Shown one piece after another: positions 1 to 64,000 of a stretch of 64,000 nt of DNA. The translations under genes were made by a program, and so were the position numbers. The notes beneath the pieces are model-generated. The model made no database searches and had not been told where the DNA came from. It saw only the letters and a program-made list of their open reading frames with translations. The number at the start of each line of letters is the position of its first letter. Within the stretch, counting starts at the first letter, position 1. Origin of the DNA: Escherichia phage Ec_YwIITB1; the sequence record PQ356294.1; one strand, written 5' to 3'.

Positions 1-734
1 GAATTCCTGTAACTCGTGCAGTAGATAATTTAGTTAACTGGAGAACTGCAGCAGGTTCATACACTGATAATAACTTTAATATCAGTTCAACCTATGCAGC
101 AATCGATGGCAACTACAAATATCAGTATGACAAATATAATGATGTAAATCGTTGGGTTCCATTAGCTGCTGACATTGCTGGTTTATGCGCAAGAACTGAT
201 AACGTTTCTCATACTTGGATGTCTCCGGCTGGTTATAATCGTGGTCAAATTCTTAACGTTATTAAACTTGCTATTGAAACTCGCCAGGCGCAGCGCGATC
301 GTTTATATCAAGAAGCTATCAACCCGGTAACTGGTACAGGTGGCGATGGTTACGTATTGTACGGTGATAAAACAGCTACTTCTGTTCCTTCTCCGTTTGA
401 TCGTATTAACGTTCGTCGTCTGTTTAATATGTTGAAAACGAATATCGGACGTAGTTCAAAATATCGTTTATTCGAATTAAACAACGCGTTTACTCGTTCA
501 TCGTTCCGCACAGAAACTGCCCAATACTTACAGGGAATTAAAGCTCTCGGTGGAATTTATGAATATCGTGTAGTTTGCGATACAACAAATAATACTCCGT
601 CAGTAATTGATAGAAATGAGTTTGTTGCAACATTCTACATTCAACCGGCTAGAAGCATTAACTACATTACCTTAAACTTCGTAGCAACTGCTACTGGTGC
701 AGATTTCGATGAGTTAACTGGTCTTGCAGGTTAA
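1..734 (+). CDS. 18: Tail sheath protein gp18, C-terminal part (5' end lies upstream of window)
   Basis: Frame open from window start to TAA at 732-734; translation recognisable as conserved T-even tail sheath C-terminus; directly precedes tail tube gene. Confidence 0.9.
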   Translation, partial: IPVTRAVDNLVNWRTAAGSYTDNNFNISSTYAAIDGNYKYQYDKYNDVNRWVPLAADIAGLCARTDNVSHTWMSPAGYNRGQILNVIKLAIETRQAQRDRLYQEAINPVTGTGGDGYVLYGDKTATSVPSPFDRINVRRLFNMLKTNIGRSSKYRLFELNNAFTRSSFRTETAQYLQGIKALGGIYEYRVVCDTTNNTPSVIDRNEFVATFYIQPARSINYITLNFVATATGADFDELTGLAG

Positions 735-740
735 TTGATT

Positions 741-1391
741 ATGGGGCTTCGGCCCCTATTCTCGAGGAAACAAGTGATTATTTCTAAGTTTGTTAAAGTG
801 AAAATTGTACCATCAAATTTTAAACATTATCAATCAAAGGGTTATAAATTAACACCTCTTGGAGCGGTTAAACATGGATTTAGGTATTATGAAATTGATG
901 TTAAAGTTGAAGACATTAAAGGTAATACCGCGTATGTAAAATGCCGTTGCGATAAATGTGGAATTGAATATAACCAACGCATTGGAAGAAACACTGATAT
1001 TTGTCGTGATTGCCGTCATAAAGATAAAATGCGCAATAATTCATATGGTTCCGCGAATAAAGGAAAAACAGTAGAATGTATGCATGGCGTAAATCATCCA
1101 AGATGGAACCCAAATAAATCTGAAATGCGTGAATATATTTCATTGGTATATAAAGAAACTCGTAAGCATAAGAAAATTTGGTCAAAATGGCCAAATGCTG
1201 ATAAAATAGGAGTGTGCGGTACAAAAGGTGCTTACCAACTTGATCATAAGGTATCTATCAAATACGGTTTTGATAATTTAATTCCTGTTGAAATAATTGG
1301 CGGTATTAATAATTTAGAAATAATCACTTGGGAATCTAACCGAGAAAAATCAAAAAGAAATAGTGTAGATCTTTGGGATTTACTAGAATGA
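741..1391 (+). CDS. HNH-family (putative homing) endonuclease with N-terminal Cys-rich zinc-finger region; free-standing between genes 18 and 19
   Basis: ORF 735..1391; first ATG at 741; Cys cluster CRCDKCG...CRDCRH; C-terminal HNH-like motif QLDHKVSIKYGF...NNLEI..W.SN; position atypical for T4 backbone. Confidence 0.7.
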   Translation: MGLRPLFSRKQVIISKFVKVKIVPSNFKHYQSKGYKLTPLGAVKHGFRYYEIDVKVEDIKGNTAYVKCRCDKCGIEYNQRIGRNTDICRDCRHKDKMRNNSYGSANKGKTVECMHGVNHPRWNPNKSEMREYISLVYKETRKHKKIWSKWPNADKIGVCGTKGAYQLDHKVSIKYGFDNLIPVEIIGGINNLEIITWESNREKSKRNSVDLWDLLE

Positions 1392-1417
1392 TTCTAAAGG
1401 CCTGTTTCGGCAGGCCA

Positions 1418-1425
1418 TATAAATA
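1418..1425 (+). promoter_or_regulatory. Late promoter motif TATAAATA (first of two upstream of gene 19)
   Basis: Exact TATAAATA downstream of HNH gene hairpin. Confidence 0.5.
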
Positions 1426-1476
1426 CACTATATCCTTAATTCTTTAATTCTATATGCCCTAGGTTAAACATAGGGA

Positions 1477-1484
1477 TATAAATA
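1477..1484 (+). promoter_or_regulatory. Late promoter TATAAATA for gene 19
   Basis: Exact TATAAATA about 15 nt upstream of gp19 start. Confidence 0.65.
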
Positions 1485-1498
1485 CTACAGAGGCTAAT

Positions 1499-1990
1499 AT
1501 GTTTGTAGATGATGTAACACGAGCGTTTGAATCTGGTGATTTTGCTCGACCTAACTTATTCCAAGTAGAAATTTCTTATCTTGGACAAAATTTTACGTTT
1601 CAATGTAAAGCCACTGCTTTACCAGCTGGTATTGTAGAAAAAATTCCAGTCGGTTTTATGAACCGTAAAATTAACGTAGCAGGCGATCGTACATTCGATG
1701 ACTGGACTGTTACAGTAATGAACGATGAGGCACATGATGCTCGCCAGAAGTTTGTTGATTGGCAAAGCATTGCTGCTGGGCAAGGGAACGAAATTACTGG
1801 TGGAAAACCAGCAGAGTATAAAAAGAGTGCTGTTGTTCGCCAATATGCTCGTGACGCTAAAACTGTAACAAAAGAAGTTGAAATTAAAGGCCTGTGGCCT
1901 ACTAACGTGGGTGAACTTCAATTAGATTGGGATTCAAACAATGAAATCCAAACCTTTGAAGTAACTCTCGCTCTCGATTATTGGGAATAA
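1499..1990 (+). CDS. 19: Tail tube protein gp19
   Basis: 163-aa ORF matching T4 gp19 (MFVDDVTRAFESGDFARPNLFQVEISYLG...); TATAAATA late promoter upstream. Confidence 0.95.
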   Translation: MFVDDVTRAFESGDFARPNLFQVEISYLGQNFTFQCKATALPAGIVEKIPVGFMNRKINVAGDRTFDDWTVTVMNDEAHDARQKFVDWQSIAAGQGNEITGGKPAEYKKSAVVRQYARDAKTVTKEVEIKGLWPTNVGELQLDWDSNNEIQTFEVTLALDYWE

Positions 1991-2022
1991 AATGAATGGG
2001 GAGAAATCCCCATCCTGCTTAA

Positions 2023-3647
<1,625 letters not shown>

Positions 3648-3648
<1 letters not shown>

Positions 3649-3887
3649 TGGAAGGTTTAATTGAAGCTATTAAATCAAACGACCTCGTAGCCGCTCGTAA
3701 ATTATTTGCTGAAGCCATGGCTGCAAGAACGACTGATTTAATTAAAGAAGAAAAAATCGCTATCGCTCGTAATTTCTTAATCGAAGGTGAAGAACCTGAT
3801 GACGAGGATGATGACGAAGACGAAGATAGTGATGATAAAGACGACAAAAAAGACAAAGACTCTGACGAAGACGAGGATGATGAATAA
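3648..3887 (+). CDS. 67: Prohead core protein gp67 (acidic C-terminus)
   Basis: 79-aa ORF with Asp/Glu-rich tail; position between 20 and 68. Confidence 0.85.
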
Positions 3888-4312
3888 TGCTTCTGATCCC
3901 TGAAACTCATGAATTGGTTCTCGAGAATGTCGAAGCACTTATTCCTGAAGCACAGGGTCGCTTTGACGAATTGTCTTCTGCTTTAAATAAAGACGATATA
4001 AATACAATTGTCGAGAATATGCTTGATGATGAAACTGATTTAGCGGTTGCATTAGCTTCTATTAATGAAAATATGCCGTTAAATGAATTTATCGTTAAAC
4101 ATGTTTCTGCCCGTGGTGAAATTACTCGCACCAAAGATCGCAAAACCCGCGAACGTAATGCATTTCAAACTACCGGGTTGTCTAAAGCAAAACGTAGACA
4201 AATTGCTCGTAAAGCTACCAAAACGAAGATTGCCAATCCAGCAGGTCAATCTCGTGCTCAGCGTAAGCGTAAAAAAGCTCTTAAACGCCGTAAAGCATTA
4301 GGATTAAGCTAA
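3887..4312 (+). CDS. 68: Prohead core protein gp68
   Basis: 141-aa ORF, ATGA-type coupling with neighbours; conserved order. Confidence 0.85.
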
Positions 4313-4950
4313 TGAATGAACCCCAATTACTAATTGAAACTTGGGGTCAACCTGGCGAAATTATTGATGGCGTACCAATGCTTGAATCTCATGATGGAAA
4401 AGACTTAGGTTTAAAACCGGGTTTATACATCGAAGGAATATTCATGCAAGCGGAAGTCGTCAATAGAAATAAACGTCTTTATCCAAAACGTATATTAGAA
4501 AAAGCGGTAAAAGACTATATTAATGAGCAAGTTTTAACTAAACAAGCTCTCGGAGAATTAAATCATCCTCCACGCGCTAATGTTGACCCGATGCAAGCCG
4601 CTATCATTATAGAAGATATGTGGTGGAAAGGAAATGACGTATACGGACGAGCTCGTGTTATTGAAGGTGACCACGGTCCTGGAGATAAATTAGCAGCTAA
4701 TATTCGTGCCGGATGGATTCCAGGAGTTTCTTCTCGTGGATTAGGTTCATTGACTGACACAAATAAAGGTTATCGTATCGTAAACGAAGGATTCAAATTA
4801 ACTGTAGGTGTTGATGCAGTATGGGGTCCAAGTGCTCCAGATGCATGGGTAACTCCTAAGGAAATTACCGAATCACAGACGGCGGAAGCCGATACAAGTG
4901 CCGATGACGCCTATATGGCTCTCGCAGAGGCCATGAAAAAAGCGTTATAA
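4312..4950 (+). CDS. 21: Prohead core scaffold protease gp21
   Basis: 212-aa ORF matching T4 gp21. Confidence 0.95.
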   Translation: MNEPQLLIETWGQPGEIIDGVPMLESHDGKDLGLKPGLYIEGIFMQAEVVNRNKRLYPKRILEKAVKDYINEQVLTKQALGELNHPPRANVDPMQAAIIIEDMWWKGNDVYGRARVIEGDHGPGDKLAANIRAGWIPGVSSRGLGSLTDTNKGYRIVNEGFKLTVGVDAVWGPSAPDAWVTPKEITESQTAEADTSADDAYMALAEAMKKAL

Positions 4951-4953
4951 ATA
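4946..4953 (+). promoter_or_regulatory. Late promoter TATAAATA for gene 22
   Basis: Exact motif 27 nt upstream of gp22 ATG. Confidence 0.65.
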
Positions 4954-4980
4954 TTATTATCTAAACAACAGGACTACAAA

Positions 4981-5790
4981 ATGCTTAAAGAACAACTGAT
5001 TGCTGAAGCGCAAAAAATTGATGCTTCCGTTGCTCTTGATAGTATTTTCGAATCAGTTAATATTTCTCCGGAAGCAAAAGAAACTTTCGGCACTGTATTC
5101 GAAGCTACCGTCAAGCAGCACGCCGTTAAATTAGCTGAATCTCATATCGCTAAAATTGCTGAAAAAGCAGAAGAAGAAGTAGAAAAAAATAAAGAAGAAG
5201 CCGAAGAAAAAGCTGAGAAGAAAATCGCTGAGCAAGCTTCTAAATTCATCGACCATCTTGCAAAAGAATGGCTCGCTGAAAATAAATTAGCAGTTGATAA
5301 AGGCATCAAAGCCGAACTATTTGAATCCATGCTTGGTGGATTAAAAGAGCTCTTTGTTGAACACAACGTTGTTGTTCCAGAAGAATCAGTTGATGTTGTA
5401 GCTGAAATGGAAGAAGAGCTGCAAGAACATAAAGAAGAATCAGCTCGTCTGTTCGAAGAACTCAATAAGCGTGACGCATATATCAATTATGTGCAGCGTG
5501 AAGTGGCATTGAGCGAAAGTACTAAAGATCTGACTGAGTCTCAAAAAGAAAAAGTCTCTGCTCTGGTCGAAGGTATGGATTATTCAGATGCATTCTCAAG
5601 TAAATTGAGTGCCATCGTAGAAATGGTGAAGAAGTCTAATAAAGATGAAAGCACTATTACTGAGGGTATAAATACTCCTGATACTGAAGCAGCCGGACTG
5701 AATTTCGTCACTGAAGCTGTAGAAGATAAAACTGCACCTGGTGCAGAAGATATTGTAAGTGTATATGCGAAAGTCGCATCTCGTTTCTAA
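4981..5790 (+). CDS. 22: Prohead scaffolding core protein gp22
   Basis: 269-aa Glu/Lys-rich coiled-coil protein; TATAAATA upstream. Confidence 0.9.
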   Translation: MLKEQLIAEAQKIDASVALDSIFESVNISPEAKETFGTVFEATVKQHAVKLAESHIAKIAEKAEEEVEKNKEEAEEKAEKKIAEQASKFIDHLAKEWLAENKLAVDKGIKAELFESMLGGLKELFVEHNVVVPEESVDVVAEMEEELQEHKEESARLFEELNKRDAYINYVQREVALSESTKDLTESQKEKVSALVEGMDYSDAFSSKLSAIVEMVKKSNKDESTITEGINTPDTEAAGLNFVTEAVEDKTAPGAEDIVSVYAKVASRF

Positions 5791-5808
5791 TTTTAAAGGT
5801 TAACACAA

Positions 5809-7370
5809 ATGACTATCAAAACTAAAGCTGAACTTTTGAACAAATGGAAGCCATTACTGGAAGGTGAAGGTTTACCGGAAATTGCTAATAGCAAACAAGC
5901 GATTATCGCTAAAATCTTTGAAAACCAGGAAAAAGATTTCCAGACAGCTCCAGAGTACAAAGACGAAAAAATCGCCCAGGCGTTCGGTTCTTTCTTAACA
6001 GAAGCTGAAATCGGTGGTGACCACGGTTACAACGCTACTAACATTGCTGCTGGTCAGACTTCTGGCGCAGTAACTCAGATTGGCCCAGCTGTTATGGGTA
6101 TGGTACGTCGTGCTATTCCTAACCTGATTGCTTTCGATATTTGCGGTGTTCAGCCGATGAATAGCCCGACTGGCCAGGTATTTGCACTGCGTGCAGTATA
6201 TGGTAAAGACCCAATCGCTGCTGATGCTAAAGAAGCATTCCACCCAATGTATGGTCCAGATGCAATGTTCTCTGGTCAGGGTGCTGCTAAGAAATTCGCG
6301 CTAGCACACAAACTACTGTAAGTTGGAACCATTTACACCTATTTCTTCCAGGAAACTGGTACTGTATATCTGCAAGCTACCTCTAGTTAAAGCAAATTGA
6401 TACAAGTGCTTCTGACGCAGCTAAATTAGATGCTGAAATTAAGAAACAAATGGAAGCTGGCGTATTGGTAGAAATCGCTGAAGGTATGGCTACTTCTATC
6501 GCTGAACTTCAGGAAGGTTTCAACGGTTCTACCGATAACCCATGGAATGAAATGGGATTCCGTATCGATAAACAAGTTATCGAAGCTAAATCTCGTCAGC
6601 TGAAAGCTGCTTACTCTATCGAATTAGCACAAGACCTCCGCGCTGTTCACGGTATGGATGCTGATGCTGAACTGTCTGGTATTCTGGCTACCGAAATCAT
6701 GCTGGAAATCAACCGTGAAGTTGTTGATTGGATTAACTACTCAGCTCAGGTTGGTAAATCTGGTATGACCCTGACTCCGGGTTCTAAAGCTGGTGTATTT
6801 GACTTCCAGGATCCGATTGATATTCGCGGTGCTCGCTGGGCAGGTGAATCCTTTAAAGCTCTGTTGTTCCAGATTGACAAAGAAGCAGTTGAAATTGCTC
6901 GTCAGACCGGTCGTGGTGAAGGTAACTTCATTATCGCTTCCCGTAACGTAGTTAACGTTCTGGCTTCAGTTGATACTGGCATTTCTTATGCTGCACAGGG
7001 TCTGGCTACCGGCTTTAACACTGATACTACCAAGTCAGTATTTGCTGGTGTTCTGGGTGGTAAATACCGTGTATACATCGACCAGTATGCTAAACAGGAT
7101 TATTTCACTGTAGGTTATAAAGGTCCGAACGAAATGGATGCTGGTATTTACTACGCTCCATATGTAGCTCTGACTCCGCTGCGTGGTTCCGATCCGAAGA
7201 ACTTCCAACCGGTAATGGGATTCAAAACTCGTTACGGTATCGGTATCAACCCATTTGCAGAATCCGCTGCTCAGGCTCCGGCTTCTCGCATCCAAAGCGG
7301 TATGCCTTCTATTCTTAATAGCCTTGGTAAAAACGCTTACTTCCGCCGTGTATATGTTAAAGGTATCTAA
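5809..7370 (+). CDS. 23: Major capsid protein gp23; reading frame broken by several small indels between about 6290 and 6450 in the sequence as given (probable sequencing error)
   Basis: ORFs 5809..6321 and 6450..7370 match T4 gp23 N- and C-terminal parts; intervening residues (TQTTV, VGTIYTYFFQETGTVYLQ, KQIDTSASDAAKLDAEIKK) are found in shifted frames. Confidence 0.9.
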
Positions 7371-7385
7371 TCTTTGACGATTTAA

Positions 7386-7404
7386 GGGACCTTCGGGTCC
7401 CTTT
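7386..7404 (+). terminator. Intrinsic terminator hairpin after gene 23 (GGGACC-TTCG-GGTCCC + TTT)
   Basis: Perfect 6-bp GC-rich stem with UUCG tetraloop and T-run. Confidence 0.65.
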
Positions 7405-7418
7405 AGTTGTTTTTATGG

Positions 7419-7426
7419 TATAAATA
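7419..7426 (+). promoter_or_regulatory. Late promoter TATAAATA for gene 24
   Basis: Exact motif 27 nt upstream of gp24 ATG, just after gene 23 terminator. Confidence 0.65.
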
Positions 7427-7453
7427 AATCATATAAACCAAAAGGAAAGCGCA

Positions 7454-8737
7454 ATGGCTAAAATCAACGAACTTCTGCGCGAATCAACCACAACGAATAG
7501 CAACTCAATCGGTCGCCCAAATCTCGTTGCTTTGACTCGCGCTACCACTAAATTAATATATTCTGACATTGTAGCAACGCAAAGAACTAATCAACCTGTT
7601 GCTGCTTTTTATGGTATCAAATACCTTAACCCGGATAACGAATTTACATTTAAAACTGGTGCTACTTACGCCGGCGAAGCTGGGTATGTAGACCGAGAAC
7701 AAATCACAGAATTAACAGAAGAGTCTAAATTAACTCTCAATAAAGGCGATTTATTCAAATATAATAATATCGTTTATAAAGTATTAGAAAATACACCATT
7801 TGCTGATATTGAAGAAAGTGATTTAGAATTAGCTCTTCAGATTGCAATTGTTCTTTTAAAGGTTCGTCTATTTTCTGATGCTGCAGTAACAAGCAAATTT
7901 GAAAGCTCTGATAGTGAAATTGCGGATGCTAGATTCCAGATTAATAAATGGCAAACCGCAGTTAAATCTCGTAAACTTAAAACTGGCATCACAGTCGAAT
8001 TAGCACAAGATTTAGAAGCAAACGGATTCGATGCTCCTAATTTCTTGGAAGATTTGCTTGCAACTGAAATGGCGGATGAAATCAATAAAGATATTTTACA
8101 GTCTTTGATTACAGTGTCAAAACGCTATAAAGTTACAGGAATTACTGATACTGGATTCATTGATTTGAGTTATGCATCTGCACCTGAAGCTGGTCGTTCA
8201 TTATACCGAATGGTATGTGAAATGGTTTCGCATATCCAAAAAGAATCAACTTATACTGCAACGTTCTGTGTTGCTTCAGCTCGTGCCGCTGCGATTCTTG
8301 CTGCATCAGGTTGGTTAAAACATAAACCGGAAGATGATAAATATCTTTCACAAAATGCCTACGGGTTCTTAGCTAATGGTTTACCGCTTTATTGCGATAC
8401 CAACAGTCCATTAGATTATGTAATCGTTGGCGTAGTAGAAAATATCGGTGAAAAAGAAATTGTTGGATCAATTTTCTATGCTCCGTATACAGAAGGTCTT
8501 GACTTAGATGACCCTGAACATGTAGGTGCATTTAAAGTTGTAGTTGATCCAGAAAGTTTGCAGCCATCTATCGGTTTATTAGTTAGATATGCTTTATCTG
8601 CAAATCCTTACACTGTAGCAAAAGATGAAAAAGAAGCAAGAGTAATTGATGGTGGAGATATGGATAAAATGGCGGGTCGTTCAGATTTGTCTGTTTTATT
8701 AGGTGTTAAGCTACCAAAAATTATCATTGATGAATAA
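7454..8737 (+). CDS. 24: Capsid vertex protein gp24
   Basis: 427-aa ORF matching T4 gp24; TATAAATA at 7419-7426. Confidence 0.95.
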   Translation: MAKINELLRESTTTNSNSIGRPNLVALTRATTKLIYSDIVATQRTNQPVAAFYGIKYLNPDNEFTFKTGATYAGEAGYVDREQITELTEESKLTLNKGDLFKYNNIVYKVLENTPFADIEESDLELALQIAIVLLKVRLFSDAAVTSKFESSDSEIADARFQINKWQTAVKSRKLKTGITVELAQDLEANGFDAPNFLEDLLATEMADEINKDILQSLITVSKRYKVTGITDTGFIDLSYASAPEAGRSLYRMVCEMVSHIQKESTYTATFCVASARAAAILAASGWLKHKPEDDKYLSQNAYGFLANGLPLYCDTNSPLDYVIVGVVENIGEKEIVGSIFYAPYTEGLDLDDPEHVGAFKVVVDPESLQPSIGLLVRYALSANPYTVAKDEKEARVIDGGDMDKMAGRSDLSVLLGVKLPKIIIDE

Positions 8738-8743
8738 AACAAA

Positions 8744-8768
8744 GGGACCGAAAGGTCCCTTTTTTATT
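8744..8768. terminator. Bidirectional terminator between convergent genes 24 and rnlB (GGGACC-GAAA-GGTCCC flanked by A-run and T-run)
   Basis: Hairpin with GNRA loop; T-run downstream on plus strand, A-run upstream. Confidence 0.65.
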
Positions 8769-9772
8769 TAACTTACCAATTCAATCCAAGCCGGACGAAG
8801 TACATCTTGTACCATTTTAACTAATTCCTTCTTAATCAAAGAAGGATTATCCGCTTGAGTTAGAGTAATACCTTCACGAGAAGTTTCTTCCAAAATATCT
8901 TGAACCGTTAGCCCCATCACCTTTCCAAAATCTTTTGGACCAATTTCACCAATTTTAGAAATAACGTTATTTACTCGGTTCAGTGTAACGTAACAAGCTA
9001 AAATTCCAAGCAATTTATTATCAGCTTCTGACAGTTCAACTTTAGCTTTAATAGGCTTATCAGACTTTTTCTTTTCACTAAATTTAGAGTTCTTGCATTT
9101 GATAGCTACGCGATTGCCGTTATGCATCCAAGAAGGATAACAAGGTTTCAATACATATCCTTCAGCGGTAAATACTTCGCCTTTTACTTCAGCATTCCAA
9201 ACGCATTTATTTGCATCAACTAATCCAGCATGGTCTACCGTAAAATTATAATCCTGGACGACAGAATCTAAATCATTTGGCAATTTAATAAGTTCTTCAA
9301 ATTTACCGCGACCTAAAAGTGGAGCCATTTTAAATTTAAATGTATTACAGAATGATTCCATCATATAATCATCGACATAAGTCACATCACCACTTTCTGT
9401 AGTAACAATAATGTCAAATACATAAAAATCTTTATCGCCATAATCGACATTCTTCTGAATGCCAGGTCCAGCGAATTCGCCAAAAACTTGATAAGATACA
9501 ACCGCTGAAGTTTCCATAATTTCTTGTACTGCTTTAATGGAATCAGAGTAATTCTTCAAAATAATTTCATACCCAAAGAAATCTTCAGCAGGAAGAATAG
9601 GACCAGTACGTTTAGCGCAAGTTACTTTATCACGCTCAATAATCAATGAGAAATTTGTGCCGTGAATCTTTTCACGAGCTACCCACTCCCCACCAGTCAA
9701 TCCCAAGCTATAAAGTTTTTCAATGAATTTAGAATTGTAATGATTTTCAAGACTGCTATACTTTTTAAACAT
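8768..9772 (-). CDS. rnlB: RNA ligase 2 (Rnl2)
   Basis: 334-aa ORF matching T4 Rnl2, lysine nucleotidyltransferase motif KIHGTN. Confidence 0.95.
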
Positions 9773-9781
9773 AATTAATCC

Positions 9782-10060
9782 TCAAAATGTAATTTCTAAC
9801 CAATCACCATCACGCTGATCACTATTGACTTTAAAGCTAAATCCTTCTTTTCTCAGCCAATCACCAATTTCTTCAGTAATCAATTTATCACGAGCAGTAC
9901 AATAATAACTAAAATATGTTTTACCTTGTTCAGCTGCTTTATTAGCAAGTTCCGAAAAATCTTTAATAAAACACTCTAACTTAAACTGTTTACTTTTAAG
10001 TGCTTTTTCACGTAATTGATTAGCAAAAGATTCATTTTCATAAAGATCATACTGTTCCAT
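9782..10060 (-). CDS. Hypothetical protein (24.2-like position)
   Basis: 92-aa ORF downstream of rnlB, tight spacing. Confidence 0.6.
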   Translation of the reverse strand: MEQYDLYENESFANQLREKALKSKQFKLECFIKDFSELANKAAEQGKTYFSYYCTARDKLITEEIGDWLRKEGFSFKVNSDQRDGDWLEITF

Positions 10061-10063
10061 TTT

Positions 10064-10261
10064 TCACCTTTTATTAATATGTCTTTTTCTATAGACAACT
10101 TTTTCTCGAGTTTCAAATTTATTCTTAGCAGTCATAGCTCGAGCCCATAATACAGCCACTTCTTTCGCCTGTAAGTTCAATTCACGAGCAATTTCAATGA
10201 ATGACTTTCCAGACTCATGAAGAGTAAACACCACAACCTCAGTTCTCATAATCAATCTCAT
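10064..10261 (-). CDS. Hypothetical protein (24.3-like position)
   Basis: 65-aa ORF, operon context. Confidence 0.55.
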   Translation of the reverse strand: MRLIMRTEVVVFTLHESGKSFIEIARELNLQAKEVAVLWARAMTAKNKFETREKVVYRKRHINKR

Positions 10262-10320
10262 GTTATCGAGTTGATGCCATTATATACATCATTTTCTGAG
10301 TATGTTTTGTGTGCTTTCAA

Positions 10321-10344
10321 AATGAAGAAAGGGGCCGAAGCCCC
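10321..10344 (-). terminator. Terminator hairpin after hoc (GGGGC-UUCG-GCCCC + U-rich on minus strand)
   Basis: Stem-loop 10331-10344 followed on the minus strand by a T-rich tract. Confidence 0.55.
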
Positions 10345-10356
10345 TTATGATTATGA

Positions 10357-11786
10357 TTATGGATAGGTATAGATGATACCAGTTTCTAAAGCAGTTTTAT
10401 GAATGATGTATCCATTGCGTGATTCTTGAACATCAACTTCTGGATAGTCTTTCATCATCTTCTGAAGAGTGTAACGATGCAGGTAGTATTTACTGTCTGG
10501 ATCTTCAGTTTTCCAATCTTTACCTTCTTCGGTCATTTTTTGGATTTCATCCATAACCCACCAGCCGCACCAGATATAAGCCGAAGTACGATGTGGAAGA
10601 GGATGAACATAAGGCAATTCACCTTCTGGTTCCGGAGCAACTTTATCAGTTACCTGAACTTGGCCTGTTGCTTTAACTGTTTTACTATCATAGTCGGTTG
10701 CTGTAACGACAGCAGTAACTTCAATAGTTTGACTTCCAATAGATGAGGTGTCAACGGTGTATACATTAGTTGACCCTTCTACAGGAGAAGAATCTTTCTT
10801 CCATGAATAAGTAATTTGAGCTGCTTCAGGTGCTCCGTGACATTAGCCGTAAATGTAGCCGAAGCATCTTGCTGAACGTTAATAGAAGGAGGAGTCAATG
10901 TAACCTGTGGATTCATTGTCTTCTTATTAACTGTCAATGATACTTCATTAGAAGTAACTTCCTTTGCATCATAATTTTCAGCCGTTACTTGGGCTACACA
11001 CTTAACTGTTTTAGCTCCAACTGTGGTAGGAGTATAGTTAAATGTAGTAGTAGTTTCTCCATCGACCAGAGAACCGTCAACATACCACTGATACGTAGCA
11101 GACGCTCCTGGTGGCTGTGAAGCCAAGGTAGCAGTAAATTGAACTGGGGTTCCAATAACTCCTGCTGGAGGATTAGCAGGAGTTACGGCTAACGTAGTTG
11201 TCTGTGTTTTCTTATTAACAGTCAGTGACACTTCATTAGAAGTAACTTCCTTTGCATCATAATCTGTCGCGGTTACTTGAGCTACACACTTAATTGTTTT
11301 AACTCCGCTTGCGTCAGGAGTGTAATTGAATGTAGTGCCAGTTGCTTCGCCCACAGGAGAACCGTCAACGTGCCATTGATACGTAGCGTTTGCACTTGGT
11401 GGCTGTGAAGCTAAGGCAGCGGTAAATTCAATTGGAGTTCCAATCACTCCAGCATCAGGGCTACCAGGAGTTACAGCTAAAATAGTTGTTTGTGTCTTAT
11501 TTTGAACCGTGATAGTTGTCGTAGTTTCTGCTGTTTCAGGTTCAGGTTCAGATTCAGATTCTGGAACTGTATTTGTTGCAACGACTTTAATAGTCTTTTG
11601 ACCTGCAGGTCCTTTTAATACATAGCCAAAAGTTGCCGCTTCTCCATCTTGCGGAACATTATCTACACTCCAAGCATAGGTAATAGTTCCATCTCCAGTT
11701 TCACCACTGGGTGTAGCAGTAAACTGCTTGGTTTCATCAATAACTCCTGTTGGGGTTTTAGGAGTTATATCAACTGTAAAAGTCAT
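10357..11786 (-). pseudogene. hoc: Head outer capsid protein Hoc; extra tandem Ig-like domain and an apparent 1-nt deletion (about 10836) separating the Ig domains from the capsid-binding C-terminal domain
   Basis: ORF 10779..11786 (N-terminal Ig domains) and ORF 10357..10617 (conserved Hoc C-terminus LPYVHPLPHR...IIYTYP) in different frames; pseudogene or sequencing error. Confidence 0.8.
10917..11498 (-). repeat. Tandem direct duplication (2 x about 291 bp) encoding two near-identical Hoc Ig-like domains
   Basis: Protein repeat KTQTT.LAVTP...ATYQW.VDGS...KCVAQVTA..YDAKEVTSNEVSLTVNKKT occurs twice in tandem; DNA copies at about 11208-11498 and 10917-11207. Confidence 0.75.
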
Positions 11787-11795
11787 AAGTTATCC

Positions 11796-12476
11796 TTATT
11801 TTAATGTTACGAAAGAAGAATTACGTGTTTCACGAATTAGAACTGATCCGTCGCGATTAATGTAATAAATTAAGCTAAATAAAGTTTGATGCGCAGACGC
11901 ATGCTCAAAACTGGTTGGGCGAGATTTCCAATCTGGAGTTTCAGCAATCCATTGGTAAATCCACCAAGGAACAGTGCAGAATCCTGGATTTTTTCCAATC
12001 AGCTGAAGATTCGGGCTAAAGTTTTCCGGAAGAGTAAATACAGACGGCTTTTCAGATTCAATAATCTCAGCTACAGCCTGCTCGAATTTTTCTTCAACAA
12101 AAGGAGTATCTTCAATCAAAACATCGGTATTTTCAGGAATTTTATCCATTTCTACTACTTCAATTTTAATGTCAGATTTAACCGGAGAATCAATCAGAAG
12201 TGCTGCCTCTGGATTGACTTCTTCATCGTCATATTTTAATCCGTCTGCGGCATCAGCAGCATCAATTAAGTCTTTAATAGATAACCCATCAGTCTCTGGC
12301 ATAGGTTCACTAGCGAGCTTCTGGAGGGCTTCTTCAATATCAACAACGATATTATCAAAAGATTTATTCTTTTTGACTTTTATACCAAACTGTTCAGCAT
12401 ATTCAGCTAATTTAGCTTTAGCTTCTTTATTATCATCAAGAGCCTTCAGCTCTGCAATATAATCTTTATCTATCAT
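11796..12476 (-). CDS. inh: Inhibitor of prohead protease (Inh)
   Basis: 226-aa ORF at conserved position between hoc and uvsW. Confidence 0.8.
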   Translation of the reverse strand: MIDKDYIAELKALDDNKEAKAKLAEYAEQFGIKVKKNKSFDNIVVDIEEALQKLASEPMPETDGLSIKDLIDAADAADGLKYDDEEVNPEAALLIDSPVKSDIKIEVVEMDKIPENTDVLIEDTPFVEEKFEQAVAEIIESEKPSVFTLPENFSPNLQLIGKNPGFCTVPWWIYQWIAETPDWKSRPTSFEHASAHQTLFSLIYYINRDGSVLIRETRNSSFVTLK

Positions 12477-12489
12477 AATATTTCCTCAG

Positions 12490-12497
12490 TATAAATA
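12490..12497 (+). promoter_or_regulatory. Late promoter TATAAATA for uvsW
   Basis: Exact motif 29 nt upstream of uvsW ATG. Confidence 0.6.
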
Positions 12498-12526
12498 TAG
12501 ATATATTTATTACATGGTATTTAGAC

Positions 12527-14038
12527 ATGACTGACATTAAAGTACATTTTTATGATTTTAGTCACGTGAGAATTGATTGTGAAGAAAGTACATTTCATGA
12601 ACTCCGTGATTTCTTTAGCTTTGAAGCCGATGGGTATCGTTTTAATCCAAAGTACAGATATGGTAACTGGGATGGACGAATCCGTCTTTTAGATTATAAT
12701 CGTCTTCTTCCATTCGGCTTAGTCGGGCAAATTAAAAAGTTCTGTGATAACTTTGGCTATAAAGCCTGGATTGACCCACAGATTAACGAAAAAGAAGAAT
12801 TATCAAGAAAAGATTTTGATGAATGGCTTTCTAAATTAGAAATCTATTCAGGAAATAAAAGAATTGAACCGCATTGGTATCAAAAAGATGCAGTGTTCGA
12901 AGGATTAGTTAATCGTCGTAGAATTCTTAATCTTCCAACATCCGCAGGTAAATCTTTAATTCAAGCTTTGCTTGCTCGATATTATTTGGAAAATTATGAA
13001 GGCAAAATTCTTATCATTGTTCCAACAACTGCTCTGACAACTCAGATGGCTGATGACTTTGTTGACTATCGTTTATTCAGTCATGCAATGATAAAGAAAA
13101 TCGGCGGTGGAGCATCAAAAGATGATAAATATAAAAATGATGCACCAGTCGTTGTTGGTACATGGCAAACTGTAGTAAAACAACCGAAAGAATGGTTCTC
13201 ACAGTTTGGAATGATGATGAATGACGAATGCCATCTTGCTACAGGAAAAAGTATTTCATCTATCATATCAGGTTTAAATAACTGTATGTTTAAATTTGGT
13301 TTATCTGGTTCATTGCGCGATGGCAAAGCCAATATCATGCAGTATGTTGGAATGTTTGGTGAAATATTTAAGCCAGTAACGACCTCTAAATTAATGGAAG
13401 ATGGACAAGTAACTGAGTTAAAAATTAATAGTATTTTTCTTCGCTATCCCGATGAGTTCACTACTAAATTAAAGGGAAAAACTTACCAAGAAGAAATAAA
13501 AATTATTACTGGACTCAGTAAAAGAAATAAATGGATCGCTAAATTAGCTATTAAGCTTGCACAAAAAGATGAAAACGCTTTTGTCATGTTTAAACACGTA
13601 TCACATGGTAAAGCTATTTTCGATTTAATTAAAAATGAATACGATAAAGTTTATTACGTATCAGGGGAAGTTGATACCGAAACCCGCAATGTAATGAAAA
13701 CCTTAGCTGAAAACGGTAAAGGAATAATTATAGTAGCTAGTTATGGTGTATTTTCTACCGGTATTTCAGTTAAAAATCTGCATCACGTTGTTTTAGCACA
13801 CGGTGTTAAATCTAAAATTATTGTATTACAAACAATCGGTCGTGTATTACGTAAGCATGGTTCCAAAACAATCGCAACAGTCTGGGACCTCATAGATGAT
13901 TGTGGTGTTAAACCAAAATCTGCTAATACGAAAAAGAAATACGTTCATTTGAACTATCTTTTAAAACACGGCATTGATCGTATTCAGCGCTACGCAGATG
14001 AAAAATTTAATTACGTAATGAAAACAGTTAATTTATAA
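12527..14038 (+). CDS. uvsW: UvsW SF2 DNA/RNA helicase
   Basis: 503-aa ORF matching T4 UvsW; Walker A-like PTSAGKS, DECH box. Confidence 0.95.
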   Translation: MTDIKVHFYDFSHVRIDCEESTFHELRDFFSFEADGYRFNPKYRYGNWDGRIRLLDYNRLLPFGLVGQIKKFCDNFGYKAWIDPQINEKEELSRKDFDEWLSKLEIYSGNKRIEPHWYQKDAVFEGLVNRRRILNLPTSAGKSLIQALLARYYLENYEGKILIIVPTTALTTQMADDFVDYRLFSHAMIKKIGGGASKDDKYKNDAPVVVGTWQTVVKQPKEWFSQFGMMMNDECHLATGKSISSIISGLNNCMFKFGLSGSLRDGKANIMQYVGMFGEIFKPVTTSKLMEDGQVTELKINSIFLRYPDEFTTKLKGKTYQEEIKIITGLSKRNKWIAKLAIKLAQKDENAFVMFKHVSHGKAIFDLIKNEYDKVYYVSGEVDTETRNVMKTLAENGKGIIIVASYGVFSTGISVKNLHHVVLAHGVKSKIIVLQTIGRVLRKHGSKTIATVWDLIDDCGVKPKSANTKKKYVHLNYLLKHGIDRIQRYADEKFNYVMKTVNL

Positions 14039-14063
14039 GGGCTTCGGCCCTTTGGAGAAAAAG

Positions 14064-14294
14064 ATGTTACTAGAATTTAAACAATTTCTTTATGAAGCTT
14101 CTATTGATGAATTTATGGGTAAAATTGCCTCTTGTCAAACAATAGAAGGTTTAGAAGAACTTGAAGCTTATTACAAGAAAAGAGTTAAAGAAACTGAATT
14201 AAAAGATACTGATGACATCTCAGTCAGAGATGCTTTGGCAGGAAAAAGAGCTGAATTAGAAGATTCAGACGATGAAGTAGAAGAAAGCTTTTAA
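14064..14294 (+). CDS. uvsW.1: UvsW.1 small acidic protein
   Basis: ORF 14052..14294; ATG at 14064 preceded by GGAG; 76 aa. Confidence 0.7.
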   Translation: MLLEFKQFLYEASIDEFMGKIASCQTIEGLEELEAYYKKRVKETELKDTDDISVRDALAGKRAELEDSDDEVEESF

Positions 14295-14349
14295 ATTAAA
14301 AAAGGCCCAACCAAAAAGGAAGGGCCAAAACTATAGACTAAAGGTCACA

Positions 14350-14517
14350 CTATAGCAAAAGTTGTGTTTCATTTAATTGTTCTTCCGAACTTTCTGAAAC
14401 TGGTAGTTCTTTAATGTAATTATAACAAGGCCCAGGATGTACAGGACCTTTGTCTGTTTCAACAACCAATGCAGAATCGATTGGAGTTTTACAGACAACA
14501 CAAATCTTATCTGACAT
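14350..14517 (-). CDS. Small Cys-containing protein (uvsY.-2-like)
   Basis: ORF 14350..14580; start placed at internal ATG (MSDKICVVCK...) which has AAGGAG and a TATAAATA motif upstream. Confidence 0.55.
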   Translation of the reverse strand: MSDKICVVCKTPIDSALVVETDKGPVHPGPCYNYIKELPVSESSEEQLNETQLLL

Positions 14518-14543
14518 GATTGTCTCCTTTTGAATATAGTAAT

Positions 14544-14551
14544 ATTTATAA
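14544..14551 (-). promoter_or_regulatory. Late promoter TATAAATA (minus strand) upstream of small Cys-containing ORF
   Basis: Reverse complement reads TATAAATA, followed by AAGGAG and ATG. Confidence 0.5.
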
Positions 14552-14621
14552 ACCCATTTTAATCCGCATTTCTTGCACACGGATTAAGCAAGCTTCCATC
14601 TCTGCTAAATTATATATCTAT

Positions 14622-14846
14622 TTATATAACTCTCATATGCATATCAATGCCCATATCTTTAGAATAAAAATATTCATCAAGATATCCGGCAAATTTTCCT
14701 TTAACATAAAGTACATCTTCACCACATGGATGGTCGGCCAGGATACGAATATCCTGACGCTTGAGATTATACTTTTTCATTAAGAATTGAATTTCCGTTT
14801 CGAATTCTTCTTCATAATTAAAAGCATCATCAATGCTATATCTCAT
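14622..14846 (-). CDS. Hypothetical protein (uvsY.-1-like)
   Basis: 74-aa ORF immediately downstream of uvsY. Confidence 0.6.
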   Translation of the reverse strand: MRYSIDDAFNYEEEFETEIQFLMKKYNLKRQDIRILADHPCGEDVLYVKGKFAGYLDEYFYSKDMGIDMHMRVI

Positions 14847-15259
14847 TATTTTCCAGCCTCAAATGCTCGCATGTCTTGAATATGCTTAATAGCAAATCCG
14901 CGCGATTTAATAGCATCAAGAGCTCCGCTACAGAAATCCAATAAAATTCCCCAATACTGCAATGAAGTATCAACTTTTAAAACATCCTTATCAGCTGATA
15001 GAACTGTCTTCATTTCTGATTTCTCATAGCGGTCCATACTAAATTCATCACCATCTCCTCGTCCCGAGTAGTAGTCTAATCTAGCTTTAAGAGCAACTTT
15101 TTTCTGTGCGTCAATTCTAAGCATTTCCTTTTTAATACTTGAATGCTTATTGAGCCATTTACTATATAACATCACATTATTAGCTGCTTCATACTGTAAT
15201 TTAGTCGAATCTATAAACACATCTTTCTTCAATTCTTCTTGAAGATCTTCTAATCTCAT
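14846..15259 (-). CDS. uvsY: Recombination mediator protein UvsY
   Basis: 137-aa ORF matching T4 UvsY. Confidence 0.9.
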   Translation of the reverse strand: MRLEDLQEELKKDVFIDSTKLQYEAANNVMLYSKWLNKHSSIKKEMLRIDAQKKVALKARLDYYSGRGDGDEFSMDRYEKSEMKTVLSADKDVLKVDTSLQYWGILLDFCSGALDAIKSRGFAIKHIQDMRAFEAGK

Positions 15260-15325
15260 ATTGCTCTCTATTCAATTGTTATTGGATGGACTTAGATTCA
15301 TTATACCACGTTTATACGTGAAGCA

Positions 15326-15724
15326 TTATACTCTGTTACTGGAAGCCAGTTGTAGTTTTATCTGCTCAATATCATCAGGGTTATCGATGACTGAAAAGCG
15401 TATTTCTACTATCAGAGTATAATCATCATAAACCGGTATTACATTAACTGCTAATTTATCAATACGTGGCTCGTAGTTTCTTACTGCGCTTTCAATGTTA
15501 CGCTCAACAGTATCAGCAGTAAGAGGAGTCATATTCTCAAAAAGTTGATCAGATAAATCGCATCCAAATTCTGGGTCAAATGGCCTTGACCCTTTCCTGG
15601 TTGTAATAATTCCTAAAAGGCTATTTTTAATTGACCTTAATCCAAGAGATCTTGAAACATCTTTGTCCCAATCCATTTTCATTTCTGGGTCAATGTCAGA
15701 ATAAAGCTTATTAATATTTGCCAT
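15326..15724 (-). CDS. 25: Baseplate wedge protein gp25
   Basis: 132-aa ORF, conserved order 25-26 divergent from 51. Confidence 0.9.
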   Translation of the reverse strand: MANINKLYSDIDPEMKMDWDKDVSRSLGLRSIKNSLLGIITTRKGSRPFDPEFGCDLSDQLFENMTPLTADTVERNIESAVRNYEPRIDKLAVNVIPVYDDYTLIVEIRFSVIDNPDDIEQIKLQLASSNRV

Positions 15725-16350
15725 TACAATAGCTCAAAGAATTCTTTGAGTCCTCTTATTACATGAGCGTGAGTTTTTCCACACTCTGGACACTTAATTG
15801 GAACAGCCAAATAAACAGTAGGCTTTAAAAGCATATCTTTTATAGCTACAATATCTGACTCTGTGATGATAGAGTATAAATCTTCCAGTTCTTTTTCATT
15901 TAAATCTTCAACTGGAATGCTTTCACCGTTAGCATGAATCGTTTCTATGCATGATACTATCATGTGGGCTATATTTTTATCATCAAAAATTTTAGGGTAA
16001 TGGAACTTAATTTTAATGTCACCCAGTGTATACCAGAGGTCTTCTGGTGCATCTATTTGTGTATGTAATAGATTTATATGGGTTGGTATTTCAGCTCCGC
16101 AGGTGCACTTCCAGGAATTTTCATGATTAACTTCTCCAAGAGAATGTGCCCATAAATGAATCAGCAGTAGTTCTGATTCTTGACGGTTTAAATCTTTTGC
16201 ATTTGTGCATTCTTTGATTAGCTTTTTAACGATCTCTTCTACTGAACCGTTCTTTTTAGCAGTAATAAGTTCTAGATATTCTTTAAGAGTAAATGCGCGG
16301 CAGTTGATTATTTTAGAACCAACTCTCACGTCAAATTTGTATTCATACAT
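15724..16350 (-). CDS. 26: Baseplate hub protein gp26
   Basis: 208-aa ORF, overlaps gene 25 start. Confidence 0.85.
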
Positions 16351-16371
16351 ATTTAGCTCCTTTATTTATCA

Positions 16372-16383
16372 TATTTATAAATA
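16372..16383. promoter_or_regulatory. Divergent overlapping late promoters (TATAAATA on both strands) between genes 26 and 51
   Basis: Plus strand TATAAATA at 16376-16383; minus strand TATAAATA at 16372-16379. Confidence 0.6.
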
Positions 16384-16400
16384 GAATAAAAGGAGCATCT

Positions 16401-17150
16401 ATGGCAAACATTATTCGTTGTAAATTACCAGATGGTGTTCATCGTTTTAAACCATTTACGGTAGAAGATTATCGAGATTTTTTGTTAGTTCGAAACGATA
16501 TAGAACATCGGTCACCACAAGAACAAAAAGAAATAATTGCTGATTTAATTGCTGATTATTTTGGAGACTATCCGAAGACTTGGCAACCATTTATATTTTT
16601 GCAGGTATTTGTAGGGTCAATAGGTAAAACTAAAGTACCGGTCACATTTGTATGTCCAAAATGCAAAAAAGAAAAGACAGTTCCATTTGAAATATATCAA
16701 AAAGAATTAAAGGAACCTGTTTTTGATGTAGCTAATGTTAAAATTAAATTAAAGTTTCCTTCTGAGTTTTATGAAAATAAAGCAAAGATGATTACTGAAA
16801 ATATTCATTCCGTTCAAGTAGATGAAATGTGGTATGATTGGAAGGAAATTAGCGAATCGAGTCAAATAGAACTTGTTGATGCCATCGAGATAGAAACATT
16901 AGAAAAAATTCTCGATGCAATGAATCCTATTAATTTAACGTTGCATATGTCATGTTGTAATAAGTATGTAAAAAAATACACTGATATAGTAGATGTGTTT
17001 AAGCTATTAGTTAATCCAGATGAGATATTTACTTTTTATCAAATCAATCACACGCTCGTAAAAAGTAATTATAGTTTAAATTCAATAATGAAAATGATTC
17101 CTGCTGAGCGCGGATTCGTATTAAAACTGATTGAGAAGGATAAACAATAA
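16401..17150 (+). CDS. 51: Baseplate hub assembly protein gp51
   Basis: 249-aa ORF; TATAAATA upstream. Confidence 0.85.
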
Positions 17151-18325
17151 TGAGTATGTTGCAACGCCCAGGATATCCAAATCTCAGCGTTAAATTATTT
17201 GATAGCTACGACGCTTGGAGTAATAATAGATTTGTTGAATTAGCTGCTACTATTACCACATTAACTATGCGGGATTCTCTTTATGGCCGAAATGAAGGAA
17301 TGCTGCAGTTTTATGATTCTAAAAATATCCATACAAAAATGGATGGGAACGAAATAATTCAGATTTCTGTGGCTAATGCAAACGATATTAATAATGTTAA
17401 AACAAGAATTTATGGATGTAAGCATTTTTCAGTGTCAGTAGATTCAAAGGGTGATAACATCATTGCTATTGAATTGGGAACTATTCATTCTATAGAAAAT
17501 CTTAAATTTGGCAGACCGTTTTTCTCTGATGCAGGTGAATCTATAAAGGAAATGCTTGGCGTCATTTATCAGGATCGCACGTTATTAACTCCAGCAATAA
17601 ATGCTATAAATGCTTATGTTCCTGATATTCCATGGACTAGCACATTTGAAAACTATTTGTCGTATGTCAGGGAAGTTGCTCTAGCTGTAGGAAGTGACAA
17701 ATTTGTATTTGTGTGGCAAGACATCATGGGAGTTAACATGATGGACTATGATATGATGATAAATCAAGAACCGTATCCAATGATTGTCGGTGAGCCATCT
17801 TTAATAGGTCAATTCATCCAAGAATTAAAATATCCATTAGCATATGATTTCGTTTGGTTGACTAAATCGAATCCTCATAAACGTGACCCAATGAAAAACG
17901 CTACTATCTATGCGCATTCATTTTTAGATTCTTCAATACCAATGATTACTACAGGAAAGGGCGAAAACTCTATTGTAGTGTCAAGGTCAGGTGCTTATTC
18001 TGAAATGACTTATAGGAATGGCTATGAAGAAGCTATTCGTCTTCAAACTATGGCGCAATATGACGGCTATGCTAAATGTTCTACTGTCGGTAATTTTAAC
18101 TTGACTCCTGGTGTTAAAATTATTTTTAATGATAGTAAAAACCAATTTAAAACAGAATTTTACGTTGATGAAGTTATCCATGAATTATCCAATAATAATT
18201 CAGTAACTCATCTATATATGTTCACTAATGCAACGAAACTGGAAACAATAGACCCAGTTAAGGTTAAAAATGAATTTAAATCTGATACTACCACTGAAGA
18301 AAGTAGTTCTTCCAATAAGCAATAA
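17150..18325 (+). CDS. 27: Baseplate hub protein gp27
   Basis: 391-aa ORF matching T4 gp27. Confidence 0.95.
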
Positions 18326-18803
18326 AGAAGTTTCTATTCCTAAAATGGGTCTTAAACATTATAACATTTTAAAAGATGTTAAAGGTCCTGATGAAAATTT
18401 AAAACTTCTTATTGATTCTATTTGTCCGAATTTATCACCAGCAGAAGTTGATTTTGTTTCTATTCATTTATTGGAATTTAATGGAAAGATTAAATCTCGT
18501 AAAGAAATAGATGGTTATACTTATGACATTAATGATGTTTATGTGTGCCAAAGATTAGAATTTCAATACCAAGGAAATACATTTTATTTTAGACCTCCTG
18601 GAAAATTTGAACAATTTTTAACGGTGAGCGATATGTTATCCAAATGCTTGCTTAAGGTCAATGATGAAGTTAAAGAAATTAATTTTCTTGAGATGCCAGC
18701 ATTCGTTTTAAAATGGGCAAATGATATTTTTACAACTTTAGCAATTCCTGGCCCTAATGGTCCAATAACTGGAATTGGTAATATTATTGGATTATTTGAA
18801 TGA
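18270..18803 (+). CDS. 28: Baseplate hub distal subunit gp28
   Basis: 177-aa ORF overlapping 3' end of gene 27; exact start uncertain. Confidence 0.8.
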
Positions 18804-20572
18804 AAAAGCCACAAGAAATGCAAACGATGCGTAGAAAAGTTATTTCAGATAATAAACCAACACAGGAAGCGGCTAAATCCGCTTCTAACACTTTATCTGG
18901 GCTTAATGACATTTCTACAAAATTGGATGATGCTCAAGCTGCTTCCGAATTAATAGCTCAAACCGTTGAAGAAAAATCGAATGAAATAATTGGAGCAATT
19001 GACAATGTAGAAAACGCAGTGAGTGATACTACTGCTGGTTCTGAGTTAATTGCTGAAACTGTAGAAATTGGCAACAATATTAATAAAGAAATTGGTGAAT
19101 CACTCGGAAGTAAATTAGATAAATTAACGAGTTTACTAGAACAAAAAATTCAAACAGCCGGAATTCAACAAACAGGAACTAGTTTAGCTACGGTTGAAAG
19201 CGCTATTCCTGTTAAAGTCGTTGAGGATGATACAGCTGAATCTGTTGGTCCTTTATTACCAGCTCCTGAAGCGGTTAATAATGATCCTGATGCTGATTTT
19301 TTCCCTACCCCTCAACCAGTTGAACCTAAACAAGAATCGCCAGAAGAAAAACAGAAAAAAGAAGCATTTAACTTAAAATTATCTCAAGCTTTAGATAAAT
19401 TAACAAAGACTGTTGATTTTGGATTTAAGAAATCTATTTCAATTAGTGATAAAATATCAAGCATGTTATTTAAGTATACCGTTAGTGCTGCTATTGAAGC
19501 TGCTAAAATGACTGCAATGATATTGGCTGTTGTTGTTGGAATAGATCTGTTAATGGTTCACTTCAAATATTGGTCAGATAAATTTTCACAGGCATGGGAT
19601 TTGTTTAGTACAAACTTTACCAAATTCTCAAGCGAAACCGGAACTTGGGGTCCTTTATTACAGAGCATCTTTGAATCTATTGATGAAATTAAAAAGTTCT
19701 GGGAAGCTGGAGACTGGGGCGGATTGACAGTAGCTATTGTCGAAGGACTTGGAAAGGTTCTTTTTAATTTAGGAGAGCTTATTCAACTTGGAATGGCTAA
19801 ATTATCTGCGGCAATTCTTCGAGTTATTCCTGGTATGAAGGATACTGCTGATGAAGTAGAAGGAAGAGCGCTAGAAAATTTCCAAAATACTACAAATGCT
19901 TCTCTTAGCAAAGAAGACCAGGAAAAAGTTGCGAATTATCAATATAAAAGAATGAATGGAGACCTTGGTCCGATAGCAGAAGGGCTAGACAAGATTGCGA
20001 ACTGGAAAACTCGCGCATCTAACTGGATTCGTGGTGTTGATAATAAAGAAGCACTAACGACTGATGAAGAACGAGCAGAGGAAGAAGAAAAATTAAAACA
20101 ACTTTCACCAGAAGAAAGAAAAAATGCTTTAATGAAAGCTAATGAAGCCCGGGCCGCGATGATTCGTTTTGAAAAATATGCTGATTCAGCTGATATGAGT
20201 AAAGACTCAACGGTTAAATCAGTTGAAGCTGCCTATGAAGACCTTAAAAAACGGATGGATGACCCGGATTTAAATAATTCACCGGCAGTTAAAAAAGAAC
20301 TTGCTGCTAGATTTTCTAAAATTGATGCTACTTATCAAGAGCTCAAGAAAAATCAGCCTAATGCCAAACCTCAAACTTCTGCTAAATCGCCAGAAGCAAA
20401 ACAAGTCCAGGTAATAGAAAAGAACAAAGCACAGCAAGCTCCTGTTCAACAAGCATCTCCTTCAATCAATAATACTAATAATGTTATTAAGAAAAATACT
20501 GTCGTTCATAATATGACACCCGTAACGAGCACGACTGCTCCTGGTGTATTTGATGCGACTGGAGTTAATTAA
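18800..20572 (+). CDS. 29: Tail tube length determinant / baseplate hub protein gp29 (tape measure)
   Basis: 590-aa ORF matching T4 gp29. Confidence 0.9.
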   Translation: MKKPQEMQTMRRKVISDNKPTQEAAKSASNTLSGLNDISTKLDDAQAASELIAQTVEEKSNEIIGAIDNVENAVSDTTAGSELIAETVEIGNNINKEIGESLGSKLDKLTSLLEQKIQTAGIQQTGTSLATVESAIPVKVVEDDTAESVGPLLPAPEAVNNDPDADFFPTPQPVEPKQESPEEKQKKEAFNLKLSQALDKLTKTVDFGFKKSISISDKISSMLFKYTVSAAIEAAKMTAMILAVVVGIDLLMVHFKYWSDKFSQAWDLFSTNFTKFSSETGTWGPLLQSIFESIDEIKKFWEAGDWGGLTVAIVEGLGKVLFNLGELIQLGMAKLSAAILRVIPGMKDTADEVEGRALENFQNTTNASLSKEDQEKVANYQYKRMNGDLGPIAEGLDKIANWKTRASNWIRGVDNKEALTTDEERAEEEEKLKQLSPEERKNALMKANEARAAMIRFEKYADSADMSKDSTVKSVEAAYEDLKKRMDDPDLNNSPAVKKELAARFSKIDATYQELKKNQPNAKPQTSAKSPEAKQVQVIEKNKAQQAPVQQASPSINNTNNVIKKNTVVHNMTPVTSTTAPGVFDATGVN

Positions 20573-20580
20573 GGAATAAT

Positions 20581-21675
20581 ATGGCAATTGTTAAAGAAAT
20601 AACTGCTGATTTAATTAAAAAGTCCGGTGAGAAAATTTCAGCCGGACAGAGTACTAAATCAGAAGTAGCAACTAAAACATACACTGCCCAGTTTCCAACT
20701 GGGCGTGCTAGTGGTAATGACACTACAGGGGACTTCCAGGTAACAGATCTATATAAGAATGGATTATTATTTACTGCATACAATATGTCATCTAGGGATT
20801 CTGGAAGTCTTAGATCGATGAGATCTAACTACTCTTCTTCATCTTCGAGTATTTTAAGTACAGCTAGAAACACTATTAGTAGTACAGTATCAAAACTATC
20901 AAATGGATTAATATCAAATAACAATTCAGGAACAATAAGTAAAGCTCCTGTCGCAAACATTCTTTTACCAAGATCTAAATCTGACGTTGATACGTCATCA
21001 CATAGATTTAATGATGTTCAAGAAAGTCTTATCAGCAGAGGCGGAGGTACTGCTACTGGCGTGTTAAGTAATATTGCTTCAACTGCAGTATTTGGGGCAC
21101 TGGAAAGTATAACACAAGGTATAATGGCTGATAATAATGAACAGATTTATACGACAGCCAGAAGTATGTATGGCGGTGCTGAGAATAGAACTAAAGTGTT
21201 TACTTGGGATTTGACGCCACGTTCAACAGAAGATTTGATGGCTATTATCAATATCTATCAATATTTTAACTATTTTTCTTACGGTGAAACTGGCAAATCT
21301 CAATATGCTGCTGAAATAAAGGGGTATTTAGATGATTGGTATCGTTCTACATTAATTGAACCTTTATCTCCGGAAGACGCAGCTAAAAATAAAACACTAT
21401 TTGAGAAAATGACATCGAGCTTAACTAACGTTCTAGTAGTTTCAAACCCGACAATTTGGATGGTGAAAAACTTTGGTGCAACATCTAAGTTTGATGGAAA
21501 AACGGAAATATTTGGTCCATGCCAAATTCAAAGTATTAGATTTGATAAAACACCTAATGGTAATTTTAACGGATTAGCTATTGCTCCAAACCTCCCTAGT
21601 ACATTTACTCTTGAGATTACTATGAGAGAAATTATCACGTTAAACCGTGCTTCTTTATATGCGGGGACTTTTTAA
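20581..21675 (+). CDS. 48: Baseplate tail tube cap gp48
   Basis: 364-aa ORF matching T4 gp48. Confidence 0.9.
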   Translation: MAIVKEITADLIKKSGEKISAGQSTKSEVATKTYTAQFPTGRASGNDTTGDFQVTDLYKNGLLFTAYNMSSRDSGSLRSMRSNYSSSSSSILSTARNTISSTVSKLSNGLISNNNSGTISKAPVANILLPRSKSDVDTSSHRFNDVQESLISRGGGTATGVLSNIASTAVFGALESITQGIMADNNEQIYTTARSMYGGAENRTKVFTWDLTPRSTEDLMAIINIYQYFNYFSYGETGKSQYAAEIKGYLDDWYRSTLIEPLSPEDAAKNKTLFEKMTSSLTNVLVVSNPTIWMVKNFGATSKFDGKTEIFGPCQIQSIRFDKTPNGNFNGLAIAPNLPSTFTLEITMREIITLNRASLYAGTF

Positions 21676-22640
21676 TGTATTCTTTAGAGGAATTTAACAA
21701 TCAAGCAATAAACGCAGATTTTCAACGTAATAATATGTTTAGCTGCGTTTTTGCGACAACTCCATCAACTAAAAGCTCTTCGTTGATAAGTTCAATTAGC
21801 AACTTTTCTTATAATAATTTGGGTCTAAATTCAGATTGGTTAGGATTGTCTCAAGGCGATATTAATCAGGGAATTACCACGCTAATTACTGCTGGCACAC
21901 AAAAACTGATAAGAAAATCAGGGGTTAGTAAATATCTTATTGGTGCCATGAGTCAACGTACAGTTCAAAGTTTATTGGGCTCATTTACAGTTGGTACATA
22001 TTTAATTGACTTCTTTAATATGGCATATAATTCGTCTGGGTTGATGATATACTCTGTAAAAATGCCAGAGAATAGATTATCCTATGAAACTGACTGGAAC
22101 TATAATTCTCCTAATATTCGTATAACTGGGAGAGAATTAGACCCTTTGGTTATTTCATTTAGAATGGATTCAGAGTCGTGTAATTATCGTGCGATGCAAG
22201 ACTGGGTTAATGCCGTTCAAGACCCAGTAACTGGACTGCGTGCTTTGCCGCAAGATGTCGAGGCAGATATTCAGGTTAATCTTCATGCTCGTAATGGATT
22301 ACCTCATACTGCGGTGATGTTCACCGGATGTATTCCAGTGTCAGTGAGCGCTCCTGAGTTATCATATGATGGAGATAACCAAATAACTACATTTGATGTT
22401 ACTTTTGCATACAGAGTCATGCAGGCTGGGTCTGTTGATAGACAAGCTGCGCTTGAGTGGCTTGAATCTGCTGCTATAAATGGCATTCAAAGCGTTCTCG
22501 GAAATAGTGGAGGCGTCACTGGATTATCTAATTCGCTTTCACGACTTAGTAGATTAGGGGGAACTGCTGGAAGCATTTCAAACATTAATACTATGACGGG
22601 AATTGTCAACTCGCAAAGTAAAATATTAGGAGCAATATAA
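21675..22640 (+). CDS. 54: Baseplate tail tube initiator gp54
   Basis: 321-aa ORF, gp19-like fold family, conserved order. Confidence 0.9.
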   Translation: MYSLEEFNNQAINADFQRNNMFSCVFATTPSTKSSSLISSISNFSYNNLGLNSDWLGLSQGDINQGITTLITAGTQKLIRKSGVSKYLIGAMSQRTVQSLLGSFTVGTYLIDFFNMAYNSSGLMIYSVKMPENRLSYETDWNYNSPNIRITGRELDPLVISFRMDSESCNYRAMQDWVNAVQDPVTGLRALPQDVEADIQVNLHARNGLPHTAVMFTGCIPVSVSAPELSYDGDNQITTFDVTFAYRVMQAGSVDRQAALEWLESAAINGIQSVLGNSGGVTGLSNSLSRLSRLGGTAGSISNINTMTGIVNSQSKILGAI

Positions 22641-22644
22641 CAAT

Positions 22645-22668
22645 GGGGACCGGTCCCCATATTTTTAT
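22645..22668. terminator. Bidirectional terminator between convergent genes 54 and the alt cluster (palindrome GGGGACCGGTCCCC + T-run)
   Basis: 14-nt perfect palindrome followed by ATATTTTTATTT. Confidence 0.6.
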
Positions 22669-22955
22669 TTACGGAATGATATAAAAGCAGCAACTGAAGC
22701 GACTAAACTGTCTTCAATATAAACTTCAATTTTTACCGGAGCTTCTGACTCAAATTTACCTGTTACTACACCTTGAAAAATGCTTTCAGTCTGTTCTGGC
22801 TTTGAAAAATTTTCAGAAGGAAAAATTCCGAACTTTTTATCTGTTCCAAAAATTTTGATAAATTCATCATAAACTGCTTCATTGAAAGCGTTATCAGCAG
22901 GAATAACGCCTTCAACTACAAGTTCTTGACCTAAAAAGCGTAAAGAAGATTTCAT
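22665..22955 (-). CDS. Hypothetical protein (alt.-3-like position)
   Basis: 96-aa ORF downstream of alt paralog; early promoter-like element immediately upstream. Confidence 0.6.
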   Translation of the reverse strand: MKSSLRFLGQELVVEGVIPADNAFNEAVYDEFIKIFGTDKKFGIFPSENFSKPEQTESIFQGVVTGKFESEAPVKIEVYIEDSLVASVAAFISFRK

Positions 22956-22962
22956 TTTGTGT

Positions 22963-23016
22963 TCCTCATGTTATGTCAGTAAGACTATTATAACACAGCA
23001 CGAGGGACTTGTAAAC
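22963..23016 (-). repeat. 54-bp dispersed repeat (copy 1) comprising early promoter plus 5' leader
   Basis: TCCTCATGTTATGTCAGTAAGACTATTATAACACAGCACGAGGGACTTGTAAAC; second copy at 38653-38705. Confidence 0.7.
22987..23016 (-). promoter_or_regulatory. Early (sigma70-type) promoter: -35 GTTTAC, 18-nt spacer, -10 TATAAT; part of a 54-bp repeated promoter-leader element
   Basis: Minus strand reads GTTTACAAGTCCCTCGTGCTGTGTTATAAT; followed by leader with GAGG and ATG of ORF 22665..22955. Confidence 0.6.
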
Positions 23017-25073
23017 TACATCTTGAACTTTTTAGACATTCCGTTGATGTTAACCAAAGAAGCCAAGATTTGAGAAACTTCGTTTTCCTCTTCTTTTGAT
23101 TCTTCTACAAGGAATTGATTAAACCCAGCCATTGGACGAACTTCACCAGTTTCCATTAGATGATCGCCATCATATACCGATTCTTCTAATTGTTCAGAAG
23201 GAGGAACGATTGTGCCTTCAATTAGATACTTGTTATAAGCAGTTTCTTTCATCATGTACGTGCTCACTTTATTAATCTTCAGCAAAATTCCACGTGGTAG
23301 AATAACTTCAGCTTCTGATGGAAATCCTGATAAATGACCTGGAACGATAACTTTGATTCGCTCAGCCCCTTTAATTACCATACCTACGCTAGCTTCAGCA
23401 TCTTCATTAGCATATGCAGAATGACTACCCATATGCATTAAATCTTCAGCATCAACAGAACCTTCTCCTTCACCAGAAAATACTGCGCCGGAATCATCTA
23501 GAGCCATATAGTTTTTACCATGCTCACCGAAGATATTTGGTTTAAGCGATGTTGATACGAAGTTCTTGAAATAGAACATTTTATTTTCAATATTATGGCG
23601 TAAAGTTTTAAAAGTAACTTCTTGTCCACGATAAAGCGTAATTCCCGGAGGAAGAACTGAACCTTTGGCAAAGGCAGAATCCAGCGTCTCGATGTGTTTA
23701 ATAGCTCGTTCCATATATTCTTCACGGGTAGAATCTGGTTTACCCAAGAGGAACGAGTTCATTTCAACATATGAATCTGCACAATAATCTTCAATTACAA
23801 CAGACTCAGCCTGAGTTAATCCTTTTGGAGTTACTTCAGTGCTTGCGTATTCATATGCCTGAGCAGCAGATTCATTAATCAATTTATAAATGCCATTCAT
23901 GACAAATTGAATAATAGCTACCTTTTCGTCTGGCGTAGCTTTAGAACCTTTAACTAAATCATTGATAATTTTCTTAATAACATCAAAGCTATTAGAAATA
24001 TTAATGTCAGCGAGATCGCTCAAAATTTTATCGGTTTTATAATCAAAAAATTCTTTATTCTTTAAATATTCTTGAGAACCTTGATATGTTATATCGCTCT
24101 GCAGTCTGATAGACGGATCGCGTAAACGTGCATGGGCCAATGCAATATGATTTCGGAGGCTTTCTAGTTCATAATCGTTAGATTTAAAACGAGAAGCACT
24201 TCTCATACCACCGATAGCTCCTTTGCTGAAGTTGGAACCAATCTGAATAACGCCAGAGTTCATTGGTCCTTCTGCTTTATATACCGGAACTTTAGATTCA
24301 AACTCTTGATATTTCTTGGCGGCGAAGCTATCGCCCTGAAGTGAAGCATCGACAGTAGAATATTGAGCTTGCGCTGCCAATCGACGACTAATTTTAGTTT
24401 TCTGAATAACAGCTTGATCCGTGCGCTTATCATTTTCTAAAGCAATAGAAGCAGCAACAGCAACAGCTTTAGGAACAGCATTACCTGTTTTAACATCTAC
24501 ATAAACATCACCAACCTTTGATTCAACTTTTGTGAATAACTCAGTTGAAATAGGAGGTACACCTGGAATGTCTTCTAAATTGGCATTTTTACGGTAAACC
24601 ATAATATATGCATACTTTTTATCATAATCCCAGATTTCCTTTAAAAGAACATATCGACCTGCTCCTTTAGTACGTACTAAACGGTCAGCAATAACTTGCA
24701 TCTGACGAGCTGCGCCATTTGTTTTACTTTTTAGTACGCGGAATAGGCATGCATCAATTTTATACTGTTTCATTGTTTGAAGAGCAGTATCAAAAACCGC
24801 ATTAATGACACCAATTGGATTTCCACCCAAGTTTTTAAGTTTAACTAATGATAGTTTCTCATTAACACCTATCATTACGATATGCATCATTTTATCGCCT
24901 GGCTTAACGTTTTTATTTGTATCACCGCCAGAGGTGTATGTACAAAATCTAAATCCAGGAAGCACACTTTCTTCGCCGGCTTGAATAGCAAAAATTTGAG
25001 GTATTTTATGCTTAGGATTTAAGTTAACAACCGGCGCCGAAGCGCCGTCAAATAATTCTGTAATAAGTTCCAT
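23016..25073 (-). CDS. Alt-like mono-ADP-ribosyltransferase paralog (intact R-S-EXE motifs)
   Basis: 685-aa ORF; N-terminus MELITELFD...; motifs YRGQ, FVSTSLKPNIFG, SEAEVILPRG; paralogous to adjacent alt. Confidence 0.8.
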   Translation of the reverse strand: MELITELFDGASAPVVNLNPKHKIPQIFAIQAGEESVLPGFRFCTYTSGGDTNKNVKPGDKMMHIVMIGVNEKLSLVKLKNLGGNPIGVINAVFDTALQTMKQYKIDACLFRVLKSKTNGAARQMQVIADRLVRTKGAGRYVLLKEIWDYDKKYAYIMVYRKNANLEDIPGVPPISTELFTKVESKVGDVYVDVKTGNAVPKAVAVAASIALENDKRTDQAVIQKTKISRRLAAQAQYSTVDASLQGDSFAAKKYQEFESKVPVYKAEGPMNSGVIQIGSNFSKGAIGGMRSASRFKSNDYELESLRNHIALAHARLRDPSIRLQSDITYQGSQEYLKNKEFFDYKTDKILSDLADINISNSFDVIKKIINDLVKGSKATPDEKVAIIQFVMNGIYKLINESAAQAYEYASTEVTPKGLTQAESVVIEDYCADSYVEMNSFLLGKPDSTREEYMERAIKHIETLDSAFAKGSVLPPGITLYRGQEVTFKTLRHNIENKMFYFKNFVSTSLKPNIFGEHGKNYMALDDSGAVFSGEGEGSVDAEDLMHMGSHSAYANEDAEASVGMVIKGAERIKVIVPGHLSGFPSEAEVILPRGILLKINKVSTYMMKETAYNKYLIEGTIVPPSEQLEESVYDGDHLMETGEVRPMAGFNQFLVEESKEEENEVSQILASLVNINGMSKKFKM

Positions 25074-25076
25074 GAT

Positions 25077-27131
25077 TTATCCTTGAACGAACTTGTAAGG
25101 CATGTTTGTAATATCTATGCAAGACGCAATAATTCCAAGAGATGATTCTACTTTTTGTTTAACATTTGATGAAACAAATGATGCAAAGTCAACTCTGTCT
25201 TCTATTTCAATATCATCTGTCATTGCAACTACTTCACCAGTTTCCATTAGACGATCACCGTCATAAATTACTGATTCGGTGAGTTCTTCGGTAGTCATAA
25301 CTTCAGCTTGAATAAGCTTGTTGTTAGTTTTAGCTGTTCCATCATTGTAAGATGCGTCGGTTATTTTATTGACTTTGACCATCAATCCACGCGGCAAAAT
25401 GACTTCCATTTCATTTGAAGGCGCTAAACTTCCACCTGGTAAAACAACGTTGACTTTATCAGCCCCAGTAATAACCCATCCAATTCCAACTAAATTATCG
25501 CTAGAATTAACAAGTCCTTCATCGTTTTTATCGATAGAAATGTTTAGACGCTTTTCGTCTGGTAAAACACCCACAGCTGAATCAGTCATCCAAGTACCAA
25601 AAATGTTTGGATATAATGATGTTGATACAAAATTTCTAAAATAAAAAACTCGATTTTTTACCAATGCTTCATATATTGAAGGAGCAGTCATGCTTTGAGC
25701 ACGATAAACTGTAATGCCTTCTGGTATACGGTCACCATTTTCAAAGGCTGAATCTAAATTATTTATCGCAGATTCAATTTCTTTTTCACTCATTACCTCA
25801 TATCGTTCTGGATTATATAATCCCAAAAGAGCATTATTCATGTCTACATATCCTGAACCTACGTATTCACGAATTCCGCGTTTTTGTGCCGGTGTGTATT
25901 TAGATGAATCTTTATTTTCGACTATAGAATGCAATGACCATCCAACGGTAAGAGCATATCCACGTAATTCTCTTCGAATAATCTTTGTTTTTATTGCATT
26001 CCAAGAATTTTGCACTAACTCATTCGCAGCATCTTGATTTAAATGCGAATGCTTGTTAATATTTCTTTCTAACCAAGCACCTTTATATTTTTCTAAAGTA
26101 TCATCAACTATAGAAGCAATAGTTTCTAAAGTTTTTATTGAAGTAATAGATTCTTTTCGTAATCTTTCTAAAGCTTTATTTTTTATTTCTGCATTAACAT
26201 CAGATTCTTTATCTTCAGGAATTATAGAAGCTTCTCTGAATGCCATTCCAGCTGTAACACTATTAAGAGCATTCTCTAATGCAAATCCTGAAGTAGAAAT
26301 AACAGTTAATTCGTTAGCATCAGAAATTAAAGGCGCGTCAGCGGGTTTATTTAATTCTGCTGCTGAAGCCTCAAATTTTTGAAACATTGGTGTTTCAAAT
26401 CTAGAAGATTCTAATGATTGACTTTGTGCAATTGCTCTACGGGAAATTTTAACTTTAACGATTACAGCTTGGTCAGAACGTTTATCGTTTTCTTGCGCAA
26501 TAGATGCAGCAATGGCCTCATTTTTAGTTACTTGAGCTCCGGTATCTTTATTGATATAAACATCGCCGACTTTCGATTCAACTTTAGTAAAGAGCTCTGT
26601 ACTAATTTCAGGAACTCCTGGAATGTCTTCTAATGATACATTTTTGCGATGTATAAGAATATATGCATACTTTTTATCGTAATCCCAGAGTTCCTTAAGA
26701 AGGACGTATCTGCCACCTGAACGACTACGGATAAGTCTATCAGCAATAAGTTGAATTTGACGAGCTTGACCAGCAGTTTTAGACTTAAGAATACGGAGCA
26801 TGCAGGCATCAATTTTATACTGACGCATCGTTTGCATTGCAACAGTAAAAACTGAATTGATATAATTAATTGGGCTTGGACCGAGACCTTTTAATTTAGC
26901 GATTGAACCTTTAGCAGTTAATGTAAAAGGAACAATATGCATCATTTTATCGCCCATCTTTAAATCGCGATTAGTATCACCTCCAGATGTGTAGGTACAT
27001 AAACGAAAACCTGGTTGTTCAATTGCGTCATCAACATGAACTGAAAAAATTTGCGGTATTTTCTTCTTTGGATTTAAGTTTGTAATCGGAAGAGTAGTAT
27101 CTTCGTCAAATAATTCTGTAATGAGTTCCAT
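25077..27131 (-). CDS. alt: Alt ADP-ribosyltransferase (packaged, modifies host RNA polymerase)
   Basis: ORF 25077..27134; start at MELITELFDEDTT...; motifs YRAQ, FVSTSLYPNIFG, NEMEVILPRG; matches T4 Alt. Confidence 0.9.
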   Translation of the reverse strand: MELITELFDEDTTLPITNLNPKKKIPQIFSVHVDDAIEQPGFRLCTYTSGGDTNRDLKMGDKMMHIVPFTLTAKGSIAKLKGLGPSPINYINSVFTVAMQTMRQYKIDACMLRILKSKTAGQARQIQLIADRLIRSRSGGRYVLLKELWDYDKKYAYILIHRKNVSLEDIPGVPEISTELFTKVESKVGDVYINKDTGAQVTKNEAIAASIAQENDKRSDQAVIVKVKISRRAIAQSQSLESSRFETPMFQKFEASAAELNKPADAPLISDANELTVISTSGFALENALNSVTAGMAFREASIIPEDKESDVNAEIKNKALERLRKESITSIKTLETIASIVDDTLEKYKGAWLERNINKHSHLNQDAANELVQNSWNAIKTKIIRRELRGYALTVGWSLHSIVENKDSSKYTPAQKRGIREYVGSGYVDMNNALLGLYNPERYEVMSEKEIESAINNLDSAFENGDRIPEGITVYRAQSMTAPSIYEALVKNRVFYFRNFVSTSLYPNIFGTWMTDSAVGVLPDEKRLNISIDKNDEGLVNSSDNLVGIGWVITGADKVNVVLPGGSLAPSNEMEVILPRGLMVKVNKITDASYNDGTAKTNNKLIQAEVMTTEELTESVIYDGDRLMETGEVVAMTDDIEIEDRVDFASFVSSNVKQKVESSLGIIASCIDITNMPYKFVQG

Positions 27132-27183
27132 CATATCCTCTCTAGTGTTTATTCTATTTATAAAATTAAAGGCCCGAAGGCCT

Positions 27184-27372
27184 TTAATAATCTATTGGTA
27201 AGAGAGTACGATATATTTCAAACTTTGGACCTTTTTCATAGGTATCAAATGTTTCTGTGAATTTATTATAAGCATATGCATCTATAAATTCAATCATAAT
27301 TTGTGATACAGAAGTAGAAACATCTCCACCTTCTTTTTGAGCCACGACAATTGTTTCTAAATAAGCTTTCAT
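27184..27372 (-). CDS. Hypothetical small protein
   Basis: 62-aa ORF, start overlaps ligase stop (ATGA). Confidence 0.5.
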   Translation of the reverse strand: MKAYLETIVVAQKEGGDVSTSVSQIMIEFIDAYAYNKFTETFDTYEKGPKFEIYRTLLPIDY

Positions 27373-28832
27373 AGACCAGTTACCTCATGAAAATCACCAA
27401 ATACATCCTCGAATGTATTAGCTTTAGTTTTATCTTCACGCAAACGAATCGCAATCGGAAGAAATAATTTAACGTAATCAGTGCGGCCATCAGATTTTAA
27501 CCAACCATTGCATTCACACTCTAGAATTTTTCCAATATAATAATTTTGGTTTTCCATAATGCGAGTACGGTCAAGTTCATGTGATTTTACACCGGCTTTA
27601 TCTTTTAAGCCTGAACCAGCATTTACTTTAATTTTTCCACACTCTGATTCAAGAATAAATCCACCTGCTTTAGTAGGGTCTTTACGGTGAGGATAAATTC
27701 CTACAATTTTTAAATCAACATCAATTACTTCTTTAAATTTATAAAGATTTTTTGAACGAGCATTTTCCCACAATCCATCGGTATTTTTGAGAATAATACC
27801 TTCAAGACCTTGGTCAATATATTTTTTATAAATTACCTTAGCTTCATCTAGATTATTTACTACTTGGTTTTCAATTAAAATTACTTTATCATATCCTGAT
27901 GTCATTTGTTCTAGTTTAGAAAAACGTACATCATATTTTAAACGAAATGCTGGAAGACCGTATATTTCTACCAACGGGACATAATCCCAGACCTGAAACT
28001 TCATGCATTGAGCTTCTTTTTCTGAAATAGTTCCTTTTAAGGATTTATTGGCGATTCCATTAGAAGTAGTACGCGATTCCGCTACTTCGGAGAATTCTTT
28101 AGCTTTACTAATTTCAGGATAAGCATCAAAAAGAAAATCTAGGCCTTCTGGTTCCTTTTTAACCTGCTCATGGTATACCAATTCACCGTCAATTAACACA
28201 CCTTCTGGATGAATCTGGCGAGCTTCAGCAGTCATTTTGATTAACTCTTCCTTAAGAAGATCTAATCCTAGATATTCATTACCAGCTCGTGATAAAAGAC
28301 GAACATCATCTAATTCATCACCTCTGACTTCAGCAAAACATCGAGCTCCATCTGCTTTTAACTGCGCAAAAGCTGGAAACTTAATATTCTTACTAATGCC
28401 TTTTTCATCATAAGAACTTGCCAGCATTTGAGGTTGTTCGGGAATTAAACCTGGCCAAACTTTATTTGCAATAGATACCGAAGCACCACATTCAAGGTCT
28501 CGCATCATAACTCGACGCAAAACTTCAACATCATCCTTTTTACCGTCAGTAATATAACCTACTAATTCCTCAATTGCTGCATTTCCAGTCAATTTCCGAG
28601 TAGCTAACGTGAATTCAATGAAGTCAAGCATATCGGTAATAGTCAGCATCCCAAAACTCTGGGTAGAAATACCAGGTTTAGGCCATTTCTTGATATAATA
28701 CTGTAACCCACGAGAATAAGTCAGACGATATACTCTTTTAAGCAATTCATTATCTTTATTCTTTTCAAGAATTGCTTGCTTCTGCTTAGTTGATCCAATA
28801 GATGCTATTTCATTCAGAATTTTAAGAATCAT
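27369..28832 (-). CDS. 30: ATP-dependent DNA ligase gp30
   Basis: 487-aa ORF matching T4 DNA ligase, KADGAR adenylation motif. Confidence 0.95.
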   Translation of the reverse strand: MILKILNEIASIGSTKQKQAILEKNKDNELLKRVYRLTYSRGLQYYIKKWPKPGISTQSFGMLTITDMLDFIEFTLATRKLTGNAAIEELVGYITDGKKDDVEVLRRVMMRDLECGASVSIANKVWPGLIPEQPQMLASSYDEKGISKNIKFPAFAQLKADGARCFAEVRGDELDDVRLLSRAGNEYLGLDLLKEELIKMTAEARQIHPEGVLIDGELVYHEQVKKEPEGLDFLFDAYPEISKAKEFSEVAESRTTSNGIANKSLKGTISEKEAQCMKFQVWDYVPLVEIYGLPAFRLKYDVRFSKLEQMTSGYDKVILIENQVVNNLDEAKVIYKKYIDQGLEGIILKNTDGLWENARSKNLYKFKEVIDVDLKIVGIYPHRKDPTKAGGFILESECGKIKVNAGSGLKDKAGVKSHELDRTRIMENQNYYIGKILECECNGWLKSDGRTDYVKLFLPIAIRLREDKTKANTFEDVFGDFHEVTGL

Positions 28833-29098
28833 TGCTCATCCTTCAAGGTTTGGTTTACAGCTCTATTATAAATCAATTCATCATTAAGCTCAGTTAAAGA
28901 CCTATGATATGTAGTTCTAACTTTATTTCCTTGCATCCAGTGCTTAATATAAATGAAACCTTGCTCTACACATTTTTTAAAAATTCGTTCGTCTTTTTGA
29001 GCTCTGAATTCTGGATTACATCTAAAGAATTGATTTACGTGACCGTAATCACGTGTAGTATTACCTTCATTTTCATAAATAGTGTGAACGACAAACAT
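28829..29098 (-). CDS. Hypothetical protein (30.1-like)
   Basis: 89-aa ORF, coupled to neighbours. Confidence 0.6.
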   Translation of the reverse strand: MFVVHTIYENEGNTTRDYGHVNQFFRCNPEFRAQKDERIFKKCVEQGFIYIKHWMQGNKVRTTYHRSLTELNDELIYNRAVNQTLKDEQ

Positions 29099-29937
29099 TA
29101 GAATGCTCCTTGGAAAATATTATCACCGCTAGTAGGTCTATTATACAAATACTCTATGCCACCAGGTTTAATATAGTTCCATGTCTGAAACGGATGTGTC
29201 TGATATGGATGATATAGATGATTATAAGGATTAAATCCAGGCGTTCTCCAGGTAGTGTTCCAACGAAAAGAATCGTTTTTAACCATCTTCTCAATTAAAT
29301 CTTTTATAGCTTTTTCACTATCAAAACTTTCTTTATTTTCCTTCGGCGAAAAAAGCTTATTTTCTACATCATTCCATGTATAAACTCGCTGCGCAGTTTT
29401 TGGAATATTGTCACGCTCTCCTCGCGCCATCCAATAAACAGGAACATTTAATATTTCACTCGCATGATCGCAGTGGTGAGCGAGATCGTCAATATAACAA
29501 ATTACGTTATATTTCTCTTTTGCCTTTTTAAACAACTCTTCTTTTGAAGAATCATGACCACACATCATTACTTCTGAGAAGGCACCAGGAAAAAGAGCAT
29601 TCAAATTAAATTGACGATTCAACAGAGCGTCAATAGAATCACCCAATGCTGTGACAGCTACAAAATTATAATCTTCTTTTAATTTGTTAATTACACACAG
29701 TGCATCTTTATATGGAGACAAGTAACGAATAAAATCTGATCGATTATATTTTTCAATTAACTTGACACCAAGTTCTTCATCGCATTTAAATAGTTTACCT
29801 GGAGAAATAAATTTCTCATCTTGGATCATTTTTAAAATATGTTCTAACGGAAGATTATATTTCTGAGCAAAATAAGGAAGACCTGATTGCCAGCTTAAAC
29901 ATACTCCATCAATATCAGTTAAAATAGTAGGCTTCAT
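29098..29937 (-). CDS. HAD-superfamily phosphatase/nucleotidase-like protein (30.2-like)
   Basis: 279-aa ORF; N-terminal DxDGV motif (LTDIDGV) typical of HAD hydrolases. Confidence 0.65.
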   Translation of the reverse strand: MKPTILTDIDGVCLSWQSGLPYFAQKYNLPLEHILKMIQDEKFISPGKLFKCDEELGVKLIEKYNRSDFIRYLSPYKDALCVINKLKEDYNFVAVTALGDSIDALLNRQFNLNALFPGAFSEVMMCGHDSSKEELFKKAKEKYNVICYIDDLAHHCDHASEILNVPVYWMARGERDNIPKTAQRVYTWNDVENKLFSPKENKESFDSEKAIKDLIEKMVKNDSFRWNTTWRTPGFNPYNHLYHPYQTHPFQTWNYIKPGGIEYLYNRPTSGDNIFQGAF

Positions 29938-30392
29938 AGAGAGTCTCTTAATAGGTTTAACACATCAATAAATTCAGCTTCGGTTAGTATTGTATCATCT
30001 TTTGTTAGACCACTAGCCATGCTGTGCTTCAAAACTTTTCCTTTCGAGGCTTGTAATGCATCACGAAAGCCCCTGTTTTGGAACGCTGCTTCAAAATATG
30101 CATTTGTGTATAATTCTTTCCACGCTGGAGAGTATCTTGAAAACGGAACTCCAAGCCAGAAGAGGGTCCCACGGTCCTGAGCTCTAGCATAAGACCTTCC
30201 AGCTTGTTGGGCTGCAAGCCCGGATAACCCAAATATACGTCTTTGCTGTTCAACATTTTTCACCTTACATCCTTGGAGGAATCCTTCGAGACCTCCAAAT
30301 TGAATGTCATCCATAACGAAAGGCCATTGGGCGAAATTACTTAATGCACATGATGGCCATTTAAAATTGCTTCTAATCTCTAACTCAGACAT
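29934..30392 (-). CDS. NADAR (YbiA-like) domain protein (30.3-like)
   Basis: 152-aa ORF; LSNFAQWPF motif resembling YbiA/NADAR FSNFAAWP signature. Confidence 0.55.
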   Translation of the reverse strand: MSELEIRSNFKWPSCALSNFAQWPFVMDDIQFGGLEGFLQGCKVKNVEQQRRIFGLSGLAAQQAGRSYARAQDRGTLFWLGVPFSRYSPAWKELYTNAYFEAAFQNRGFRDALQASKGKVLKHSMASGLTKDDTILTEAEFIDVLNLLRDSL

Positions 30393-30600
30393 CTTTAATA
30401 CTTATAATTTCAATATCAGCCCAATGACCGTAACTTGGTAAACGGTCTTCAATAGATAATCCGCCATCATATTTAAGCATTTTAATTGTCATAATATATG
30501 GCTCTAAATGGTCTTCAGTGAGCGGAGAGACATCAGTCACACGATAAGTAACTTCGACCATTTCCGTGCCCAGTAATTTCTTGATTAATTTCTTAAACAT
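30385..30600 (-). CDS. Hypothetical protein
   Basis: 71-aa ORF in co-directional cluster. Confidence 0.5.
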   Translation of the reverse strand: MFKKLIKKLLGTEMVEVTYRVTDVSPLTEDHLEPYIMTIKMLKYDGGLSIEDRLPSYGHWADIEIISIKDV

Positions 30601-30604
30601 TTTA

Positions 30605-30892
30605 TTAGAACCTCATCTGAAAACCGTGCGATTTAACATTACCGCCGCCAATATCAGAAATGTTAATTTCACACGCAATTGAAGGGTCAATGTCAATTTC
30701 ACGATTGAGTTTAGTGATAGCTAAAGTATCGCGGCCATTTACAGTACGGAACTCTAAAGGACATACTACATTAACGTAGTTTTTAATCGATTCGCTGGTA
30801 GGTTGCAAATGAGCAGGAAGGTCTTTAGGTGCCTTAGAGAAAACCACTTCACAGAAATTTTTGCGGGTGTCAAAATAAGTAGTCATAAACAT
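30605..30892 (-). CDS. Hypothetical protein
   Basis: 95-aa ORF. Confidence 0.5.
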   Translation of the reverse strand: MFMTTYFDTRKNFCEVVFSKAPKDLPAHLQPTSESIKNYVNVVCPLEFRTVNGRDTLAITKLNREIDIDPSIACEINISDIGGGNVKSHGFQMRF

Positions 30893-30933
30893 AGTATTTT
30901 CCTCAGTGAGGGGCCGAAGCCCCTCATTTTATT

Positions 30934-31299
30934 TTAAATATCAAATTCGTTAAGAACTACATCAAAGATTGCTTCAAGATGCTCAGGTTTAGCTCTGTTA
31001 CTCAGAATATGACGAATCCAAGTTTTAACCAGAAGCTTGCGATTAACGCCATTCCAGCAAGGATGAGTCCCTAAATCGCGCTGACAAAAATCATCATCCA
31101 AAGCGATTTTGAAGTTGGAACCTTCCATTGTGATTGAAACCGTGATGCCATTTTCAAATCGCATATAAACGTAGTTAGGAGTCATATACTGTTCAATTTC
31201 GCATACTGATCCATTTTGATGTTTCCAAAGGCAAATAGTATCAATAGAACCTGCAATACCATTAGAAACATATTTACGTTCAAAGTTGATGTAGTTCAT
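30934..31299 (-). CDS. Hypothetical protein
   Basis: 121-aa ORF. Confidence 0.55.
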   Translation of the reverse strand: MNYINFERKYVSNGIAGSIDTICLWKHQNGSVCEIEQYMTPNYVYMRFENGITVSITMEGSNFKIALDDDFCQRDLGTHPCWNGVNRKLLVKTWIRHILSNRAKPEHLEAIFDVVLNEFDI

Positions 31300-31367
31300 T
31301 TTTATTCTCCGAGATGTTTAATTGCGGTACAGGTATATAATATCATATCCTGTACCAAAGTAAACAA

Positions 31368-31700
31368 TTATTTTACTACTTTCCAATGCTTCATGTCAAG
31401 TTTACCAACTTTTTTCATCTTCTCAATTAAGCGTTCTGCGCGTTGGCGAGCTGTAACATAATGCCATTCACCTAATTCATTTTGTTCAATTTTTCCAACG
31501 ATTACTGTATTCAATTCATAAATCCAACCAGTAAAGAAATTATGAACTTGAATTGTAAAGGTGAAATCTGTCCCCATACCTTCTGTTGTTTCTACTTCAA
31601 TGATATCACCTTCAACTGCCATTAAGAACCACATAGTTTCATCATATTTACCATTGAAGCATTTAGTTTTAACTGCAGCGTTCAGATTAATCGTTTTCAT
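31368..31700 (-). CDS. Hypothetical protein
   Basis: 110-aa ORF with early promoter-like element upstream. Confidence 0.55.
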   Translation of the reverse strand: MKTINLNAAVKTKCFNGKYDETMWFLMAVEGDIIEVETTEGMGTDFTFTIQVHNFFTGWIYELNTVIVGKIEQNELGEWHYVTARQRAERLIEKMKKVGKLDMKHWKVVK

Positions 31701-31727
31701 TTTATTCTCCTTTGTTTGTGTAAGATA

Positions 31728-31757
31728 ATACTATCACAAAGGAACCATACTGTAAAC
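31728..31757 (-). promoter_or_regulatory. Early promoter-like element (-35 GTTTAC, 18 nt, -10 TAGTAT)
   Basis: Upstream of ORF 31368..31700. Confidence 0.45.
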
Positions 31758-31810
31758 AACTTTGTGCAGTCTTTGGAAAATAAAAAAGGACTCCCGAAGG
31801 AGTCCTCAAC

Positions 31811-31987
31811 TTATGCTTTCTGCTTACCAAAACGAGAAGCATCATCTCGAAGAACCGCACGTGCTCGGCGCATGATCTTCTCAACAGTTTGATTGATACG
31901 AGAGTTCGACCCACGCTTGTAACCAGCGCGTTTAGAATCACCAACTTTCTTTTCAACTGCTTTCTTTGCTTTAGCTTGTTTTGCCAT
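31811..31987 (-). CDS. Small Lys/Arg-rich protein (possible nucleic-acid-binding)
   Basis: ORF 31811..32029; start placed at ATG of MAKQAKAKKAVEKK...; 58 aa, highly basic. Confidence 0.45.
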   Translation of the reverse strand: MAKQAKAKKAVEKKVGDSKRAGYKRGSNSRINQTVEKIMRRARAVLRDDASRFGKQKA

Positions 31988-32340
31988 TATAAATTCTCTT
32001 TTAAATGAAAATGCAGGACTTATTGACATTGCCTGCTAAAGCCCTCAAGGGGGACATAGGTTTTTGAATATTTAACGACCAGGATAACCATAAACCCGTC
32101 AACATACCTTATAGCTCTTATCTGTTGCACACCGTTAGCTTAAAGGTTCCGGGTTCGATTTCTCGAGGATAAGATATATACTGATGGATATATAGGCCTT
32201 GAGGCGTACTCCCGATTAGCCATCACCTCGGGGTAGCATGCACTTGCCGCTATAAAATAACATTCAAGAGGTACACCGTAAAACAAAGTTCGACGGCTCC
32301 TCGATTTTAGCTCACACTAAGGCAGTGAATCTCCAATAAA

Positions 32341-32589
32341 TTACTTCAGTGTTACCACAAAGTGACGAACTGCTTTTCGTGCAGCAGAAGCCAGTGGCTT
32401 AGCATATTTAAGTTCATCTTTTTCCTGAAGCTCAGCAGCTAATGCAGTTTGAGCAGGATTCAGATGTTTGAAATAACGCAGGATTTCAAGAGCTTCGGCT
32501 TCAACATCAATAGATGCGCCATAGTTTTCGTGACCATTATTCCATGCGTTTCGTTGCAGTTCAAGAGCGTGTTGTAATTGTTTAATCAT
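32341..32589 (-). CDS. rIII: RIII lysis inhibition accessory protein
   Basis: 82-aa ORF matching T4 RIII (MIKQLQHALELQRNAWNNGHENYG...). Confidence 0.85.
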   Translation of the reverse strand: MIKQLQHALELQRNAWNNGHENYGASIDVEAEALEILRYFKHLNPAQTALAAELQEKDELKYAKPLASAARKAVRHFVVTLK

Positions 32590-32715
32590 TTAAAAATTCT
32601 CGTTAGAGATTAAAACTCGGTAGTCACGTTCTTCTGAATTTCATCTTCTTTCGACAGATCTCTCAGTTGTAGACTACCACATAGAATTGAAACCCAATTC
32701 ATATTATTATTTATA

Positions 32716-33051
32716 TCACTTATAAAGACATGGAATAGCTTTATAGTGACAGGTAACGAATTTTTGTTTAATTTCTTTTGGCTGCTTAAGACCCAGAGCT
32801 ACAAAAGGATGCGGAACGTTTCGAATTTGACCAACTGGAAGAGAAGTCAAATCACCAACTTCACAGAAACCTTCAGGAACATCAGGACCAACGGAGTGAA
32901 CTACACACAGTTCAGGAACTTCACCTTGAACACGTTTACCGATAATAAGTCCTGATTCTGTAACTTCTTCATCACCAGCCTGTGCAGGTTCAGAAACTAA
33001 AATAACATATTCACCGACAGCACGAATTGGTAGCTGTTGTACTTCAGACAT
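32716..33051 (-). CDS. 31: Head assembly co-chaperonin gp31 (GroES-like)
   Basis: 111-aa ORF matching T4 gp31. Confidence 0.95.
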
Positions 33052-33107
33052 CGTTTTTCCTTTTTGTTAACAGATGAATTAATAATAACAAATAATTCTT
33101 AAAGCAT

Positions 33108-33416
33108 TTATTTACCAATAAATTGAAGCAAATGCTCAACTTTCATACCATTAACGGAAATCAATTTGTCAATAGAAAAACCTCGCCATGCACCAAGCTC
33201 AACATCAAATACTGGAACCATATCAGTAGATTCTTTCCGAGTAGATTCAGTCAATTTACCGGTTTGCATGGTTGGCATAAAATCGGCATCACGAGTACCT
33301 TTCATAGTACGAATAGTACCATCAGACTTTTCAAAAACTATGTTTGAAACACCCATGGACAATTTAGTTTTCAAAATTTCACGAATTGCTACTTTCTGTT
33401 CAGTTGTCAGTTTCAT
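33108..33416 (-). CDS. Hypothetical protein (31.1-like)
   Basis: 102-aa ORF downstream of gene 31. Confidence 0.6.
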   Translation of the reverse strand: MKLTTEQKVAIREILKTKLSMGVSNIVFEKSDGTIRTMKGTRDADFMPTMQTGKLTESTRKESTDMVPVFDVELGAWRGFSIDKLISVNGMKVEHLLQFIGK

Positions 33417-33653
33417 TTATTTACCTATTACAGTTTTAATATGGGTTGTTCCACGTTCTTTAAGAGTGGAAAGCAATTTTTGGCATTTTTCTAAATCAGA
33501 TTTCCAACTATACGGTCTATCAATACAAACCCATTCTGACTTATAATACTGCTTCCATTTAGAGAAAAAATACTTCTTATACTCTACAGCAAATGAAATA
33601 TTCTCGTTAGAATAAGAACTAATTGCTGTGAGCTGTACCAAACGAAATTTCAT
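33417..33653 (-). CDS. Hypothetical protein (31.2-like)
   Basis: 78-aa ORF. Confidence 0.55.
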   Translation of the reverse strand: MKFRLVQLTAISSYSNENISFAVEYKKYFFSKWKQYYKSEWVCIDRPYSWKSDLEKCQKLLSTLKERGTTHIKTVIGK

Positions 33654-34234
33654 TATTCACCACAGAATTCGTTGATGTTTTCCCAGTTTAACTTATTCAA
33701 GTTTTTCTTAGGAACATTAAACACTTCAATACCCGCATTTCGCAGAATATCATCCCAGCCAGGTTTATTTTTATCGTATGTTTCACAATAAACCAGCTTT
33801 TTAATACCAGATTGAGCTATCGCTTTTGCACAATCTGGGCATGGAGAAAGTGTTACATACATAGTAGCACCTTCAATTGAAGAACCATTTCGTGCAGCAA
33901 ACAAAATTGCATTTAGTTCAGCATGAATTTCATTTTTAGACGACCATTCAGAGTGCGCGCTACGGTGTTCTTTCGCCAAGACAAAACGATCAGTTGAACC
34001 AAATGATACGCATTCAGGCTTATGACCTTGAATGATAGTATGTTTAGGCTTATTCAACAACCAACCTTGCTCAGCAGCATAATCACAGCAATTCACACCA
34101 CCTGCAGGTGAACCATTATATCCGGTAGAAATAATACGTCCATTCTTTTCAATTACTGCTCCTACCTTCCAGGAGCAACATTTTGATTCTTGCGATACTA
34201 AATATGCAATTTGAAGTACTGTACTCGCTTTCAT
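33653..34234 (-). CDS. cd: dCMP deaminase
   Basis: 193-aa ORF; zinc-binding HAELNAI and PCxxC motifs; matches T4 Cd. Confidence 0.95.
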   Translation of the reverse strand: MKASTVLQIAYLVSQESKCCSWKVGAVIEKNGRIISTGYNGSPAGGVNCCDYAAEQGWLLNKPKHTIIQGHKPECVSFGSTDRFVLAKEHRSAHSEWSSKNEIHAELNAILFAARNGSSIEGATMYVTLSPCPDCAKAIAQSGIKKLVYCETYDKNKPGWDDILRNAGIEVFNVPKKNLNKLNWENINEFCGE

Positions 34235-34569
34235 TTCATAATCACCAAATAAGCAGATTTAGCAGTTTCAACACGATAAATTTCGTGACGAAGTTTAGTT
34301 ATACTTTTAATAACAGAACTAATTATATTCTGCCCATCTTTAAAGCGGTTTTTCTTATCAATAAAAATTGCGCCAACCATCTTTTTGTGAAGCTCAACTG
34401 GATACTTCGTCACAATAATAGCATCATACACAGAAGGATGAATACTATTCACTAGAGTGTCATTCATTAAAGTTATTCTAATAAACTGTGCCGTTTCAGA
34501 GTCAAGCGCTCTATGATCGCCAGTATCATTTTCAAGACAATTATCAATTATATCAGTTAAATTCATCAT
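34231..34569 (-). CDS. Hypothetical protein (cd.1-like)
   Basis: 112-aa ORF. Confidence 0.55.
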   Translation of the reverse strand: MMNLTDIIDNCLENDTGDHRALDSETAQFIRITLMNDTLVNSIHPSVYDAIIVTKYPVELHKKMVGAIFIDKKNRFKDGQNIISSVIKSITKLRHEIYRVETAKSAYLVIMK

Positions 34570-34802
34570 AGTACGCCATACACCCTTTGTGCTTCAACTA
34601 ATCCATCAAAATCCAATTTGAGATGTGTTATTTGGTCACCATCACCTGGATTCACAATTACTAATACTGAACGAGGAGTTTCGGTAATAACGCGAACCGA
34701 TGTTTCAGGAAATCGTTCAGAAACCTTATTTACCAATTCCTGGGCAAATAGTTTAACTTTTTCTTGGAATTCTTTAACAGTAATTGGTTTTTCGCTTAGC
34801 AT
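34566..34802 (-). CDS. Hypothetical protein (cd.2-like)
   Basis: 78-aa ORF. Confidence 0.55.
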   Translation of the reverse strand: MLSEKPITVKEFQEKVKLFAQELVNKVSERFPETSVRVITETPRSVLVIVNPGDGDQITHLKLDFDGLVEAQRVYGVL

Positions 34803-35323
34803 GTTGATCCTAGCTCCTTACTTTCAACGTTTTTAACTAATTTGACAGAAACTAATTCAGCATCTCGAGTAATCATTACCGGGCCTTCTTCATACTCTTC
34901 AAGATATTCTAGAGCTTTCTTTTTAGCTTCTTCCTTCGTATCAGTTTGAGCATAGATATAAAACATGCAACCAGTAATACCTACTACTTTCCACTTAATT
35001 TCTTTATCAGTTTTAATTTCAAATTTACTGACAGAATCATCTTTTTGAACTTCTTCGAAAAAAGAATATTCTAACATATAAGCAATTGAAAATAACGGGC
35101 TAACTTTATAAGATTCGCCCATTACATCAACAGCTTTATACCAGCAGTCATCAATTTCGCGTTTAATGCTAATAACATTTTTCGCAGGATCTATTTTTAC
35201 TTTAAATGAATTTTCCCCAATAAACTGGGCAATTCGTTTATTAGCCCCGCAAGTTTCATTAAAAATATCTTTATATCCAGCTTTAAAGCGATAAACCTTA
35301 TCTTCTTCAAACCATTCGCTCAT
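34796..35323 (-). CDS. Hypothetical protein (cd.3-like)
   Basis: 175-aa ORF with early promoter-like element upstream. Confidence 0.6.
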   Translation of the reverse strand: MSEWFEEDKVYRFKAGYKDIFNETCGANKRIAQFIGENSFKVKIDPAKNVISIKREIDDCWYKAVDVMGESYKVSPLFSIAYMLEYSFFEEVQKDDSVSKFEIKTDKEIKWKVVGITGCMFYIYAQTDTKEEAKKKALEYLEEYEEGPVMITRDAELVSVKLVKNVESKELGSTC

Positions 35324-35353
35324 TTCAATTTCCTCATTTGTTTTGGTAGAGCT

Positions 35354-35383
35354 ATAATATCACAACTCTACCGTAAAGTAAAC
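35354..35383 (-). promoter_or_regulatory. Early promoter-like element (-35 GTTTAC, 18 nt, -10 TATTAT)
   Basis: Upstream of ORF 34796..35323. Confidence 0.45.
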
Positions 35384-35385
35384 TA

Positions 35386-35661
35386 TTAAATTGCTTTGAA
35401 TTCTGATGTCTGCGATTCAAAGCGAATATCACCTTTGATGACTAGCTCAGCATCAAGACCGAATACGACAATGATATGCGCAGAACCTGGATACAGCGTA
35501 ATGGAAATAGAATCCACTTGGTCTGGAAGCAAAGTATTCAATACATGAGTCACTTGAGCATGAATTCGAAGCTCAGCTGCGTTATCAAGCTTTTCAAACA
35601 TATTATTAGCAATAATTTGGCTAAACACTACTTCTACGATTTTAGAATAAGTCGGAAACAT
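35386..35661 (-). CDS. Hypothetical protein (cd.4-like)
   Basis: 91-aa ORF. Confidence 0.55.
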   Translation of the reverse strand: MFPTYSKIVEVVFSQIIANNMFEKLDNAAELRIHAQVTHVLNTLLPDQVDSISITLYPGSAHIIVVFGLDAELVIKGDIRFESQTSEFKAI

Positions 35662-35663
35662 AT

Positions 35664-35856
35664 TTACCTCACATAATTTTCTTCAAGCCAATCAATAACA
35701 TCCAACGCATTATCAAAAGTTGAACCATCTACTTTGTCTTCTGTTTCATAATCAAGAACATCTAAGCCTACTCTTCCATCAACAATAGGCCATAAACAAA
35801 ATAGATATTTCTTTTCTTTTTCAATTTTATCACAAAGTCGATAAATCTTTTCTATG

Positions 35857-35864
<8 letters not shown>
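35664..35864 (-). CDS. Hypothetical protein (cd.5-like)
   Basis: 66-aa ORF. Confidence 0.5.
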
Positions 35865-37276
<1,412 letters not shown>

Positions 37277-37279
37277 TTA

Positions 37280-37510
37280 TTATTTCTCAACCAATGATTG
37301 AATATAATCATGTAAGTCTTTAGATGCTTTACCCCACTTGTTTTGATATTCATTTTTAAGATTAGCACGTGATTGAGCTAATAAAACATCATTAGTTGGA
37401 GGTAAAGATTCTAATCGTTGAATCTGGCGTCCATAAATCATTGCAGCCATCTCGGATTCATAAATCAATCCTTTGAGATGTTCAAATTGATGCCATGAAA
37501 TCATTTGCAT
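37280..37510 (-). CDS. Hypothetical protein
   Basis: 76-aa ORF. Confidence 0.5.
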   Translation of the reverse strand: MQMISWHQFEHLKGLIYESEMAAMIYGRQIQRLESLPPTNDVLLAQSRANLKNEYQNKWGKASKDLHDYIQSLVEK

Positions 37511-37800
37511 TTATCCTCTTTTAACTCTTGGCGATAATAACATATCATAGTTTTCTGATCATGTACATATCGTTTTACATCATTAAGCCAAATACGAAAT
37601 TCCTGGGAATCTTCGAATGGCATACCGACCCAAGCTTTACCATCAATAACTTTAACTTGCCAAGATAGTTTAGCTTCATCGTATGACTTTATTTGTACAG
37701 GCCAATTAGGATGAACTGTTTCTTTCTTTACTTCTAGAGGCTTTGTCGAACAACCAACTAGAATACCAATAGATAATATTACTGCTGATAGTTTAATCAT
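37501..37800 (-). CDS. Putative outer-membrane spanin (lipoprotein, Rz1-like)
   Basis: 99-aa ORF with signal peptide and lipobox LVGC (MIKLSAVILSIGILVGC); adjacent to i-spanin-like gene. Confidence 0.65.
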   Translation of the reverse strand: MIKLSAVILSIGILVGCSTKPLEVKKETVHPNWPVQIKSYDEAKLSWQVKVIDGKAWVGMPFEDSQEFRIWLNDVKRYVHDQKTMICYYRQELKEDKCK

Positions 37801-38150
37801 TTAGAAAGGTCCTGGATGTCTTCTGCAAACTTGTTGAAGGAGTTGTTGATTTGTTTTTCAACCAATCCTGGCTTATGAGCCACCACATCCGCCTTCTTTG
37901 CGTCTTTGCGCAGTTTTTCATTTTCACGCTCAATAGCAGCAATTGCCTCACGATTTTTATTATTCATCGCATCAATATAATTATACTGAATTCGCAAATT
38001 ATTTAATGCTAAAGCGTTTTCATTGGCCGTTTTTGTAATTTCTACAACAGACGTTTCTAATCTTTCAATTTTATTTTTTAAAATTAAAGAAGTTCCGCCC
38101 AATGCAATTACAATTAATAACAAACCTGTTGTCGTATTACTTAATTGCAT
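37797..38150 (-). CDS. Putative inner-membrane spanin (Rz-like)
   Basis: 117-aa ORF; N-terminal TM segment followed by coiled-coil-like charged region. Confidence 0.65.
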   Translation of the reverse strand: MQLSNTTTGLLLIVIALGGTSLILKNKIERLETSVVEITKTANENALALNNLRIQYNYIDAMNNKNREAIAAIERENEKLRKDAKKADVVAHKPGLVEKQINNSFNKFAEDIQDLSK

Positions 38151-38644
38151 AAAGTTTTAATAACCTCTATAATATCGTCTTGAGAAAGACCGTTAATTAA
38201 AATATGATGTTCAGCAGGAGATTTAGAAATTTTAAAGCATGCCTCAACATCTTCTGCCATATCTGATGCGCTACGATTTGGATTACTAATTCCAAGACGA
38301 TGTTTTCCCGTCAAAGGATTAACGATGATATAGCATTTACAGTTATTAATATGAACATTAGGTTGAGTCTGATTAATGAACACATCACAATCATATTTCG
38401 CAAGCTGATTTTCTAAAAAGACTTTCATCTCCTCAACCGCATCAGGAAGCATATCACGGGCTTGCTCAAGACGACGATTTCGATATTCTTTAATGGTCGT
38501 TTTCCGCTTGACTTGCTTAGCTAAATCTTTCTTAAGATCGGTGATATATCCAACTCGACGATTTCCTTTAAATACAGAAATCCCATCTGTAGTATCACCG
38601 TATGCTTCAACGACCATCTCAGTAGTAATAAGCTGCAAATCCAT
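38141..38644 (-). CDS. alc: Alc (transcription terminator on dC-containing DNA)
   Basis: 167-aa ORF matching T4 Alc. Confidence 0.85.
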   Translation of the reverse strand: MDLQLITTEMVVEAYGDTTDGISVFKGNRRVGYITDLKKDLAKQVKRKTTIKEYRNRRLEQARDMLPDAVEEMKVFLENQLAKYDCDVFINQTQPNVHINNCKCYIIVNPLTGKHRLGISNPNRSASDMAEDVEACFKISKSPAEHHILINGLSQDDIIEVIKTLCN

Positions 38645-38652
38645 TATAAAGT

Positions 38653-38705
38653 CCTCATGTTATGTCAGTAAGACTACTGTAACACAGCACGAGGGACTTG
38701 TAAAC
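38653..38705 (-). repeat. 54-bp dispersed repeat (copy 2) upstream of alc
   Basis: 52/54 identical to 22963-23016. Confidence 0.7.
38676..38705 (-). promoter_or_regulatory. Early promoter-like element upstream of alc; second copy of the 54-bp promoter-leader repeat (-10 degenerate: TACAGT)
   Basis: 38653-38705 is 52/54 identical to 22963-23016. Confidence 0.5.
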
Positions 38706-38708
38706 AGC

Positions 38709-40296
<1,588 letters not shown>

Positions 40297-40323
40297 AATA
40301 AAATGGGCCTTGTGGCCCACTCC

Positions 40324-41498
40324 TTAAAAATATTTTTTAAAACTCATCATAACTTTATCATCAACATCATTATCAATCTGTGCTACAAGATAAGATGACA
40401 GTTCTACTTCTTGCGGCGCGGATTGAACATTATCAGAATTAAGATATTCACGAATCCAAGGATACGGGTGTTTAACCGGAGCATCGGTAATTGGGCATGG
40501 AAGACCACACTGTTTCATACGAGATACAGTTAAGTAATCAATAAAGTTCCACATGCTATTTGTATTTAATCCAGGAACATCGCCATCTTTAAATAAATGA
40601 ACTGCCCAGTCTTTTTCTTGGCGGTTAACTTCCATGAAAATATCAACTGCTTCTTGTTCACACTCTTGGGCGATTTTAACCCATTCATCACCATCAGTGC
40701 CAAGTTGAAGTTGACGAATAATATATTGGGTGCCTTTAAGGTGAAGCTGTTCATCACGTGCAATGAACTTCATAATCTTGGCATTACCTTCCATGATTTC
40801 CATGTTTTTATGGAAGTTAAAGGTACATGCGAAAGATACGTAAAAACGAATAGCTTCCAGTGCGTTGATTACATGCAGACAAAGGTAAAGAGAACGCATT
40901 AGTTCACGTTTCCAATACATTTCATGCTCTATGGCATCTTTAATATCATCTTCGTCTGCGTTAATTTCTTTTTGGTACTCAATATCAGCTTTAGCATTCT
41001 GCCACGAGTTTTCTCAATAACATCATCATAGTAACGACCAATAGATTCAGCACGTTTCATGATAGCTTTATCTAATACAATCTCATCAAATACTTTTGAC
41101 GGATCAGTATAAAGATTCCGCATGATATGAGTGTATGAACGACTGTGAATAGTTTCGCTAAAAGTCCATGTAGCAACCCATGTATCAAGGCTTGGGTCTG
41201 AAATTAACGACATAAGTACAGCAGACGGTGCACGACCCTGAATGCTATCCAAAAGTGATTGATACTTCAGGTTATTAGTAAAAATATCTTGCTGATACTG
41301 AGGAAGCTTGTTAAATTGTGCAGCATCCATCATCAAGTTTACTTCTTCAGGACGCCAGAAAAATGACAACTGCTTTTCGGTTAAATCTTCAAAAACTTTA
41401 TGGCGTTGAATATCATAACGCGCAATACCAAGACCTGAACCGAAGAACATAGGTTCTTTTAAAACATCAACTGGATTTGTATTAAAAACTGTGCTCAT
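40324..41498 (-). pseudogene. nrdB: Ribonucleotide reductase beta subunit NrdB, intron-less, with apparent net -1 frameshift near 40994 in the sequence as given
   Basis: ORFs 40929..41498 (N-terminal 165 aa good, then out-of-frame tail) and 40324..40920 (C-terminal part) together span about 388 codons; pseudogene or sequencing error. Confidence 0.85.
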
Positions 41499-41549
41499 AA
41501 ATTTTCCGCTTAGTTAATAGATAGTGACTCATCCGTGAGTCAAATTATA

Positions 41550-43814
41550 TCATAATTTACAGGATGAACAATCTTCAGCTTTTGGAGTTTCTATTTCATA
41601 ATCATCAGTACCAGAACCGTCACGGGTATTATGATAATAGAAATTTTTTCCGCCAAAATACCAAAAATACAAAAGGTCATCAATCATTATTGACATTGGA
41701 ACCTTTCCTTTTGGAAAAATCTGCGGGTCATAATATGTATTCGCTGAAGCTGATTGACACACCCATTTCAGCATAATAGCTACTTGCGTAAGATAAGGTT
41801 TATTGCCTTTCTTAGCTAATTTCCATGTATAATCATAGAGGTCTATGTTGTGCTCAATATTGGGCACGACTTGATTAAAGGAGCCCTCTTTTGATTCTTT
41901 AACAGAGACTGGTCCACGTGGAGGCTCGATACCGTTTGTACTGTTAGAAACTTGGGAAGATGACTCACATGGCATAAGTGCTGATAATGTGCTATTACGG
42001 ATGCCAAAGAGCTTAAGGTCTTCCCGCAGCGACGACCAGTCACAAACGTATTTTGGAGCTGCGATTTGGTCAATCTTTTTATTGTACCAGTCGATAGGTA
42101 ATTCGCCTCGAGACCAACGAGTGTCTGAATAATATTCGCAAGGTCCTTTTTCTTTGGCGAGCTTAATGGATGCTTTAATGAGTCCATACTGTAGTCTCTC
42201 AAATAGTTCATGTGTTAAATCGTTAGCATCTTCATAAGAAGCAAAATTACTTGCCAGCCAAGCTGCATAGTTAGTAACACCTACGCCAAGGTTTCGACGT
42301 TTTTTAGCTTTTTCTGCTTCAGGAACTGGATATCCTTGGTAATCCAAAAGATTATCAAGAGCACGAACTTGGACTTCTGCCAATTCATTAATTTTATCTT
42401 GGTCTTGCCAATCGAAGTTATCTAACACAAATGCAGATAACGTACACAATCCAATTTCAGCATCAGGACTATTCACATCATTTGTTGGAATAGCAATTTC
42501 ACAACACAAGTTGCTCTGACGAATAGGTGCCTTTTCACGAATAAACGGAGTATAGTTATTCGTATTATCTATGAACTGTACATAAATCCTTGCTGTTCCT
42601 GAGCGTTCAGTCATGAGCAATTCAAACAGTTCACGGGCTTTAATACGCTTTTTACGAATATTAGGGTCTTTTTCTGCAGCTTCATATAATTCACGGAAAC
42701 GGTCTTGGTCTTTAAAATAAGAATAGTAAAGTTCGCCACCCATTTCATGCGGACTGAACAAAGTAATGTAATCATTCTTTCCAAATCGTTCCATCATCAA
42801 ATCATTCAGCTGGACGCCATAATCCATATGACGGATACGGTTTTCTTCTACACCTTTGTTATTTTTCAAAACGAGAAGATTTTCAACTTCCAAATGCCAA
42901 ATAGGATAATAAGCAGTAGCAGCGCCGCCACGAATTCCACCCTGTGAGCATGATTTAACAGCAGTTTGAAAATGTTTCCAAAAAGGAATAACACCAGTAT
43001 GACGTACTTCACCTGTGCCAATCTTAGAACCTTCGGCACGAATCATACCAACGTTAATACCAATTCCAGCGCGTTTGGAGATATACTCAACAATTGAAGC
43101 GGAAGCCTTATTGATAGACTTTAATGAATCACCTGCCTCAATAACAACGCATGAACTAAACTGCCGAGTTGGAGTACGGCAACCAGCCATAATAGGGGTT
43201 GGCAGTGAAATCTGTCGAGTAGATACTGCTTCATAAAAACGAATAACGTGTTTTAATCTATCAACAGGTTCATCTTGATGCAATGCCATTCCAATAGTCA
43301 TAAATGCAAACTGTGGAGTTTCATAAATTTGACCAGTGGTTTTATCTTTAACTAGATATTTTTCTTTTAATTGCATCGCCCCGGAATAAGTAAATTCCAT
43401 ATCCCGTTCGTGCTTAATTTTTGATTCTAAAAATGTAATTTCTTCTGCTGAATATTTTGACAACAATTCAGGGTCGTATTTACCTTCATTTACACAGTAA
43501 GAAATATGGTCAATAAATGAACGTGGTTCATACTGCCCGTAAACATGCTTACGAAGAGCGAACATTAAGCAGCGTGCAGCTACATATTGATAATCAGGCT
43601 CTTCAACTGAAATAGAATTCGCAGCAGCCTTAATTACAATGGTTTGAATGTCATCAGTTGTCATTCCATCACGGAGATATGATTTAATATTTTCATATAA
43701 TTCATAAGGATCTACAGATGTTCCTTCAGCTGCCCAAGATAAAACTTTAATAATTTTTTGTGGGTCAAAGCTCTGAGAAACACCACTACTTTTGATAACA
43801 TTAATTAATTGCAT
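41550..43814 (-). CDS. nrdA: Ribonucleotide reductase alpha subunit NrdA
   Basis: 754-aa ORF matching T4 NrdA. Confidence 0.95.
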   Translation of the reverse strand: MQLINVIKSSGVSQSFDPQKIIKVLSWAAEGTSVDPYELYENIKSYLRDGMTTDDIQTIVIKAAANSISVEEPDYQYVAARCLMFALRKHVYGQYEPRSFIDHISYCVNEGKYDPELLSKYSAEEITFLESKIKHERDMEFTYSGAMQLKEKYLVKDKTTGQIYETPQFAFMTIGMALHQDEPVDRLKHVIRFYEAVSTRQISLPTPIMAGCRTPTRQFSSCVVIEAGDSLKSINKASASIVEYISKRAGIGINVGMIRAEGSKIGTGEVRHTGVIPFWKHFQTAVKSCSQGGIRGGAATAYYPIWHLEVENLLVLKNNKGVEENRIRHMDYGVQLNDLMMERFGKNDYITLFSPHEMGGELYYSYFKDQDRFRELYEAAEKDPNIRKKRIKARELFELLMTERSGTARIYVQFIDNTNNYTPFIREKAPIRQSNLCCEIAIPTNDVNSPDAEIGLCTLSAFVLDNFDWQDQDKINELAEVQVRALDNLLDYQGYPVPEAEKAKKRRNLGVGVTNYAAWLASNFASYEDANDLTHELFERLQYGLIKASIKLAKEKGPCEYYSDTRWSRGELPIDWYNKKIDQIAAPKYVCDWSSLREDLKLFGIRNSTLSALMPCESSSQVSNSTNGIEPPRGPVSVKESKEGSFNQVVPNIEHNIDLYDYTWKLAKKGNKPYLTQVAIMLKWVCQSASANTYYDPQIFPKGKVPMSIMIDDLLYFWYFGGKNFYYHNTRDGSGTDDYEIETPKAEDCSSCKL

Positions 43815-44131
43815 AAGTCCTCAACTTGAAAATCGTCTTTAAACAATCGGTTAACTATATGAGCTATTATATCACCATGACACGGCTTTGGTTTACATGT
43901 GCATCCTAGCCTCATTCCACGTAAAGGCTCTAAATGTGCTTTAGTTATTTCTCCGGATTTAATTCGACGTATAAAATCTTTTTTGAATAATTCAATGGCA
44001 GCCTCCCGGCTGCCAGCATCTTTACCGACGTAATTTCCCCAAAATGTACCACGGTGAATATTAACATCAAAGTCGGATTTATATTTATTCACTACCTGAC
44101 ATAGACGGCCCGCGCGGTGATAATTCGTCAT
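43805..44131 (-). CDS. Hypothetical protein with C.C.P..CH.D motif (DUF4326-like)
   Basis: 108-aa ORF; conserved-looking VNIHRG...WGN...[12 protein letters not shown] pattern. Confidence 0.55.
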
Positions 44132-44360
44132 ATTGTTTTTCCGTTAAAACAGTAATATCATAATAACAATCAGAAGAAGTTTTAACTGTAGAAATTTTAT
44201 TATCAAAATACTCACGAGTCATTTTATGAGTATAATATTTTTTGCCATAAATGATAATAGGCTGATTTGGTCCTGGAACTTCTAACTCGCTTGGATTAGG
44301 AAGTGTAAAAAGAACTACACCAGAAGTATCCTTAAATCGTAAAATCATATATCCTCTCAA
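44085..44360 (-). CDS. Hypothetical protein
   Basis: 91-aa ORF between td and nrdA; overlaps next ORF by about 47 nt. Confidence 0.45.
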
Positions 44361-44371
44361 TTAAATTAAAA

Positions 44372-45231
44372 TTACACCGCCATCTTTCCTTTAATTGGCG
44401 GGTGAGATACATAGTTGTTAAGAACAAAATTATGCGGCTTTGCGAATTGACTCAACCAAAATACCTGCGATTCTGTGTCCCATTCATCAAATTCATCTGG
44501 AAATTTTAATTGTAATTCGCATAAATCCATAGGTTCACGACGCAAAATTTCTTTACATTGTTCTACGTGATTCATATAGATATGAGTATTACCACCAGAA
44601 AATATCAAATCTCCTGGAATAAGTTTACACATCTTAGCTACAATATGAACTAACGTAGCATATGATGCAATATTAAATGGAAGACCGAGGAAAACATCTA
44701 CCGAACGTTGATACCACTGCAAATCCAAATAGCCATTACGCACATTAAATTGATAGAACATATGACAAGGTGGTAATGCCATTTGCTTGAGTTCAGCTGG
44801 ATTCCATGCTGAAACAATTTGACGTCTATCATTTGGCAGTTTTTTAATACGATCAACAACTTCTATAATTTGGTCTACACCACCAAAATCGCGCCACTGT
44901 TTTCCATAAATTGGACCAAGTTCACCACTATGGTATCCTAAATCTTTTGCTTGATTTTCGTAATTTTCATCCCAGACTGTTTTGCCTTGAATTAATGAAT
45001 CATGTTGAATTAATCGCAAATCATTGACATTTGTGCTTCCCGATAAAAACCATATTAGCTCAGCAATGCAAGCTTTCCAGGCAAGCTTCTTAGTCGTTAC
45101 TGCAGGAAAACCTTTAGTTAAATCCCAGCGTAATTTAGTACCGAACAAAGCAATTGTTCCTGTGCCTGTTCGGTCATCGGTTTCGTAACCATTTTCCAGG
45201 ATATCTTTAATTAAAAATTGGTATTGTTTCA

Positions 45232-45232
<1 letters not shown>
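44372..45232 (-). CDS. td: Thymidylate synthase (intron-less)
   Basis: ORF 44372..45244; start at MKQYQF...; continuous ORF with no intervening sequence; matches T4 Td apart from a variable C-terminal segment. Confidence 0.95.
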
Positions 45233-46257
<1,025 letters not shown>

Positions 46258-46267
46258 GTTATTTTCC

Positions 46268-46510
46268 TTAAACAGACTTTTTCACAATTTTCCAATCAGC
46301 TTTAAACTGATCAACATCAGAATGATAAATCCAGAATCCTGCGCTTTCTCCATCCTCATAAAGAGAGCATCCATCGCATTCATCTTCCCATCCCATATCA
46401 CGCAAAAGATGTTCAGCTTTTTCAACAAGTTCAGAATCTTTACCGATGATATTAAAATACCATTTACCTCTAACTTCTGAATCTTTAATACTCTGGCGTT
46501 GTAATCTCAT
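46268..46510 (-). CDS. Hypothetical protein (frd.2-like)
   Basis: 80-aa ORF with early promoter-like element upstream. Confidence 0.55.
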   Translation of the reverse strand: MRLQRQSIKDSEVRGKWYFNIIGKDSELVEKAEHLLRDMGWEDECDGCSLYEDGESAGFWIYHSDVDQFKADWKIVKKSV

Positions 46511-46535
46511 TTTATTCTCCTTAGTTGATAGGGTA

Positions 46536-46565
46536 ATAGTATCACACTACTACCCTTCTGTAAAC
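46536..46565 (-). promoter_or_regulatory. Early promoter-like element (-35 GTTTAC, 18 nt, -10 TACTAT)
   Basis: Upstream of ORF 46268..46510. Confidence 0.45.
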
Positions 46566-46950
46566 TACTTTTTGAAAGTTTTTCGCAAAAGTTCAATGAT
46601 TTCATCTACATTGTTTTCATCAACAATGCAGTGAATTTTTGTTACGCCAGAAACCTTGTCTTCGACTTCATCTTCTTCGGAAGTCGGTTCTTTATACTCA
46701 CGAAAACAATGAAATTCGTCTTCGCAAATTTCTAAAAGTCTATCTTTGAGGTAAAAATGCTTTCCGTTAGCGCACAAATGATTTCGGTTACATAATCAAA
46801 GCCATCTAAATTTGATATTGATTTAACTTCAAACCAACCACCATTTTCTTGAATGATGCCGACCATATTAGTATTTGATGAACTAATATCAATGAAAGAT
46901 TTAATACGATGTATCAATAAGTCTTGGAACAAGTTCATACTTTTTGCCAA
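46565..46950 (-). CDS. Hypothetical protein; two overlapping ORFs (46732..46950 and 46565..46777) that may be one gene split by a frameshift
   Basis: Adjacent ORFs overlap by 46 nt in different frames; downstream ORF has no ATG start. Confidence 0.4.
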
Positions 46951-47001
46951 TATACATTACGTTTTCCTCATTTTAACGGGGCTGTAATAGCCCTTTGATA
47001 A

Positions 47002-47250
47002 TTATTGTTCAATCAGTCCCATGTAAAATTCTGCGTCTTCAGAATCCATGCCATCACAATATTCATTAGCCATAAAGCGGGTGAGATCTTCAAGAGGACC
47101 TTCAATAATGATTTGAATACTCCAAAACTTAGAATCTTGCACGCTTGTGATACTAAGTTCAGGATAACGATTACGAATAATTTCTTCGAAATATTCGTAA
47201 TCAATAACATCAATATCAACTTTAGCCATATTGTTTTCCTCTTTAATCAT
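47002..47250 (-). CDS. Hypothetical acidic protein
   Basis: 82-aa ORF downstream of gene 32 terminator, early promoter-like element upstream. Confidence 0.5.
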
Positions 47251-47272
47251 CAGCAGTATTGCCGATAGTTGT

Positions 47273-47302
47273 ATAGTACCATAGTTCTTGCGGCATGTAA
47301 AC
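47273..47302 (-). promoter_or_regulatory. Early promoter-like element (-35 GTTTAC, 18 nt, -10 TACTAT)
   Basis: Upstream of ORF 47002..47250; shares extended similarity with the motA promoter region (GATAGTTGTATAGTACCA...GTAAACC..TTTGTGAAAAA). Confidence 0.5.
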
Positions 47303-47322
47303 CACTTTGTGAAAAAAATTTT

Positions 47323-47351
47323 GAAATAAAAAGGGGACCTCTAGGGTCCCC
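47323..47351 (-). terminator. Gene 32 terminator hairpin (GGGGACC-CUAGA-GGUCCCC + U-run on minus strand)
   Basis: 7-bp GC stem immediately downstream of gp32 stop, followed by T-run on the minus strand. Confidence 0.65.
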
Positions 47352-47373
47352 AATTAATTAGTAATATAATCTA

Positions 47374-48282
47374 TTAAAGGTCATTCAAAAGGTCATCCAG
47401 GTCCGTGTCATCAGCACTAGATGAACTGCCAGAGCTTGAGCTCATAAAATCATCTTCAGTTTTTGTATTGAAGTCGTCAACATTGAATGCATCCAAATCA
47501 TCAGCAACTTTATCAGCTTTCTTAGCGGCAGTCGCTGCGGCACCACCCATAGCAGCAGTTCCCATAACTTGACTGAATTTAGTGCTCAGTTCTTCAAACG
47601 ATTTGAATTTATCTTTAGAAGTCATTTCAGAAAGGTCAACCATTTGTTCAAACAGTTCTTTCTGGAAAGATTCATCATCAATGTTTGGAATCGCAGATTG
47701 ATTCAGGAATTTAGATTCGTCGTAGTTACTAAAACCAGAAACTTGTTTAACTTTCAGTACAAAGTTAGCACCTTCCCACGGACAAGTTACATCAACCGGA
47801 GTTTCACCCATTTCAACATCAACTGCAATCATTGCATTGATTTTATCCCAGATTTTCTTGCCAAAACGGTATTTAAATACTTTACCTTCATTTTCTGGAG
47901 CAGCTGGGTCTTTTACTACAAGAATGTTAGCCCAGTAAGAAGTTTTACGTTTAACAAGACCGTACTCTTTATTGTCAGTATTGTACAAATCATTTTTACT
48001 GATATACTGACATACTGGACAAGAATCGTAATCACCGTGGGTAGATGAACAGTTTTCAATATACCATTTACCATTTTTCTTGAAACCGTGATTTACAAGA
48101 ATTGCGAATGGTGCTTGTTCATCATTTTTAGACGGAAGAAAACGAATTACTGCTTGACCGTTACCCGCGTTATCGAGTTTCAGTTTCCACTCGCCTTTAT
48201 CTTCAGAAGAAAAACCACCTTTATTTCCAGCCAGTTTAGCCATTTGTGCAGCGAGTTCAGCAGTAGATTTACGTTTAAACAT
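47374..48282 (-). CDS. 32: Single-stranded DNA-binding protein gp32
   Basis: 302-aa ORF matching T4 gp32 (zinc ligands, acidic C-terminal tail [22 protein letters not shown]). Confidence 0.95.
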
Positions 48283-48381
48283 TTTTATTTCCTTTTTAAT
48301 TTAATTAACAGTTGGTGCTATGACGATGTATGACCTCATAGCTGGTCAGTGAGATAATTATAATATATTTATAATAAGCAA

Positions 48382-49035
48382 TTAATACTTGCAAGATTTC
48401 ACAGTTTCAATAAAAACACTTTTAGCTTTCTGTGAATCAATATTTAAAATTTTTCTATAAGCCTTTAACTTTATAGAATAATTATTCCAGACTAAATTAT
48501 CAGTCTGTTCATCATGTTTATCGATTATATTTAAAAACGAATCAAGTAAGATAAACGTTTCAAACGAAATTATATTCGATTGAAGTAGTTTAAAAATATA
48601 ACTTGATTGAACTTTTGGATTATACTCAAAGATTTCTTTAAAAGCAGAAACTTCAACTTTTTTACTAAAATAATAAATGTTGCGAATATCTTCTTCAAAC
48701 TTAAATTTAATTTGCTTTAAGCGTCCGATATATTCACGATAAAACACAAGTGCATCAGCGTCAGAGATGTCACCAATCCAAGCATCTTGGTTAGCAACAA
48801 GATTGCTTATAAAGATTAAAGCAAGTTCCTTTAATTTATATTTTTCTGATAACTTCTGGAAAAAATACTTATCCCTTCGCTTTTGATAAGCGGCATCAGA
48901 CACCCGCATGCACCAATTATACTTAATTACATCATACTTTCCATTCATATGTTGTTTTATCATTAAGTATAATTTATAAACTGATTTACCATCAATGTAT
49001 CTTTCACCACCAGCAGGCATGCGGAGTTTAATCAT
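48382..49035 (-). CDS. 59: Helicase loader gp59
   Basis: 217-aa ORF matching T4 gp59. Confidence 0.95.
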   Translation of the reverse strand: MIKLRMPAGGERYIDGKSVYKLYLMIKQHMNGKYDVIKYNWCMRVSDAAYQKRRDKYFFQKLSEKYKLKELALIFISNLVANQDAWIGDISDADALVFYREYIGRLKQIKFKFEEDIRNIYYFSKKVEVSAFKEIFEYNPKVQSSYIFKLLQSNIISFETFILLDSFLNIIDKHDEQTDNLVWNNYSIKLKAYRKILNIDSQKAKSVFIETVKSCKY

Positions 49036-49370
49036 AGTAGAAAATCTAATGTATTAGTTTTTTCACAACGAACAACAGAAGGACGTAAAAGATTTTCGTC
49101 AATAGCTTCTGACTGAATTTTTTCAATTATACCCGAAGGAATAAATTTAGCAAATTGAGTTTCAGGAATAGAATTTTCTTCTAAGAATGCTGTTGTAGCT
49201 TCAAGATAACTCATTCCAAACTCTTCTACCATTTTTTCAATAATAAATCCATTTTCTTGACGATCAAGAAGCTTTGCAATTTCATCTTTTTCTTTCTTAA
49301 TTGAAAGTTCTTTTTCTGAAAGACCGGTCTCATCGACCGGACGAATATCATTTAGAGAAAACTGCATCAT
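49032..49370 (-). CDS. 33: Late transcription co-activator gp33
   Basis: ORF 49032..49379; start trimmed to give 112 aa; matches T4 gp33. Confidence 0.85.
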   Translation of the reverse strand: MMQFSLNDIRPVDETGLSEKELSIKKEKDEIAKLLDRQENGFIIEKMVEEFGMSYLEATTAFLEENSIPETQFAKFIPSGIIEKIQSEAIDENLLRPSVVRCEKTNTLDFLL

Positions 49371-49617
49371 AAAGTTCAACTACCTCTTCAGTTTCAGCTT
49401 CAAACACATCACGGTTATCTTTATGATACAAAGCTAACAGACGATTAAACATCTTGCCATCAACACCAAGTTCATCTTTGGCACGAATTCGAATATCTTT
49501 AATCAATTCATTATAACCAGAAATTTTCAGTTTATGATCAGATGCTTCTTTAATAAATTTAGCCAAGTCTTCGCCATGGATAGCTTCATCAAATTCAACC
49601 ATTTCTTTTTTAGCCAT
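49348..49617 (-). CDS. dsbA: Double-stranded DNA-binding protein DsbA
   Basis: 89-aa ORF at conserved position between rnh and 33. Confidence 0.8.
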   Translation of the reverse strand: MAKKEMVEFDEAIHGEDLAKFIKEASDHKLKISGYNELIKDIRIRAKDELGVDGKMFNRLLALYHKDNRDVFEAETEEVVELYDAVFSK

Positions 49618-49625
49618 TATTCACC

Positions 49626-50543
49626 TCAAAATTCATTAATGCTATTAGTTAATTTAGAAAGACCCGCTTTTACAAAATATGAATAAATTTTGCCACGCGG
49701 TGGTAATTTATATGAATTATAGTAATTCACAATGTTTGAAGCAATATTATCAGGAATATAATCAAAATCAATTAGAACTAAATTTTCTTTATATCGATTA
49801 TATTCAGATTCGGTAAGAAGCACCTTAGCTTGCTCGCGGTCATTAGCAATAGCTTCAACAATAGAGGTTTTCATTGAAGGAGTTCGTTCACCTTCAACTC
49901 TGGTAAACCAAAAGTCAGATCGTACTTTAACTGAAGCAACGTTATCCTTTTTGTCGCCTTTAAGGATTTTAGTCATACAGTCAATTTCAGCAGAACCGCT
50001 TTTAATTTTAACCCATTTCTTGTGCATCGGTGACCATTGCTTAACATTTGGGTATTTGTGAAGTTGAGTAAAGTCACCATCCGACGAAATGATTAAAATC
50101 TTGTGTCCTTCTAAAGAGAACTTTTTAACAAGAACAGCGATATGATCATCTGCTTCATACTTATCAATATCCATAACGATGTATGGCATATAAGCTTTCA
50201 ATTCATCTATAACTTTATGACTGGATTCAAAATAACCTTCCCAGTCCCAAGTAGATTCTTCTCGTGCTTTTCCGCGGTTTTTCTTATAATAATAAGCGAA
50301 ATCACGACGCCAGTATCCAGATTTCGCGTTATCAATACACAATACAATTTTAGTGTATCCAAGAGTTTTTGCTTTTTTAACATTGAACTTAATTGAGTTC
50401 AATATCAAATGACGAACCATTGATAAATTAATTTTTTCTTTATCTGGGAAGTTTACCAGAGCAGTTGAAAGCGCAATCTGACTAAAGTCAATTAAGCAAA
50501 TTCCTTCTTTGTAATCTTCATCCAGCATCATTTCTAAATCCAT
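49626..50543 (-). CDS. rnh: RNase H (5'-3' exonuclease, FEN-1 family)
   Basis: ORF 49626..50558; start at MDLEMMLDED...; matches T4 RNase H (305 aa). Confidence 0.95.
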   Translation of the reverse strand: MDLEMMLDEDYKEGICLIDFSQIALSTALVNFPDKEKINLSMVRHLILNSIKFNVKKAKTLGYTKIVLCIDNAKSGYWRRDFAYYYKKNRGKAREESTWDWEGYFESSHKVIDELKAYMPYIVMDIDKYEADDHIAVLVKKFSLEGHKILIISSDGDFTQLHKYPNVKQWSPMHKKWVKIKSGSAEIDCMTKILKGDKKDNVASVKVRSDFWFTRVEGERTPSMKTSIVEAIANDREQAKVLLTESEYNRYKENLVLIDFDYIPDNIASNIVNYYNSYKLPPRGKIYSYFVKAGLSKLTNSINEF

Positions 50544-50605
50544 ATGAACCTCGTTCAATTAGTGAGATTTCTATTATATACTATCTAAATCTTAAAGTAA
50601 ACAAG

Positions 50606-50613
50606 TATAAATA
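50606..50613 (+). promoter_or_regulatory. Late promoter TATAAATA for gene 34
   Basis: Exact motif 34 nt upstream of gp34 ATG. Confidence 0.65.
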
Positions 50614-50647
50614 CTTATTATTGAAAACACAATAGGAGCCCGGGAGA

Positions 50648-53600
50648 ATGGCCGAGATTAAAAGAAAGTTCAGAGCAGAAGATGGTCTGGACGCAGGTGG
50701 CGATAAAATAATCAACGTAGCTTTAGCTGATCGTACCGTAGGAACTGACGGTGTTAACGTTGATTACTTAATTCAAGAAAACACAGTTCAACAATACGAT
50801 CCAACTCGTGGATATTTAAAAGATTTTGTAATCATTTATAATAATCGTTTTTGGGCAGCAACGGATAATATTCCAAAACCAGCGGGAAGTTTTAATAGAA
50901 TTCGTTGGAAAGCATTACGTACTGATGCAAACTGGACAACTGTTTCGTCAGGACCTTATCAATTAAAGTCAGGTGAATCAATTTCAGTTAATACTGCAGC
51001 AGGAAATGATATCACATTTACTTTGCCAACTTCTCCAATTGATGGAGATACTATCGTTCTTCAAGATATTGGTGGAAAACCTGGAGTTAACCAAGTTTTA
51101 ATTGTAGCTCCAGTGCAAAGTATTGTAAACTTTAGAGGCGAACAAGTACGTTCAGTACTAATGACTCATCCAAAGTCACAGATAGTTTTCATTTTTAATA
51201 ATCGTTTGTGGCAAATGTATGTTGCTGATTATAGCAGAGAAGCTGTAGTTGTGACTCCAGCAAGTTTCTATCAAGCGCAATCAAACGATTTTATCGTGCG
51301 TAGATTTACTTCCGCAGCGCCGATTAATATTAAACTTCCGAGATTTGCTAATCATGGCGATATTATTAATTTCGTTGATTTAGATAAATTAAATCCACTT
51401 TATCATACAATTGTCACGACATATGATGAAACAACTTCAGTACAAGAAGTTGGAACTCATTCCATTGAAGGCCGTACATCGATTGACGGTTTCTTGATGT
51501 TTGATGATAGTGAAAAATTATGGAGATTGTTTGACGGGGATAGTAAAGCACGTTTACGCATTATAACGACTAATTCAAACATTCGTCCAAATGAAGAAGT
51601 TATGGTATTTGGTGCGAATAACGGAACAACTCAAACGATTGAGCTTCAGCTTCCAACTAATATTTCTGTTGGTGATACTGTTAAAATTTCCATGAATTAC
51701 ATGAGAAAAGGACAAACAGTTAAAATCAAAGCTGCCGGTGAAGATAAAATTGCTTCTTCAGTTCAATTGCTGCAATTCCCAAAACGCTCAGAATATCCAC
51801 CTGAAGCTGAATGGGTGACTGTTCAAGAATTAGTTTTTAACGGTGAAACTAATTATGTTCCAGTTTTACAGCTTGCTTATATTGAAGATTCTGACGGAAA
51901 ATACTGGGTTGTACAGCAAAACGTTCCAACTGTTGAAAGAGTCGATTCTTTAAATAATTCTACTAGAGCAAGATTAGGCGTAATTGCTTTAGCTACACAA
52001 GCCCAAGCTAACGTTGATTTAGAAAATTCTCCACAAAAAGAATTAGCAATTACTCCAGAAACATTAGCTAACCGTACTGCTACAGAAACTCGTAGAGGTA
52101 TCGCAAGAATAGCAACTACTGCTCAAGTAAATCAGAACACTACATTCTCTTTTGCTGATGACCTTATCATCACTCCTAAAAAGCTGAATGAAAGAACTGC
52201 TACAGAAACTCGCAGAGGTGTCGCTGAAATTGCTACGCAGCAGGAAACTAATACAGGTACTGATGATACTACAATCATCACTCCTAAAAAGCTTCAAGCT
52301 CGTCAAGGTTCTGAAACATTATCGGGTATTGTAACTTTTGTATCTACCGCAGGAGCTACTCCAGCCTCTAGTCGTGAATTAAATGGTACAAATGTTTATA
52401 ATAAAAATACTAATAATTTAGTTGTTTCGCCTAAAGCACTGGATCAGTATAAAGCTACTCCAACGCAACAAGGTGCAGTAATTTTAGCAGTTGAAAGTGA
52501 AGTAATTGCTGGACAAAGCCAAGAAGGATGGGCAAATGCGGTTGTAACACCAGAAACGTTACATAAAAAGACATCAACTGATGGAAGAATTGGTTTAATT
52601 GAAATTGCTACGCAAAGCGAAGTTAATACAGGAACTGATTATACTCGCGCAGTCACTCCTAAAACTTTAAATGACCGTAGAGCAACTGAAAGTTTAAGTG
52701 GTATATCTGAAATTGCTACACAAGTTGAATTCGACGCAGGCGTCGACGATACTCGTATCTCTACACCATTAAAAATTAAAACTAGATTTAATAGTACTGA
52801 TCGTACTTCTGTTGTTGCTCTATCTGGATTAGTTGAATCAGGAACTCTCTGGGACCATTATACCCTTAATATTCTTGAAGCAAATGAGACACAACGTGGT
52901 ACACTTCGTGTAGCTACACAAGTTGAAGCTGCTGCAGGAAAATTAGATAATGTTTTAATAACTCCTAAAAAGCTTTTAGGTACTAAATCTACCGAATCGC
53001 AAGAAGGTGTTATTAAAGTTGCAACTCAGTCTGAAACCGTGACTGGAACGTCAGCAAATACTGCTGTATCTCCAAAAAATTTAAAATGGATTGTGCAGAG
53101 TGAACCTACTTGGGCAGCCACTCCAGCCATAAGAGGATTTGTTAAAACTTCATCCGGTTCAATTACATTCGTTGGTAATGATACAGCTGGTTCTACGCAG
53201 GACTTAGAGCTATACGAGAAAAATAGTTATGCAGTATCACCATATGAATTAAACCGTGTATTAGCAAATTATTTGCCGTTAAAAGCAAAAGCTGCTGACG
53301 CAAATTTATTAGATGGTCTAGATTCATCTCAGTTCATTCGTAGGGATATTGCCCAGACAGTTAATGGTTCACTAACCTTAACCAAACAAACGAACCTGAG
53401 TGCCCCTCTTGTATCATCTAGTACTGCTACGTTTGGTGGATCAGTTTCAGCAAATAGTACACTAACTATTTCTAATACTGGAACGGCAACTCAATTAATT
53501 TTTGAGAAAGGACCTCAAACTGGAACAAACCCGACTCAAACAATGACTGTAAAAGTGTGGGGAAATCAATTTAGCGGAGAGTCAGACACAACACGTTCTA

Positions 53601-54517
53601 CTGTATTTGAAGTTAGTGATGAAACTTCTAGTCATTTTTATTCTCAGCGTAATAAAGCTGGTAATATAACATTTAATATCAACGGTACAGTAACACCGAT
53701 AAATGTGAATGCTTCAGGAACATTGAATGCGAATGGCGTTGCAACATTTGGTAATTCAGTCACTGCAACTGGTGAAATTATTTCTCGAAGCGCAAATGCT
53801 TTCCGTGCTATTAATGGAAATTACGGTTTCATTATTCGTAATGACGGGTCAGTAACGAATTTTATGCTTACTGCATCAGGCAATCAAACTGGTGGATTTA
53901 ATGGATTGCGTCCATTGTCCATTAATAATCAATCTGGGCAGGTCACAATTGGTGAAAGCTTGATCATTGCTAAAGGTGCTACTATAAATTCAGGGGGTTT
54001 AACTGTTAACTCGAGAATTCGTTCTCAAGGTGTTAAAACATCTGATTTATATACCCGTGCGCCGACATCTGATACTGTAGGATTCTGGTCAATCGATATT
54101 AATGATTCAGCCACTTATAACCAGTTCCCGGGTTATTTTAAAATGGTTGAAAAAACTAATGAAGTTACTGGACTTCCATACTTAGAACGTGGCGAAGAAG
54201 TTAAATCTCCTGGTACATTGACTCAGTTTGGTAACACACTTGATTCACTTTACCAAGATTGGATTACTTATCCAACGACTCCAGAAGCACGTACCACTCG
54301 CTGGACACGTACATGGCAAAAAACTAAAAACTCTTGGTCAAGTTTTGTTCAGGTATTTGATGGAGGTAACCCTCCTCAACCTTCGGATATAGGAGCAATT
54401 CCATCTGATAATGGAATAATAGGTAATCTTACTATTCGTGATTTCTTACGAATTGGTAATGTTCGCATTATTCCTGACCCAGTGAATAAAACTGTTAAAT
54501 TTGAATGGGTTGAATAA
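50648..54517 (+). CDS. 34: Long tail fibre proximal subunit gp34
   Basis: 1289-aa ORF matching T4 gp34; TATAAATA at 50606-50613. Confidence 0.95.
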   Translation: MAEIKRKFRAEDGLDAGGDKIINVALADRTVGTDGVNVDYLIQENTVQQYDPTRGYLKDFVIIYNNRFWAATDNIPKPAGSFNRIRWKALRTDANWTTVSSGPYQLKSGESISVNTAAGNDITFTLPTSPIDGDTIVLQDIGGKPGVNQVLIVAPVQSIVNFRGEQVRSVLMTHPKSQIVFIFNNRLWQMYVADYSREAVVVTPASFYQAQSNDFIVRRFTSAAPINIKLPRFANHGDIINFVDLDKLNPLYHTIVTTYDETTSVQEVGTHSIEGRTSIDGFLMFDDSEKLWRLFDGDSKARLRIITTNSNIRPNEEVMVFGANNGTTQTIELQLPTNISVGDTVKISMNYMRKGQTVKIKAAGEDKIASSVQLLQFPKRSEYPPEAEWVTVQELVFNGETNYVPVLQLAYIEDSDGKYWVVQQNVPTVERVDSLNNSTRARLGVIALATQAQANVDLENSPQKELAITPETLANRTATETRRGIARIATTAQVNQNTTFSFADDLIITPKKLNERTATETRRGVAEIATQQETNTGTDDTTIITPKKLQARQGSETLSGIVTFVSTAGATPASSRELNGTNVYNKNTNNLVVSPKALDQYKATPTQQGAVILAVESEVIAGQSQEGWANAVVTPETLHKKTSTDGRIGLIEIATQSEVNTGTDYTRAVTPKTLNDRRATESLSGISEIATQVEFDAGVDDTRISTPLKIKTRFNSTDRTSVVALSGLVESGTLWDHYTLNILEANETQRGTLRVATQVEAAAGKLDNVLITPKKLLGTKSTESQEGVIKVATQSETVTGTSANTAVSPKNLKWIVQSEPTWAATPAIRGFVKTSSGSITFVGNDTAGSTQDLELYEKNSYAVSPYELNRVLANYLPLKAKAADANLLDGLDSSQFIRRDIAQTVNGSLTLTKQTNLSAPLVSSSTATFGGSVSANSTLTISNTGTATQLIFEKGPQTGTNPTQTMTVKVWGNQFSGESDTTRSTVFEVSDETSSHFYSQRNKAGNITFNINGTVTPINVNASGTLNANGVATFGNSVTATGEIISRSANAFRAINGNYGFIIRNDGSVTNFMLTASGNQTGGFNGLRPLSINNQSGQVTIGESLIIAKGATINSGGLTVNSRIRSQGVKTSDLYTRAPTSDTVGFWSIDINDSATYNQFPGYFKMVEKTNEVTGLPYLERGEEVKSPGTLTQFGNTLDSLYQDWITYPTTPEARTTRWTRTWQKTKNSWSSFVQVFDGGNPPQPSDIGAIPSDNGIIGNLTIRDFLRIGNVRIIPDPVNKTVKFEWVE

Positions 54518-54525
54518 GAGGTATT

Positions 54526-55641
54526 ATGGAAAAATTTATGGCAGAGTTTGGACAAGGATATGTCCAAACGCCATTTTTATCGGAAAGCAATTCAGTAAGA
54601 TATAAAATAAGCATAGCGGGCTCTTGCCCGCTTTCTACTGCAGGGCCATATGTTAAATTTCAGGATAATCCCGTTGGAAATCAAACATTTAGTGCAGGTC
54701 TTCATTTAAGAGTTTTTAACCCTTCTACCGGAGCATTAGTTGATAGTAAGTCATATGCTTTTTCTGCTTCAAACAATACAACATCTGCCGCTTTTGTCAG
54801 TTTTATGAATTCTTTGACGAATAACAGACTTGTTGCTATATTAACTAACGGAAAGGTTAATTTTCCTCCTGAAGTGGTATCTTGGTTAAGGGGCGCAGGA
54901 ACTTCAGTTTTTCCATCAGATTCAGTATTGTCAAGATTCGACGTATCATATGCTGCTTTTTACACTTCTTCTAAAAGAGCTATTGCATTAGAGCATGTTA
55001 AACTGAGCAACAGAAAAAGCACAGATGACTATCAAACTATTTTAGATGTGGTGTTTGATAGTTTAGAAGACGTCGGAGCTACGGGATTTCCTAAAAGAAC
55101 ATACGAAAGTGTCGAGCAATTTATGTCAGCGGTTGGTGGAACTAACAACGAAATTGCGCGACTGCCAACTTCAGCTGCTATAAGTAAATTATCTGACTAT
55201 AATTTAATCCCTGGTGATGTTCTTTATCTTAAAGCACAGTTATATGCTGATGCTGATTTACTTGATCTTGGAACTACAAATATATCTATCCGTTTTTATA
55301 ATGCATCAAATGGATATATTTCTTCGACACAGGCTGAGTTTACCGGGCAAGCTGGGTCTTGGGAATTAAAGGAAGATTATGTAGTTGTTCCTGAAAACGC
55401 TGTCGGATTTACTATATATGCGCAGAGAACTGCTCAAGCTGGTCAAGGCGGAATGAGGAATTTAAGCTTTTCTGAAGTGTCAAGAAATGGAGGTATTTCG
55501 AAACCCGCCGAATTTGGCGTCAACGGCATTCGCGTTAATTATATCTGTGAATCGGCTTCACCTCCAGATATAATGGTACTTCCTACGCAAGCCTCTTCTA
55601 AAACTGGCAAAGTGTTTGGGCAAGAATTTAGAGAAGTATAA
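54526..55641 (+). CDS. 35: Long tail fibre hinge protein gp35
   Basis: 371-aa ORF matching T4 gp35. Confidence 0.9.
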   Translation: MEKFMAEFGQGYVQTPFLSESNSVRYKISIAGSCPLSTAGPYVKFQDNPVGNQTFSAGLHLRVFNPSTGALVDSKSYAFSASNNTTSAAFVSFMNSLTNNRLVAILTNGKVNFPPEVVSWLRGAGTSVFPSDSVLSRFDVSYAAFYTSSKRAIALEHVKLSNRKSTDDYQTILDVVFDSLEDVGATGFPKRTYESVEQFMSAVGGTNNEIARLPTSAAISKLSDYNLIPGDVLYLKAQLYADADLLDLGTTNISIRFYNASNGYISSTQAEFTGQAGSWELKEDYVVVPENAVGFTIYAQRTAQAGQGGMRNLSFSEVSRNGGISKPAEFGVNGIRVNYICESASPPDIMVLPTQASSKTGKVFGQEFREV

Positions 55642-55646
55642 ACTGA

Positions 55647-55669
55647 GGGAGCCTTCGGGTTCCCTTTTT
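55647..55669 (+). terminator. Terminator hairpin after gene 35 (GGGAGCC-UUCG-GGUUCCC + UUUUU)
   Basis: Stem with UUCG loop plus T5 run, 6 nt after gp35 stop. Confidence 0.65.
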
Positions 55670-55672
55670 CTT

Positions 55673-55680
55673 TATAAATA
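55673..55680 (+). promoter_or_regulatory. Late promoter TATAAATA for gene 36
   Basis: Exact motif 23 nt upstream of gp36 ATG, after gene 35 terminator hairpin. Confidence 0.65.
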
Positions 55681-55703
55681 ATATTAAAATAAAGGGGCAT
55701 ATA

Positions 55704-56375
55704 ATGGCTGATTTAAAAGTAGGTTCAACTGTGGGTGGATCTGTCATTTGGCATCAAGGAAATTTTCCATTGAATTCAGCCGGTGACGATGTACTCTACA
55801 AATCATTTAAAATATATTCAGAATATAATAAACCGCAGGCAGTTGATAACGATTTCGTTTCTAAAGCTAATGGCGGTACGTATTTAAATAAAGTAATTTT
55901 TAATAAAGGAATGACTGTTCCCGGTGCAGGGTCAGCTGTAAACAATACAAACCAGTGCGGTATTTATCCAGGTAATGGCGATGCAGCTACTTTTGCTACA
56001 GCAAATATTGATATTGTTTCATGGTATGGTATTGGTTTTAAATCATCACAGGGTTCAGCAGGTAGAACTGTAGTAATTAACACGCGAAATGGAGATATTA
56101 GCTCAAAGGGTGTAATTGAAGCATCACAAATACGCGCAACTTCATTATCTCCAGTAAATAATTATGACCTTACACGGAAAGATTATGTCGATGGAGCAAT
56201 AAATATTGTTACAGCAAACGCAAACTCTAGAGTTTTGCGTAAAGGTGACACCATGACAGGTAACTTAACAGCACCAAACTTTTTCTCGCAGAATCCTGCG
56301 TCTCAACCCTCACACGTTCCGCGATTTGACCAAATCGTGATTAAGGATTCTGTTCAAGATTTCGGCTATTATTAA
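55704..56375 (+). CDS. 36: Long tail fibre distal connector gp36
   Basis: 223-aa ORF; TATAAATA at 55673-55680. Confidence 0.9.
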   Translation: MADLKVGSTVGGSVIWHQGNFPLNSAGDDVLYKSFKIYSEYNKPQAVDNDFVSKANGGTYLNKVIFNKGMTVPGAGSAVNNTNQCGIYPGNGDAATFATANIDIVSWYGIGFKSSQGSAGRTVVINTRNGDISSKGVIEASQIRATSLSPVNNYDLTRKDYVDGAINIVTANANSRVLRKGDTMTGNLTAPNFFSQNPASQPSHVPRFDQIVIKDSVQDFGYY

Positions 56376-56383
56376 GAGGACTT

Positions 56384-60502
<4,119 letters not shown>

Positions 60503-60532
60503 TTTGAATAAATATCCTTAAAAGGAGGGTCT

Positions 60533-61189
60533 ATGACAGCACCTAGAATATCATTTTCGCCCTCTGATATTCTGTTTGGTGTTCTAGATCGCTTGTTCAA
60601 AGATAATGCTACCGGGGAAGTTCTTGCTTCCAGGGTAGCTGTCGTAATTCTTTTGTTTATAATGGCGATTGTTTGGTATAGGGGAGATAGTTTCTTTGAG
60701 TACTATAAGCAATCAAAGTATGAAACATACAGTGAAATTATTGAAAAGGAAAGAAATGCACGCTTTGAATCTGTCGCCCTGGAACAACTCCAGATAGTTC
60801 ATATATCATCTGAGGCAGACTTTAGTGCGGTGTATTCTTTCCGCCCTAAAAACTTAAACTATTTTGTTGATATTATAGCATACGAAGGAAAACTACCTTC
60901 AACAATAAGTGAAAAATCACTTGGAGGATATCCTGTTGATAAAACTATGGATGAATATGCAGTTCATTTAAATGGACGTCATTATTATTCCAATTCAAAA
61001 TTTGCTTTTTTACCAACTAAAAAGCCTACTCCCGAAATAAATTACATGTACAGTTGTCCATATTTTAATTTGGATAATATCTATGCTGGAACAATAACCA
61101 TGTACTGGTATAGAAATGATCATATAAGTAATGACCGCCTTGAATCAATATGTGCTCAGGCGGCCAGAATATTAGGAAGGGCTAAATAA
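60533..61189 (+). CDS. t: Holin T
   Basis: 218-aa ORF matching T4 holin T (single TM plus large periplasmic domain). Confidence 0.95.
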   Translation: MTAPRISFSPSDILFGVLDRLFKDNATGEVLASRVAVVILLFIMAIVWYRGDSFFEYYKQSKYETYSEIIEKERNARFESVALEQLQIVHISSEADFSAVYSFRPKNLNYFVDIIAYEGKLPSTISEKSLGGYPVDKTMDEYAVHLNGRHYYSNSKFAFLPTKKPTPEINYMYSCPYFNLDNIYAGTITMYWYRNDHISNDRLESICAQAARILGRAK

Positions 61190-61462
61190 TTATTTGTTTG
61201 TATACATCTCTAGATATCGATATACACCCTCAAAACCCTCGTTGAATTCGTCAATGAGGGTTTTCTTATCTTCTTGAGTTAATTCAGAAACAATTTTACG
61301 GAATGAATTCTGATTCAACTTTCTACCTTCATGCATTACTCCAATCTCATTCAGAAATGCAATAAAATTAGCGCGATTCTCAACAATATCTTCTCTGGAA
61401 AATTTAATCAAAATAGACGCAACAGTAATAATTTCGCGAACTGTATCAATATTCTTATTCAT
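61190..61462 (-). CDS. asiA: Anti-sigma70 factor AsiA
   Basis: 90-aa ORF matching T4 AsiA. Confidence 0.9.
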   Translation of the reverse strand: MNKNIDTVREIITVASILIKFSREDIVENRANFIAFLNEIGVMHEGRKLNQNSFRKIVSELTQEDKKTLIDEFNEGFEGVYRYLEMYTNK

Positions 61463-61493
61463 TAACTATACCACTCAATTAGTTGACTTTACT

Positions 61494-61523
61494 ATAATAT
61501 CATCAGACGTTTGATTTGTAAAC
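61494..61523 (-). promoter_or_regulatory. Early promoter for asiA (-35 GTTTAC, 18 nt, -10 TATTAT)
   Basis: About 30 nt upstream of asiA start on minus strand. Confidence 0.55.
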
Positions 61524-61623
61524 TGGTCTGTGGTATTTTCTTCAAAAATTTTTTCTACGAATTCCTTGAACGACTTACGTTCCTGAGCTACATTATGCTC
61601 GATTACTTTTTCAAGATTATGAC

Positions 61624-61902
61624 TCATTCAAAATAATCTTCAATTTCATAATCAAGGACATAAATCATTATAGTTTTTAATACATCATCAATACTTTTTC
61701 CCGGAGCTGGAATTACGTAGAAATGTCCCGCTTTTGAGAGGTCTTTATAAGTTCCAACCAAGAAATCATTATTCTCGAGATGTAGTTCTTCAACTAATTC
61801 ATTAACAATTGAGTGGTATAAATTTGGTAGAAACTTATATAGTTTTTCTAGAATATCAATTTTGATTGTGTATTGAACCACAGATTGAGAATCAATAATC
61901 AT
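61624..61902 (-). CDS. arn: Anti-restriction nuclease Arn (McrBC inhibitor)
   Basis: ORF 61624..62010; start at MIIDSQSVVQYT... (92 aa); matches T4 Arn. Confidence 0.8.
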   Translation of the reverse strand: MIIDSQSVVQYTIKIDILEKLYKFLPNLYHSIVNELVEELHLENNDFLVGTYKDLSKAGHFYVIPAPGKSIDDVLKTIMIYVLDYEIEDYFE

Positions 61903-61978
61903 AGACCTTCCCTTATGTTTCTGTTTGCGATTAGATTCTTTAAACGCTTTCTTCTTATCTTTATGGACAGAAGCTTTA

Positions 61979-62203
61979 TTAAAATTGTGTTTTGCGACTA
62001 AATTGTTCATAGTGCTGAATTACCTCTCTCAAACACTTGCATGTGAATGAAAACTTTTTAGCTACACCACATTCAAATATATGTTCTCTTAAATCACGTG
62101 TGTCAGTATATCCCATCTCAACAATAAAATGCCGTATTAGATTTTTATCTTTATCATTGAGAGAATTAAAATAATCGGATTTTGAATTAATTTCCCTGGC
62201 CAA
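61979..62203 (-). CDS. Hypothetical protein
   Basis: 74-aa ORF between arn and motA. Confidence 0.5.
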   Translation of the reverse strand: MAREINSKSDYFNSLNDKDKNLIRHFIVEMGYTDTRDLREHIFECGVAKKFSFTCKCLREVIQHYEQFSRKTQF

Positions 62204-62483
62204 ATTGAATAACCTTTAGTTGACGTTTTAGTTCTTTTATCATTTCTTCGTTCATCGCAATATAAAGATCGCGTAAAGCAGGTTTTAACATTCCATTTAT
62301 TGGAGAACTAAATGGACATACATAATCTTTTCCTACGAGCTTTTTGGTGAATTCCATATTACAGAACTGAAATGCCGGTTCATTGGCATAAATTCCCCAA
62401 TTAGTTGACATCATTTTATTGGCATATTCCAATGCCTGGATTTGATTCTTAATTCCATCAATTTGAAACTTTTTAATATTCAT
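62187..62483 (-). CDS. Hypothetical protein
   Basis: 98-aa ORF. Confidence 0.5.
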   Translation of the reverse strand: MNIKKFQIDGIKNQIQALEYANKMMSTNWGIYANEPAFQFCNMEFTKKLVGKDYVCPFSSPINGMLKPALRDLYIAMNEEMIKELKRQLKVIQFGQGN

Positions 62484-62944
62484 TAGTAAAGGTCCTCAGA
62501 GTAAAGTTCTTTTTCACTACCACCGCGTTCAATACGTACTTGTCCGGCATAAGTTGCAATAATCATTGCTTCTTCGCGGGTCCAGTAATTGCTATACTGA
62601 TCAATAAACCCTTGGTCATCATCACAAACTTGCTGAGTAACTAATTGGGGTTTAACTACATCTAAAACTTCTGCCATATCTTTAGAATAATGACGAGCAA
62701 CTGGAATAACAAGAGTTCGTCCATCTTTTAATTTAAAACGGTTGGCGGCACAAACAATTCGTCGTTGATACTTTTGGTTTTCATCCCAGTATGCGGTCTG
62801 CCAACAGATTTCAGGAACTTCTTCCAGAATATCTTCTTCTGTGCATTTATAACCATGTGCTTTAAATTTTTCAACAAGACTTTCTGGAGTTTCACGACAT
62901 AAAGGAACATTCAGCATTTTTAAACGATTAATAAATGGGTTCAT
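62483..62944 (-). CDS. Hypothetical protein
   Basis: 153-aa ORF. Confidence 0.5.
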
Positions 62945-63270
62945 TTAAACCATCCTTTAATACGCTGCCACAAAGTTTTCTGTTGAGCTTTGTTAACACC
63001 AATTGAGCGAATAACTGGTTGAGATTCCTGGAATTCTTTATAATCAGCAAGGTAAATTTCGTAAGCTGCATCTGTAAATGAACTTATCGCTGCCATAAAA
63101 TTATTGCGAATACCTACTGGAGCATCTTTACTTTCACGAATAATCATGTATTTACCAGTCTTAATCTTTACGATAGTTCCAAGATAAGCTCCATGATACC
63201 AGATATCCCACCCCTCTTGAGTGGGTTCTGCACAACGACGAAGTTCATTAACAATTTCTAACTTGTTCAT
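62941..63270 (-). CDS. Hypothetical protein
   Basis: 109-aa ORF immediately downstream of motA. Confidence 0.5.
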
Positions 63271-63280
63271 TATTTATTCC

Positions 63281-63916
63281 TCACAGTTCAGATGCTACGG
63301 TGATTACTGCTTCAATGTTTTCTGCCGAGCGTTTAATGTCAAGATACACATTGCCGTTTTTAGCGATTTTACATGACATTCCAATATCAGTAAATTTCTG
63401 AATATGGTGTTCCATCATTTTGTATCCAAAAATTCGCATATTTCCATTGTTGTTAATTTCAAAATTACGAATTCCGTGAGTGCGTTTTTCTAAAATAGCA
63501 AGATAGTTACTGCGGTAAGTTTCAACCTTTTTAAGAACAAATCCATTTTCATCTAAAAGTTTTAGCATAAGGTCTTTATCTTCTTCCATATCGGAAGTAA
63601 TCTCACGAGCTTTACGAGTCGCCCGTTTTTTCAGTAGTTCAGGAGCATTTTCCTGCGCGTATAAAGTTGCTGCATTTGAAATAATATCCTGAGCTTCACC
63701 AGTAATGATTAATCCATCACCAGATTTCTCCACCAGGCCTTTTTTAATCAATACCCCAATATTACTATTAACTACTGCGTTACCTAAATCTGGATGCACC
63801 TCACGAACTTCTGCGGCTGTAATGAAATCTTTCTTAGCAATGGTAATTAAAATCGCAGCAGTTTTTTCATTCAGAACATCGTTAGAAGCTTTGATGATGT
63901 AAGTTACTTTAGACAT
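63281..63916 (-). CDS. motA: Middle transcription activator MotA
   Basis: 211-aa ORF matching T4 MotA. Confidence 0.9.
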   Translation of the reverse strand: MSKVTYIIKASNDVLNEKTAAILITIAKKDFITAAEVREVHPDLGNAVVNSNIGVLIKKGLVEKSGDGLIITGEAQDIISNAATLYAQENAPELLKKRATRKAREITSDMEEDKDLMLKLLDENGFVLKKVETYRSNYLAILEKRTHGIRNFEINNNGNMRIFGYKMMEHHIQKFTDIGMSCKIAKNGNVYLDIKRSAENIEAVITVASEL

Positions 63917-63955
63917 TTTAATCTCCGTAATTCTGTATCAGTAGTTGATAGTTGT

Positions 63956-63985
63956 ATAGTACCACAGTATGCTTTGGTTGTAAAC
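63956..63985 (-). promoter_or_regulatory. Early promoter for motA (-35 GTTTAC, 18 nt, -10 TACTAT)
   Basis: About 40 nt upstream of motA start on minus strand. Confidence 0.55.
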
Positions 63986-64000
63986 CGTTTTGTGAAAAAT

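Follow-up and report, generated by a model that had tools for sequence, protein, structure and literature searches.

The window, by which we mean the whole stretch of 64,000 nucleotides from Escherichia phage Ec_YwIITB1 (PQ356294.1) that was analysed, contains an ORF-free stretch between rIII and gene 30.9. The genes and signals bordering it are as follows:

31786-31807: strong intrinsic terminator, after 30.9
31811-31987, minus strand: gene 30.9 (58 aa, very basic), downstream of the spacer
32341-32589, minus strand: rIII (82 aa), directly upstream of the spacer on the transcribed strand
32715-32708: T4 late-promoter motif TATAAATA, upstream of rIII

No ORF of at least 60 codons overlaps positions 32030-32340 on either strand, as the preliminary description of this DNA had reported. 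Its remark on the unusual length also holds: in a crude greedy ORF tiling, this is the longest ORF-free stretch of the 64-kb window, the other gaps measuring at most 225 nt with a median of 8 nt. The flagged stretch has 311 nt, or 353 nt (31988-32340) if 30.9 begins at the ATG annotated in T4 (31987). The region had been placed upstream of rIII, which is the wrong side: rIII and 30.9 are minus-strand genes, as are their neighbours 30.8 and gp31, so that it lies downstream (3') of rIII and upstream of 30.9. The stretch is an untranslated spacer within a minus-strand rIII-to-30.9 transcription unit. The small ORFs, previously given as 15-34 codons, are as long as 36 codons from a GTG and 48 codons from a TTG start. 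The 30.9 protein belongs to no Pfam family.

Inside the spacer we find a predicted structured RNA element, delimited by the covariance model and supported by the RNAalifold consensus and the pair counts. It is built of a closing stem (P1) and three arms that meet in a four-way junction where no base is left unpaired, with seven helices in all. The components are listed below; compensatory pairs are those of the comparisons described later.

32104-32258, minus strand: the structured RNA element (155 nt)
32249-32255, minus strand: 5' strand of P1 (UUAUAGC), which pairs with 32109-32115 and closes the module
32109-32115, minus strand: 3' strand of P1 (GCUAUAA)
32195-32248, minus strand: arm 1, consisting of an invariant 3-bp helix, an internal loop and the P2 hairpin
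32246-32248 with 32195-32197, minus strand: invariant GGC/GCC helix of arm 1 (3 bp)
32237-32245 opposite 32198-32204, minus strand: conserved internal loop of arm 1, AAGUGCAU(G) opposite CCUCAAG
32204-32237, minus strand: P2 hairpin, with two conserved bulges
32175-32194, minus strand: arm 2, the P3 hairpin (UAUAUAU-CCAUCA-GUAUAUA), 4 of 7 pairs compensatory
32116-32174, minus strand: arm 3, in which P4 encloses P5 and P6 and forms an invariant three-way junction
32168-32174 with 32116-32122, minus strand: P4 (UCUUAUC with GAUAAGA), 5 of 7 pairs compensatory
32155-32166, minus strand: P5 hairpin with a GAAA loop, 4 of 4 pairs compensatory
32150-32154 with 32129-32134, minus strand: P6 (ACCCG with CGGUGU), 2 of 5 pairs compensatory
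32122-32139, minus strand: the most conserved tract, GCUAACGGUGUGCAACAG, which covers the end of the P6 loop, the P6 3' strand and the strand joining P6 to P4

All five modelled pairs of P1 show compensatory changes (AU/UA/GC/CG), as do nine of the ten pairs of lower P2. In P6, CCCG/CGG becomes CCUG/CAG in the second of two subfamilies (see below). The GGC/GCC helix and most of P6 are never variable, and we therefore infer them rather than prove them. Between the helices, conservation is extreme. GGCAAG.GCAUG and CCU..GGCC are unchanging in all 28 homologues; GCUAACGGUGUGCAAC is another invariant sequence; and the tract GCUAACGGUGUGCAACAG is invariant or nearly so in 28 of 28, the distant subfamily included. 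Altogether, about 45 unpaired bases are invariant across genera and both loci. Within the window, the tract has no second copy and no antisense match, and the element has no complementarity to another site.

Two of the three stem-loops named in the preliminary description are real. The AT-rich one (GATATATAC...ATATATAG) is helix P3, and CCCTCAAGGGGG (32042-32053) is a hairpin outside the main element with compensatory changes in relatives. The third (GGCCTTGAGG...CCTCGGGG) is not supported: it depends on G-U pairs open to a plus-strand RNA alone, and the comparative evidence puts the RNA on the minus strand, where the same bases pair otherwise (GCC with GGC, and UCGGG with CCCGA).

The element is flanked in the spacer by several small hairpins:

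32312-32328, minus strand: hairpin X1 (UCACUGCCUUAGUGUGA), just past the rIII stop codon and not part of the element
32290-32304, minus strand: small hairpin UCGA-GGAGCCG-UCGA, read from the sequence, with GGAG in its loop
32077-32100, minus strand: hairpin M (GACGGG-UUUAUGGUUAU-CCUGGUC), with the conserved loop GGUUAUC
32042-32053, minus strand: small hairpin CCC-UUGA-GGG, within the recurring motif GU.CCC-loop-GGG.CUUG

A sequence related to X1 (UCGCUACCUUAGUGCGR) is found in the rIII locus of relatives and beside the element copy of Yersinia phage JC221, with differences that, judged by eye, appear compensatory. We take GGAG in the loop at 32290-32304 to be the target motif of the RegB endoribonuclease. 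Hairpin M is also present in T4; it lies 3' of the element in Tequatrovirus, PG7 and Cronus, and 5' of it in JD18 and PS2. By eye, the variants of the 32042-32053 hairpin are compensatory (CCUC/GAGG in PS2, GCC/GGC in Cronus), and Slopekvirus has this motif too, after the element copy at the other locus.

Concerning transcription, sigma-70-like hexamers had been reported here, but a consensus scan of both strands gives no sigma-70-like promoter between rIII and 30.9. A promoter using the TTGACG of the M motif was considered and dropped, its spacing to any -10 box being wrong. T4-type motifs (late, MotA-box middle and early GTTTAC) are absent from the minus strand of the spacer; the sole match is a 7-nt late-like TATAAAT on the plus strand (31988-31994). 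No intrinsic terminator (G+C-rich hairpin followed by a U tract) is found inside the rIII-30.9 spacer. One GenBank record annotates a 'terminator' within the element, which is part of arm 1 (the P2 hairpin). The element would be transcribed inside an mRNA, presumably driven by the late promoter before rIII and by earlier promoters upstream of gene 31. In Slopekvirus it lies upstream of a stem-loop with A- and U-runs on its sides, which we read as a bidirectional terminator.

The window sequence alone folds no better than shuffled sequence (z = -0.89), and the case for a structured RNA therefore stands wholly on comparative evidence. In an independent MAFFT alignment, RNAalifold predicts 42 pairs, 18 of them with compensatory changes. 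In alignment A4, standard pairs occupy 98.7% of the pair cells and 21 of 44 pairs are compensatory; none of 500 shuffles equals the real structure, and sliding the partners by 1-3 columns lowers pairing to 27-43%. With the second subfamily added (alignment A7), standard pairs again make up 98.7% of the pair cells, 31 of 44 pairs are compensatory and the covariation score is 0.438, versus 0.157 for shuffles. The structure is better than 500 of 500 shuffles on every measure, in a set of mutually related homologues and with a shuffle control that takes no account of phylogeny. A7 consists of 28 distinct sequences fitted to the covariance model, while A3 and A4 are plain MAFFT alignments, and these yield helices identical to those of A7. 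The covariance model (R1) has a single match in the 64-kb window (181.9 bits, E ~1e-40). The element is also better conserved than its neighbours: its identity is 92% with JD18, 94% with PG7, 87% with PS2 and 83% with Cronus, whereas in the same four comparisons rIII has 74-79% and gp31 68-74%.

The RNA is assigned to the minus strand because G-U cells exceed A-C cells by 62 to 2 in the larger alignment (43 to 2 in an earlier count); 20 of the 62 G-U cells belong to 12 internal pairs. Consensus folding gives -36.4 kcal/mol for the minus strand and -29.6 kcal/mol for the plus strand; on these two measures we reject an RNA read from the plus strand, antisense to the genes. In most members the minus-strand P5 loop is of GNRA type (GAAA, GUAA). 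A kissing interaction between two conserved GUGCA loops was rejected, since the substitutions seen in nature (U to G in L013 and EcS1, U to A in Cronus) disrupt the pairing and are not compensated. A search of the unpaired A7 columns for extra tertiary pairs gave only signals that track the subfamily split.

On these comparisons, positions 32104-32258 very probably encode a functional structured RNA on the minus strand. The alignments show it to be a previously undescribed RNA domain, predicted to fold on its own.

The element is carried by 403 phage records, none of which annotates an RNA there; it is known from about 400 Straboviridae genomes. The first subfamily, between rIII and 30.9, is found in Tequatrovirus, Jiaodavirus, Karamvirus, Roskildevirus, Muldoonvirus and phage EcS1. 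The second, downstream of uvsY/uvsY.-2, is found in Slopekvirus, Pseudotevenvirus and Yersinia phage JC221; these copies are full-length matches to the model (76-90 bits, E from 1e-15 to 1e-20). At both loci the element is sense to the upstream genes, with one copy per genome. The uvsY locus is the 3' end of an operon, a convergent intergenic region with no same-strand downstream gene. Some carrier records place spurious 'hypothetical protein' genes across the element.

Alignment with T4 and T2, which the preliminary description had proposed, finds the element absent from both; T4 30.9 is still 99.4% identical. Since T4 and T2 lack it, the element is dispensable. Presence and absence alternate inside several lineages, with breakpoints at the outer ends of P1, and the indel relative to T4 coincides with these same ends. 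In one Klebsiella phage the element is split and one half is inverted, and in Cronus, PG7 and L256 it starts 0-15 nt past the stop codon. Co-transfer of flanking sequence was considered and discarded: the rIII and uvsY loci have only the element in common. The element is thereby shown to be a portable module. A host origin is not supported: neither 5,426 E. coli genomes nor 72,556 plasmids contain a match. An exact 17-base single-pattern scan of the GTDB genomes gave only chance matches, and a looser gapped-pattern scan gave about 120 viral contigs, which are unrelated.

Searches for a known RNA gave no candidate. The covariance-model search against Rfam that had been suggested matched no family: among the 4,227 families of Rfam 15 there is no gathering-level match in the window, no match at E<=10 within the element (in a search of 31700-32700 or on 32095-32268 alone), and none at E<=1 in the JC221, JD18 and PG7 loci. 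No Rfam ribozyme class matches at E<=10. Full-text searches of the literature found no description of the element. ARAGORN calls no tRNA or tmRNA gene in the window or in five related loci; the plus-strand GGUUCGAUU / GGTTCGATT, which resembled a T-loop, is the variable hairpin P5. A mimic of 16S rRNA helix 27 was also set aside: the best local alignment (GGGAGUAC-GCCUCAAGG versus 16S 885-903) is matched by 4 of 200 shuffles, shared k-mers are at chance, and the segment varies in the second subfamily. The RNA family is new, with no known relative.

The preliminary description had offered three readings of the stretch, of which the first survives. A small RNA is strongly supported in the form of a structured RNA of about 155 nt, with heavy covariation and conservation above that of the flanking genes. 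A long structured leader is weakened by the uvsY-locus copies without a downstream gene and by T4, which keeps 30.9 without the element. The remnant of a deleted gene is rejected in view of the compensatory changes, frame-breaking indels and high conservation. In the relatives, the region neither encodes a small protein nor lacks conserved structure. As to the observations beneath these readings, the ORF-free stretch stands, while the orientation, the sigma-70 hexamers, the small-ORF sizes and one stem-loop do not.

We propose that the RNA would adopt a compact tertiary fold and work as an RNA in its own right, untied to one neighbouring gene. Autonomous action, rather than gene-specific cis-regulation, is probable. 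Because it is the loops and junctions that hold the invariant bases, the helices being free to vary, the conserved core is a putative partner-binding site; the partner, a protein or a small ligand, would be the same in all enterobacterial hosts, and the element would be an accessory RNA resembling a decoy or an aptamer. We guess at partner binding from the conservation pattern, and hold it only tentatively; the activity is possibly self-cleavage instead. As a whole, a portable, self-contained RNA acting through its conserved core is the explanation that we favour, with some reserve. It is conceivable, although we would not yet call it probable, that the element is the founding member of a new RNA class, portable in T-even-type phages, acting either as a new self-cleaving ribozyme or as an aptamer or decoy; in the latter version it could capture a host factor or defence-signalling molecule common to Enterobacterales.

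A new-class self-cleaving ribozyme, or another RNA-processing signal that cuts the polycistronic transcript after the upstream gene, is the strongest rival, though an unlikely one. The cut would give the rIII (or uvsY.-2) message its 3' end and the RNA after it its 5' end. The size, the ends joined by a closing stem and the invariant internal-loop and junction bases amid covarying helices are traits of small ribozymes; a four-way junction that leaves no base unpaired and has conserved loops on two of its arms is reminiscent of the natural hairpin ribozyme. A context-independent module, always sense to the upstream genes and in Cronus, PG7 and L256 almost abutting the stop codon, would suit such a role, as would the fact that small ribozymes often occur in phage intergenic regions. 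However, the element alone matches no ribozyme family of Rfam 15 at E<=10, no hammerhead, hairpin or twister core can be recognised by eye, no cleavage site can be named, and 155 nt exceeds the length of most self-cleaving classes.

A cis-regulatory leader (a riboswitch or protein-binding operator), governing translation of or read-through into 30.9, is improbable. The element does lie 117 nt upstream of the 30.9 start in this window, on the same transcript, and its closing P1 and conserved junction bases give it an aptamer-like look: like the aptamer of a generic riboswitch, it has covarying helices (31 of 44 pairs) and invariant internal-loop and three-way-junction bases. The very basic 58-aa product of 30.9 could also bind RNA. 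Against this, the second subfamily has no same-strand downstream gene and occupies a convergent intergenic region ahead of a terminator; the spacing to 30.9 varies between about 90 and 175 nt, and the intervening hairpins differ; the order relative to hairpin M flips between genera; and T4 30.9 is 99.4% identical without the element. A 5'-UTR position with a competing expression platform was not found, no alternative pairing is recognised, and no Rfam riboswitch matches.

We consider equally improbable a passive stability fold in the untranslated tail, which would block 3'-to-5' exonucleases or Rho loading and so protect the upstream message. The element always follows the last or next-to-last gene of its unit, in untranslated RNA, and the other small conserved hairpins around it resemble mRNA punctuation. 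A roadblock, however, calls for stable helices and not for some 45 invariant unpaired bases, the adjoining simple hairpins already serve that role, and the single-sequence predicted stability is unremarkable.

There is still less to recommend a DNA-level or selfish mobile cassette (a recombination or insertion module, or a single-stranded DNA structure) without RNA function, which we regard as very improbable. The patchy occurrence within lineages, the two unrelated loci, the breakpoints at the ends of the inverted-repeat-like P1 and the split copy with an inverted half in one Klebsiella phage all speak for it. It is opposed by the single copy per genome, by the lack of an associated transposase or endonuclease gene and of a consistent target duplication, and by the seven helices, strand-specific G-U pairs and GNRA-type loops, which point to selection on RNA; long-term compensatory evolution likewise favours function over recent spread. 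G-T pairs in single-stranded DNA are a possible alternative source of the G-U signal. Clean presence and absence and the two loci would be compatible as well with a cassette that is selfish or simply tolerated.

A gene for a small protein, too short for the ORF cut-off, or the decayed remnant of such a gene, is scarcely credible: a 27-codon AUG ORF following GAGGUG is intact in most close copies and is spanned in the window by the 48-codon TTG ORF, but the reading frame is not conserved, being truncated, frame-shifted or absent in six lineages (only 13-14 codons in PS2-type and L013 copies, a changed frame in EcS1, no AUG in the second subfamily), the copies tolerate indels of 1-2 nt, substitutions track helix partners and not codon positions, and GAGGUG directly abuts the AUG with zero spacing.

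Phage molecular biology has the T-even phages as its reference system, and the catalogue of their non-coding elements (tRNAs, rnaC/rnaD, introns and regulatory hairpins) is taken to be largely complete. Should the element found a new class, the best-studied group of phages would turn out to have an accessory function made of RNA alone, overlooked because T4 is without the element. If it is catalytic, ligand-binding or a host-factor decoy, it would represent a new RNA class and a new layer of phage-host interaction; if it is mere mRNA punctuation, it is still needed for correct annotation. The carriers include many therapeutic-candidate phages of E. coli, Klebsiella, Shigella and Enterobacter. 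The function is directly testable because natural knock-outs exist (T4, T2 and lacking relatives in several genera) and the module moves between loci.

Among known systems, the rnaC/rnaD RNAs of T4 (species 1 and 2) are likewise small structured T-even RNAs, of about 120-140 nt, whose function, to our knowledge, was never established. They lie in the tRNA cluster and are annotated in T4, whereas the element lies in an mRNA spacer and is absent from T4. There is no homology either: the model scores about 0-1.5 bits across the T4 tRNA/rnaC/rnaD region, the best unfiltered score of R1 over T4 70.7-72.7 kb being 1.5 bits. The orphan 'motif' families of Rfam, several of them phage-borne, share with the element a conserved intergenic block, compensatory changes and invariant loop or junction bases; the element, in contrast, matches none of the 4,227 Rfam 15 families. 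The natural hairpin ribozyme and the SAM-I riboswitch also have a closing helix, a four-way junction and conserved internal-loop and junction bases on the arms beside that helix, but their models do not match the element and the helix order differs. The words UCUUAUC...ACCCGG.AACC...GGUG.GCAA...AGAUAAGAG bear some likeness to the SAM-I core; this likeness has no model support, and a SAM-I-like core was not retained. The element differs from SAM-I also in occurring without a downstream gene, and we know of no use for SAM-I in enterobacterial phages. Finally, the promoter-early stem-loops (PeSL) of T4-type phages consist of a simple stem-loop with an early promoter, and are short conserved intergenic modules tied to insertion, deletion and replacement of neighbouring DNA (PMC2839356, PMC4122927). 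The element is likewise a short conserved intergenic module in T4-type genomes, but it has seven helices and no promoter consensus in or beside it; as there is none between rIII and 30.9, we do not class it as a PeSL cassette. PeSL-like recombination may nevertheless be the route by which the element is gained, lost and moved. It is the RNA family that we call new here.

The source phage is T4-like (genus Tequatrovirus), and its top matches over 31700-32700 show 98-99% identity. The genes assigned around the flagged stretch (32030-32340) are listed below, with the start of 30.9 as annotated in T4:

31368-31700 (-), 30.8
31811-31987 (-), 30.9
32341-32589 (-), rIII
32716-33051 (-), gp31
33653-34234 (-), cd

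Since the surrounding genes are all on the minus strand, the stretch lies 3' of rIII and 5' of 30.9, not upstream of rIII as the preliminary description had placed it; the ORF-free observation is genuine and the orientation given for it was wrong. No ORF of at least 60 codons overlaps 32030-32340. The small ORFs had been put at 15-34 codons, which holds for ATG starts (longest 34), but GTG and TTG starts reach 36 and 48 codons. With the T4 start of 30.9 the rIII-30.9 spacer measures 353 nt. Nowhere else in the 64 kb is there an ORF-free stretch as long as the flagged region, because every other gap in a crude ORF tiling is at most 225 nt (median 8 nt); the next longest in that tiling are 14295-14519 (225 nt), 46511-46731 (221 nt) and 45439-45643 (205 nt). 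The mechanical 30.9 ORF starts with a more upstream ATG, at 32029 (31811-32029, 72 aa), and is so annotated in some GenBank records. The ATG at 31987 (58 aa), which is the start in T4 and most relatives, is conserved across genera and preceded by a GAG-containing purine-rich stretch.

Compared with T4, the window has an extra block of about 152 bp in this spacer, and the indel endpoints lie 2-4 nt or less from the outer ends of P1, the closing stem of a predicted structured RNA of 155 nt (the element). Homologues were gathered from viral and metagenome contigs by exact-pattern scanning and aligned with MAFFT. RNAalifold predicted 42 pairs on the minus-strand sequences, 18 of them with compensatory double changes. 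Pair counting in the 23-sequence MAFFT alignment gave standard pairs in 98.7% of pair cells and compensatory pairs at 21/44; sliding the 3' partners by 1-3 columns left only 27-43% pairing cells, and none of 500 shuffles reached the observed values, in a control that ignores phylogeny among related homologues. The parts of the fold model are as follows:

P1, closing stem: 32249-32255 with 32109-32115 (-)
Four-way junction (-): no unpaired bases
Arm 1: invariant GGC/GCC helix, then internal loop AAGUGCAU / CCUCAAG, followed by P2, a long hairpin bearing two conserved bulges
Arm 2: P3 hairpin, AU-rich
Arm 3: hairpin P5 and helix P6 inside P4, the three making a three-way junction

The covariance model R1, built from the same alignment and calibrated quickly, so that its E-values are rough, matches the window at one place only, 32104-32258 (-), with 181.9 bits. 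When copies of a second, divergent subfamily are added, compensatory pairs rise to 31/44, with compensatory change in every helix but the 3-bp GGC/GCC one; P6 then gains support from CCCG/CGG to CCUG/CAG. This enlarged alignment was fitted to the model, and two MAFFT-based alignments (A3 and A4) yield the same helices. Bases invariant across both subfamilies are GGCAAG.GCAUG, CCU..GGCCUA, ACC.GGA.CC and GCUAAC.GUGUGCAAC. The evidence is entirely comparative, and the window sequence alone folds no better than its shuffles; on that evidence the structured-RNA reading offered at the outset was correct in substance. Because an A-C cell is a G-U pair on the opposite strand and G-U far exceeds A-C in the helix cells (43 vs 2; 62 vs 2 in the enlarged set, where 20 of the G-U cells fall in 12 internal pairs), the RNA is assigned to the minus strand, in the same sense as the genes on either side. 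The consensus folding energy is -36.4 kcal/mol on the minus strand vs -29.6 kcal/mol on the plus strand, and the P5 loops are mostly of GNRA type on the minus strand.

The extra block is not peculiar to the source phage. The element core was found in 403 phage records, of which 395 are almost full length, from phages of Klebsiella (158), Escherichia (129), Shigella, Enterobacter, Yersinia, Salmonella, Citrobacter, Serratia and Erwinia; none of the 403 carries an RNA annotation at the element. In Jiaodavirus JD18, Karamvirus PG7, Muldoonvirus PS2 and Roskildevirus Cronus the element likewise sits between rIII and 30.9, and of the DNA around it only the 30.9 gene is better conserved.

Identity to the window (element; rIII gene; gp31 gene)
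JD18: 92%; 79%; 71%
PG7: 94%; 75%; 72%
PS2: 87%; 77%; 68%
Cronus: 83%; 74%; 74%

The comparison with T4 that had been proposed thus came out in two parts: T4 itself lacks the block, whereas the structure is conserved in other relatives. In IMG/VR the element is present in 15/40 rIII loci. Presence and absence alternate inside lineages, and T4-identical rIII genes are found with and without it; about 55 nt of unrelated filler replace it in one group, and in another it is cleanly absent.

The second subfamily is full length and was found in Yersinia phage JC221, Slopekvirus (phiEap-3, K41P2) and Pseudotevenvirus GAP161, scoring 76-90 bits with R1 (E 1e-15 to 1e-20, values that are rough). These copies lie 3' of uvsY/uvsY.-2 on the same strand, in the convergent intergenic region before uvsW.1/uvsW, and are followed by a stem-loop read as a bidirectional terminator. 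The rIII and uvsY loci have the element alone in common. T4 lacks it at both, and its gap from uvsY.-2 to uvsW is only 55 nt. The locus on the uvsY side (JC221, L278 500-1330; phiEap-3, L280 1654-1860) has a long ORF-poor stretch, about 800 nt in JC221 and about 370 nt in Slopekvirus; the GenBank CDSs that overlap the element at this locus are probably spurious. Between element and terminator, JC221 and phiEap-3 apparently share another conserved block, of about 130 nt, which could be a second structured domain. In Klebsiella phage vB_KpnM_17-11 (MW239157.1, L279) the element is split, with its 5' and 3' halves on opposite strands, at 716-825 (+) and 869-986 (-), which implies an inversion or an assembly error.

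Small hairpins also lie outside the element. X1 (32312-32328, -) directly follows the rIII stop codon, appears by eye to covary (UCA-CUG/UAG..UGA vs UCG-CUA/UAG..CGA) and recurs beside the element at the uvsY locus of JC221. Its 5' half (UUCACUGCC...CUAA) resembles a type I-F CRISPR repeat, the stem of which is not preserved; the likeness is probably chance. GU.CCC-(4-nt loop)-GGG.CUUG (window 32042-32053; L280 1651-1668) recurs 3' of the element at the rIII locus of several genera and at the Slopekvirus uvsY locus, has compensatory variants by eye in PS2 and Cronus, and could indicate a 3' end or a processing site of an RNA. Hairpin M (32077-32100), with covariation judged by eye only, has a conserved loop GGUUAUC followed by CGUUAAAU and is also found in T4. 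Tequatrovirus, PG7 and Cronus carry M on the 3' side of the element, JD18 and PS2 on its 5' side, an inverted order that makes the spacer look assembled from small RNA modules that have been shuffled. The source phage also lacks 44 bp found in T4 and all close relatives, at about 32284-32286 (context 32276-32294); this private deletion removes the hairpin AAUGAUU-UGCG-AAUCAUU and then AUAGUUUUAAG. At the junction all 8 top-ranked matches listed from the phage collection are split in two, spanning 104 bp vs 61.

The sigma70-like hexamers noted earlier were not borne out: between rIII and 30.9 a consensus scan found neither a sigma-70-type promoter nor an intrinsic terminator. A scan for T4-type motifs found nothing on the transcribed strand of this spacer, the sole match being a 7-nt late-like TATAAAT on the plus strand (31988-31994). 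A T4 late-promoter motif, TATAAATA, lies ahead of rIII at 32715-32708, gene 31 has a MotA-box middle-promoter motif upstream of it, and a strong terminator follows 30.9 at 31786-31807. We infer a single transcription unit that runs from rIII through the element to 30.9. Rfam's Rhizobiales sRNA Atu_C8 scored 31.4 bits at 31772-31855 (-), short of its gathering score of 50; the match rests on the hairpin of the terminator after 30.9 and was rejected as a family member.

Comparison of the homologues shows a portable structured RNA, predicted to fold independently on the sense strand, whose structure and loop sequence are under purifying selection; it is dispensable for the phage. The element would act as an RNA in its own right and not as a regulator of a single neighbour, because the same module stands in two unrelated gene contexts, one of them has nothing downstream on the same strand, and T4 expresses a near-identical 30.9 without it. 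The pattern of varying helices with fixed loop and junction bases resembles a compact tertiary fold with a binding pocket or active site. The activity ranked first, tentatively, would be that of a decoy or aptamer for a partner common to the enterobacterial hosts. Self-cleavage or another RNA-processing role is rather doubtful. A structured leader had been among the initial options; one specific to a gene is unlikely given the two contexts, although at rIII the element does precede 30.9, and a passive stabiliser, set beside fixed loop bases, is just as unlikely. A DNA-level or selfish cassette, even with the patchy occurrence within lineages, is very improbable. A small protein gene or its remnant, another initial option, can hardly be right, because the 27-codon AUG ORF within the element is intact in the closest copies only (truncated in PS2-type copies, frame-shifted in the L013 copy, different in EcS1, absent in the second subfamily) and because indels of 1-2 bases are tolerated.

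Among known RNAs and possible origins, ARAGORN found no tRNA genes, and Rfam gave no match to the window at gathering thresholds and none at E<=10 within the flagged region or with the element alone. The T4 stable RNAs rnaC and rnaD are unrelated to it; one segment looks like 16S rRNA helix 27, though below significance and without conservation across the family, and a likeness to the SAM-I core has no model support. E. coli chromosomes and plasmids gave no match, a pattern scan of GTDB genomes only chance-level ones, and the window holds neither a further copy of the invariant tracts nor an antisense partner for them. The literature searched gave no description of the element. Set against these known RNAs, the element is strongly supported, by comparative evidence, as a new RNA family.

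Follow-up and report, generated by a model that had tools for sequence, protein, structure and literature searches.

A probable consensus error divides nrdB at the edge of a hypervariable cassette in a T-even phage sequence

The nrdB gene in the sequence of Escherichia phage Ec_YwIITB1 (PQ356294.1) is split into two open reading frames (ORFs) by a deficit of 4 nt at the edge of a hypervariable cassette. Judged from sequence comparisons, the split is probably (about 0.78) a consensus or assembly error of the deposited sequence and not a feature of the living phage. This reading is the most likely one because the same 64 kb also contains broken genes for the capsid and the tail fibre, both of them indispensable. 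The stretch of DNA analysed, referred to here as the window, comprises 64,000 nt. BLAST searches with three large pieces of it placed it among the T-even phages (Tequatrovirus), in the T2/pSs-1 type; the nearest phage records were ~96–98% identical to the window, and none of them was identical. Coordinates of the nrdB features and of the other lesions are collected in Table 1.

Table 1. Positions in the window of nrdB features, neighbouring genes and further lesions
Feature	Position	Strand	Details
N-terminal nrdB ORF	40929-41498	-	189 aa; stop TAG at 40929-40931
C-terminal nrdB ORF	40324-40920	-	198 aa from first ATG (40918-40920), which is M193 of the intact protein
nrdB codons 1-165, native frame (M1...KTR165)	41005-41498	-	First half of di-iron/tyrosyl motifs, FSETIHSRSYTHI
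24 out-of-frame codons and TAG closing the N-terminal ORF	40929-41004	-	Tail GRMLKLILSTKKKLTQTKMILKMP
nrdB lesion	41002-41005	-	4 nt absent relative to every relative examined; window reads ACTCG/TGGCAG (alignments)
nrdB hypervariable cassette	40906-41004	-	~codons 166-199, ~100 nt; T2/KFS-EC3-type within UGKSEcP2-type backbone
Homologue of T4 nrdB group I intron insertion site	40826-40827	-	nrdB nt 672/673; uninterrupted (window/T4/T2 alignment)
nrdA	41550-43814	-	Followed by 51-nt spacer, then nrdB
denA	39886-40320	-	Follows nrdB; followed by rnlA
Gene 23 (major capsid protein) lesion	6296-6390	+	Gene 5809-7370, in pieces 5809-6321 and 6450-7370
hoc lesion	10833/10834	-	1-nt deficit, window ACGGA-GCACC; gene 10360-11786
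Conserved intergenic terminator hairpin GGGGACC-GAAA-GGTCCCC	22645-22658		4-nt loop lost at 22651/22652
frd (dihydrofolate reductase) lesion	45685/45686	-	Clean 4-nt deficit, TCTG on coding strand; gene 45438-46012
Gene 37 (distal long tail fibre) lesion	56426-56441	+	2 extra nt at codon 17; gene 56385-59697

Two reading frames and a 4-nt deficit in nrdB

The split gene is unambiguously that of the class Ia ribonucleotide reductase (RNR) beta subunit, NrdB. Both halves match the Pfam profile PF00268 (Ribonuc_red_sm; cut-off 33.6 bits), the N-terminal half with 74 bits over profile positions 9–143 and the C-terminal half with 61.5 bits over positions 154–271. A single continuous ORF of ~389–392 aa carrying both EXXH motifs and the radical tyrosine was not found in the window; the motifs are distributed over two ORFs in different frames, with EAIRFY and RDEQLH, which make up the remaining half of the iron ligands, encoded on the C-terminal ORF together with the C-terminal tail. 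When pSs-1 NrdB was compared with the window by tblastn, residues 1–165 aligned at 41498–41004 with 97.6% identity, and the alignment continued in the -1 frame, where residues 167–392 matched 41004–40327 with 99.6% identity. This other frame reads WQNAKADIEYQKEINADEDD... from 41004 downward, and translation of 40929–41004 in the -1 frame yields the native cassette WQNAKADIEYQKEINADEDDIKDAIEHE. The proposal of the earlier note that the N-terminal ORF ends in about 24 out-of-frame codons is thereby borne out, as is its spacing of 8 bp between the two halves, which is the gap between the TAG of the N-terminal ORF and the ATG of the C-terminal ORF.

Alignment with KFS-EC3, T2, T4 and pSs-1 revealed a 4-nt deficit in nrdB of the window. 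Moreover, a 1221-nt query from the window covers 1225 nt in 40 of the 40 phage records listed. The lesion falls at codon 165/166, corresponding to nrdB nt 494, and on the plus strand joins TGCCA (41000–41004) to CGAGT (41005–41009); its exact placement drifts within 41002–41005 with the choice of allele aligned. Relatives of the T2 type read ACT AGA TAT TGG CAG at this site and those of the UGKSEcP2 type ACT CGT GAA TGG GAA, while two IMG/VR relatives read ACT CGC TAT TGG CAG. A net -1 indel near 40994 had been predicted from the sequence. Its effect on the frame was correctly described, and the comparison with T2, named at the time as a check, upholds the frameshift; the size was not correct, the deficit being 4 nt, nor was the site, which lies ~10 nt away at 41004/41005, the upper edge of the interval considered.

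Addition of 4 nt restored a clean 392-aa NrdB ORF whose product differs from that of KFS-EC3 at two residues, excluding the two codons changed by the test insertion. The sole other window-unique change in nrdB is a synonymous TAT>TAC, and the gene shows no sign of decay after the break. A plain deletion from the commonest neighbouring allele was also considered. It was rejected: ACT CGT TAT TGG occurs in none of the records of the phage collection, close T2-type relatives read ACT AGA TAT, and the CG at the lesion is that of the UGKSEcP2-type backbone.

The window nrdB is intron-less, as the earlier note had concluded, although the argument offered there, that ORFs 8 bp apart leave no room for the group I intron of T4 nrdB, does not hold. 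The homologue of the T4 insertion site lies 178 nt downstream of the lesion and within the C-terminal ORF, and the spacing of the two ORFs is therefore irrelevant to the absence of an intron. The conclusion itself follows from colinearity of the window with intron-less T2 across 40826/40827 and from Rfam, which returned zero family matches across the whole window, group I introns included. Neither the td intron nor the nrdB intron was found in the window, and mobE was not found between nrdA and nrdB. An intron remnant at the ORF split is ruled out by the distance to the insertion site, its intact state and the blank Rfam result. A homing-endonuclease scar is likewise ruled out, with the lesion at nt 494 as against nt 122–126 for the MobE nick in T2 nrdB (PMC2790892) and nt 672 for the I-TevIII/intron site.

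The hypervariable cassette and its joints

The lesion is found at the left boundary of the nrdB cassette, a segment examined in an alignment of ~60 relatives (34 IMG/VR loci, 10 contigs with identical NrdA and 10 with identical RNase H). Among loci L001, L002, L047–L056 and L068–L076, at least five unrelated cassette allele types are present (T2-, T4-, UGKSEcP2-, L049/L076- and L053/L075-type), each set within flanks of nearly identical DNA. The T2-type haplotype reads TGGCAGAATGCTAAAGCTGAT... and the UGKSEcP2-type haplotype GAATGGGAAAACGCAAAAGAAATT.... So many unrelated alleles within ~100 nt of an enzyme gene that is otherwise near-identical make the NrdB cassette the biologically more interesting by-product of this analysis.

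In the window, both nrdB flanks are of the UGKSEcP2 type (L047/L016), the left one reading ...GTTATTGAGAAAACTCGTG and the right one GAACTAATGCGTTCTCTTTACCTTTGTCTGCATGTA. Mismatches to L047 number 2/94 just upstream of the cassette, 57/104 within it and 2/95 just downstream. Relative to L001, by comparison, the cassette shows 4/104 mismatches, all of which are the gap itself, and no internal mismatch. The right joint of the cassette is in register, whereas the left joint is shifted out of register by 4 nt: the UGKSEcP2 type reads ACTCGTGAATGGGAA there, the T2 type ACTAGATATTGGCAG, and the window carries the fusion ACTCGTGGCAG, 4 nt short. The combination of a UGKSEcP2-type backbone with a T2-type cassette was absent from all relatives examined.

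Searches for the same arrangement in other public collections yielded no second copy. The exact nrdB junction was not found in IMG/VR or in JGI metagenomes, and a scan of GTDB genomes returned just three 19-mer matches, which are chance occurrences in unrelated bacteria. Neither nrdB ORF product is on record in a gene-position index of 153 billion gene positions; an exact-product look-up for gp38 also gave no match. In two panels of neighbouring contigs, nrdB is intact, at 389 or 392 aa, in every contig that has the gene fully inside the fetched DNA. The two-frame arrangement occurs in 0 of the ~60 aligned relatives, all of which read the lesion site in a single frame.

Other lesions in the window

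A survey of broken genes, in which every annotated pSs-1 protein was compared with the window by tblastn, revealed at least four frame-broken genes besides nrdB, namely gene 23, gene 37, hoc and frd. The reading path of gene 23 across 6296–6390 passes from frame 1 to 3, back to 1 and again to 3, with stops in every frame. At least three allele types, joined with 1–2-nt errors, are patched together in this segment: ASTQTTV is of the L058 type, VGTIYT...QAT...KQID of the L059/L064 type and YTYFF/SS of the L066 type. The intact protein, gp23, measures 521 aa in 10 of 10 relatives with identical gp21. The gene 37 ORF, read from its native ATG, meets a stop after 24 codons, 8 codons past the lesion. 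Here GGTCAGCACGT resembles a fusion of two natural alleles, GGTCAACGT and GGTGCACGT, both of which are partly retained. The ATT codon in AAAATTGCAGG (56415–56430) is unique to the window, with relatives reading ACT, ACC or ATC at this position; ATT is what would result if ACT and ATC were mixed column by column, in keeping with a consensus of mixed strains.

The 1-nt deficit of hoc lies exactly at a switch of allele type, from ACGGATGCTCC to ACTGGCGCACC. A split hoc is also present in GenBank record MZ234042.1 (locus L061). The frd deficit is unique to the window and falls within the variable cassette of that gene, but not at an allele switch; a window-unique G>T (within 45700–45716), 24 nt from the deficit, creates GTCGAC. 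The terminator hairpin, deprived of its loop, is a perfect palindrome, GGGGACCGGTCCCC. The region containing it spans 201 nt in the window as opposed to 205 nt in 12 of the 12 phage records listed, all of which have the loop, and this deficit is also clean, with no allele switch there. No shared motif or restriction-site logic was found behind the three 4-nt deficits of the window, those of nrdB, frd and the terminator loop. Overall, lesions coincide with a switch between known alleles in nrdB, hoc, gene 23 and gene 37, but not in frd or the terminator loop. Those of hoc, gene 23 and gene 37 share the anatomy of the nrdB lesion, in which two known allele types are joined with a length error.

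Local diversity was calculated for each panel of relatives as per-site nucleotide diversity over the columns occupied by the window, in windows of 41 nt. An initial measure was dropped because it was confounded by large insertions present in some relatives only. The nrdB, frd and gene 23 lesions fall within the top 0.2–4% most diverse 41-nt windows of their own panels and the hoc lesion at the 94th percentile, while the 41-nt window of the gene 37 lesion is not unusually diverse. SNPs unique to the window number ~18 per 7580 invariant columns. A globally noisy sequence was rejected on account of the rarity of such substitutions.

Two other parts of the window were noted in comparison with pSs-1. 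Tandem Alt-like ADP-ribosyltransferase paralogues at 23025–27131 have a mutual identity of ~41%, the same arrangement as in pSs-1. Deficits of 44 nt and 21 nt at 32285 and 32690, respectively, are seen relative to pSs-1, the sole comparison for these sites, in DNA that is probably intergenic.

Origin of the split and comparison with known systems

Plaque formation requires both gene 23 and gene 37. With both of them broken, the window sequence cannot faithfully copy a viable phage, and because the lesions in these two genes would not be tolerated, at least four indels in the window must be sequence errors. Both gp23 and gp37 are counted among the T4 core-genome components that serve morphogenesis; nrdA/nrdB and frd are quasicore genes that can be circumvented, with nrdA/nrdB classed under 'auxiliary metabolism' (Petrov et al., PMC2993671). 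The 4-nt deficit, its place at the cassette edge, its uniqueness and the other broken genes are direct observations; we infer that the nrdB lesion, too, probably arose in silico. The most economical explanation is that reads from several closely related T-even strains went into the consensus or were used to polish it. At a short hypervariable cassette, where the strains carry unrelated alleles, such a consensus could jump from allele to allele out of register. In nrdB, the left-edge switch from the UGKSEcP2-type backbone to the T2-type cassette would have come 4 nt too early or too late, and the switch back on the right would have kept the register. The true nrdB would then be an ordinary intron-less gene for a 392-aa class Ia RNR beta subunit. 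Sequencing error, the outcome that the earlier note had itself set against its claim, is the best-supported reading of the sequence. The frameshift is there as described, but the lesions in gene 23, gene 37, hoc and frd make it doubtful that the phage itself has it.

Several points count against an artefact. The substitution quality of the window, gauged by its rate of unique SNPs, is good. Short-read assemblers based on de Bruijn graphs cannot create a junction at 2–3 nt of microhomology, and an artefact therefore requires a long-read consensus, a reference-guided consensus or polishing. Furthermore, nrdB, frd and hoc are dispensable in T4 and would be the preferred targets of real pseudogenisation. 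Finally, a merge of haplotypes does not obviously account for the clean deletions in frd and the terminator loop.

A real pseudogene is the main alternative, though an unlikely one. Co-infecting T-even phages would have exchanged the cassette out of register at microhomology TG/TGG with loss of 4 nt, and the recombinant would survive on host NrdAB. The lesion does lie on the cassette boundary, where just 2–3 nt of homology would be available for recombination of the diverged alleles, but equivalent lesions are found in the indispensable genes 23 and 37, so that lesions of this kind arise here without biology. Loss of the gene could be borne, as nrdA/nrdB are quasicore and can be circumvented (Petrov et al., PMC2993671). 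The auxiliary or decorative genes frd and hoc, which are dispensable, are broken as well, and hoc is known in split form from a second GenBank record, L061 (MZ234042.1). The good overall substitution quality of the window also favours a pseudogene. Against it, the nrdB allele of the window is absent from all other collections searched, and neither half of nrdB shows secondary decay, which fits a very recent event at best. If the lesion were real, which we regard as improbable, a cassette swap in a mixed infection would have left the phage dependent on the host reductase or, much less likely, equipped with a two-piece R2 through termination-reinitiation 8 nt downstream.

Assembly of an active R2 from an N-terminal fragment (165 native plus 24 junk aa) and a C-terminal fragment re-initiated at ATG 40920 is very improbable. 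Re-initiation could exploit the stop-ATG gap of 8 nt and a weak GAG seven nt ahead of the start codon, and the cut is within a hypervariable stretch; in E. coli R2 the corresponding position is a surface loop that lies between two core helices. The fragments, however, would hold half of the di-iron ligands each and lack 27 native residues (Y166–E192), the arrangement is unique and unselected, and lesions of the same kind affect essential genes of the window. Phage Aeh1 sets a precedent with an RNR large subunit that is fragmented yet functional (PMC3045599), but the homing endonuclease and interaction domains of Aeh1 have no counterpart between the two nrdB halves.

Production of full-length NrdB by -1 ribosomal frameshifting has just as little chance of being correct. 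Slippage would take place in the 25-codon overlap, which runs from the -1-frame TGA (in GTTATTGAG) to the 0-frame TAG; one candidate site is C AAA AAG (ACC AAA AAG). The native frame is -1 relative to the N-terminal ORF, the overlap contains a codon-aligned A-AAG-type shifty motif, and T-even phages are known for translational recoding, such as the gene 60 bypass. A regex scan of the overlap nonetheless found no canonical X XXY YYZ heptamer and C AAA AAG alone. This motif and its downstream sequence are identical in intact relatives, which translate them in the normal frame, and nothing there has evolved for shifting. The arrangement is conserved in 0 of the ~60 aligned relatives, and ~10 native residues would become junk. 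Nothing beyond geometry speaks for either frameshifting or a two-piece enzyme.

The main value of these results is as a quality flag. The window provides no basis for inferring loss of aerobic ribonucleotide reductase, dihydrofolate reductase or Hoc, nor for annotating 'split' genes, and hypervariable cassettes emerge as points where strain-mixed assemblies break. Were the nrdB lesion true, it would be a further instance of a T-even phage losing a dispensable auxiliary gene, a finding of modest interest since nrd mutants of T4 have long been known to be viable. It would also be a case, caught in the act, of cassette shuffling that damages a metabolic gene.

In its pattern of lesions the window resembles strain-collapsed or mis-polished draft phage assemblies, with multiple frame-breaking indels in short hypervariable segments and essential genes among those hit. 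It is also like the chimeric genes of draft assemblies in that two known alleles meet at its joints and bases there are lost or duplicated, but it differs from them in the clean 4-nt deficits of frd and the terminator loop, which lie off allele switches. Aeromonas phage Aeh1 likewise has a class Ia RNR gene in the form of two adjacent ORFs, although the gene concerned is nrdA. The 'genes-in-pieces' nrdA-a/nrdA-b of Aeh1 encode a large subunit split by insertion of mobE, and the fragments assemble via acquired interaction domains into a functional enzyme (PMC3045599). The window, in contrast, breaks the small subunit by a 4-nt deficit, with nothing inserted (8 nt from stop to ATG) and part of the protein lost. 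T4 nrdB is orthologous to the window gene and shares its flanking genes; unlike the window, T4 has the 598-nt group I intron at nrdB nt 672, with its defunct I-TevIII, and mobE/nrdB.1 between nrdA and nrdB. Apart from the 4 nt missing at codon 165/166 and a mix of backbone and cassette unseen in the relatives examined, the window locus is like that of the T2-type Tequatroviruses T2, KFS-EC3, pSs-1 and UGKSEcP2. Their intron-less nrdB is 96–98% identical to it in DNA sequence, lacks the intron and mobE as the window does, and stands in the same order of nrdA, 51-nt spacer, nrdB, denA and rnlA.
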